Shown here one piece after another: positions 1-64,000 of a DNA stretch of 64,000 bases. The position numbers were made by a program, and so were the translations under genes. The notes beneath the pieces were generated by a model, which saw only the letters and a program-made list of their open reading frames with translations, had not been told where the DNA came from and searched no databases. Position 1 is the stretch's first letter. Each line of letters starts with the position of its first letter. The DNA lies in the NCBI RefSeq assembly GCF_016433145.1, contig NC_058131.1:551797608-551861607 (forward strand), read 5' to 3'. This stretch comes from Gracilinanus agilis. Its lineage: Eukaryota.

Positions 1-260
1 GGGACCGCTGGGACGTTACCTCTACCACGTTACCTGGCGGGTACCCTGACCCCGACACCCAGCTTCATCCCCCCTAAGTCCGCCCCCCACCCCCAGCAGC
101 GCCCTTCTGCAAGGGGCGTCCCCGACTCTCCCAGCCTCGCATCTCTCCCATTGGATAACCAGCCCCAGCCCCCCCCTGGCTCCAGGCCACGCCCTTCTCC
201 GCATGATGTAACTCGGGGGACCTCTTGCTCCCGGCAGATAGCTACTAGGGAAACAAGAAG
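1..260 (-). promoter_or_regulatory. CpG-rich promoter-like region, probably PCK2 by synteny
   Basis: GC box 80-85, CCAAT (- strand) 154-150, C/EBP-ATF element TGATGTAAC 204-212, two minus-strand donor-like G|GTAACG sites; no PCK2 coding sequence recognised. Confidence 0.45.
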
Positions 261-785
261 AGAAGGGTTGAACAAGTCTCCAAAAGTGGACATCCTGGCC
301 TCCAGGGAGACCCTTCAGTGCCCCCTCGAAGACTCAGAGCTCAAAGCGACCCTAAAGAGTACTTTGTCTAATTCCTTTACGTTACTCAGGAAGAAACTGA
401 GGCACGGAGAGATTCATGTCACCAGGTTTTAAGGAGCAGCAGCCAGGGTTCCAGCTCTTCTGCACACCACAGTCTTCCCTCCCCGACAGCTTCAGGCCCC
501 TAAGGTTTTCAGGGTCCTGGTGCTTACTTACATTAGACTTTTTTAAAAATTTTTATTTCTTTTTTATTTCTTTAAACCCTTACCTTCTGTCTTGGAGCCA
601 ATATTGTATATTGGTTCCAAGGCAGAAGAGTGGTAAGGGTAGGCAATGGGGGTCAAGAGACTTGCCCAGGGTCACACAGCTGGGAAATGTAAATTGCCTC
701 ACACAGTCTGATTCCCACCTGCTTTTACAGGATTATTGCATTTTACACTCCACACAATATATATTCCAGCCAAAAAATAACTTCT

Positions 786-988
786 GGGGCAGCTGGGTAG
801 CTCAGTGGATTGAGAGCCAGGCCTAGAGATGGGAGGTCCTAGGTTCAAATCCGGCCTCAGACACTTCCCAGCTGTGTGACCCTGGTCAAGTCACTTGACC
901 CCCATTGCCCACCCTTACCACTCTTCCACCAAGGAGCCAATACATAGAAGTTAAGGGTTTAAAAATAAAAAATAAACAAACAAACAAA
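786..988 (+). mobile_element. Young tRNA-derived marsupial SINE (SINE1_Mdo-like)
   Basis: Full-length head ggggcagctgggtagctcagtgg; 15-bp TSD caaaaaataacttct at 771-785 and 989-1003. Confidence 0.9.
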
Positions 989-1617
989 CAAAAAATAACT
1001 TCTTTGGTAGGCCAACTTTCATCTCCTGTCTCTGGGTTTTTGGAGAGTTTTGGGGCAGCTTCTCTCCTGGTCCCTCAGAGACTATAGCTTTCTTCAAAAA
1101 TCTACTCAGGTGCCAACTTCCATTGAGAACCAACCAGTCAGGAACCCCCTCCAGTTACTTTGATTTTTAAATTTTTAATAATAAATTTCCACACAAGCTT
1201 TCCGAAGTTATATGATCCAAATTGTCTCCCTCCCTTCTTCTCTCCCCACTCTTGGAACTCTCAAGCAATTCAATCCCTTCCAGTTACTTGGAGTAAACTT
1301 TGTAAATATTCTCTCTGGGAACTTTTGATACTGCTTTTCATAGTTCTCATGTTGATCTGACCTGTGCCTTTCAGCCTCCTTCCTGTCTCATTCCTCACTC
1401 ATATCAGTGGCCCCTGCTTGTGGCTGCACCCCAAAGCTCTGTCCTGGGGTCCCTTCTTTTTTCTCTTTACATTCTCTCACTTGGTGACCTTATCAGTTCT
1501 CACAGAGTAGTCATCTTGCAGGTGAAGCCTACATCTACATATTTGGCCTATATCTCTCTTCCCCTCCAGTCCCACATTACTAACTGAATTTGGGACATTT
1601 CAAACTGGATGTTTTAA

Positions 1618-1715
1618 CTACAGCCATCTCACCTGATCTTGGAAGCTAGGGAGGATTGGGTTTGGTTAGTACTTGGTTGGAAGACTGCCTGGGAATACCA
1701 GATGCTGTAAGATTC
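1618..1715 (+). pseudogene. 5S rRNA retropseudogene with internal deletion
   Basis: ctacagcc..atctcacctgatcttggaagcta..tggttagtacttggttggaagactgcctgggaataccagatgctgta matches 5S rRNA; A-rich tail; interrupts an L2. Confidence 0.9.
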
Positions 1716-2350
1716 AAAAAGAACCCTAAGAATCTGGAGGTCCAGTGGGCATCTCAAATCCAACACATTAGCTCACTCCTTTCCCAAATTTCTCTCTCCT
1801 TCAAGGATACCGTCATTCTTCTAGTTGTCTACATTTAGTGTCCTTCTCGAATCCTCACAGGTATTCACCAAATATATATATATAATCAGTTAATAAATCT
1901 TGTAATTTTTACCTTTACAAATCACTTGCATTTGTTCCCTTCTCTCGACCACCTTTTCCTCCAGCTCCTACTCCAGCTCAGATCCTCACTGCCTACTGCC
2001 TGGATTATAGGCTCCTGATTAACTTCCCTGTTGCAAGTCTCTCTCCCTTCCAAATTACACAGAGATTTTCTTAAACACAAGTCTGACCACATCACTTTTT
2101 TGCTCAATAAACTCCAATGGCTCCTTAGGACCTCTTGAATTAAAAACAAAGTCCTGTGTGGCCTTTCTCCAAACTCTACTCAAGTGCCAACTTCCTTGGA
2201 GAACCAACCAATCAGGAACCCCCTCCAGCTACTTAAAAAAAAAAAAGGTTTTTTTAGATTACAAATTTCCACATAAGTTATAGGATCCAAATTGTCTCTT
2301 TCCCTTCTTCCCTCCCTTCTGGATCTGGATAAACTCCAATGGCTCCCTAT

Positions 2351-2861
2351 TGTTGTGGGGTGCAGAGGTGAACCCCCTGGGGTTCGGGAAGGGTACCTTT
2401 TATAAAAATGCAAGACTTTGACATGTAGCTTAAAAATAAAAAGAGAAATTTATTAATTTGGAAGGTAATGTTGAATCTGACCAGGAGGGCAGCATAGGTG
2501 GAACAGCATGGCTGGAGAGCTGCTCCTTGGGAGGACAGCATGGATGGAAAAGTTGTCCCCAAGAGGATATCAATTCTGGGGGTTTTATACTCTTTACAAC
2601 AGTGAGGCCTTGATTCTAGAGTAGTAAGCACAGAAGCCAGGAGTAGGGGAGGTTTGCCTGAAGGCATGGGGGTGGTTCTTGTGATTTGGAGGGCAGATGA
2701 ATGAGGTGTGTCTCTGGTCCATCTCAAATCTATGGGGCAATCAAAGGAGGGTAATCTTCAAGATCAGATGTTTTGGATTGGGAGTCCTGAAGGCATAAGG
2801 GAGCAAAGGAATTTCTCTATTTACAGTTTTCCTGAGTTTTGAGGGTACAATGCCCATGCCA
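2351..2861 (-). mobile_element. Solo LTR of an endogenous retrovirus
   Basis: Starts TG, ends CA; 5-bp TSD cctat at 2346-2350 and 2862-2866; minus-strand TATA (2590-2583) and AATAAA (2454-2449). Confidence 0.75.
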
Positions 2862-3282
2862 CCTATTACCTCTCCAATTAAAAACAAACTCTTTTATGAC
2901 CTTTCTCCTACTGGACCCCAATCTATTTTTCTGCCTTATTGTTACAAATTCCTCCTTTCAAACTGTTCTTATTGTTTCTCATATACATGAATCCATTTCC
3001 AGTTATGATTGTCTAGTCCCTCTGCCTGTAAGGCATTCCTTTCTCATCTCTGTCTTTTAGAATCCCCAGTTTCATACTATGCAGCTCGATATTCATACTA
3101 GTCCTTCTACAAGAGGCATTTCCTTATCTCTTGAGCTGCTGCTGGCACCTTTCCTTTGGTAAACGTTTTTATCAATTTTGTATATACTTATGCACATATA
3201 TATGCATATATATGTTTTCTGATAGAATGATAGTACCTTGAGGACAGGTCTTATTTCACTTATATTTTTGTATATATGTAGA

Positions 3283-3530
3283 GGCAGGTAAATGGTACAA
3301 TGGATAGAGTTCCAGGACTGGAGTCTGGAAGACTCATCTTCCCGAGTTCAAATCTGGCCTCACATATTTACTATGTGATCCAGTAACTTAAGCTTGTTTG
3401 CCTTAGTTTCCTCATCTACAAAATGAGCTAAAGAAAGAAATGTCAAACTATTCCAGGATCTTTGCCAATAAAACCCTGAATGGGGTCACACAGAGTCAGC
3501 CATAACTGAAACAAAACAACAACAAAAGTC
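3283..3530 (+). mobile_element. MAR1-type CORE SINE
   Basis: tRNA-like head, CORE cctcagtttcctcatct, RTE-derived tail ggggtcaca..agagtc..actgaa..aacaacaa. Confidence 0.8.
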
Positions 3531-3545
3531 AGAAATGAAGGGAAG

Positions 3546-4310
3546 CACAATAGTATTCCATCACCAGCATATACCACAATTTGTTCAGCCATTCCCCAAT
3601 TGAAGGGCATACTCTCGCTTTCCAGTTTTTTGCCACCACAGAGAGCACAGCTATAAATATTTTTGTACAAGTCTGTTTATCCATGATCTCTTTGGGGGTA
3701 CAAACTCAGCAATGGTATGGCTGGATCAAAGGGCAAGCATTCTTTTATCGTTCTTTGGGCATAATTCCAAATTGCCATCCACAATGGTGATGGAATACTA
3801 TTGTGCTCAAAGGAATAATAAACTGGAGGAATTCCATGTGAACTGGAAAGACCTCCAGGAACTGATGCAGAGTGAAAGGAGCAGAGCCAGAAGAACAGTG
3901 TACACAGAGACTGATACACTGTGGTAAAATAGAATGTAATGGACGTCTGTACTAGCAGCAATGCAATGACCCAGGACAATTCTGAGGGACTTATGGAAAA
4001 GAACACTACCCACATTCAGAGGAAGAACTACAGGAGAAGAAATACAGAAGAAAAACAACTGCTTGAACACTTGGGTTGATGAGGACATGATAAAGGGGAT
4101 GTAGACCCGAAAGGACCACACCAATGTAACTATCAATAATATGTAAATAAGTCTTGACTGACCACACCTGTTAAAACTAGCGAAAATGCGAGTTAGCTAT
4201 GGGGGGCGGGAAGAGGTTGAGGGGGTGAAGGGTAAAGTAAAAACATGAATTATGTAACCATGAACAATTTTTCTAAAAATAAAAAATTAATAAAAAAATT
4301 AAAAAAAAAA
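3546..4310 (+). mobile_element. 5'-inverted (twin-primed) marsupial L1 insertion
   Basis: 3546-~3784 antisense L1 ORF2 end, 3785-4310 sense with poly-A; 15-bp TSD agaaatgaagggaag at 3531-3545 and 4311-4325. Confidence 0.9.
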
Positions 4311-4565
4311 AGAAATGAAGGGAAGTTGGTCCTGTAGAGAAAATATGGATTAAGAAACCAACTGTGTGGGTGCTGTGCTAAAAGGAAAAAAATATGTATA
4401 TGTCTTTAGCAATTATTTTATTTCCAATTAATTTTTTTTATGTTCTATCTTTACCATCTCCCCTGGCATTGAAGGGGGAAAAAAAGGAAGCCCAAACCCT
4501 TGGAACAAATATGTATAGTTAAGTAAAACTAATTTATGAATTGGCCTGTTAAAAATGTATCCCTA

Positions 4566-4756
4566 GGGGCAGCTGGGTAGCTCAGTGGAGTGAGAGTCAG
4601 GCCTAGAGATGGGAGGTCCTGGGTTCAAACCCGGCCTCAGCCTCTTCCCAGCTGTGTAACCCTGGGCAAGTCACTTGACCCCCATTGCCCACCCTTACCA
4701 CTCTTCCACCTATGAGACAATACACCGAAGTTAAAGGGTTAAAAAAAAAAAGTATG
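4566..4756 (+). mobile_element. Young SINE1_Mdo-like SINE
   Basis: 15-bp TSD aaaaatgtatcccta at 4551-4565 and 4757-4771. Confidence 0.9.
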
Positions 4757-5304
4757 AAAAATGTATCCCTAATTTTGCATCTTGCCTCTATCACCTCTCT
4801 ATCAGGAGGTGGGTAGCATGCTTTATTATTAGTCTTTTGAAATCTTGCTTTGTCATGAATTATGCCATAAGAGATTTCAAGTCTTTTAATGTTTTTTTTC
4901 TTTATAATGTTTTTGTTATATAAATTGCTCTCATTCTACTCACTTCACTCTGCATCAGTTCATAGGTTTTTCCAGATTTCTTTGAAACTATTCCTTTTGC
5001 TATTTATTGGGGCACATATACCATTCACGCACCATCATTTATTTATCCATTCCCCAGTTGATGATCATTCTCTTAGTTTCCAATTCTTTGCCCCTATAAA
5101 AAGAGCTAATATTTTTGTATAAATAGGTCTTTTTTATTCTATCCTTTTTTTTGGTCGGGGTATAGTTTAGTAATTTTAGGGGCACAGTTCCAACTTGCTT
5201 TCCAGAAAAGCTAGATCAAGCCACAACTCCATCAATAGGACTCTAATGAAACAAAGCCTTTCCAACATTTAATTACCTTTTTATTTTTTAAAATCCTTAT
5301 CTTT

Positions 5305-5690
5305 TTTTTTAACCCTTATCTTCGGTCTTGGAGTCAATACTGTGTATTGGCTCCCAGGCAGAAGAGTGGTAAGGACTAGGCAATGGGGGTCAAGTGACTT
5401 GCCCAGGGTCACACAGCTAGGAAGTGTCTGAGGCCAGATTTGAACCTATGACCTCCCATCTCTAGGCCTGGCTCTCAATCTACCAGCTGCCCCCTTTAAT
5501 CCTTATCTTCTATCTTTAAATCAATACTAAGTATTGTTTCCAAGGCAGAAGAGGGGTAAGGACTAGGTAATTGGAGTTAAGTGACTTGCTCAGGATCACA
5601 CAGTAGGAAGTGTCTGAGGTCAGATTTGAACTCAAGATCTCTCTTTTAGGCCTGGCTCTCTAGCCACTGAACCACCTACTAGCGGCCCCC
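5305..5690 (-). mobile_element. Two adjacent SINE1-type SINEs
   Basis: Two copies of the cccttatcttc...ggtcacacag...gctgcccc pattern. Confidence 0.8.
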
Positions 5691-7278
5691 TGTTAATTTC
5701 CTTATAATTATCCAATCTGATAGGTAGAACCTCAAAGACATTTTAATTAGCATTTTCTAATTATTAGTCATTTGGAACATTTTTTATAAGGCTATTAATA
5801 GCTTGGATTTCTTGCTCTGAAAGTTGCCTGTTCAAATCCTTTGACCTTTCATCAGCTGGGGAAGTAAACATGGAATGTCAATAGAGAAATCCTTTTAATA
5901 TATTGGGTAGATTCTCTGGAGGATTTATGAAAGGACATGGTTAAGAATCACACAGGATGAGAGGCAGAGAGAAGCTAAGATTTGTATCCCTGGAGAGAGT
6001 ACTCACATTTATGAGCCCACAAGAGTCACCGAAGCATTAACTAAAGACAGTTCAGGTGGCTTAACTTTTAGTAAACTCAGTTCCTGGCTGTTCATAAATG
6101 TCAGTCATGCTCCTTGGGCAGACTGAGTGAGGTTCAGGCAGAGTGGGGAGTTACCTTCCAGCACTCTTGTTTTCTCTAGTCTTTGTCTCCCTCTACCCCA
6201 CTTGAAAACAAAACAAGACCCAAACTAAAAAAACTTAACATTCTTTTTTTGTCATAGTCACTTCCTCTCCCCATGCCCCACTCCCACCGTAAAACAGGAC
6301 CCTTCCTTATAAAAAAATACGTATAATAAAGAAAAAAAGAATCAAAACCTTGACTCTCATTTTTTAGACTCCACTTCACCCCTGGCTCTGCCCACCAGCT
6401 ACCACCCAGGATGCCAAGTACATTCAATAAGTCTGAGAGAGAAAAGCCACCAGGGGGCAGGATGCCATTGGACTTAATTCCTCATCTTCTGTCTCAGATC
6501 CTTAGGGCTCTGGACCGCTGGGATGGGGGCCTGCCAGCGAGGACTTTGGGATTTGGGAGCCTGCCTCACTCTTGACCAAAAGCTAGGCTCTAACCCAGTT
6601 TGGTTTTCAGTTTGGGGATCTGGGTCCAAAGGCCCAAGAATGAGATTCCCTAGTGAAACCCTGGCTCTGTTTTTCCTTCAAATTTCATAGACTGGAGCTG
6701 TAATCTCTTGGAATCTCAAGGTCCTCAACAGCCTGCAGCCACCCTATCTTTCTAGCTGTATTTTATGCTAAATGAAATGCAAAGCACTTCAAAAACCTTC
6801 AGCTCTCTATAAATCAAAGGATTATTATTATCCTCATATTTATGCTCTACAATAATGAGGCTTTTACTTCCTTCCATGAACTCTACGTGCCAGCAAACTA
6901 GACAGCTCGTTGCAACTCAAACTTTACCTGCTTAATATAGAATTCCTTCCCCCCCCAAATATGTCCCTTGTCTAAGGTTTCCTTGTCTGTTAGGGATACC
7001 CCCGTTCTTTCTGTCACTCAGGTGGGCAGCTCTGACTCTTTGCTTTTCCTCCTGTCTGCAGTCAATCTGGTATAAGTCTTGTAGATTCCCCCTTTATGTC
7101 ATCTTTCATTTCCTTCTCCTCCTCTTCCCCCACCAAGCCAGAGCCTCAGTCTCTGTTCTTATCACTTATTAGGGAGATTATGGTAATAACCTTCTGACTT
7201 ATCTCCTTTCTTCCAATCTTTTCTTTCTCCAGCCCATCTCCCACACAGTTGCTAAAATCATCTTTCTAAAGTATGGGT

Positions 7279-7382
7279 TACCAGTGGAATTGCTTGTCAG
7301 CTTTGGAAAGGGGGAGGGAGAGAACATGAATCATGGAATGATGGAAAAATATTTTTAAAAATTAAATAAAATTAAAAATTAA
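7279..7382 (+). mobile_element. Very short 5'-truncated L1 3' end
   Basis: G-rich L1 tail with A-rich end; TSD aaagtatgggt 7268-7278 and 7383-7393. Confidence 0.75.
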
Positions 7383-8569
7383 AAAGTATGGGTCACAACT
7401 CTCCCCTCCCTCCTTAATCTTTTGTAGTTCCTTGCTAGCTCCATGATAAAATATCAATTGAATCTGACATATAGGGTCTTTGATAATCCACCTCCAACCT
7501 GCCTTTCCAGATTAAAAAACAAAAACAAAAACCCTTACCTTCTGTCTTAGCAATTGGAGGTAAGTGATTTGCTCAGTCATAAGGTTAGGAAGTATTTGAG
7601 GTTAGATTTGAACCCAAGACCTCCAGTCACTAGGTCTGGTTTTCAATCCACTGAGACACCTAACTGCTCCCTACTGGATTTTTTTTTCATGTTATCAGCC
7701 AGTATGTATTATACGTTTTAACCAAATTGGTCTACTTTTTAGTTCCTAAACATGGCATTCAGTATCTTGCCTCCATGTCCTCCCATAGGCTATGATCTCA
7801 GGCCTGGAGTACACTCCCTCCCTCCTCTGACTCTCAGAACTTCTCTCCCTTCCCCTTCTCTGACTTATCAAAAAGGCAAGAAAAACAAAATTCATTAAAA
7901 ATATCTATTATCAAGGTAACGAGGTGGCTAAGTGGATAAGAGCCAGGCCTAAGAGATAGGACGTCCTGGGTTCACATCTGACCTCGGACACTTCCTAGCT
8001 GTATGACTATGGGCAAGCCTTTACTATTCTTCTGCTTTGGAACCCATATTTCATATTAAGGCTAAGACAGAAAGTAAGGGTTAAAAAATGTATAGTCATG
8101 CAAAACAAATTTATACTTTGGCTATTTTTTTTAAAGCAGGAAAAGAGAAAAAAAAATATGCTTCAATCTGCATTCTCAATCCATCAGTTCTCTATCTGGA
8201 GGTAGAGAGTATGTTTCATGATGAGTCCTTTGGAATTATGATTGGTCATTGTGTTGGTGAGAGTTACTAAGTCTTACAAAGATTATTTTTAGAATATTAT
8301 TGTCACTGTGCAGATTGTTCTGGTTCTGCCCACTTCACACCAGGTCCTATAGGTTTTTCTGAAACCACCTAGAATTTCTTATAGCACAATAGCATTCTAT
8401 CATATTTGTATACTATAATTTGTTCAGCCTTTCCCTCATTGATGGGCATCCCTTTGGTTTCCAATTCTCTATTACTGCAGAAAAAGCTGCTATCGATATT
8501 TTTGTACACATGAGTCCTTTTCCTATTTCTTTTATCTCTTTGGGGTATAGATCTAATAACAGTATTTCT

Positions 8570-9393
8570 TTTTTTAAATCTTTAAAATTTTTTTTTATTG
8601 ATTAAGAAAATTTTTCCATGGTTACATGATTCATGTTCTTTCCCTCCCCTCCTCCCACCCCCTCCTGTAGCCAATAAGCAATTCCTGGGTTTTACATGTG
8701 TCATTGATCAAGACCTATTTCCATATTATTGATATTTGCACTAGGGCGATCATTTAGAATCTACATCCCTAATCATATCCCCATCGAACCATGTGATCAA
8801 GCAGTTGTTTTTCTTCTGTGTTTCTGTTCCCACAGTTCTTTCTCTGGATGTTGATAGCATTCTTTCTTATAAGTCCCTCAGAATTGTCCTGGATCATTGC
8901 ATTGCTGCTAGTAGAGAAGTCCATTACATTTGATTTTACCACATCGTATCAGTCTCTGTGTACAATGTTCTGGCTCTGCTCCTTTCACTCTGCATCAATC
9001 CCTGGAGGTTGTTCCAGTTTACATGGAATTCTTCCTGTTCATTATTCCTTTGAGCACAATAGTATTCCATCACCAATAGATACCACAATTTGTTCAGCCA
9101 TTCCCCAATTGAAGGGCATCCCTTCGTTTTCCAATTTTTTGCCACCACAAAGAGTGTGACTGTAAATATTTTTGTACAAGTCTTTTTCCTTATGATCTCT
9201 TTGGGGTATAAACCCAGTAGTGGTATGGCTCGATCAAAGAGCAGACAGTCTCTTAAAGCCCTTTGGGCATCGTTCCAAATTGTCATCCAGAATGGTTGGA
9301 TCAATTTACAACTCCACCAGCAATACATTAATGTCCCTGTTTTGCCACATTCCCTCCAACATTTATTACTTTCCTTTGCCGTCATGTTAGCCA
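8570..9393 (-). mobile_element. 5'-truncated L1 (end of ORF2 + 3' UTR) nested in an older L1
   Basis: ORF 8936..9394 resembles the L1 ORF2 C-terminus (CWRECGKTGTLMYCWW...PLLGLYP...WLNKLWY); TSD atctaataacagtatttct 8551-8569 and 9394-9412. Confidence 0.9.
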
Positions 9394-9579
9394 ATCTAAT
9401 AACAGTATTTCTGAGTCAAAGGGTAGGTGCTGTTGAATAATTTTGGGGGCAGAGTTCTGATTGTTCTCCAAAATGGTTGGACTAATTCACAGCTCCACCA
9501 ATAGTGTCTTAATATATCTGTTTTCCCATATCCCCTCTAGCATTTGTCATTTTCCTTTTGTATCATCTTAGCCAAGTTG

Positions 9580-9639
<60 letters not shown>

Positions 9640-9640
9640 T
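9580..9640. repeat. (TG)n(AG)n compound microsatellite
   Basis: Direct reading. Confidence 0.95.
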
Positions 9641-9659
9641 AGCTCCTTAATGTTGTTTT

Positions 9660-9860
9660 ACTTTGTTATTTTTCAGTTGTTTCAGTCCTGTCTGACTCTT
9701 TGTGACCCTATTTGGGATTTTCTTGTCAAATATACTAGAGTGTCTTGCCATTTCCTTTTCCAGCTCATTTTATAGATGAGGAAATCAAGGCAAATGGTGA
9801 AGTGACTTGCCCAAAGTCGCACAGCTAACAAATGTGTGCTATTTGAATTCAGGTCTTCCT
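9660..9860 (-). mobile_element. MAR1-type CORE SINE
   Basis: Reverse complement of the same pattern. Confidence 0.75.
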
Positions 9861-10559
9861 AACTCCATTTTAATTTGCATTTCTCTAATTATTTGTGAGT
9901 TAGCGCAGTTTTTCATATGGCTGTTGGTAACCTTGATTTCTTTCTCTAAAAAGGTTAGTTTGAAAAGGGAAAGGAAGTAGGTCATAATTATAAAAGTTGT
10001 TGATGAGACAAAGGAAAAATTATGTGACTGTCAAGTTTTGAGAAGTAATAAAAAGCTATAAAAGTCTTAACAAACTGCCTTAGAGTTGGTAGGAATCACT
10101 TCCATAGACTGAGAAAGGGAATCAATAGGAATAGAGGCAGGAATGAAAGGGCTGCCATGCTGCAGTGAGGGCTCAGTTGAGGTTTCATAACATAGATCTG
10201 TAACGTACTATATAATTAGCTTTGTGCAGTGGCCAATGAGGTTTAACTGAAGCACAATTATTGCTAATTGCAATGTACATACTTAACAGTCGTGAGACTT
10301 CCTCCTACTTCATTCAGTAACTTGTGAGTGGGTCAGTGGTGGGAGCCATCCAGGATGAAATCTGTCAAGAAAGGAGCAGCAATAAGACAAAGGGCTAGCT
10401 ATTCAAGAGCAGATAGAGTTGAAATGGCCAGCCATTGGGTTGAACCTGGAGAGGAAGGAAAGTGAATTCAGGGTAAGAGAGAAAATACTAAGGGAGGGAG
10501 AAAATGTAGTTCTCCACGAGGGCCAAGGACAGGTGACAGGAGGATGAAGCATGGGGAGG

Positions 10560-11030
10560 AGTGGGATGAAGCATGGGGAGGAGTGGAATGGTAAGAGATT
10601 ATGATCTGAAATATTGTGTTTAGTTCTGGGTTCCATAGTTTAACAAGAACATTCATTGTTAAGCAAGAGAGCATCCCTGGAGGACAATCAGGACAATGGA
10701 GGGTCTGAGTCCATATCATATAAGGATAATCTGAAGGAACTGGGATGCTTAACCTAGAGAAAGAAGACTCAATGGGACATCATCGATGACTTCAAGTATT
10801 TGAAGTATAGTCATGAGGATGAGGTATTTTTCTCATTCTATTGGCTCCAGGAAGTAGAACTAGATGAGTTGCAAAGAGGCCAATTTAGGCTTTGATGTTA
10901 TAGGAAAAACTTCCTCTTAGTTAGAGCTGCCCCAAATGGAATGGACTGCTTTGGGAGAAGACAGTTGCTGATCTTTTGAGTGGTGGAGGTCTTCAAACAG
11001 GGGCTGGATGACCCTTGGTTATATACGTGA
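10560..11030 (+). mobile_element. CR1/L3 3' fragment
   Basis: tattgtgtttagttctggg...gaaggaactgggatgcttaacctagagaaagaagactc...cttcaagtatttgaag. Confidence 0.65.
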
Positions 11031-11389
11031 TAGTGGAGATGCCCTTGGGGCAAAGAATGGACTTGAAGGCTGCTAAAGTTCCAGATCTAAAATAGTGAGA
11101 TTCTGGGTTTAAATCATTTGTCCAAGGCCATGTAGTAACTTAATTTCAGAGCCAGGGCTTGGAATTCAGGTCTCCTATTTACTATCACCTTCTGTTCTCT
11201 ATTTTCCTTTCTTGTAATCTAGTTCCTATGTTCTTTCTTCTGCTCCGCTCTATCTCTCTACCTTATTCTTCTTCATTCTCTTCTTTTCCCCTCTTCCTTC
11301 ATCTCTCCTACTCTTCTTTCTTCTCCTGTTACATAGTTCTCTTCATCTGATCTCCTTTTCCTCAATGTGTGTGTGTGTGTCTCTCTCTT

Positions 11390-11585
11390 TAAACCCTTCT
11401 CTTTCATCTTAGAATCAATACTGTGTATTGGTTCCAAGGCAGAAGAGTGATAAGGGCTAGGCAACTACAGTTAAGTGACCTGCCTGGGGTCACACAGCTA
11501 GGAAGTATCTGAGGTCAGATTTGAACTCAGGCTTTCCCATCTCTAGGATTGGCTCTCTATCCACTGAGCCACCTAGCTGACCCCT
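11390..11585 (-). mobile_element. SINE1-type SINE
   Basis: aaacccttc...ttagaatcaatactgtgtattggttccaaggcagaagag...gagccacctagctg. Confidence 0.8.
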
Positions 11586-13074
11586 TCTCATTTTTTTTAA
11601 TGCAAATTCCTCCATATTCATACTTAAATATTCCCAGACTCATCTCCACCCCAGTTTGATACTGTTTAGCTTCCTTAAGTATTTTACATCTTTTCCTTCT
11701 TTTCTTTGACTCCTTATCCCCAGGCTTGAACTTAATATCCTTTTCCCCACTTCTCTTTCCTGTTCTTAGAGTAGGATGGCTGGATCAATAAATGGGAGAT
11801 CCACTAAATGACAACTGTGTGTTCAGCAGTTAGAACTCTTCTAACTTTCATATCTCGGGTTCCTGCTCCCTTCATCTAGTCTCTTTTCCGCATCCTCATC
11901 TCCATCCTGTTCATGTTCCCATTCTCCTTCCCCAGTCCTGGGTTATCCTGTATTTCCCCCCATACACTCCTTTCCCTTGTTAAAGGTGGCTGGTATGAGA
12001 CTCTGAGCTGATCAGTCCTTCTGAGCTTGTTTAGTATGGCTCCTTCAGTCCATTAGCAGCTTATCACTTCCCCCCATCAACCCTCTACATCTCCTTTCAT
12101 CCCAATAGTAAACAACAGGATCAGGGTCGACCTGACAGATGCCTGGTGTTAGAGCAATGTCTGGCTAGGCCAGGAGAAAGGGCTTGACCTGAGAGCCTCC
12201 TCTCATCCTGAATTGTGCTCCTGGATCTTGATATTGAATATCCTTAATAAAGAGATGTTCACAAATGTGTGTTTCGTGTTTCTTAACTTCATGTTTCATG
12301 TGGGGTGTTCCTTCAAAGTCTCCTTGGCATAGTGGGAAGAGAACTGGATTTGGAATCAGAAGACCTAGATTCAAATCTTAGCTTTTCCACTTACTTCCTG
12401 TGGCTTTGTATAAGTCATCTAACTTTTCAGGGTTTTAGTTTCCTCATCTATAAAAAAAAAGGGCTTAGGAGAACTAGATGACTTCTAAGATTCTTTCCAG
12501 TTCTAAAGCTATGATCTTTGTTGTATAAAGAGATACATCCTTGAGCCCCATGATTTGTTGTTAGCTGGATCCTGCATGTTCTTGATCCTAGCAAGCTCAC
12601 TGATTCCGGGGGTCTAGCATGGTGTACTGAAGGGCTTAAATATTTATTGCACTTGAATTTGAATGTACCTGTATATTCTGAATGGTGCTATTAGAGAGTC
12701 AGAGATAGAGAGGAGCAGTTAAAGAGAGTGATGGAGACAAGCTCAAAGAAATGGAGGAATTAAGAAAAGCAAAACTAGTTATAGGAAGACACAAAGAGAA
12801 ATTGGGCGCCATGCAGCAGAGACCAAAACTGAGGGTCACCTAATATAGGTGTTTGTAGCCTAAAACCTAGAGACCCCATGAAGGGACAGAATCCTCCTCT
12901 CTCTTCCCCCTCTACCAAAGTACTCTAAAGACTCCAAAGTACTCATCCTTGCAAGCTTCCACTGTCAACATACCTTAGGTTTGTAGACTGATGAACCCCA
13001 GGCATTGAATGGAGCCCACGAATCTGTCTGGGACTAGGTGTAGTAAACTCCATTGGGGAGAGTATGTAGGGGGG

Positions 13075-13259
13075 CAGCTGGTTACAAGGAGGAAACATTA
13101 ACCCCTGGTTTATGTTTCACATTTGTAAAGATTCATTTAAACAATGCCTGACAGCTTTAAACAGTTCCCTGACTAATTCCTGGTGCCCCCTTGCCAATCT
13201 TTTACTTTGGGATGATATCCCTAAGAGGTGTTATAGGATTAGTCAAAGAATGTAGGTCA
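13075..13259. promoter_or_regulatory. Candidate NRL photoreceptor enhancer (RORE + OTX2/CRX site + E-box)
   Basis: GGATTA 13236-13241, AATGTAGGTCA 13249-13259 (full RORE consensus), CAGCTG 13075-13080, in non-repetitive DNA. Confidence 0.6.
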
Positions 13260-14589
13260 CCTCCCTCCCCTTCCTCCAATCCTCTCTGGCCCATGATAGG
13301 AAAGGAAGGATGTGGCCATCTGGGAATGAGGAGAGAGGAATGGATAGGTAGACAGATAAAGAGGAGAGAAGGAAATAGACATTTTCATTTTCTATCTTTA
13401 TTGCTGGTAGATCTCTAGGTCCCTTAGCTCACTAAAGAGACGTCTCTACTTCATTTACCATCTCTTTTTTTTTTCTCCAAAGTGTATATAGGCTTTCTTG
13501 TCCTGAATACTTGCCCTGAGTATTGGGGTGGCAATTTCTCCTCCACCCCTCATAAAGGGCAGTGGTTATTTTTCTGATGTGCCTCAAGGTCTGACTTTAC
13601 TTACTGTCCAGTAGTAGATGGATCAATCAATTGGAAGGAAGAAGGATGAGAATTCCTGAAAAAAGGAAGCAAATACCAGTGAGCCTGGTGATGTTGGGTG
13701 GACCAAACTTGTTCTACACCAAGACACTGAGGTTAGAGAGGGTGTGTGGGTTTGGTTGGTAAGAGAGGGCAGCAGAATCCAGAAAGCTGGAGAAATCTGT
13801 GGGAAAGAGAGAAAGAGAAGAGGAAGGGAGCATATTGACCCAAAGTTTCCACTTTAGGACTTTGAGTAGCTCCTAGGGCCTGAGGAGTTAATAGGGTGAT
13901 AGTGAGGGGAAGGGGAAGATTCTAGTGCTGGAAAGAGAGAGACTTGCTGGCCAGACATGAGGGACTTAACTTGGGAGGGGTACAGAACCCCCTAAAAACC
14001 TTCTCTGGGTGACAGTCCACTCTTCATCCTCTCAGACTAGGGGTTATGCAAATGAACCTGCTATATCATTGGCTAGAAGTAGGAGAGGAGGGAATGACCT
14101 CACAAGGCTGACTCTTTAAGAGCACCCACTTGAGTTCTGTGTCCATAGCCCCATCCATGCTGAGGACCAGAATTCCTAATTTCTGTTCAATGGAGCCAAT
14201 TATCTTTAGGAAAGTGGTACCTGCCTGTCTATAACTTTGACTGCATATTCTCCATCCATTTCCAAAGTAAGTGTTTTCTGGGGTTGACCTAAACATTGCT
14301 CTCTTTCCTTTCTGATTTGATCTTTTCTGAACTTATATTCCTTACTATCATTCTTCTCTCCTCTTCCCTCCATCTCTCCCTTTCTTCCTCTCTTGCTCTC
14401 ATTTTTGGGTCTAATTCCTCAAGTCTATTTTATGTCTATCTCAGTGTTCCCCAGAGAAGATTGTTTGAAGGGCTCAAGAAAGTGATCAACGACCCACCTG
14501 TGGAACAAGGAGAATGAGGGCCCCTGCTTTTCTCCTCCCTCTTCCTATCTTTTTTCCAATAATGCAGGGTTTTAGTATTGGGTATAATT

Positions 14590-14697
14590 GGATTGTGGAA
14601 AGGAGCTGCTCAAGGTTGGAGCAGGAAGATGGAGCCTGACTCTAAGCACTAGAATCTAGATATGAGGCTCAGCTCCATCTGCCCTTTCTGCGGTATG
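14590..14697 (+). other. Possible non-coding first exon of NRL
   Basis: Unique sequence ending in donor-like ATG|GTGAGA (GT 14698-14699), about 1.9 kb upstream of the coding-exon acceptor; start is a guess. Confidence 0.3.
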
Positions 14698-15639
14698 GTG
14701 AGAGAGCAGTGGACATTCTAAGAAAGGGTCAGCAGCCAAAGCAAATTCAGCTCAAAAGTCATGAAATCATAGCATTTTAGGGCTAGAAAGGCTTTAGTTT
14801 CTTCTGACCCTCATTTTGCAAATGAGGAAATTCATGTTTTGTTCAAGGTCAGACAAGCTGGTCCCCTCCATTCCTAGCAGGGCAGGAGTGAAGGAAGGAT
14901 TAATTTGGCAATCTACACAAGCTAGGCAAGAGGTTGGATGAAATGGAAGGGTGGTTGGTTCATACTGAGCCCTGATCCTTTTTGGAACTGTTCCTGAAGT
15001 CCTTATTTTCTTCTTGGATGACTTCTTCATTCAGTAGAAATTCTCAACCCACTTAAGAGTTGTGTTATCTTCCTGACTTCTTGACTGTGGGTCATAGATA
15101 GATACAGCTACCACCCCCATCTTAAAGGTATTGTGTACAACATACCTAAAGATATGAACATGTTTTTAAATGACAGAAAATTAAGCTTTATTTGATTTTG
15201 AGAATTGATTGAGAACTTCAGAACATCTCTTGGGATAACTAGAGATGCTGACATGTCACAAACTCGGAATTGGGAATTACTGCCATAGAAAAATTTTGTT
15301 TCTCCTTAGAGTTAGTCCTTTAAAAGCCTAGAAGCAAGAGAACTGAGCTGGCTATGGAGTGGAGCTAGGGATACCTTTTCCTCTTCTTTTTGGACTGCAG
15401 ACACACTCCATCAGCATCTGCTCCTTATGGAGACCCTGGACTACCTGGGAGATTAGTCTGGAAATTATAGACTTTTTCTTCTACTTTAAAAAAAAAAAAC
15501 CCTTCTCTTCTCTTTTCTTTTCTTTTGTGTTTTTTTAAAAACTTATTTAATTAATTAATTTAGAATATTTTCTCATGGTTCCATGGTTCATGTTCTTTCC
15601 CTCCCCTCCAACACCCCCCCCCCCCAGCTGAAGCACAAT

Positions 15640-16035
15640 TCCACTGAAACCTTTACCTTCTGTCTTAATATCAGTTTTAAAACAGAAAGGCAGCAAGGGC
15701 TAGGCAATTAGGGTTAAGGGACTCGCTCAGGGTCATACCACCAGTTTGTATATGATTTCAGATTTGAATCCAGGTCCTCCCAACTTCAGTCCTGTTACTC
15801 TAGCCATTGTGCTACCCAACTGCCCCCACAGAATTTTTTTTAAACCCTTACTTTCCGTATTAGAATCACTACTGTGTATTGGTTCCAAGGCAGAAGAGTG
15901 ATAAGGGTTAGGCAATGGGGATTAAGGGACTTGCCCAGGGTCAAACAGCTAGGAAGTATCTGAGGTCACACTTGAACCCAGAACCTCTCATCTCTAAGCC
16001 TGGGTCTCAAATTAACTGAGCCACCTAGCTGTCCC
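15640..16035 (-). mobile_element. Two adjacent SINE1-type SINEs upstream of the NRL coding exon
   Basis: Same family pattern twice. Confidence 0.8.
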
Positions 16036-16636
16036 ATCCCTATAGTCTTTTTTAAAAAACATTTTTATTGATATCTTCTGTTTCTTACTTTATAGTTATG
16101 CCAAGTATCCCTCCCTCTTCCTCTCCTTCCCCCAGAGAGCTATCTCCTATAACAAATAATATTTTTTAGAGAGGAAGAAAAAAACAACATAGCATAACTG
16201 ATCCATATACTGAAAAGGTCTGAAAACACATGGGAGATATAACACTAATGAACCTCCCATCTTCATGAAGGGGTGAGTTAGGAGTCCTTTCCTCTATTCA
16301 TTCTAGTCCTGCTTGATTTTATGATTTAGATATATTTATTTTTATTTTCTGGAGTGTAGTTGTTCTTTACTTTTACATTGTAAAATCATAGATTTTTAAA
16401 ACTAGAAGGGAACCTTAGTGACTATTTAGACCCACTCACAGGAAACTAAGGCTCAGAAAAGTTGAGTGGCTTGCCAAACTTGTCATGACTTTTCCAGGAC
16501 AAAAATCCAGCCCCTTAGTCCTCTTTCCCCAACGATGATACACCTCAGGGCAGGCTCTTTTCAGGCCTCCTCCTCCATTGGCCTCACCTCAACTCCTTGT
16601 CTCTTCTAGGTGGATCCTTGTCACCTAACCCCAGCA

Positions 16637-18433
<1,797 letters not shown>

Positions 18434-18941
18434 ACCCCATCTTTTCGGGGCCCACATACCGGAGGAGCCCACGGGGCAGTATGGCCTCAACGATTGGATA
18501 TCTCTCCCCGGCCTGGCATGTGCCCCTTGGTACATCACATTCGAGGGAGCTTTATTCGTTTTTGTTTGACCCAGAAATATACCTTTAAAGGTCTTCCACT
18601 TAGGATTCCTGATCTCTCCCACAAGAGAAGGGGGTGGGGCGGAATTCCCTCACCCCATTCCTTGGGAGTCAGCGTCCCCCAGCTTTTCTCTCTCTTCTGT
18701 CCTCAGGCCCCAGGTTCCAGGGCCTGCATATAGACACCCTCTAGAGCCCAGAATCCTTGGGTATACAGGGACCAATGGCAAAATTGATGGACTTCCTGGA
18801 GGGGGGCATAGGATTTCTAAGCACCAGGGGATTATAGAGCATGTAACGTAGAGGGTATGCCCTTCCATTTCCTCCACCTCATTTATCTGGGCTTCCATTT
18901 TTTTTCTGCTGGTTTCAGGCATTTTTGAGGTCTTGAGGAAT

Positions 18942-18947
18942 AATAAA
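18942..18947 (+). terminator. Candidate NRL polyadenylation signal AATAAA
   Basis: First AATAAA noticed downstream of the NRL stop (about 510 nt). Confidence 0.5.
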
Positions 18948-20566
18948 CTGCTGGCCAAATCTGAGGGACTGTATCCTAGCTGCCACTTAATTTTTTTTTC
19001 TAAAGTAGAACACTAGATCCAGTGATTTCTCTACTGGGAACCCTTCCTCTCCAAGCAGAGTTCAACAGGAATTCCTATCCAAGATGCTTCTCTCCTCACC
19101 CTTTGAAACTGGCAACCTCAACGGGCCCAGGAGATCGAGAGGGAAGGGTCAGACAAGCTCCATAGCTCAAAAAATGACCAAGAGGAATTTACAGAGGGAA
19201 GCTCCCTACCTCCAGCATCCTGACTCAGAACTCAGAAAGTATGTTGGGCAGATGTGACCCCTAAACATACTAAATGAGTAAGGGAGGGCTTTCATTAGGG
19301 AGGAGCCCTGGACATTTTGAGGGTGTCCCTTCCAGAATTCCCCTTTTAGATCTCTACCTATCTTCTATCATGTGACTATCTTGGACATCCTCAGATACCC
19401 CTGCCTTTTTTTTTCCTTTTTTTTTCAGTGTGAGACTCCTCCAGGGGTGGGAAGGGAGCAGGAAGTAAATTTAAAATGAAAGTTGGGTCAAGTATTTTAA
19501 TACCATTGATCAAAAGCCATTGCATTGAAACACAATTCTATTCTTTGCACCTGCATTGACTCTGCCTTCTGTCTATCTATGTTGGAGAATGAGGCATGTA
19601 GCATGTGTGTTATTTGTGCTGAGGAGCTGAGACTGTCAGGGTGATTCCACCCCCTAGGTCCATGTGAGAGCACTCAGTTATAGATTAGGGACAACCATTG
19701 TCTGTGAACAGGAAGGAGAAACACATGGTCCAAAGTGACCTCAGGTGTGATAGTGATCAGAATGTCTCAGTCTAAGCATCCCTGGGTTGGGGTCTGGTTT
19801 TGGGCACTGGGGTAAGGGTAGGGTTTTATATTTGTCTTTACTCTGCGTAGGTTTTTAAAAAATTGCCCCTTGAAACCTGGATCACTATTCTAGTAACCAG
19901 GAAGTATGAGGAATATGAGAGGACAGAATGGATCAGTGCATACCCCAGAGAGCTAGTTACCTCACCAGCGTTTGCCTTGGGGACAGAACAGGGAGAGGCA
20001 AGGAGAGGCTCACATATGTCTCTTTTCCTCTCTCCCCCTCTCCATCTGTCCCTTTCTCTATCCCTGTGCTTTCCTTCCTCATATCCCTTTCTCTCTTTGT
20101 TTCTCTCCCCTTGTATTTCTCTATCGATGTGTTTTTCTCCATCTTTGGCTCTGTTTTTCTCTTGCTTGTTCATCTTTTTTGCTTTCCCACTACTTTCCTG
20201 GCTGTATCTGTTGCTCTCCATCCTTTCCAGCTAATGTATATGAAGGGACTTGTTACCTCCTGTGCTGGTTCCACCTTCATGGTCTGGAGAACATAGACTG
20301 CTACCGAGGGGCAAAGAATCCTCCACCAAAATGGAAGCACTCCTCTGTTCTCCATGACAGCCACCCTTCCTGTGTCTCAAGCCTGGGCTTTTCTTCCTTC
20401 TTACTGCTTTTTTGTTTTGTCACCCTGACTTGGAGGCATATGGTGTGGAGCCGAGAACAGGATCCAGGGCTACTCTCACCGCATTCCCTCTTAACACTGC
20501 CTGATGAATCACACCAGACATACACCTATAACTGGACAATAGCATCTATGATTTTACCTCATGAAG

Positions 20567-20567
<1 letters not shown>

Positions 20568-20598
<31 letters not shown>
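20568..20598. repeat. (TATC)n microsatellite
   Basis: Direct reading. Confidence 0.9.
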
Positions 20599-21339
20599 CA
20601 CAATTCTTGTTTCTAAAGCACTTCCTGGAAGGACATTCAGAATGACTTTTTAAAGTACACAGACAAAGGCACACACCTAAAGACCCAAAATATAATGATA
20701 TGGAGATATACACCTGTAAGTTTGGACACAGTATAGGAATTAGGCTATGGGACATAGCTATTTCTCAGACCTTGGATATCAAATCACTGCTCTTGATTCT
20801 AAGGTACTCTAGATCTTGATGTTCTTCTGTAAGCTTTCCCTGTAGACCCTCCTCCTTTCTCTCCCTCCACTAGCCTGTTCCACAGCTGTGAGGGGGCTGG
20901 GGGTTTAGTCCCTGGGGAAGCTCAGCTGGGTTTCCCCCCAGAGACAGCTCAGTGAGGGGATCAGCCAACCCCTCTGACAGCCTCTCATTACCCCCCTCTT
21001 TCCTAAAGTTAACCTCCATAGTTAACACTCCTTCTCTCCAACCGCCCCCCACCCATGACCCCCCGGGGACTAGGAGGCAAGATCAGAATGAGGGGTAGGA
21101 ATTTTTCTGTATACCACAGGTGCAGGGTTAGAATAAGAATTGGAAAAGAATCAATTTAGGGGATTAGAAGTAGAGGGAGGCCCTGAATGGAGTCTATAAG
21201 GTTTGGGAACAGCCCTTTCTGATCCTGAGGGGTTGGTTTTGCTTTTTTTCTGCAAATTGCTTCCCTCTCATCCTTGCCTGACCACTCCTTTTCCAACATC
21301 TCCTCCAGTTTCCAGAGGACAAAGTAATGAGGAAAGGCA

Positions 21340-21486
21340 GAATGACTAATAATGGGTCACTTTATTAACAGAGACTTGGGAACTTGGGGGACACTCAGAA
21401 AAGGACTGAGAAGCAATGAAATGGAGACCTGGAGGGCCTGAATGGAAGTGGGATGCAGGATTCCCACAGCTCACTTGCAGGTCTTC
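21340..21486 (-). other. CPNE6: Probable non-coding last exon of CPNE6 (3' UTR)
   Basis: Donor GTGAGT at 21670, acceptor gtgccccag| at 21487, AATAAA at 21366-21361; 3' end approximate. Confidence 0.65.
21361..21366 (-). terminator. CPNE6 polyadenylation signal AATAAA
   Basis: tttatt on + strand downstream of the CPNE6 stop. Confidence 0.75.
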
Positions 21487-21711
21487 CTGGGGCACAGTAG
21501 ATCCAAAAGGTAGAGGCACTGGTCACTCTAGTCACAGGGGACAGAACAGGCACCTGACAGAAAATAGGGGCAATCACAAATCTCTTCCCTGTACCTGGCC
21601 TTCTGCTCAAGGTCTGATTACTTTGCCCCATTCCCAAGTTACCCCTTTCAACACTATGTTTGTGACTCACTGAGAGGTTGAAGGGGGTATCCAGAGTCGC
21701 TGGCTTTAGGG

Positions 21712-29393
<7,682 letters not shown>

Positions 29394-31139
29394 TCATCCC
29401 CTCAAAAAGGTTTTGAACACTGGCATATATTCCTCCTATGGCCTGGCATGTAAAACCCTTTCCTGCTTGTAGAGTATATCCCCATCTCTCCTCTCTCCAC
29501 TCCCCCCCAGGCATGAAACTCCAGAGGGGTGCTCGTGTCCTTAGGGGAACAGAATCTAGAGATCCCAGCTCTGAGCCAGGACTGTCCCTCCCTCTTCTGG
29601 TCTTGGAGGAGAAAGAATATCTCTGCAGAATTCCTGAGCCCTACCTCCCACTGCCCCTCCTCTCCCCTTCCTGAGTGTCAAGGAAACACGGAGAACCCCT
29701 CTGCCTCTTATCCCTCCTGTTCCCCAAATCCTTACTCAGTTAGGTCAAGTTGCCGAGCCTCTCTTGAAATCGGGGTGCTGATCAGAGCCTAGAGAGAGAG
29801 AAAGAAGGGAAACTGAGGGACAGACAGGACTCCCTTGTTCCCAGTTACCTCCAAGAGCCAAGGCATCTGTTTGTCTTCCTCCGGGTCTGGGTGTCCCTTG
29901 TTAGGGGGAAGGGAGTCCTGGCAGCTGTGGTGGATAGTGGGGTCATCGATTTCTCCTTTTTGCTGCCTCAGCGCCTTCTGATCATTTCCCGACTCTAAGC
30001 CAGAGGCTGCACTCAGCCTTGGCAGGAGTGAGCTGGGGTGGGGTGTTCTGGGCCAGAGGCAGTGAATGGGCGACTGAGGCTTGTGGAGGGCTGAGAGTCA
30101 GGGAAGAAGGGGGGCAGGGTCCTCAGGGGGGCTAGGGTCAGATGGCTGGGAGAAGAAGAAGGCTCAGCTCTGGGGTTTGATCTGGGGACTTTTTCCCCTC
30201 CTTTGTCCTTCGGGGGACTGGGGAGTAGTGAAATGGGAAAGTTGGGGTCACAACCTCCCCTCCCACAGATACACACACATTGGAAAAGCTCTCTCTTTGT
30301 CCCTGGCAGGAGCTCCTACTATGACAAACTCTCTCTCCCCAACCCCCCCACCCCAAGATGTTCTCACACTTCCCAGCAGCCTTGGCACTGTCTCTTAGCG
30401 ACAAGGTTTTGGGGGAGCCATGGTTCCCCTCCTCCCTGCCCACTAGGCTCTGTCTAGCTAGGCTCGGCTACCCAGCACCGATACCCAGTCTCGGACTCCA
30501 GCTCTCTCCCACCTCCCCACTTCTGGTGCCAAACCCTTGGGTGGCAGTGGGTAGGTGTATGCCAGGGCCTGAGGAGGGGGTGGGGTTGGGGACCTAGGAA
30601 GTGCATGATTTTGGTGTCTGTTTGTGCCTTGGGGCAATGATGTCTGTGACACCCCCACTCCTTTGTGCCTCTCTACTAGAGTATCAGAAAGTGAGTGTGT
30701 TTTAAGCATATTTTCTTGTGGGTGCACATGGCTTGGTGACTCCAGGGCTATCTGCCCTCTGGATGGTCTATGTCTATTTTCTGTCGGGCATAAATGGCTG
30801 GGTGCCCCTCTTCCCTGTCCCCCCCATTTCCTAGCTGGGTGCCCATCTCCCTGATTGTGTTTCCCTCCCTGGGTGTGTGTGGGAGTGTCTGGGTGTGTTG
30901 CTGGGCTCCAGCATGGGGTGACCCAAACCTCCCCACCTTCTCTCAGGTCTTCTGCTCCCCAGTCTGTGATTTCTTCTCTCTGAGGGGTCCTCAGACCTAA
31001 CCTCCAGGTAGGGGGCATGGGGTGGGGGGAGGAATGGAGCAGGAGGAAATCAGGGATGGGCAACCTTCCTTTGGAGGGTTGGGAGGTATTGCCATGGAGA
31101 CTGGGTCAGGACAGGGGTCCCTGTGGGGGCAGTGCTCAC

Positions 31140-31242
31140 CTGTGGGGGTCTTGGATAATGGGGGGCCTCCCTGGCTCTCTCTTGTCTTGCCGTTCAGCAG
31201 CTCGGCCAGCTCCCTCGCCGCTCCAGCCGCTGGCGCCGGCTG
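31140..31242 (-). other. CPNE6: Probable non-coding first exon of CPNE6
   Basis: GC/CpG-rich segment between ATAAATA (31273-31267) and strong donor CAG|GTGAGC (GT 31139-31138); TSS approximate. Confidence 0.65.
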
Positions 31243-31266
31243 AAGCTCCAGCTCTGTCTCTGCTGC

Positions 31267-31780
31267 TATTTATGGGGCCTGGATGGGGAGGGGTGGGGGG
31301 GCCGGCAGCACAGGCTTCCCCCCCCACAGTCAAGGAGGGGAGGGGCAGGGCCTCCGCCCAGGGAGCTGCAGTGCTTGGGGAGGAGGGTGGGCTGGGGTTG
31401 ATGAGAGCCCAGGACTCCCATGGGTACACTGACACACACGCACACAATCACAGCTAGACATCCTATCACAGTGACATTTGCAGGCACACACAGGGACACA
31501 CGCATAAAATGAGAGAGAAATCAGCACAGCGGCGCTCAAGCTTACACATACCTGACACACACGGTCACCCTCGCTTAAACACGATGGAACAGATGACAGT
31601 TAAAGCCTGTGGGGCAGGCGCACGCAGGCACGGATGGACAGACAGACAAGCGCAGGCACAGAGGCCGACAGACAGAGTGCCACCCCTAGAAGCTCCCGTG
31701 TGCGCGTGGGACCCCCACGCTAATAAGTGGGAGAAGCTCCCGGACATTGCTCGTGACCAGGGCAGCCCGTGATTCAGTAA
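31267..31780 (-). promoter_or_regulatory. CPNE6 promoter and upstream element
   Basis: TATA-like ATAAATA 31267-31273; locally CpG-enriched region with EGR-like, TCGTGA and TGATTCA motifs at 31704-31776. Confidence 0.55.
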
Positions 31781-32399
31781 GAACTGCCATTTGGAGAACA
31801 TTTTAAGGTTTGCAAAGCGCTTTCCTTATTTGTTCCAGGGGCCAACGTGTATTTTGATCCATTACGTGCCCTCCCTCAGATGACACACCGATTCAATTAT
31901 ATGGACGAGTTATGTGCCCCCGGTCACTTTTGCACAGGGTAACAGATACAGTCCCTCCAGGACCCATAATGATGCCAGCTGGAGACGTGGAAAACCAAGG
32001 GCCGGGCTCACAAAATGGGAAGGAACGCTGGGGGACCCACAAACCAATCTGATAAATTCCCTTCCTTCTCTTTCTCTCTCCCATCCCATAGACCTGACAG
32101 AGAGAGAATTAAATTTCAGGTATGGGAAAGGCTTCAGGCCCGGAAGGTCCCATACCACCACCCTCTATTGAAGAGTCTGAGGAAACATCTATGGGCTATG
32201 AAACTCAAGGGAACATGCATTACACACCATCAAGGGTATAGAAAGCCTTTGGGGGCAGTAGGTGGAACAGTGGATGGAGCACCAGATCTGGAGTCAGGAG
32301 GAGCTGGGTTCCAATCTGAAGTTAGACACTTCTTAGCTGTATGGTACAGGGAGGTCACTTAATCCTATTTGCCCAGCCCTTGCCCCTCTGTCTTAGAAT

Positions 32400-32611
32400 N
32401 NNNNNNNNNNNNNNNNNNNNNNNNNNNNNNNNNNNNNNNNNNNNNNNNNNNNNNNNNNNNNNNNNNNNNNNNNNNNNNNNNNNNNNNNNNNNNNNNNNNN
32501 NNNNNNNNNNNNNNNNNNNNNNNNNNNNNNNNNNNNNNNNNNNNNNNNNNNNNNNNNNNNNNNNNNNNNNNNNNNNNNNNNNNNNNNNNNNNNNNNNNNN
32601 NNNNNNNNNNN
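32400..32611. other. Assembly gap (212 N) between CARMIL3 and CPNE6
   Basis: N run adjacent to a SINE end. Confidence 1.
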
Positions 32612-33855
32612 TGGTTCATGCAGAAATGGAACTTAAGTTTGTGATTGATTGATAAAGGAATAAGCCTCTGCAGGATAAGACCCAAAGTTTTCAATAACAG
32701 CACAATGCCTGGCACATAGTAATTACTTAATAAATGATTTCCTTTCATTCAGTGACACACAGCCTAGCATAGTGCAATGAGGTAAATGGCCTATTCTGGT
32801 GCCATTTAGAAGCGGAAGAGTGTAGGTTCAGAGCCCAAAGGGACTTTAAAGGTTATCTAGTCTAACCTATCATTTAACCAAAATGGAAACTGATATATAT
32901 ACACAGTCAGAACTTATGCCCCAAATTACTGTCTCTTCTATAGCATAGTGGGAAAGAGCTTTGGTCTTGGGTTCAACCCTTACCTACCATTTATTACCTA
33001 TAAGACGTCAGGCAAGTCACTTAAATTTCTCTAAGCCTGTTTCTTCATCTATAAAACAAGGGGTCTGGATGATTAGAGGTCAGCAAACAATGGCACTGGC
33101 CAAATCTTTCTCCTTCCCAGAACTTTATTTAAAAATGTAAAAACCATTCTTGCTCTGGTGCAGTACAAAAACAGGTGGCGGCATAGGTTTGGGGCCATAG
33201 TGTGCCAGTTCCAGGACTAGCATGCTCTAAAGGTGCCATCTAGCTCCAAATATACAACCCTCTGCTGCTGAAGGTGTAGAAGGGCCCAGGATAGACCAGC
33301 TTTCAACATGGCACCCAAAGGCCATGAAAACACAACTTCCTCTCACTTAGTACATCTCCAGGCATGGCCATGCCCTACATCCCTCCCCAACTAGGATGCC
33401 ACAACTGTGTACTCAAGACCACACATTAGGCACAGCTTCTGCCCGTCTATCTTCCTTTGTATATGTCCCCCGCCCCACGGGTCTGCTCGTCACTGAACAG
33501 TCCTGCTCCCTCTGTTCCTGTCAAACCCCCATACTGGGGAGGGCACAGATGGTGCATAATTCCTGCCCCTATTGGCTAGGGTACCAGGTAATGGTGTTGC
33601 ATTTTTCCATTTCCTCATCTTCTTCCCATTTTCTCCCTCTCCACCAGAAGTTCCCCCCCTCATTTGAGAGGGGCTGTCTGATTTGCCATTTCTTTTCTCA
33701 GCAGGGAGATGGGTGATTAGACCTGGGCAGCTGCAAAGCTGGGGGAACTGCTGGGAACTGGGGTGACTGTGTCTGTGGGGAGGGGGATGAGACAGCAGGG
33801 TGATGGGGGCAGTGGGTGGCAGAGAGATTCAGAGGCAGGTAATCATTTTGGTTTC

Positions 33856-33861
33856 TTTATT
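33856..33861 (-). terminator. CARMIL3 polyadenylation signal AATAAA
   Basis: tttatt on + strand, about 300 nt past the stop. Confidence 0.75.
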
Positions 33862-34161
33862 CTGTACAAGTGAAGAGAGATCCCCCTTGGGGTAGAGGGA
33901 TGAAGATCCAACCCCCCAACCCCACCCATGAGGAGGGAGAAAAAGCTTCTCCCTCCCCCCACCACCAGAGGAGAAGAGACAGAGACAATCCCCCTCCCGC
34001 TAAGGAGATCTCTCCTCAACTCTCCCCTATCCTCCCCTGCCCCTGTGGGGTCAGGTCGGAGGAGCCTGGGGATACTGGGGGAAGGGGGCATCTGAGTCTC
34101 TGTTAGGCACATGGCTAGGGGGAGGGTCGGGGTGGGGGGAGAAGGTTCACTGAGGGCAGTA

Positions 34162-34187
34162 TCAGTCTGTTCCAAGTTCACTGGTTC
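34162..34187 (-). CDS. CARMIL3: CARMIL3 exon 40 (coding part)
   Basis: ctcccacag|GA ACC AGT GAA CTT GGA ACA GAC TGA = TSELGTD*. Confidence 0.92.
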
Positions 34188-35652
34188 CTGTGGGAGACAA
34201 GCCACAGGACGGGTTGTTTTCTGGGAGGGAAGGGGTAGGGAGAGAAGGTAAGAGGTGGGCACAGGGGCAGAACTGGGTCAGGATAGAGGGCGAAGGGCTC
34301 GTGGGGCAGTGGGATATTCCCATGTCCCACTCACCCTCTCCCCCTGAACCTGGAGGGTCGGGGGGCCTGCTCCGGTCGGGCTCCAGCTTGTCACAGGACT
34401 GTGCTCTCCGAGTCCGCTTGGGCTTCAAAGGGGCTGCTCTTCGTCCCACGGTAGGGAGTCCTGAAATAAGAGTTCAAACCCCAGAGGGGTACTGGGTTCA
34501 TTCCCTACACCATTCAAGGCCACGCTAGTCTGGTGCCTCCTGCTGGAAGTCGAGAGCTCCCCTCCTTCTCTTTTAGGTTTGAGGTTCTTGGAGCAGATGG
34601 GAAGGCACCTCCAGGCCCCCCAAGTTGGAGTCAGCCCTCCATCTTCTTAATATATTCCTCAATCATTTTGTAAACTCCTCCCACCTCCTCTTAGTTGATC
34701 CCATTGCTCCCAAGTTCATACTTTACCTTGGGTCTCTGGTTCCTCTTGGTCTCGGTGAGAACCCAGCCTCTGTCTGGGCTTTGTGGCAGTTGGGGCCTCA
34801 GCCTCCTCTCTGTTCCCTGCCTCCACTGGAGGCCTCCGGCCCCGGGGTACAGCTATAGGTTTGGGGGGCCGTGGAGCTACAAGGAGATCCTGGAGAGGCA
34901 GAGGACACCGGTCAGCCCCATTCACCCCAAGGTGGTCCCTCACAGTCTTCTGTCCCCCTTTAGTTCTATCTCCCATCTCATACCTTGGTGCTTCTGGCTG
35001 GAATCTCCCTCTCTGAGTTTAGTAAGACCCCCTCTTCTCCCTCCCCGTCGATGGGGGCTGGGCTGGGGCTCTGTCGGCTGTTGTTGGGGGCACTCTCCTC
35101 AGCTGGGGGGTGGGGAAAGTACAGGAAGAAGAGAGGAAGCCGGTAGAATCTGTTAGTTCTGCCTCCTCCTTAGCCATTCATTTACTCCTGCTGCTTCCTC
35201 AAAGCCCACACTTGTTCTACACAGAGATGGTCTAAGGAATTTAGCTTGCCAACCCCCCCCCCCAGCCCCCAATTCCTTCTGTTTCCTCCTGGCATCATCC
35301 TGCTACTTGCCTTGCCTCCAAAGTCCCCCAATCCTGGGTCTGTGCCTGCTTACAGGCTGTGTGGAATATGCCAATTCTGGATGCAGTGGGAAGGAAGGGA
35401 ACTGGCCACGTGCATAACCTTCCCACTGGAGCCACAAACTCTAGAACCAGTCAGGAACCCCAGAACCTACCAAGGAAGAGCCAGAGAGCCTGGAAACCAC
35501 TGGGAGTCCCTCAAGAAGGTAAATAGCTCCTGTTAATTCTATGGGCCATTGGCCAGGCTGCTGGTTCTAGAACCACACACACCAAGCAGTTCTGTTCATA
35601 TCTGCCTCTGTCCAGTTTACAGCCTGTGGAAAGGTGCTTCAAGGAAAGGTGC

Positions 35653-35684
<32 letters not shown>

Positions 35685-38600
35685 CTGCCCTCCTTCCTTC
35701 CCACAGTGGCTTTATGCTCTGCCTAGGAACGAGCATGGAGAATGGCTGCAATGGTGGTGGGGAGGGCAGCTTGATGACAGATAGCCTGGTATTGTTCCCG
35801 TCCCTTTTCTTCCTTCAGGCTGGGGTGGGTGGATAAGGTTTTCCTGGAAGGACTTGCTCGCTCTACCTCAGTGGGTGTCAATGTGCTATGAGTAGATTTA
35901 GTAGGTTCCTGGTCCTAAGACAAGTGCTGTAGGTCAAGGAAGGAGAACAGCCTCAGGAGCTTTCAAGAAATATGTGCAAAGATTGATTTTAGATGCTTAA
36001 CTGGAAATACTTTCAAATGATCCGAGCCCTGGGATGGAGACTGTTCCTCTAGGTAGAGTGTTGGGAATACAGCTCTATCATAGACTCAGAAGTAATTTGG
36101 TCTCATCTTAGTCTATTCAATAGACTATTGTGTTTGTGGGAGAGAGGGAAGGGTACATAATATAATAATGGTGATGCTGATGCTGATGCTAATAACTCAC
36201 ATTTTTATAGCTTTACCTAGCTTCTAAAGCATTTTTTTCTTATAACTACTATGTGTAGGAAAGTTAGGCAAGTATTTTTCTTCCCATTATACAGATGAAA
36301 CAATTGAGGTTTTAAAAAGATGAAATTACTTTCACAGTTATAGAAAAATGCAATATAAAACAAAACCTGTCTTTGCCGTCCACTGTTCTAGATCTGGGGA
36401 ACACAGACAATTTTAGTGAGGAAGGCTTTGCCTTCAAGGAATCTCCAGTCTAGCAGGAGGAATTATAATCTCTAAATGTCTGAGCCCAGGTATTTTGGCT
36501 TCAAGCAGTGTACCATTAGGTCTAGGCTAGGTGATTTCTAGTTCTCAAATCTATCCCTAAGTCTATGATTCTCTGAGCACTAACCTCCTAGGCTATAACC
36601 TCTTTGTGTGGCACTGATGGAGGTGGAGCACATAAGAGGCAGGAATGGTGGAATGGGGAACTCCAAAGAAGGATGTTCTGATAGAATTCAACAGAAGCAC
36701 ATCAAACATATGGCAGTGGTCAGTGATCAGTTGCCTCCATAGACACTTCCTTCAGGAAGCCTTCCCTGATCTCCTGGAGTTGTTTCTGACCTTTCCTCTC
36801 AAATGACCCATAGCATTTAGTTTTGAATCATTCTAATGCATCTCTATCATTCATATAAATATATATATATGTATGTATATATATATATATTGCTTCTAAG
36901 GCAGAAGAGTGGTAAGTGGAAGGTAATGGAATTTAAGTGACTTGTCCAGGGGTCACACAGCTAGGAAATGTCTGCGGTCAGATTGGAACCTAAGACCTCC
37001 CATCACTAGACCCAGCTCTCAATCCACTGAGCCACCTAGCTGCCCCCTATCATATACTATTATATGTTTATTTTTATTATTTATTTATTATGTGTATATA
37101 TTCTATTATTATTTATTTTGCATCATATCTCCTTACAAGATTGTAAAATCTTTTGAGGACAAGCATATTTTTTAATTTTAATTTTTAAAAAACCTTTACC
37201 TTCTTTTTTAGAATCAGTACTATGTATTATGTATTGGTTCCAAGGCAAAAGAGTGGTAAGGGCTAGGCAATAGGGGGTAAGTGACTTGCCCAAGTTCATC
37301 CAGCTAGGAAGTGTCTGAGGCCAGATTTGAACCTAGGACCTCCCATCTCTAGGCCTGGCTCTCAACCCATTGAGCTACCCAGCTGCTCCCATATTTTTTC
37401 TAAATTTTGCATCTAGTACAGTACCCTATGCACAGAAGGCACTTTAATAAATGCTTGCTATATTGTCCCAGAGCCTCACAGATTGTTTAAGTAAGCCCTT
37501 AAATGTTTGCAGGACTAGATCAGCCCCTCTCTTTGCTTTGCATCCCTTCAGCCTATATATAGAGATAGAGATAAACATATATACACATATGGAGTCGCAT
37601 TTATATTACAGAAAAAAACCCCATCCTTCCTGACTCCTTTAATGAAGTCCCTAGAACAGGTGCATCCTTTTCTTAGAGTGGAATTCTGTTCAAATGAATA
37701 CCTTGTTGGGATCATGCCCAAGCTCATAGGAGCTGAAGGTGAAGCATTATCCATGAAGTTACTAGTTATTAGTCAATGAATAAAAGCCTTTTGAACCTTT
37801 TAGGGGAAGGAGGGAAGATATCACACACCATTCCCTCTTCTCTGACCTTCCCAATATCGAATGTTCCATCTCCACTTTTCCTCCCCCAATAGTATAGAAA
37901 TATAAGACTTTGGAACTGGAAAGGGCATGAGAGATCTTCTGTCTCCTTAGATGAGAAACCTGAGGACCGGAGAGATGGTCCAAAGGTAACACTGTTAGTG
38001 GAGCAGTGGATAAAACATCTGTGCCTGGATGACTTACTTTCCTGGGTTCAAATCTGCCCTCAGAAACGTATTAGCTGCATGACCCTGGACAAGTCATTTA
38101 ACCCTGTTTGCCTCAGTTTCCTCATCTGTCAGATGAGCCGGAGAAGGAAATAGCAAGTATCCTTTGTCTTTATCCAGTATCTTTGCCAAAAACATCCCAA
38201 ATGGGGTCCCAAAGAATCAGACAGAACAGAAGAACGACTAAACAAGAACAACATTGTGGGTAACGGAGCTGGGACTAGTACCAAGGTGTGGACTGCCTTC
38301 CTTACTACACCAATTCTCAGATCTTGGGAGGGGTGTAGCTCAGGTGGGAGGTTTGGGAGAAATGTCTGAGGGGGGGAACCTAAGGGTGCTCAGTGGTGTG
38401 GAAGCATCTTCACAGGAAGACCAAAGGCTGGGCTCTGGCTCTCTTTCTCCCCAACTCCCAACTCTCATACAAAAGCTTCCAACCAAGTGTTTTCTTTATA
38501 GGGACCAGAGCATGGATAAGGACCAAAGAAAACTTGCTATATGGGGTTGTTTGTTGTACTGAATGCGTTATGATTCAGTCTCCAAAGCTCCATGAGTAAT

Positions 38601-41600
38601 TCACAGGACAACAGCTCTGTTCTATAATATCCCCTTTGTAAAGAGAAGTTTACACCTTGGTGCATATGATGTTTTATAAATGACCTGGTCTTTTTAGTGT
38701 GTTCATGCCGCCTCCTCTCCATGGACTATAAACTCTTCAAGGGCATGTCTTTTTTTTTTTTTTCAAACTCTTATTTTCTGTCTTAGAATCAATACTGTTT
38801 ATTGGTTCCAAGGCAGAAGAGCAGTAAGAGATAGGCAACGGGAGCCAAGTGACTTGACCAGAGTCACACAGCTAGGAAGTGTCTGAGGTCAAATTTGAAC
38901 CCAGGACCTCCCGCCTCTAGGCCTGGCTTTCAATCCATTGAGCCACCTAGCTGCCCCTTTTAATTCTTTTGAATTTTTGTTCTTGGCCTTCTCCCCAACC
39001 CATTGGCTGGCACCTAGCTCAGCCAATGTTGCTGACCGACTAAGGAAGCTGCCAGTACCTATGTGCCACGTAGCTTCAGCTCGACGCATGGCGCTGAAAC
39101 TCGGCTTGGTGCTCTGGGCAGGTGGAGGGGGCTTCCAGGCCCCGGGCCCTGCAGCGGGGAGGGGGAAGGAAGTGGCAGGGTCAGAGGAGGCTGGGTAGTG
39201 TGGGAGAGGGGAAGAAAGGTGGAGGTGGTAACTCTTCTTTCACCTGCATCATCAGAAGCTCGCCGTCTCTGCCAAGGTTGGACGCTGCTCTCCAGGTCTG
39301 TGTCTGTGCCCTGAAATGAGAGCTAGGGAGTCGGAGTGGCAACGTGAAGGGGGACAGCACGAGGGTGACCACTCAAATTCTGCAGGGAAAGAAGAGAGAT
39401 GATTCCTCCCCTTCCCTCCATCCAGTTCCTTATTCCTCTCTTACCTCTTGCTTCCCATCAAAGCTCCAGCCCTTGGCTCGACCCATCCCAGGGAGGGCAA
39501 TACCATGAACTCTTGCTGGCTGCATCACTCCAGATACTGGGATTCCCTCTCCTGGCTCTGCCCCTTCAATGCCCTGGAATCAGAACCCAGCTCTAGATGA
39601 GGAAGGAAGACCCTTGTTGCCAACACTGATTCTGGATTAGACTCCAACTTTTCCAGGAGGAGCTGCCATCAGCATCCTCAGAGTTCTCTCCCTCTCCCCA
39701 CTTCTCTCCCTTTTTCTCTTCCTTCCTGCTTCTCTCTCCCCCCTCTTCCTTCCTCTCTCTCTCCCTTCCTCCTTCTCTCTCTCTCTACCTCTTCTCCTCC
39801 CTCCCCTTCTCTCCTCTCTCCCCTCACTTGCTCTTTGTTCTATCCCAGCAGGTCCCTGGTTTTTATCTTAAAAGGAAATTATTCATTTGCCCCCCCCCCC
39901 TTTTGTCCCTGGAATTCTTCCATTAACAACCTCTCAAATGGGTGTATAGGGCAGGGAGAGGTTGGACTTTCTATCTTACCTGCTTTCTTCGGAAGGAGGG
40001 TCCCCGGCTCCCCCCCAACCCTGGGAGGGGGCCGCTTTCCTCCTCGGGACTCCAGCAGGGGGTGGAATTATCGCCAAGGCTTGGGGGATCTGGGGTAGGA
40101 GGGCTCTCCTGAGTTGGGGGTGGGGGAGGAGGTGGGGGCAAGAGGAGCCCAGGGGTGGGGGATCCCGGTCCCCGTTCCCCCTTGAAGCTCCGGGGGCGAC
40201 GGAAGTGAAACAGGCCTCGTCGTCTCTTCTTCTGGAGAGGGGGCAGCGGGGGCTCTGCAGGACCCGGGCCTGGGCGCACTGTCCTCAAGGTCCGGGGATA
40301 GCTGGAGAGAGGGGAGGACTTCTATGTGGCTGGGTAGACTTAATAACCCAACAAACTCCCACCACCTAGGAGATGTGCCTCCCAGATGAAATGTTCCCAT
40401 GTACAAAGTTTATCCAAGTCTGGCCTTCTCGGAAAATCCTTCCTGCTGGGAAGTTCTTCCTTCTCGGTGACCTAAAGGTCTCTGGGTAGTTTCTTGCCTC
40501 TTGTAATGAATGACTTTCTCTGGAGAATAACCTTTAAGAGAACCCGAGACTCTCCAGGGCCCTTTGGCTTCTTAGCTTCCCAAAGACTATTCTTCATGGG
40601 CTTCATTTTCCTCCCATGTAATCTCTCCAAGACACTCCTCTCAGCTAGCTCCAAGGTTTGGGGCCTGGTCCTTGTGGGGCTGGCCCAGGCCTCCGGGAAT
40701 GATCTGATCAATGGCGGCCGTGAGGCTTTTTAGTCAAGTATCACTGGCTTTGCTCAGGAGTCCAGGGCCTGGAGAACCTTGAAGGCCTCCCCAGAGTGCC
40801 TCGTGGGTGTTACCATTAGGCATGACTGGTCCGCTCCACTGTCACACGCCACCCATGCTTTGGGTCTGACTTTCTGCTTAGCTCTCTACCTGTTTCTGGC
40901 CTCTGAGTAGAGGCTTTTTCATTTAAGCTTGTGAGAGCCTTCTGGGGAATGTGCATAAGGCTTGGGGAATAAAGAATGAAAGTAAAGGGAGGGAGGAGAA
41001 CAGAGCTGAAATATCCCAGAGATGTGGGCTCTGGGAGGATTGTAAGGAATGGTTCCTTAAGAGCCACGAGACTGAGTTCTGGAGCATTCTAACAATCAAT
41101 CCTCAGGACTTTTACTACCAAAGATTGTATACTTCTTTTAGACTAGACATCTTTAAAATGGCTTCACGTTCTTCTTGGCCCTAGCTCTTGCCAATTAGCT
41201 TTTATTATTATTATTTTTTAATCCCTTACAATCAATAGTAAGTATTGGTTCCAAGATAGAAGAGAGGTAAGGGCTAGGTAATGGGGGTTAAGTGACTCAC
41301 CCAGGGCCTCACAGCGAGGAAGTGTCTAAAGTCAAATTTGAACCCAGGATCTCTTGTCTAGGCCTAGATACCTATCCACTGAGCTACCCAGCTGCTGCCC
41401 TTCCCATTGATGAAGTTCTGAGTTATAATTTCGATACTTCATTTCTCTGTGTGTGTGTGTGTGTATGTGTATGTATGTATGTATAGTATAATAATGTAAA
41501 ATTCTTCCTGAGACTATAATTCTCAGAATTCACATTTTAGCTTTAGGACTTTTGGAAATTAGTCCAACATGTCTCGGTTACCCATCATGGAAGCACTGCT

Positions 41601-44600
41601 GTAGGGGGCCTCGGAAGAGCAGAGCTGCCTACGGGCCTGGCTTGGACAGCTTAACCCGTCCCACATGGGGGGCACACCTGGAACTTTCATCCATGACCCT
41701 CCGACTAAAGAAATCCTCCAGCCCCTCATCCAGGCGAGTGGCTGTCCCATTCTCCTGTCGGGTCCCAGGTCCTGGTGCCTGCTGGGAAAGGGACCGTCAT
41801 CTTAGCTTGAACAAGAGTTCCTGCCTTCCACTTCACACAGGAACCTCCTTTCTCGGGCACCAAAGAAACCAGGAAGCTTGTCTACACAGCCCACCCCCAC
41901 CCTGTTTACGGGATGTAGGGCCATTAGATCTAAAGCTGGAAGGGACCTCAAAGATAATCTCATCCGACTTCCTTCTTTTACCAGCGAGGGCCCCCGAAAG
42001 ATGAGGGGATGCCTCAGGTCACAAGCAGGAAGGAGCAGGGCCAGGATCCGAACCCAGGTCCGGCTCTAAATCCACTGCTCTTTCCACCATACAACTATAT
42101 TCTATTCTATTGTATTCTACTGTATTTCTATATTCTACTACTTGTCTTTTGCTTCAAGTGAAAAAAAAAAAAAACCAACTGGTTTTTTTCTACTAACTGC
42201 TAGGCAATAGTTCTCCATCTCTGGGTCCTTGTAGCTCACGCTTATCTCTGTTAGAATGAGTACTTTCTGCTCCGGCTACTACTCGTGGGCCTCAAACTGG
42301 GAGGCTGGGGCTCTGGAATTTGGGGCCTTAATGCCAGAACGCTTAGGTCTGGAGTTACTAAATTGCTAGAGACTATCATGTTCCCCTGAAAGGCTCCCAG
42401 GGACTCACGCTGGGCCTGCCAGGCCCTGGGGGGGTGGTCCTGGGGGGCCTGGGCCGTCCTTGTGTCTGATGCCTCAGTTTGTAGCCATGGGTGGGCAGCT
42501 CTGACAGGCCCTCCCAGGAGCCACTGGGGCCGGGTTGATTGCCCCCTAGGGCTGAGAACCAGCCTGGGGGTACCCCCAGCCCCCCCAGCTGGCCCTCCAT
42601 GTCCTGCGGACTCCCACCTGTGGGAATAGCTGTGTTAGAAAGGCTGGGGAATCGGATTGAATGGTTAGGGAGAAAGGAAGAAACTGGGAAGCAATAAAAA
42701 AACAAAGTGGAGATCCAAAGAAAAGGGGTCCGAGAAAGAGGCAGTCTTGAGAAAAGGGCTCCCAGGGGTGGTGGGTGCGGGAAGGGAAGCGGCTTAGGGC
42801 AGGGAGCGACTCACTGATGAAGGCAGACACGGGCCGGATCTTGCGGCAACGTTTCTGTTTTTTGATGGCCATGGTGTCCTGAGGGGAAGGGCAGGGTTAG
42901 AGTCCTGGGGTCCTTGGGAGACCTCGATCACAGCCCCCCACTCCTCACAGGGACGTCGTAGCTCCTCCCACCGCCCCGCTCCCCACAAGACTGAGGCGTG
43001 TTAGGGGGCAGGGGCAGAAACCGGGGACCGGGAAAGACGGGGCTATGGGATGAGGTTAGAGCTGCTGCCATGGGGTGGGGAGTGGAACCAGAGGGAGATG
43101 GAATGAGACAAAGCTGGTGGGGGCAGAAGAGGCTGGGATGGACAGTCCACGGCGGGGATACACAGGGTTCTGTGGAAGCCTCACGATGTTGGTCCCGAGC
43201 TCATCGTCGGTGGTCTCTTCATGGTCGTGGCCCCGGCCCCGGCCCCGGGCCTGGGAGGACACTTCTTGCCCTGGGCCTCCTCCTCCTGGGGGCTCCGAGA
43301 GGGTCCTCAACTGGGCCAGGTGACGGGCCTGAGAAGGAGAAGCATGGGGGGCAGAGGGCTGACCTCCTTGTCCTGGGGAAATGTTCTTTTCTGAATGTCA
43401 GTCTCAAGGAACCAGTCCACGACCCAAGATCCTCGTGGAGGAATTGTTGATGGGCAGCAAGTCTGGGGAGGGAAGGGGGGGTCCTCAACGGGACCTCGTA
43501 GGGCAGGGATACGGCCAGGGCCAGGACGTGACGTAGGCTTTGGTCAGGCTGGCATGCCTAGGTGTCCCCCCGCCAGGGCACAGAACCTCACCAGGCTCTT
43601 ATGGGAGTGGTACAGCTCCTGTAAGATCTCATCCACAATGGAGTTGGTCAAGTAGGTGACGACCGAGAGCTTCACCTCACTGCGGACACACTTGGGGGAT
43701 CAGCACAGCCACCCTCTTTCCCCTCACTCTGACCCCCTTCTAGCCCCGAATCCCTCACAGAGATAAAGGTCAGATTAGTTGGTTGTAGATGGAGGGGGGA
43801 GATGCCAAGACCAAACTGATCCTGGCTCTAACCCCAGCACTAGAACTTCCAGGCCCATTCTTTTAGAATATCTGTCCAGCCCTAGGTAGGAACATTAAAA
43901 TCAGTTAATGATTTATTATTTTTAATGGAGATTTTACTCATTCATTATTCATCGTTAAGAGCAGCCCAGGGCCCCCTCTCCCCTAAGTACTTCGCTCTGG
44001 TTATTTAATGGGGCCTTGCCCCAGCCCCTCACCCTGGCCCTGAAGGAGCTTACTCCAGTTTATTCTGAATATCCTGCCCTGCCTGCTCCAACAGGGCCCC
44101 ACGGATGAAGTTCCTGGGCACAGTGACCCGCTCCGCCACGCTGCTCAGCATCTTGTTGTGGCCTTCAGCCACTCGCATCGCCACTGGGCACAGCTCCTGA
44201 GTCAGGCTGACCATTGACTCCAGGATCACCTGGGGTGGGGAGACAGGAGGGCCAGAGTCCACAGAGGGAAAACTGCAGCTCACATAGGCTGCAACTCGTC
44301 CATGGTCATATATCTTATATATCTCAGGACTATGCTCTTTTTACTACATAATATTGTGATATTCTGTGCATGTGTGGGCTAGAGAGAAGCTGGTGAGAGG
44401 GGGAAGAGAGAGGGAGGGAGAAACAAAGAAAGAGGGAGAGGGACAGAGATATAAAAAGAGGGGGGCCAGAGAAAAAGAGACAGAGGGAGAAGAGGGAAGG
44501 AGACAAAGAGAGATGAATAGAGGGAGAGACACAGGGAAAGAAAGACAGAGTGAGAGAGAGGGAAGGAGATAAAGAGATGAATAGAGGGAGAGACACAGGG

Positions 44601-47600
44601 AAAGAGAGATAGCGTGAGAGAGAGGGAAGGAGACAAAGAGACAGAGAGATGAATAGAGGGGGAGACACGGGGAAAGAGACAGAGTAAGAGAGAGGGAGGG
44701 AGAAAGTCAGACAGGAAGAGGGAAAGAAGAGAGAGACAGAGATGAAGAGAGGGAGGGAGGGACACAGAGAAAGAGAGACAGAGGGAGGAAAAAGGGAAAA
44801 AGAGAGACATAGAGAAAGAGGGAAGGAGGGAGAGGGAGAGAGACAGAGGGATACAAAGAGAAAGATGGGGGAAGAGAGGGAGAGATAAAGAGTCAGAGTC
44901 AGAGAGACAGAGATAAAGACAGATGGACAAAGGGAGGGAGGGAGAGAGGGAAGAGGGAGGAAGAAGGAGGGAAAGGGAAGGAGAGAAACAGAGACAGAGA
45001 GAGATGAAGAGGAGAGGGACACAGAGACAGAGAGTGTCAGAAAGACAGGGAGAGAGGAGAGAAGGGAGAGAAAGGGAGAGTCAGGAGAAATGAGGAAGGG
45101 AGACAGAGACAGAGATGGAGAGGGAGGAGGAAAACTGCATAATATATGGGAAAAATACCTCTGGAATCAGAGTATATGGGTTCAAATCTTGGTATTAATT
45201 ACTCAAGGGACCATGGACAAATGACTCTCTTTCAGAGTCTCAGCTCCTCATCTGTAAGATGGTGGTGGTGGTAGGATGGACTAGAAGATGTCTAAGGTCC
45301 CTTCCAGCTCTAAATCTATATGACCTTTTGAGTATTCCTCGTCCAAACACATCAGAGTTCAGAAGGGTGTGTGTGAAGCTAAAGCCCAGAAGGGACAGTG
45401 TGGACAGTGTAGACCTGAGACCTTAGGAAATCACGTCTCACAACTGATATTTGTTGTTGTCTGGATGGACACCTTCTTGTTCAATGGTGGGGTTCCCCTG
45501 GGGTGCGTGCTGGGGTTTCCTGTCATCTAGGCAAGTGTGACGGATCTGCTCTACCTCCCAACAGGCTCAGGACTGGGTTTTTGTCCTGGATGGTTTTGTT
45601 CCCTCAGTTCTTACCTGCAGCTCCTTGTCCACAGCCTTGGATACCTCGCTGGCCACTGACTCCAGTCTCTGCCGAACAGGCCCATCACTGGCTAGGACAT
45701 GGCCCAACTCATAAAGGCTTGGGAAGAGCTAGGGGGAGGCGAATGTGGTTAGGAGGTCAGAAACTGGCTGCGTTCCCATGAGCAGTGCTTGGGCTTGAGA
45801 GAACATTCTGAGGGGAGCAACGCTGGGGGCATTGTTGGGAGATGGAAAGTCTCTGACCTTCTGGCTCCAGATGGTGCCTTGGGGTTTGGTTTGACTGTCC
45901 ATCTCTGGCAGTTTGGGGCGGGGAAGAGAGGCTGGGGGGGGTCTGGAAGAGGCCGAGGTTGGGAGCCAGGGCGGTGGGGAAGGGGTGGACGGTATTGTCT
46001 GGGGCTTGGTGCTAGTTGGCAAAGGCCCAGGTGTGGAGTGCAGAATAGGGTTGCTCACAGCCCGGGAGTTCTTGGCATCCTTGATGAGGTCTCTGGCGTA
46101 GAGCAGCTCATCTTGTACTGGCTCCAGGGGGCATAACCGCAGTGCCCGTACCTCCTCCTGGACTCGCCCGCATAGCCGCTGTAGCATCTGGGCCAGGGCC
46201 CAGCAGGGGGGTGTCAGGGAGGCATAGGGTAGGACGGGGGGAGTGAGTGAGCCACAGGACCCCCGCTAGTCCCCCCCACTCCATGGGGACCAGGAGGCCT
46301 CTACCCTCCCTCTGGGGCAAGTCCTTCTCACTTTGCAGGGCTCTGCTGTAATGGGGCAGGCGTGAAGCTGGGACAGGGGCAGCCTGAAGGTCTCTGGGGA
46401 TCTCAGTGGGTGCTCTATCCCCTCCTGGGCTTTTGTCTTCTCTCGTGCTCCCCCTCATGCTCGGGGCCCCGCAGAGAGAAGCATTTACTTGCTCAGCACT
46501 GCTGGTGACAAGGCCTTGCTGCAGTCTGAACGCCTGCTCCTGCGGACAGGTCTGTGAGTGGTTGTTCCGGACAAGGCACCATTGGATCTGGAGATGCCCG
46601 GGGTGGGCGGCAGAGGCCACCTAAGCAGGTAGGCTCCTCTAGCCCACCCTGCTCCAGCCTCCTTGTCCCTGCCCCGACTTCCTCCTGGAACCTCCCTGCC
46701 CCCCCACCTTCTGCCAGACATCCTCGGTGCGCTCTGGGGCATTGCGATACGCCTGGGAGATGTCGCTCACAGGGAAGGACATGAAGCGAAGTGTGTGATT
46801 GCTGCGGGGAGAGCCAGGAGGGAGGCGCTGTGGGAAGTCTAGAACCCCGGGCCTCTCCTCCCTCTCCCCATCCAAGGACCCTGCCTTCACCCCCATCCCC
46901 AGATCCCCACAAAGGAGCAGCAAGTGAGAGGCCCCGGTGCCTGGGCTCAGCACACACTCACCTCTCCAGGGCCCTTGCAATATCCAGAAAACCCAGGGCT
47001 GAAGTATTGTTCCGGTCCCACAAGATAGTCCTGGGGTAGGAGATAGGGGGAGGAGGAAGTGGGGAACCGGGTTCATCATTCCTACTTCTGGGGACCTGGT
47101 TTGGGTGTCATCCTGCTTCTGGGAGGGCTGAGCCGTAGATATTGAGGACAGACTGCAAGCCTTTGGGAGTTCCCTATTCCCGACTAACCGATTCTCTAAG
47201 GGTTGGGAAGAAAAGGTTCTGTCATAGAGAGCCAGGCCTAGAGACAGGAAGTCCTGGGTTCAAATTTGACCTCAGACACTTCCTAGCTAGGTGACCCTGG
47301 GCAAGTCACTTAACCCTCATTGCCTAGCCCTTACTGCCCTTCTCCCTTAAAACTGATACTTAGCACTGATTCTAAGACAGAAGATAAGAGTTTAAAAAAT
47401 CCAAAAAGGTTCTGTTATAGAGTGCCAGGCCTAGAGATGGGAGGTCCTAGATTCAAATCTGGTCTCAGACCCTTCCTAGTGGGTGAAGTCATTTAACCCC
47501 ACTGCCTAGCCCTTATTGCTCCTTTTCCATGGAACTGATACTTAGCGCTGATTCTAGGACAGAAGATAAAGGTTAAAACAAACAAAAAAAAAACTCCAAA

Positions 47601-50600
47601 GGCTCTGTCAGCATCTTCAGGGATGAGGTGCCCTAGAATCCGGGGTGTCTGGGACATGGGTTTATGGGAAGGCAGCAGGGAGAAGTGGGGTGCCGAAGGC
47701 ACAGGGGTGGGGGCCTTCACCGGAGGGAAGAGTTGATCTGCAGGGCCTTGGACAGCATCTTGGCCCCGATGTCCTCCATGCCATTGCCACTCAGATCCAC
47801 CTTGGCCAGACACGTGTTGCTGCCCAGGGCGTTGATGAGAATGCTGGTTCGAAGCTTCAGCCTGGAGTCGGCCACTGACAATGACTGCAGGGACTGTATT
47901 GGGGGTCAGTGGGGAGATTGGGTAGCAGATTCTCCCCCTCAGGGCCCCTGCCAGCCCACTGCCCCAATAACAGGGGGCCCCATCACTCACACAGTCCTCT
48001 TCCTGAATCAGCTGCACGAGCTTGTGGAGGATTTCTTCCAAGGTCCTGGAGAGCAATGAGGGCTCAGAGGGTAAGGGGGGACAGAGAAGGGAGACATCAT
48101 GCCCTCTGGGGTAGGGGGGTAGGGCTGGCAGCAAATCTATAAAAATGAGGCCATTACCCCTGGACTCATGTCAAAAGGGAGAAGGGAGGAATGAGTGAGA
48201 TCTGACATATAGAAAATACTCTATAAACAGGCGACACTATTCTTGTTTCATGGAGGCTAGAGAGGAGGAAATGGAGGTGAGAAAGGGGTTGGAGTGGAGA
48301 TAAAACTGGGTGAGGCTAAACAGAATGGGGCCGGTCTTGGGGGGAGGCACGGGCCCCGCGGGGTCCGGAGAAACTGGGGTTAGAAGTGGGCACACGGGCT
48401 GGTGAAGGGGGAAGGGAAGGGACGAATGACTCACTTAGCCTTGACATTGAAGTTCTTGCCCAAGAATAAGTGCTTAAGGGACTTGTTCTTGCCAAGTGCG
48501 GGCACTAATGTCAGGAGATCAGAGTCGAACCCTGGGCCAGAATCACAAGGAGACGATTGGGTGTCTGGCTCGTCTCTAGTCAGCTGAAGGGACCACGGCG
48601 GCCCTCACCCTCTTGGATTTCTCTGCCCCCATTGTGACAGCCCCTTCCACGGCCTCGGTGGGCCCACACTCCCTCTCACCATTGTCCGACAGGTCCAAGC
48701 TCCCCACGGCGCTGACCGCCCCGAGCTGCTCCTGGAGGACCTGGGCTCCTGCCGACCGGAGCTGCGGAGGAACAAGCATGGGGTGGGGGGAGGACAGAGG
48801 GAACGGGGACATTCGGGGTCCCCCTGCAGAATCGAGGTCCTTCCACTCAGCCTGGGCCAACCTTGGAGGAGGACACTCCGGCCTCACCAAGATGAAAGTC
48901 CCTGAGCACTGTGTGAGGCCTGGGCCTCCGTCACCTCCATCATAGGGAGTAGGGGACAGCTGCCCCAAGGCCCTTCCTGTCCCCCCAGGCTGGGAGCAAC
49001 ACTGGCCTGGGATCCCACAGCCGAGTACCCCAGCTATGGCTGCTTCTGCCCCCTGCTGGGAACCCTGATACTCTCTGAGCCACAAGGGAAGAGTTAGTGA
49101 ATGGTGTCGGAGAAATGACCCCACAGGAAAAGGGCACGGACACATGGAAGGCCCCAGTGGTGGTGCTGGGGGTGGTGGAGGATAGGGGGCTAGACAGGCA
49201 GTCCTGGGATGCTGAGGGGGGTAGAGCTCGCTCATCACAGACACTTAATAAAGGTTTGCTGACCGATTCACGGAGGGTGAGACAGAAGGAAGGAGACGGA
49301 AGTCTCCCGGACCACAGCAAGAGATAGAAGCTGGCTCGCCCAAACTTTTTTTTTTTAATTTAACAGATGAGGAAACTGAGGCACAGAGAAATCTGGTGAT
49401 TTGTCAGAGGTAAGTCACAACGTGAGTAAGCCCTGGAGCCAGTGGTCAAATCTGGGCATTCTGGCTCCTCACTGTGTATCCATCCCAGGACATGGCTGAG
49501 AAGTGGGGCAGAGAGAAGGGAGTGGGCAGTGGGGGCTTTGGGGTGCTCACCTCGCAGCTGCTCAGGTCCAGATGAAGATCACTGAGGTGGCTGTTGAGAG
49601 AGAGGCCCTGGAGGAGTGCCCTGTGTACGAGGGAACAATGGCTGTCAGGGGGGTGGGGGCGGGAGGCAGGGGGGCTCCGGATCCCCACGCCAAGAGCCCC
49701 AACCTGAGGGCCTCCAGAGGCAGACGTGTAGCCGACAGGTTGACGTGGCTCAGTGTGTAAGCGCTGCTGAAAAACTGCTTGAAGGCTGGCGGAGCCTCTC
49801 GGCCCTTCCTGCTGGGGGAGGGAAAGAACAAGCATTTACTAAGCACCTCATATATATATATATATATACACACCAGGCACTGTTCTAAGCTCTTTACAAG
49901 TTTTATATTCTTTGATCCTCACAATAACCCTGAGATAAGTATATTATTATCCCTATTATGCAGCTTAGGAAACTGAGGCAGTCAGCTGGGGATGGCAAGA
50001 AGACAGGAACAAAGAGGCATGGATAGTCCCAACCCCCACAGTCTCACTAGCTTACCCCCAAAAGAACCATTTCCCTCCATCAGACCCCCACGACTTCACC
50101 CTGCCCTATTCCAGAGGACACCTGTGGGAGCAGCTGTTGCGCGCCAGGTTGAGGTAGGTTAAGTGAGAACAGCAGCCATGGAGCAGGGCACCCAGCAGCT
50201 AGGAGAGGGGCACAGGACAGAATGGTTCCTGTGGTTGCTTTCCATTCCCTTGAACACCCCTCACCTCTTTCCCGCCCCCACCCCCCAATTACCGGGCTCC
50301 CTTGATATCTCAGTTGACCTTGGGAGACCTTGCACCCATTGAAATGAACCCAGCTTTCATCCTTTCATCTGTCATCTTTAATCCACCGATTCCACCCAGT
50401 CCCCAAACCCCACTGAATCCACCAGCCCACTCTCTGTAGGTCTCCTCTCAAACATTAAATGACAGATTTAGAAGTGGAAGGATCTACAAGGTCCCTTAGC
50501 CCAACTCCCCCATTTTACAGCTAAGGAAACTGAGGTCTAGAGAGGTTAGAATGAGTTGCCTAAAGTCAGAAGCAGAGCTGAGCCTGGAATGCTTACAAAA

Positions 50601-53600
50601 TAGTTTCTGCTATGCCTTATTCTTCTAATTGGACCCTTAAAATAAACTGCAGTCTTCTTCCCCCACAATTCACTCTATGCGTCCCCATGTCTCTCCCTAA
50701 CCCCCTCATTCCAGGAGTAGGGAACCCTGGGGTAGCATGTCTTAGCCTTGGCCCCCTCGTCTCCTCTCCCACAACCACGTCCTCTTCCCCACCCCATCTT
50801 TCGCTTGGCTCTACTCTTTCCCCAGTCCCTTCTGGGGCTGTCCCCCTCACCAAGTCAATGGCGCAGTCGGTCGCAGACAGATCTACGTGGACCAGGGCAT
50901 TGGGCTGAGCCAGGAAACTGTACAGGACCTGGGACACGAGCAAAGGAGCGAAGGCAGGGGTAAGGGGCGTTGGAGTGAGAAGAGAAGCTCCCCTTTTCCC
51001 AGGGACCACAGCACAAAGGAGGGTCAGTCTTTGCACTCTGGCCAGTCTGGCGAGTGACGGATCTCTGGCGGGCAGGGGAGACGCTTTAGGCTCTTCCTTG
51101 AAGGCTCTGGGCATAGAGATTTATTTTCTTTGTGTGTGTATGTGGAGGGATTGGGGAGTGAAGCGTCCTCTACTCCACCGTCTTAGCTCCCAGCATACCT
51201 CGAGCTCTGGTCTGGAGATGGTAGAAAGAGCTCTAGCCTTCCAGTCAGAAGACCTGTATTCAAGTTCTAGAGATGACATTTCATAGCTGTGTGACTTGGA
51301 GCAAGCCAATTAATCTCACTGGACTTCTGTGTCCTCATTTGTAAAATGGGGAAACTATGACTGGTACTACCCACCTTACAGAATTGTTTTGAGGAAGGCA
51401 CTTTTGTAAATCTATAAATGTCAATGTGAGTGATTATTATTAAAACAGGAAAGGATTTGGGGAGGGGTGGCTAGACCTTAACTCACATTGGCTTCATCAG
51501 TAGCGAGCAGCCCTGGGTTCTTGCTCAGGTCCAGGTGGCGTAGGGAACTGGCAAAGGCTGGGTTGGCACCGAAGGTCTGGCCCAGTGCTAGGAGCCCTGG
51601 GCACATTGGGCAGTAGGCAACAGGCACATTTTCCCTCTTTCCTTCCCAGTCCTCTTTCCCCTTCTCTATCCTCCCCAAATGAGTGTTAGCTTCACGCCAC
51701 CTCCCTAACTATAAAGGTGGCCATGTTTCCTTTTCTTCTTCTTCAGAGAGACCAGAGATTTAGTACTCCAAGAAGCAGGGGTTGGGAGAGGGTGTGTTGA
51801 GATAGTCTCATAAAGGTCTTGGGGGTCTTGGGGGCTCAGTAACTTGAGGAACCCACTCCCCCCCAGCCCTGTAATGATCTCAGAGTCAGTACCTCGAGGG
51901 GAGATGGCAGTCTTAGACAGGCACAATTTGGTGAGGCCTGTGGGGAAGCAAAGGAGCTGCTGGCTTAGACTGAGAAGACCTAAGAGAGGAGACAGAGGAT
52001 CCCTCTGAGGAATGGATGCAGGAGGATGGAGGGTGGATCTGGGTTTGGATTTAGGGCTAGGATCAAGGATATAGCAGTTACAGCAGTTGGATGGGGGCTC
52101 AAACTGAGTTAGAATGAGGATCTGGGCTGGGACTAGGGTCTGATTGGGGGATTTCAAAGGATTTCAGCTGAGCCACTCTCACCTTTGTCCTCGATGGGAT
52201 TGTGGGATAGAGTCAGGGCATGTAGCACACAGTTCCCATTCTCCCCAAAGACCCCAGCCAGTTTCTGGGCAAAGTCCCTTCGGGGAAAAAAGAAGAAAGG
52301 TTTTGTCTTGTGCTGGGATTACTCAGAGCTCACTCTGACCCCTTCCCTAATGGCCTCTCCTGTAACCTCCCTGATCCTGGTTCCCAACCTTCCTGGTGAC
52401 CCTGCTGCTTCTGGGACAAGCTGGATCACTGATCCTGCCTCCAGGGGGTGAGGGGTTCCCACCAGGGACCCTGGAAAATCTGAGTATCCTGGAAGAAACA
52501 GGGCCCCACGGGAGACTTAGCCTGGGCAGAGTCCCTTGCAGGACTGCAGTTCAGACTGCACATACCAATATAAAACCCAACTAGGAATTTTTACGTCTGG
52601 GAGAGTGCAATCAGGGGCAGCCAGGTAGTGCAGCAGATAGAGTCCTAAGCCTGAGTCAAATCTGGTCTTGGACACTTACTAGCTGTGTGACCCGGGGCAA
52701 ACCACTTAACCCTGTTTGCCTCAGTTTCCTCATCTGTAAAATGAGCTGGAGAAGGAAATGGCAAACCACTACAGTATCTTTGTCAAGAAAACCCCAAACG
52801 GGGTCACCAAGAGTTAGACATGGCTGAAAAAATGACTAAACAACCAGTGCAATCAGGCACAATAAAGGTTAGGCACAAAGGAGGGGGGCAGGGACACAGC
52901 CACTCACTTTGGCATTAATTATATGCAAATCATATGCAAGTGAGCAGTCTGCTGCCAGAGCGTAGCAGGAATAGCACTGGACTGGGAGATCTGAGTTCCA
53001 CTAGCTAGGTGGGTGACCAGCCGACAGTCACTTAGCTTCCTCAGGCCTTAGTTTCTTCATTTGTAAAATGGGAGGGGGCTGCACCACTGGAGGACAAACT
53101 CCTCCAGCTCCCACATTCCATAGTTCTAGAATTAGAACTCTGGGAGTGCTCCTGCATGGAGGAAGCTGTTCCCAGCCTTTGGAGACTCACGTCTTGAGGC
53201 CAGCATTGTCTAGCACCAGCTCTTCTAGGCTCCCCGACTTGCTCAGGGTGTGTAGCACCTGTTCCAGAACCTCCGAGCCCTGAAAGGGGAGGAGGGGGGT
53301 GGTAAGGCCTGGGAGCCACGGTTTCCCCTTTCCCCTCCCACCTATTGGCCCATCCTGGTGCCTACCAAGCGCAGATCCTTGCAGTGGAGTTTGGTAAACC
53401 ACTGGTTGTAAGCGAGGGCTGCCACCATCAGTGCCAGGTCCCTAGTGGGGGAGATGGATAGACTGGCTGGAGAAGGTGGCAGGAGAAGTTGGCTGGGGAA
53501 TTAGAGAATTGCAGGAAGCCTGGATGGGATGGAAGGGGGTAACTGGAAATGCTGGAGTCAAGGTAGAGGCAGGTTTTGAATTTCTAGGAAGAAGACACAG

Positions 53601-56600
53601 GCGGGGAGAAGTAGCAAAGCATAAGGAGGAAAAGGGGAATGGATGTAGAGATGGGGGCTGGCCATTCTCGCCCCCTGCTGCCCCACCTGCTTACCGGCTC
53701 TCCAAGTGGCTGAAGTCCAAAAGATTGAACTCACGGTTGTCCTCTGCATGGTAGATTGTGTCCACGTCCTGAAAGAGATGGACCCTGACTCTCTCTTGGC
53801 TCCTGTCGCAGCGGCGTCCCCGGTTTCTTTCCCTTTCCCTCCTTCTTCCTTCCTCGATCCCATAAATACACCAAAACCTCCTTTTTACATCTGGAACCCC
53901 GTGGAGCCCAACTTACCCACTGCACCTCCTCTCGGCAGTGCAGCCCGTTGTAGTCGCACAGAGCTGCGTAGGTCTCGGAGAAGCCACCTTTGGGGGGGTG
54001 GGGTTTGTTGGTTCCAGAGGGGTCAAGGTTGAGGACAGAAGCAGTGTGATGTCATGGAAAAAATGATGAATTTGGAATACAAATTGGAAAGGGTTTGAAT
54101 ACAGGTTTGAAAACAGACAACTGGTCTCAAAGCTAGAAAGACTTATTCCAGTCCTGACTTTGAAACATTCTGGCTGGGGGAGCTCTAGGCAAATCTGACA
54201 GTCTCTGAATTGCAGGAAAAATGCCAAGAGAGGATGCACGTAGGAAGCTCAGTGGATAGAGTGCTGGGCCCCGAGAAAGGAAGATCTGAGTTCAAATCTG
54301 GCCTCGGACACTTACTAGCTATGTGACCCTAGGTAAATCACTATTTATCTTAATCCTTTGGAGAAGAAAAATGGTAGAAAGCTCTGGTATCTTTGCCAAG
54401 AAAACCCTATGGACAATTGGGGTCCATGGGGTCATGAAGATTCAGATGTGACTGAACAACAGCAAATACTGACAGAGCAAGGCAACTCTGACAGATTTTA
54501 TATTAAGAAAAATGCAGACCTCTATGGATGGAGAAAGCTCCTCACCTGGAGCTCACCCAAAGCCCAGGAATTCTCTTCTCTCCCTTGCTGCTGCCATCCT
54601 CTAGTGCAGGGATAGAGCAAGTACCCAGCCTATGCCTCTTTGCTATCTAGGCATTCCTTTTCTTTTCACTTGAAGAGGACCAATGATAACACGGAATGAT
54701 GTTTTGACTCGTGTGTAAATTAGGTTTACGTGAGGCCAAAATGGCACAAAGTTGTTAAGCCTCATTCTCTCTTCCAGAGTCATCAAAGTCCAGTGTCAAG
54801 ACAAAAGTCTGGGCAGGTCAATGGCTCAGGATGCAGGAGATGCTCTTGGCATTTTCGATGTTTGACCAAGCTCTAAGCCCTTCACAACCACGTACTTCAA
54901 TAGCCTTCATGGTCATTGGAATAAACTGTTCTCAACTGCCTCTTCTGCCCTGATGGAAGTCTTCATATGTTCAGGATCCCCCTAATTTACTGAGGGGTTT
55001 GAGGCTTGTTGTTACCCTCAATATGGTTCTACCCATCTGCTGAGACAGGTTTACTGAGGTGAAGCTGCTATGCATTCTAGTGCTTCTTAGAGCCATCAGT
55101 GGGCACTGAAAGTGGAGGAGCAGCCCTGAAAAGGGGTACTAGTCCTCTCTGAATATCCCACACACCCCACTACGCAGGCAATCTATTCTACACGCCTGAG
55201 TTTCAATCCTCTCTAAGATGAAGTGTTGATGAGATAACTTCTAAGGCCCCTTTCAGCTCTAAAATCCTATGAAAGGTCAGGACTTTTATGTCTATGCCTC
55301 ACCTTCCAGCTGGTGACCTTGGGGAAATTATTTAATCTTTGCCATTAATATAATACTTATATTAAATTTTAAAATGTGTACCTCCCTGCATACCTCATAG
55401 GACTGTGAAAGTGATAACGGTTGCTACCATTGGCTTGCCAAGCACTTTCTCTACATTATATTATTTTGTCCTCATCCCTTGTTTGCTTTTGTATAGGGCT
55501 ATGATTTTACTGGTGTAGTTAGATCCCAGTAGCGATAATCCTGTGGCAACTATTTGAGGCCATTTACTACAAGTATCTCCACTTCCTTTCCTCTCTCTTC
55601 TTAATTCTCTGCAAATCTGGCTTCTGGCCTCATCATTCAACCAAAGCAGCTCTCCCAGAATTTACCAGTGATCTCCTAAGGGCCAAATCCAGTGAATGGC
55701 CTTTTCTCAGTCCTCATTCTTCTTGACTTCTCTGTTGTCTTTGACACGTGTGATCACCCTCCTCTCCTTAATAATCTTTTCTCTCTAGGTTTTTGGGACA
55801 CCACTCTCTACCTGATTCTCCTGCTACTTTTCTGACCACTCCTCAAGCTCTCCTTTGTGGAATTCTCTATCCAAGTCATGTCCGCTAATTGGGTGTTCTA
55901 CAGCATTTTGTATTGAACCATCTCTCCTTCCATACTATTTAATTTGGTGGTCACATCAGCTCCCATGGACTTACTATTATCTCTTTATGCTGATGATTCT
56001 CAGATCTACCTATCCAGCCCCAATATCTCTGCTGACCTCCAATCTTACATCTCCAACTGCTTATTGATTCAGACTGCATGTAGATTAAATTGAAGATGTC
56101 CAAAGCTGAACTCTTCAGTCCTTACCCTTAAGGCCCTTCCCTGTCCCAAACTCCTTTATTACAGTGGAAGATGCCACCGTCCCCTCCATCCTCAAGGCTC
56201 ACAACTTAGGTATCATTCTGGACTCCTGACTCACTCTCTCACTCCTCATATTTTAGCTGTTCTCAAGGCCTATCAATTTCATTTTTGCAATCTCTTTAAT
56301 ATATCCCCTTTCTTCTAAAACTGCCATCACCCTAGTGCAGGCTCTATCTTTTGCTTTTCTTTGTATCCCCCTGAATTAGTACAGTGCTTGGCACAATAAA
56401 AATAATATCATTATTTTTAAAATCCTTACCTTCTGTCTTAGTTCTAAGACAGAAGAGCGGCAGGGACTAGGCAATCAGGGTTAAATGACTTGCTCTGGTC
56501 CACATAGCTAGTAAGTGTCTGAGGCCATATAAGAACTTGGGCTTTCTTGATTCCAACCTGGTGCTCTATCCACTGTGCCACCCAGCTGCCCCTTAATAAA

Positions 56601-59600
56601 TGATTATTAACTGAATGCCTTATAGTCTTAAAGTCATCTGGGGCACTGAGAGATTAACTGACTTATTCTCAATCACATGTCTCAGAATCAAACCTTGATC
56701 TTAGGTCTTCTTGAATCTAAGGATGGCTCTATCTATTCTGATATGCTGCCTTTCACAAAGTAGGTTCTATTGTTATTATGATTCTAATTTTTTAGATAAA
56801 GAAATTGAGGCTTGTATGAAGGTAAATTATTTGCCTAGCAACTCACAGGAAATACACATCAGTCAGGAAGCTAGCTTAAGTCTCTCCTCATTCTTTTCCA
56901 TTACATCAATAGAATGTAAACTCCCTGAAGGCCGATACTCTTTGATTTTTGTCTTTTTATTCCTAGCATTAAACATAGTGTGGTGGAGTTGATAGAGTGA
57001 TGGCCTGGGAGTCAGGAAGACATCTCTTCCTGAGGTCATATCTAGCCTCAGACTCTAGCTGTGTGACCCTGGGAAAATTACTTAATCCTGTTGGCCTCAG
57101 TTTCCTCCTCTGTCAAATGAACTGGAGAAAGAAATGGAAAACGACTCCACTTTCTTTGCCAAGAAAACTTCAAATTGGGTAAAGAAGAATCAAACACGAC
57201 TGAAAAAAAGACTGAACAATAGCGTAGCATCATGTAGGCCCTTAACAAATATTTGTTGAGTCATAGAAGAAGCTGCTTGTTATAAGAAAATTATTCTGTA
57301 ACGTGCTCCATAATAATGAGCTACAATTATAAACTGCCGACCCCTCAAGGGCAGTGAGTGATGGAGCCTCCTCATCTTTGGGCCCTGCATGTAGGGCATT
57401 TCAGCAGTTGTACTGCTGCCAGGGATGGGCTGGGATGGCTAAGATCAGGGACAAAGCTGGATTTAGGGTCAGTGTCTCTTTGGATGGGGGAAGGGAAAGG
57501 GCATCTCATGCTCACCACAGACACTGTGGGTGGTGGACGTGGAGGTCTCAGAGTTGGGGGATGTGTCCCGGGGCCCCTCAGGGGTCTCAGGGTTTCCACG
57601 CCGGATCAGGCACCTGGGAAAATGATGTGCACAGCCCAGAAGGGGGTTGAGAGAGTTTCCTTTAATTCCTTCCAAACCCCAGCTTTAGAATCCCAAATAG
57701 ACATCAGGTAGGAAAGATGTCTCCCATTCCCACTTTTCCCTGTGATCCAAATCCCTCCGCTTTGTCCTGAGAGCATGGGAGCCTTCTTGGAGTTGTGACT
57801 CACCCAGGGCCTGGGCAGACCTTGGCTAGCGCTGTGCTCACATGCCGGGTCACCTGCTCCACGCTCTCTGCTGATGGTAATCTCATGCTCACCGTACCAC
57901 GCTCTGTCTCCACCAGGATCTGGGGAGAGAGACACGGTGGCAGGTGCTCAAACTCAGCTCCCACCTCAGGGCACCCTGCTTTGCACTTCAGGATCTCCGG
58001 GATCAAATAGAAACTCCTCTGTTGGATTTTAAAGCCCTTCACAACCTGGCCAGTTCTTCTTTTTACACCTTACTTCCCTCTACATACTATACAAATGCGA
58101 TGCTCCATCTCCTGGCTCCTTTTCACTGACTGTCCCCCATGGGTATAATGCTCTCCCTTCTCCCAAGTGTCTTTCAAGGCTCAGGTCAAATTCTACTTTC
58201 TGTAAGATGATTCTCTCAGGCTCTCCCACTGACAGCACCTTCCCTCTGGGATGACACACTATGCTGTGCAAATACATTTTATGTGGCAAATACAAGGTGG
58301 CTGGCATGTTGTCTTCCCCCATTAGATTGGGGGTCTTCAAGGCTGGGCACTGTGTTTTTGCTTTTCTTTGTATTCTTAGAGTTTAGCACAGTGCCTTGTA
58401 CATTGTAAGTGCTTAGAAAATGTCTACTGCCTATTTGAATACTAAAGGTAACAAAAAAACCCCTTATGCTTCCACAGTCCCAGTGAATTTAATTCCCTGC
58501 TCTTACCTGGTTCTGGTTGAGGGTGCTAAAGGTTCGGATCTCTAGGACATTGAAAGAGCTCTCCACCTGGGATGGGGGGAAGGATGGATGCAGCTCAGTT
58601 CAGGTCAAAGATATGGGCTGGTATAGAAGGAGAGCTTTGGGATATGGCCCTATTCTGCTCAGCTCTTCCAACTCACCTTAGCTGGGACTTTTAGAGGGAA
58701 GAGATGAAGTCTCCAGGCAGTCAGAGCCTAGAAAGGAGAGAAGAGAGGGTTAGTTTGTTGAAGGAAGCTACCCCTACAATCCTCCCTGAGTTTCTGGTCT
58801 CCCTCAATTCTCATGAGCTCCAGCTCCCCATTTCCTTTATTATCATTGTCATTATTTGAACTAGTCTTTTTCCTTTCATCTTCTAAACTAATCTTTTTCT
58901 TCTGATCTTTGTCTATGGAGTTCAGGTAGAAACACTCCTGGGCAAGTTGATATGATATTGCTTTTATTTTATATTTAGTATTCTGTGGGCTACTGCACAA
59001 ATGGATACAAGAGCTGCTTTTTGTAACTGAGTAAAAGTCTGGGATATAGGTTTATTGTCTACTGTAGACTTACAGAAATTCTAGGACAATTCTGGTAGCA
59101 GAGAGGAAGGTGGAGATTCTTGTTATTATTAAATGTAAGTTTAGTCTTTTTGCCCTCAGTCCTGTCCCTGATCCTTCCTCACCCACCCTGGACCCTGTGC
59201 AGCCAGCCTTGCCCTCTCACCAGCACTCGGTCTTCATACTTCTTGGGCTTGGTCTCCAGTTTCACCCGATGCTGTTGGTGCACAGCTCCTCGACTCAGGC
59301 ACCTCCGGATGCTTTCTGTAGGAAAGAGATGGGGTGTGAGTGCTGCTTGGAGTGGCACATGTCCCCCTCCGTTGGGCTCTCAGAAAAAATGAAGCAAAGA
59401 CAAAGGCAGCAGGTGAGAGGGAAAGACAGAAAGAAGAACTGAGACAGGAAACTCCAGAGACAGAGGAGGGCAAAGAACTGGCTCCTTCCCTGAGTAACTC
59501 TTTTCTTTGGTGTCATCAGGAAAGGCCTGAATCTCCCAGCAAACTTAGGCAACTGGAGATCCTTGAGGGGTTCATATATGTGTGCTTGTGTGTATGTGTG

Positions 59601-60971
59601 TGTGAGAGAGAGAAAGAGTGAGACTATGTCACTGTGTGTGGGTGTGTGTGTGTCTGTGCACTTCTGAGGGTGTGAAGCTTTTTCCAACCCGTGTTAAACA
59701 GTATTCATGGCATACAACAATGAGTCAATGTTACTCTGTGTGTATGAGGGGGTAGTGTGTCCCTAGGACTGGTTTGGTATGAGGATACAGCCACTGCTTC
59801 ACATTTGTGTTAGCACCAGTGCATGTTAACTGAAGGTGTCAGTGTGACTGCTTGACAGTGGGTGGTGGGTATGAGTATGTGCTAGGGAAATATTATGGAG
59901 AGATACAAAAAAAGGAAATCAGTTTGGGTTACTCCATAGAGAAAGCTACAGAGTAAGGCAGTGCCCGTGTGAGTGCACATTCAAGTCCCATGCCTTTCAG
60001 CTCTGTGTGCGTGTGTAGGTGGGAGAGCGTGTGTATGTGTACGGTGGGTCTCTATGTCTTCCGGTTTGGGTTAGCCTTCAGTGTTTTGCCAGAGGTATAC
60101 ATGACCCTGGTTGGATCTCCCAGTACTTGTCCTATCCTTGGGCCGGTGATCCAGAGGGTTGAGGGATGGGACGGAAGAGTGCTCTTCACTTTGGGGGCAA
60201 TCTGGGAAATCATACTCACAAGGAAGGGCTTCATGTGGGGGAAGGGCAGTGGACAGGAAATTGGTGGTGGGCACTGTGGTCGCTGAGGAAGTAGAATTTA
60301 ATTCTAGAACCGTGTCTCTTTTCTGCTTTCTCGTCTACGACCCTCTCCGCCCCGGCATTGCCCCCTCCCACACCGATCCCAGGGGCTCTACTGGAGCCCG
60401 GGTGGGGCAGAGCGAAGGATGTAGAGGTAGACGCAGCGGTCAGCACCAGGGGCAGCTCCCTCTATCTGCCCGGGCGGACCCGGCCCGGGGCGGCTGAGAA
60501 GGGGGAATTTTAAAGCTAGAAAACCCCAGGGATGGACCGAGGGACTGGTCAACGACCAGAGCTCTGGATGGGCCCAATAGGGGAACGCAAGGAGCTGCAC
60601 CTGTCACGGAGGGGAGGGGCGGGGCTGGGCGGCCCGGGGATAAGGAGGTACAGACTGGGGTGAAACACCGGTCGGTCGGTCGGGGAGGAGGGAAGATGGG
60701 AGGCAGGGAGGAGAGGATGCACTGGAAACAGCGATGCACTGGGGTTGCAATGCATGGAGGAGCGGAATGCATGGAGCAGCGGGTTGCACCAGAACTGGGA
60801 TGCATGGAAGAGAGGGATGCACGCGGGATGGGATGTACCCGGGGCAGGGATGTACTGGGGAGAGAAATGCACCGGGACGGGGATGCTCCAGGACGGGGCT
60901 TTTCCTGAGCCCGCAGCGCCCGCCCTCGTACCTTGCAGCTCGCGGGTGAGCTCCGCGCTGGGCTTGGCCAT
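34162..60971 (-). CDS. CARMIL3: Capping protein regulator and myosin 1 linker 3 (LRRC16B): PH-like, LRR, helical dimerisation, CPI/CSI and Pro-rich tail; 40 coding exons, 1375 aa (1370 with the upstream exon 39 donor)
   Basis: [13 protein letters not shown] start, LRR exons, CPI motif [21 protein letters not shown] motif [10 protein letters not shown], end TSELGTD*; all 40 exons GT-AG with continuous phase, total 4128 nt. Confidence 0.96.
34335..34460 (-). CDS. CARMIL3: CARMIL3 exon 39 (alternative donor would end it at 34350)
   Basis: [36 protein letters not shown](GSGGE). Confidence 0.85.
34727..34889 (-). CDS. CARMIL3: CARMIL3 exon 38
   Basis: [21 protein letters not shown]...DQEEPETQ. 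Confidence 0.88.
34984..35102 (-). CDS. CARMIL3: CARMIL3 exon 37
   Basis: [23 protein letters not shown]...IPARSTK. Confidence 0.9.
36890..37390 (-). mobile_element. Two SINE1-type SINEs separated by AT-rich low-complexity DNA
   Basis: Family pattern at about 36890-37048 and 37190-37390. Confidence 0.75.
38000..38250 (+). mobile_element. MAR1-type CORE SINE
   Basis: CORE plus gagaaggaaatagcaa...aaatggggtc tail. Confidence 0.8.
38765..38958 (-). mobile_element. SINE1-type SINE
   Basis: Family pattern with poly-T end. Confidence 0.8.
39059..39148 (-). CDS. CARMIL3: CARMIL3 exon 36
   Basis: [29 protein letters not shown]. Confidence 0.95.
   Translation of the reverse strand, partial: GPGPGSPLHLPRAPSRVSAPCVELKLRGT
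39244..39310 (-). CDS. CARMIL3: CARMIL3 exon 35
   Basis: [22 protein letters not shown]. Confidence 0.9.
39445..39573 (-). CDS. CARMIL3: CARMIL3 exon 34
   Basis: [10 protein letters not shown]...[23 protein letters not shown]. Confidence 0.92.
39680..39835. repeat. CT-rich low-complexity tract
   Basis: Direct reading. Confidence 0.85.
39980..40301 (-). CDS. CARMIL3: CARMIL3 exon 33 (basic membrane-binding and Pro-rich region)
   Basis: [11 protein letters not shown]...[17 protein letters not shown]...PSFRRKQ. Confidence 0.95.
41220..41395 (-). mobile_element. SINE1-type SINE
   Basis: Family pattern. Confidence 0.75.
41448..41484. repeat. (TG)n(TATG)n microsatellite
   Basis: Direct reading. 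Confidence 0.9.
41678..41778 (-). CDS. CARMIL3: CARMIL3 exon 32 (CSI motif)
   Basis: [33 protein letters not shown]. Confidence 0.93.
42409..42617 (-). CDS. CARMIL3: CARMIL3 exon 31 (CPI motif)
   Basis: [12 protein letters not shown]...[25 protein letters not shown]. Confidence 0.95.
42815..42878 (-). CDS. CARMIL3: CARMIL3 exon 30
   Basis: [21 protein letters not shown]. Confidence 0.95.
43185..43328 (-). CDS. CARMIL3: CARMIL3 exon 29
   Basis: [14 protein letters not shown]...[15 protein letters not shown]. Confidence 0.95.
43592..43679 (-). CDS. CARMIL3: CARMIL3 exon 28
   Basis: [29 protein letters not shown]. Confidence 0.95.
44054..44229 (-). CDS. CARMIL3: CARMIL3 exon 27
   Basis: [26 protein letters not shown]...DIQNKL. 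Confidence 0.95.
44385..45135. repeat. GA-rich polypurine tract with three ~65-bp internal units (44492-44695)
   Basis: Almost pure A/G on + strand; repeated gagggaaggaga..aaagagatgaatagagggagagacacagggaaaga. Confidence 0.95.
45615..45728 (-). CDS. CARMIL3: CARMIL3 exon 26
   Basis: [38 protein letters not shown]. Confidence 0.95.
46059..46187 (-). CDS. CARMIL3: CARMIL3 exon 25
   Basis: [23 protein letters not shown]...AKNSRA. Confidence 0.95.
46489..46587 (-). CDS. CARMIL3: CARMIL3 exon 24
   Basis: [33 protein letters not shown]. Confidence 0.95.
46708..46801 (-). CDS. CARMIL3: CARMIL3 exon 23
   Basis: [31 protein letters not shown]. Confidence 0.95.
46962..47030 (-). CDS. CARMIL3: CARMIL3 exon 22
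   Basis: [22 protein letters not shown]. Confidence 0.95.
47221..47595 (+). mobile_element. Head-to-tail pair of 5'-truncated SINE1-type SINEs
   Basis: Two ~190-bp units, each preceded by aaaaggttctgt(c/t)ata. Confidence 0.85.
47721..47893 (-). CDS. CARMIL3: CARMIL3 exon 21
   Basis: [26 protein letters not shown]...LQINSSL. Confidence 0.95.
47991..48045 (-). CDS. CARMIL3: CARMIL3 exon 20
   Basis: [18 protein letters not shown]. Confidence 0.95.
48435..48531 (-). CDS. CARMIL3: CARMIL3 exon 19
   Basis: [31 protein letters not shown]. Confidence 0.95.
48680..48761 (-). CDS. CARMIL3: CARMIL3 exon 18
   Basis: [27 protein letters not shown]. Confidence 0.95.
49551..49620 (-). CDS. CARMIL3: CARMIL3 exon 17
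   Basis: [23 protein letters not shown]. Confidence 0.95.
49704..49808 (-). CDS. CARMIL3: CARMIL3 exon 16
   Basis: [34 protein letters not shown]. Confidence 0.95.
50122..50198 (-). CDS. CARMIL3: CARMIL3 exon 15
   Basis: [25 protein letters not shown]. Confidence 0.95.
50851..50928 (-). CDS. CARMIL3: CARMIL3 exon 14
   Basis: [26 protein letters not shown]. Confidence 0.95.
51487..51596 (-). CDS. CARMIL3: CARMIL3 exon 13
   Basis: [36 protein letters not shown]. Confidence 0.95.
51893..51979 (-). CDS. CARMIL3: CARMIL3 exon 12
   Basis: [28 protein letters not shown]. Confidence 0.95.
52183..52277 (-). CDS. CARMIL3: CARMIL3 exon 11
   Basis: [31 protein letters not shown]. Confidence 0.95.
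52615..52845 (+). mobile_element. MAR1-type CORE SINE
   Basis: Full family pattern. Confidence 0.8.
53191..53279 (-). CDS. CARMIL3: CARMIL3 exon 10
   Basis: [29 protein letters not shown]. Confidence 0.95.
53366..53441 (-). CDS. CARMIL3: CARMIL3 exon 9
   Basis: [25 protein letters not shown]. Confidence 0.95.
53695..53768 (-). CDS. CARMIL3: CARMIL3 exon 8
   Basis: [24 protein letters not shown]. Confidence 0.95.
53917..53987 (-). CDS. CARMIL3: CARMIL3 exon 7
   Basis: [23 protein letters not shown]. Confidence 0.95.
54240..54465 (+). mobile_element. MAR1-type CORE SINE variant
   Basis: Head plus gaaaaccctatggac...catggggtca tail. Confidence 0.7.
54650..55180. mobile_element. RTE-family-derived repeat (RTE/RTESINE-like)
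   Basis: ttgaagaggaccaatga...ctcttccagagtcatcaaagtccagtg...ccaagctctaag...gagcagccctgaaaagg pattern of marsupial RTE repeats. Confidence 0.6.
55550..56400 (+). mobile_element. L2 fragment
   Basis: ctgcaaatctggcttctggcctcatcattcaacc...ccaaatccagtg...; L2 tail acagtgcttggcaca. Confidence 0.75.
56420..56592 (-). mobile_element. SINE1-type SINE
   Basis: Family pattern. Confidence 0.75.
56985..57220 (+). mobile_element. MAR1-type CORE SINE
   Basis: Family pattern. Confidence 0.75.
57516..57613 (-). CDS. CARMIL3: CARMIL3 exon 6
   Basis: [32 protein letters not shown]. Confidence 0.95.
57804..57919 (-). CDS. CARMIL3: CARMIL3 exon 5
   Basis: [20 protein letters not shown]...KVCPGP. Confidence 0.95.
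57990..58430 (+). mobile_element. L2 3' fragment
   Basis: ttttaaagcccttcacaacctggcc...ttagcacagtgcctt tail. Confidence 0.7.
58507..58566 (-). CDS. CARMIL3: CARMIL3 exon 4
   Basis: [20 protein letters not shown]. Confidence 0.93.
58677..58727 (-). CDS. CARMIL3: CARMIL3 exon 3
   Basis: [17 protein letters not shown]. Confidence 0.93.
59221..59315 (-). CDS. CARMIL3: CARMIL3 exon 2
   Basis: [31 protein letters not shown]. Confidence 0.95.
60439..60459 (+). promoter_or_regulatory. RE1/NRSE (REST-binding) element in CARMIL3 intron 1
   Basis: TCAGCACCAGGGGCAGCTCC vs consensus TCAGCACCACGGACAGCGCC, 17/20. Confidence 0.7.
60715..60890. repeat. Degenerate minisatellite (GATGCA/GATGTA core, about 15-20 bp period) in CARMIL3 intron 1
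   Basis: About ten spaced (g/a)atgca/gatgta cores. Confidence 0.7.
60932..60971 (-). CDS. CARMIL3: CARMIL3 exon 1 (coding part)
   Basis: gccgccATGG Kozak; [13 protein letters not shown]; donor GTACGA. Confidence 0.95.
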
Positions 60972-61045
60972 GGCGGCTGCTGCTGCTGCAGAGGAGCCGC
61001 CGCTGCCGCTGCCGCTGCCGCCGCCGCCGCCGCCGCCGCCGCTGC
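60972..61045 (-). repeat. Compound (GGC)n/(GGCAGC)n/(GCA)n repeat in CARMIL3 5' UTR
   Basis: Directly visible triplet runs immediately upstream of the start codon. Confidence 0.95.
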
Positions 61046-64000
61046 CCGGGAGCCGCGGCACATGCTAGACTCGGCTCCGGCAGGGCCCCGGCAGCTAGCG
61101 CTGCAGCAGCCGCTGAGCCTCGCTCACAGTCAGGGGCGGCTGCGCGAGCAGAACAGTCCTCCTCCCTCCTCCTCCCTCCTCCCCCGACGGTGCCGGGTCT
61201 CCCTCCCAGCCCCACGAGGAGCCGGACTGAGCATGCGCACAGAGTCTTTGCGAGCGAGCGGCCGGTCCAGGCGCGTGCCTAGCTTCCGCGGGGCTCTTTA
61301 ATACAATGCCCAGAGGCCGTGGTGCTTGGGGTCGGCTGCAGACCTCGGACCTTGCACCGCCTACCGTCTGCCGCTGGCCGCCAGTCCCAACCCACTTCTT
61401 CTGGGTTGCAAGCTCAACACTCTTTCTTTTGTTCTCTGGGCCTGGACGGTCTCTATTTCTTCCCAGGTCATTCTTCCTGTACCCCTCCCCCCAGACTGAC
61501 GCCACGGGTGGGCCACCCCTCTAACTCACCCTATGGTGACCCACGTGGGGCCTTAGGGCTGAGCCAAGCTCAGGTTTCGGTATGAACTTGTAAAGCTCAC
61601 AGCTCTCAACGCTGCGGAGTGGGGAGTGGATGTGTTGGAAGGGATTTCTTCTTCCCTTTTTCTCTTTTAGACTGATCCGACAGACACATCCCCACCAGTG
61701 TGTGCCTGCTAAGAGTAGCGCCCCGGGAAATTCCCGTGGCACCTTCGTCTTCCCTGGCTCTCGGCTTGGCACTATCACCGCTTTAGCATCTCACTTGCTG
61801 AGAGGGCCCCCTCCCCCCAGAAAGAAGGTGTAACTTACTGCCATAGGGAGGATCTCTGCTTGCCCGGGGGGGAGGGGACGAAAGCTATCCTTTCTTTTAT
61901 TCCCCAAATGACGAATCAACCAGCTAAAAAACCAACAAGATCATTTGCATGTTATTTGCAAGTTAATTTTATTTCTAATGACACAGAAACTGGAGATCTG
62001 CCCTGGGCCTTTCCCTTCTCGTCCCTACAGTGCTTCTGACTCCTTTCTCTTCCTTGGCCCGGTCCTGGTTTCAGACCTCACCCCTCTTCCCTCCAGCTGG
62101 GCTAAGTTTTGTAAAAAGTAGATTTGTCGATTAAGGCTAGAAAAATGAGTATTTCACATAAAAGCTTTTATACAGGACAGACATCCTTAAGGATGGCTTT
62201 TTCCCCCCATGCTTGGCAAATAGAGATCCCTAGTTGCCTCTCTACACACAGGCTAATTTTTATTTATTTTTTAATCCATGGAAGTCATTGGGTTGGTCAG
62301 AATAAGAGGAGGAGAGTCTTTGAACACAAATTCCAGGTGCAATCTTGAGTCCTCTCTTCATTCTAAATAGCTTCCTGCTTCTAAGGGGGTTCTCCAGGCT
62401 GATCAAAGCCGAGAAGGAGAACCTCCAGCCACTACTATTGTTTCTCCTGTGATGTAGTCGGCATCCGGTGAACACAGGAAGGACACGATGCCTGCACAGT
62501 CATGTGGCTCACCCAGCCTGGGGAACAATCATGAACATAATTATGATAAGAGTAATTACAATTCATATATTAGCACCTTATGTAATCCTCGGAGGGAATA
62601 GGAGAAATGGAGCATACAACCAAGGGGGCTTTGACTCAACTATTTCTGGTCAACTGTCCAAAGCAAATAGCATTTGTTTATGAACAGGTAGCAAATATGC
62701 TTCTAGATACCAGCCCACCTTGTTCCCTCCCCTAAACTATCTGAAAGGGTTCAGAAAATAAATGGCTTTAGGGAATACTATTCAACTATACTACTGAAGA
62801 CAATATGATATATGCAGATTTCCAATTTGGAAGATCTAGGTTCAGAACCAATGTGATACTTATTAGTTACAGGATATTGGCCATGCCATAATCTCTATAT
62901 GTTTTGAGCAACTCCCTAGGATTTATATACTAAATTATATGGACAGGATGACCATCTTCTTTGGTGCAGAGAGGCCTCATACCAGGAATATTCCTATATT
63001 GATGAAATCATATATTTTTCATGTGCCTATGTAATAATAATAATAATAATAGCAATAATAATTCTGTTAGAGTGGATTCTTCATCCTGGTGACCCTGAAT
63101 TTTTCTTTTCTTTTCTTTTTTTTTAACCCTTACTTTCTGTCCTAGTAAAAACTCTAAGACAGAAGGGCTAGGGCTAAGCAAATGGGGTTAAGTGAGTTGC
63201 CCAGGGCCATATAGCTAGGAAGTGCAGGAGTTTCTTAAAAGGAATACAAACTCCAGGAGGTCTTACCAAGCTGGAATAAGATTCAAGTACAGACTAGGTG
63301 ACAGACGGTGCATCTGTCCTCTGAGAATGAGCCTAGCTAAATTCAGGCTCCTCAGCAGATTGGCCTAAAAGTGATGAATATTTTGGTCACAGTGACGCTC
63401 AAAGACCACCTACTATGTCACAGAGAAATTGTAATAGGCAATACTGGAGGGTGAACTGACACTGATGAAATCATAAGCTATTGAAGAATTATAGGAGTAA
63501 TATGGTAAAATTATTTTGATTGTGTTCAGACCTGTTCTGTGAGTTTATTGATGTATACAAGTTGTAAGTGAGGAAATCCTCTCTCCCACTACAGACTAGC
63601 AAACACCCTGTAACTTAAAGTTTTTGAGAGTGGCTTAAGGATTCAAGAGGTCAAATTTCATGCTCAGAAGCATAAGTGAATATGGGGTAAAGGTGGGACT
63701 TAAACCCATGTTTTCTGACATTTTACTATTCTACTACACTGCCTTACTGCCAGAAAATGATGATGATGCTTTAAGAAAACTCAATATGAAAAAACTTAAA
63801 AGTTAAATGACCTATAAATTAGGAGAGTGGTGGTAATTATTTGTAATCCAAAAGCCTCCTTCTCTTCATTATAAGGTTATACTGAGTTTTCTTCAAGTAG
63901 TAGAATTCCCCTATATGCTCAAAATATGTTTTGATTTGATTCAATTTAGTTTATAAGCAACTTTTTTTTTTCTTCAGAAATTTACTTACGTGGCTCAATG

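What the first reader, a model, noticed from the sequence alone, without database searches (positions are those of the whole stretch)
59295..61063. Upstream overlapping ORF translating the CARMIL3 GGC repeat as poly-alanine
Seen: an AUG at 61063-61061 (agcATGt, A at -3), 92 nt upstream of and out of frame with the main AUG. It reads through the 5' UTR repeat and, after the exon 1-2 splice, ends at TGA in exon 2. The peptide is 50 aa: MCRGSR-A17[27 protein letters not shown]. Known: overlapping uORFs repress main-ORF translation, and GGC repeats in 5' UTR uORFs (FMR1, NOTCH2NLC) produce toxic homopolymer peptides when expanded. Inference: repeat-length-tunable translational control of a neuronal gene, or an unannotated micropeptide. 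This is the most novel-looking element in the window.
Basis: partly seen in the sequence, partly recalled or inferred. Interest (0 to 1): 0.7.

Follow-up and report, generated by a model that had tools for sequence, protein, structure and literature searches.

The report
Poly-alanine upstream ORF in marsupial CARMIL3
The upstream start codon and the 50-codon reading frame that turns the CARMIL3 leader repeat into 17 alanines are really in the DNA, but such frames arise by chance in a fifth to a third of similar GC-rich leaders, and nothing here shows that this one is transcribed, translated or conserved, so it is best read as an ordinary, possibly mildly repressive, upstream ORF.

Summary
The uAUG is at 61063-61061 (A at -3, U at +4), 92 nt upstream of and out of frame with the main AUG at 60971. 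After 15 nt comes a run of 17 GCN codons (61045-60995). The donor follows 60932, exon 2 is 59315-59221, and the stop is TGA at 59297-59295, giving 50 codons.

The gene is CARMIL3 of a marsupial, nearest the opossum and not identical to it.

The interpretation has no support. In dinucleotide shuffles of the leader, 21-33% carry an out-of-frame uORF overlapping the main AUG. The fold is no stronger than in shuffles. The wobble-only repeat variants are also CpG hot-spot changes. No paper links CARMIL3 to a uORF or a GGC repeat.

The decisive tests could not be run. The tool that fetches orthologous loci was closed.

Best reading: an incidental member of a known kind (repeat-bearing overlapping uORFs, as in NOTCH2NLC and FMR1). 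If it lies in the mRNA, it diverts some scanning ribosomes past the main AUG.

Interest is low, about 0.2.

The parts
60300..61400 (.). CpG island over the CARMIL3 promoter, exon 1 and the start of intron 1. It peaks at 60900-61200 (GC 0.77-0.78, CpG o/e 0.9).
61297..61303 (-). TATA-like heptamer (TATTAAA). If used, it would place a start site near 61276, upstream of both uAUGs. An initiator-like TCAGTCC begins at 61230.
   Evidence: motif scan; the start site is inferred, not shown
61130..61234 (-). Upstream uORF 1: ATG at 61234 in weak context (C at -3, C at +4), 34 codons, stop ending at 61130, 66 nt before the second uAUG. It is in the mRNA only if transcription starts upstream of 61234.
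61061..61063 (-). uAUG of the finding: A at -3, U at +4 ('adequate' Kozak context). A main-frame GTG at 61061-61059 shares one base with it.
60995..61045 (-). GCN x17 tract, read as Ala17 in the uORF frame, as Gly/Ser in the main frame and as Arg/Gln in the third frame.
60932..61063 (-). Exon 1 part of the uORF (44 codons). It overlaps the first 40 nt of the CARMIL3 coding sequence from the main AUG at 60971.
60969..60971 (-). Main CARMIL3 AUG in optimal Kozak context (purine at -3, G at +4).
   Evidence: protein match
59316..60931 (-). Intron 1 (GT...AG).
59221..59315 (-). Exon 2 (95 nt). tblastn gives 97% identity to opossum CARMIL3 residues 14-46.
59295..59297 (-). uORF stop codon TGA, 18 nt into exon 2 and 74 nt before the exon 2/3 junction. 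It is formed across the Leu-Ser codons of the main frame.

Best explanation
This is the GC-rich, repeat-bearing 5' leader of marsupial CARMIL3. A GGC-type microsatellite sits in a CpG-island first exon, as is common in vertebrates. By chance, an AUG lies 15 nt upstream of it in the alanine frame. If transcription starts upstream of 61063 (inferred), some scanning 43S complexes start at this AUG, whose context is adequate but not strong. They translate the 50 codons and pass over the main AUG while elongating, so they cannot make CARMIL3. They terminate 18 nt into exon 2, 74 nt before the next exon junction, a position that can also trigger nonsense-mediated decay. The remaining ribosomes leak past and use the main AUG, which has an optimal context. 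The net effect would be a modest, constitutive brake on CARMIL3 output. The poly-Ala peptide would be a short-lived by-product. Neither the repeat length nor the peptide would have a dedicated role. Shown: the sequence anatomy. Inferred: the start site, the initiation, the repression and the decay.
For: The anatomy is exact. The gene is CARMIL3 and the exon 1-2 splice fits opossum CARMIL3. The uAUG lies about 340 nt inside the upstream edge of the CpG island, and a TATA-like element and an initiator-like motif lie upstream of it. Chance yields such an overlapping uORF in 21-33% of shuffled leaders, and the ATG count is not unusual: 1-2 observed against 0.5-1.0 expected. The leader fold (-97.7 kcal/mol over 153 nt) is no stronger than in shuffles, z = -1.2. 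All five non-GCG units differ at the wobble place of the Ala frame. Four of them are G-to-A changes in CpGs, a mutational hot spot, and three sit in a repeated GCAGCG unit, so they are few events and need no selection (inference). Established knowledge holds that most mammalian genes carry uORFs, that uORFs are usually repressive, and that their peptides are small and unstable (PMC8918734; PMC10027321).
Against: There is no transcript, ribosome or conservation data at all, so 'incidental' is a default, not a demonstration. uAUGs are on the whole selected against in vertebrate leaders, so one retained in adequate context just before a structured repeat could be functional. The layout closely resembles two cases with shown function: uN2C, with an ATG 15 nt before the repeat, and the FMR1 overlapping repeat uORF. 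All 17 codons stay alanine despite five variant units.
Confidence: 0.5

Rival explanations
1. The uAUG is not part of the major CARMIL3 mRNA. Transcription starts downstream of 61063, within or just before the repeat, so the uORF exists only as DNA and does nothing.
For: No read evidence could be obtained. CpG-island promoters start transcription over broad zones, and the island's peak (60900-61200) includes the repeat itself. The TATA-like and initiator-like motifs are simple consensus matches.
Against: The uAUG is only 92 nt from the main AUG, shorter than a typical vertebrate leader (own knowledge). The island extends about 340 nt further upstream, with candidate core-promoter motifs at 61303 and 61230.
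Confidence: 0.25
2. It is a selected regulatory uORF. Either it acts like FMR1, as a repeat-bearing overlapping uORF that sets CARMIL3 synthesis and lets it respond to neuronal signalling. Or it acts like ATF4, where uORF 1 (61234-61130) allows reinitiation and the overlapping uORF 2 captures ribosomes except under eIF2-alpha phosphorylation. In both cases repeat length would modulate spacing or structure.
For: Two uORFs lie in series, the second overlapping the main start out of frame. The uAUG abuts a stable repeat structure of -47.8 kcal/mol over the next 86 nt. There is a precedent for native regulation by the FMR1 repeat uORF (PMC10027321). CARMIL3 acts at developing synapses (PMC6344529).
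Against: The feature is expected by chance in 21-33% of leaders. uORF 1 has 34 codons and a weak context, unlike the 3-codon ATF4 uORF 1 (own knowledge). The predicted structure starts 3 nt after the AUG, not at the roughly 14-nt spacing that aids start recognition (Kozak 1990 as cited in PMC8918734). No literature exists. Conservation is untested.
Confidence: 0.12
3. The relevant product is an N-terminally extended CARMIL3, not the poly-Ala uORF. Initiation at the main-frame GTG (61061-61059) would read the repeat as a Gly/Ser-rich extension, in the manner of near-cognate FMRpolyG initiation.
For: The main frame is open from TAG 61067-61065 down to the main AUG, and one GTG lies in it, sharing a base with the uAUG. 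Near-cognate initiation before GGC repeats is documented for FMR1 (PMC8918734).
Against: The GTG has a poor context (C at -3, C at +4) and competes with an AUG two bases upstream. None of the annotated CARMIL3 proteins printed carries such an extension.
Confidence: 0.04
4. The 50-residue poly-Ala peptide is itself a functional micropeptide.
For: There is only the precedent that the unexpanded uN2C peptide was reported to bind Ku70/80 (PMC8918734).
Against: Two thirds of the sequence is either a homopolymer or dictated by the overlapping CARMIL3 codons. A search with the neighbouring part of the same frame found no relatives (a blank is weak evidence). Such peptides are usually unstable.
Confidence: 0.03

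Closest known systems
uN2C, the ATG-started uORF holding the GGC repeat in the NOTCH2NLC 5' UTR (PMC8918734; PMC8186563)
   Same: A canonical ATG lies 15 nt upstream of a GGC-type repeat in the 5' leader. The product is small at normal repeat length (56 aa there, 50 here). The repeat sits inside an ORF rather than in untranslated RNA.
   Different: There the repeat is read as glycine, here as alanine. Here the uORF overlaps the main start and crosses a splice junction. There translation, the peptide and disease-causing expansion are shown, here nothing is shown. The gene and lineage differ (marsupial CARMIL3).
FMR1 CGG-repeat uORF (FMRpolyG, with the minor FMRpolyA frame) (PMC5263258; PMC10027321)
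   Same: A repeat-bearing uORF overlaps the main ORF out of frame and lowers its translation. The gene is neuronal. An alanine-frame product exists there too (FMRpolyA).
   Different: FMR1 initiation is at near-cognate codons or within the repeat, here at an AUG. FMRpolyA is a minor product. The regulation of FMRP synthesis was shown by experiment, and none exists here.
Ordinary out-of-frame overlapping uORFs of vertebrate mRNAs
   Same: An AUG lies upstream of the main AUG, out of frame, with its stop downstream of the main AUG. The expected effect is repression by diverting scanning ribosomes, possibly with NMD.
   Different: Nothing essential differs. The only special trait is that the frame runs through a triplet repeat.
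ATF4-type two-uORF delayed reinitiation (own knowledge)
   Same: There is a first uORF, then a second that overlaps the main start out of frame.
   Different: The first uORF has 34 codons in weak context rather than 3 codons in good context. It is in the mRNA only if transcription starts upstream of 61234. There is no evidence of stress control.

Membership tests
AUG-started overlapping uORF (oORF) | An AUG upstream of, and out of frame with, the main AUG, with no in-frame stop before the main AUG and a stop downstream of it | tested here: met
   offset 92 nt, 50 codons, stop 60 nt past the A of the main AUG in the spliced model.
AUG-started overlapping uORF (oORF) | The uAUG lies within the mature mRNA (transcription start upstream of it) | not testable with these tools
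Only motif-level hints exist.
AUG-started overlapping uORF (oORF) | Ribosomes initiate at the uAUG and main-ORF output rises when it is removed | not testable with these tools
   This needs Ribo-seq or reporters.
Repeat-embedded uORFs of the polyG-disease type (uN2C, FMRpolyG) | A GGC/CGG repeat in the 5' leader inside an ORF opened upstream of it | tested here: met
   17 units, ATG 15 nt upstream. This holds at the DNA level only.
Repeat-embedded uORFs of the polyG-disease type (uN2C, FMRpolyG) | The repeat is read as glycine | tested here: not met
   the uORF frame reads alanine. The glycine frame is the main frame and has no upstream AUG, only one GTG in poor context.
Repeat-embedded uORFs of the polyG-disease type (uN2C, FMRpolyG) | Repeat length is polymorphic or expandable, with an effect on the product | not testable with these tools
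   No reads could be laid.
ATF4-type delayed reinitiation | A very short, efficiently translated first uORF, then an inhibitory second uORF overlapping the main start | tested here: inconclusive
   the second feature is present. The first uORF has 34 codons in weak context, and whether it lies in the mRNA is unknown.
CARMIL3 orthologue (host gene) | Exon-by-exon protein identity and synteny with CPNE6 | tested here: met
   most exons are 96-100% identical to opossum CARMIL3 and about 78-80% to placentals. CPNE6 exons lie downstream on the same strand.

The most novel reading that the evidence does not exclude
The uAUG, its alanine frame and the repeat are conserved in marsupials (or more widely) and form a native, FMR1-like translational rheostat for a synaptic actin regulator. 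The repeat-bearing overlapping uORF, perhaps together with the upstream 34-codon uORF, would set CARMIL3 synthesis and make it responsive to neuronal signalling or to repeat length. It would be the first AUG-started poly-alanine example of this kind.
Probability: 0.08. Interest if true: 0.55.

Novelty: new member of a known kind. Interest (0 to 1): 0.2.

Why it matters
If the uORF were shown to be used and conserved, it would add a poly-alanine, AUG-started case to the small set of repeat-bearing uORFs with a native regulatory role (FMR1, NOTCH2NLC). It would also point to translational control of a synaptic actin regulator. As things stand it is a correct but unremarkable annotation detail. 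It mainly serves as a reminder that long out-of-frame ORFs through GC-rich repeat leaders are expected by chance.

Tried and rejected

2. Orthologous DNA. No other collection holds vertebrate genomes. No human contig or protein was fetched or compared.

3. ORF calls of relatives. A search with the intron-encoded part of the uORF frame found nothing. That blank says little.

4. Literature on CARMIL3 or LRRC16B with uORF, GGC or CGG gave nothing relevant.

5. Special RNA structure is rejected. The leader folds strongly, but no more than shuffles (z = -1.2), and the structure begins 3 nt after the AUG, not at about 14 nt.

6. Wobble-only repeat variants as a sign of selection for alanine are rejected as weak. 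They are CpG G-to-A changes and partly one duplicated 6-nt unit.

7. Rfam on the promoter side, both strands, gave no match.

8. Plus-strand ORFs across the repeat are open in all frames, as expected for GC-rich DNA, and there is no evidence for a gene.

9. The N runs at 23480-23642 and 32400-32611 were left untouched.
Full report
**What is there**

On the minus strand the window holds the first exons of CARMIL3.

- The sequence and a script confirm each coordinate in the finding.
  - The upstream ATG is at 61063-61061, with A at -3 and T at +4.
  - The main ATG is at 60971-60969 in an optimal context, 92 nt downstream and therefore out of frame.
  - Exon 1 ends at 60932 before a GT.
  - Exon 2 runs 59315-59221, after a pyrimidine tract and AG.
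  - The upstream frame stops at TGA 59297-59295.
- The upstream frame has 50 codons: six residues, 17 alanines (61045-60995; 13 GCG, 3 GCA, 1 GCT), then 27 residues. Most of these 27 are dictated by the overlapping CARMIL3 codons.
- TRF sees the same array as 17.0 copies of a 3-nt unit.
  - A second upstream ATG at 61234, in weak context, opens a 34-codon uORF that ends at 61130.
  - The main frame is open upstream to TAG 61067-61065 and reads the repeat as a Gly/Ser run. A single GTG in poor context lies at 61061-61059.

**Which gene and which organism**

- A distant exon (44340-44053) was searched against protein representatives. The hit was then used to collect named orthologues.
- Local tblastn of these proteins against window 33000-59400 shows most exons 96-100% identical to *Monodelphis domestica* CARMIL3. 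*Sarcophilus* is slightly lower and placentals are about 78-80%.
- The first 45 residues of the spliced model equal the opossum protein, which supports the exon 1-2 join.
- The window is therefore from a marsupial close to, but not identical with, the opossum.
- CPNE6 follows on the same strand, as I recall for mammals.
- CARMIL3 is a capping-protein regulator acting at developing synapses (PMC6344529), so calling it a neuronal gene is fair.

**Is it more than chance?**

No.

- I ran dinucleotide-preserving shuffles of the leader for three assumed start sites. Between 52% and 76% of shuffles carry at least one ATG, and 21-33% carry an out-of-frame uORF that overlaps the main ATG.
- GC-rich sequence is poor in stop codons, so long open frames are expected. 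All three frames on both strands are open across the repeat.
- Given an ATG before a GGC-type repeat, the alanine frame has a one-in-three chance.
- The leader folds very stably (-97.7 kcal/mol over 153 nt), but no more than shuffles do (z = -1.2).
- Downstream of the uAUG the predicted structure begins 3 nt after the A. That is not the roughly 14-nt spacing known to help start recognition.
- All five variant units of the repeat differ at the wobble place of the alanine frame, which at first sight suggests selection for alanine. However, four are G-to-A changes in CpGs, a mutational hot spot, and three lie in a reiterated GCAGCG unit. They therefore represent few events and carry little weight (inference).

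**Where does transcription start?**

This decides whether the uORF exists in RNA, and I could not measure it.

- The look-up of sequencing runs listed probable RNA holders.
- Sequence gives only hints.
  - The CpG island runs from about 60300 to 61400, so the uAUG lies about 340 nt inside its upstream edge.
  - A TATA-like heptamer sits at 61303-61297.
  - An initiator-like motif begins at 61230.
- I put the chance that the uAUG is in the major mRNA at about three in four. This is an inference.

**Conservation**

- As a substitute I searched the intron-encoded part of the uORF frame (60937-60443) for ORF calls on related genomes. Nothing was found, and that blank means little.
- No human contig or protein was fetched or compared.
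- The spliced uORF was translated only locally and was never sent to a search tool.
- The N runs were left untouched.

**How it most likely works**

- If the uAUG is in the mRNA, its 'adequate' context should capture part of the scanning ribosomes.
- Because the uORF runs over the main AUG, those ribosomes cannot make CARMIL3.
- They stop 18 nt into exon 2, 74 nt before the next exon junction. By the usual 50-55-nt rule, that geometry can also trigger nonsense-mediated decay.
- The remaining ribosomes leak through to the optimally placed main AUG.
- The expected outcome is a modest, constitutive brake, with a short-lived poly-Ala peptide as a by-product.
- This follows from established knowledge of uORFs (PMC8918734; PMC10027321). 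It was not shown here.
- Adding or removing whole repeat units keeps the frame, so 'repeat-length tuning' would need an effect of spacing or structure, for which nothing speaks.

**Comparison with what is known**

- The nearest described layouts are two.
  - uN2C of NOTCH2NLC has a canonical ATG 15 nt before the GGC repeat and a 56-aa unstable product at normal length.
  - The FMR1 repeat uORF overlaps the main ORF and lowers its synthesis, and it is needed for the mGluR response.
- The window shares the 15-nt spacing, the small size and the overlap.
- It differs in reading alanine rather than glycine, in crossing a splice junction, and in lacking any experimental support.
- It fails the 'read as glycine' criterion of the polyG family.
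- At the DNA level it meets the plain definition of an overlapping uORF.
- The two-uORF series recalls ATF4, but the first uORF is long and weak.
- No paper links CARMIL3 or LRRC16B with a uORF or a GGC/CGG repeat.
- The scan's own notes show at least six other overlapping uORFs flagged in this genome. One follow-up (CBX5) found its uAUG to be marsupial-only. These are unchecked leads, but they fit such features being common.

**Verdict**

- The interpretation can be neither supported nor refuted with the tools that were open, and all indirect evidence points to an ordinary feature.
- It is a new member of a known kind at best.
- Interest is 0.2.
- The most novel reading left open is a conserved, FMR1-like poly-alanine rheostat for CARMIL3 synthesis. 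I give it about 8%.

Noticed in passing
window 61130-61234 (-): A second upstream ATG (61234, weak context) opens a 34-codon uORF that ends 66 nt before the uAUG of the finding. With the overlapping uORF it forms a two-uORF series, but only if transcription starts upstream of 61234.
   Followed up: partly
window 60972-61067 (-): The main CARMIL3 frame is open upstream to TAG 61067-61065 and reads the repeat as a Gly/Ser run followed by six Ala. The only near-cognate start in it is GTG 61061-61059, which shares one base with the uAUG.
   Followed up: partly
window 60700-60900 (-), intron 1: A degenerate tandem array of about 16-nt units built around a GTGCATCC-like core. TRF reports 60813-60898, period 16, 5.2 copies, 68% matches, and by eye it continues to about 60700.
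   Followed up: no
window 61157-61183 (-): A purine-rich GGAGGAGGGA-type repeat (TRF period 10, 2.6 copies, 100% matches) in the promoter or leader. It could form a G-rich structure or bind GC/GA-box factors.
   Followed up: no
window 61317-61326 (-): A ten-base match to the left half of the neuron-restrictive silencer element (RE1/NRSE) consensus as I recall it, just upstream of the TATA-like heptamer. The right half does not match. This is a recollection, not a test.
   Followed up: no
window 59316-59342 (-): An AG at 59344-59343 could serve as an alternative acceptor and lengthen exon 2 by 27 nt in frame. Some predicted placental isoforms (P0082, P0083) carry a short insertion at this same junction. 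The uORF would keep its stop.
   Followed up: no
window about 21700-29393 (-): CPNE6 (copine 6) exons follow CARMIL3 on the same strand. The two N runs (23480-23642 and 32400-32611) were left as they are.
   Followed up: no
This suggests the pattern is reported often and is not rare.
   Followed up: no
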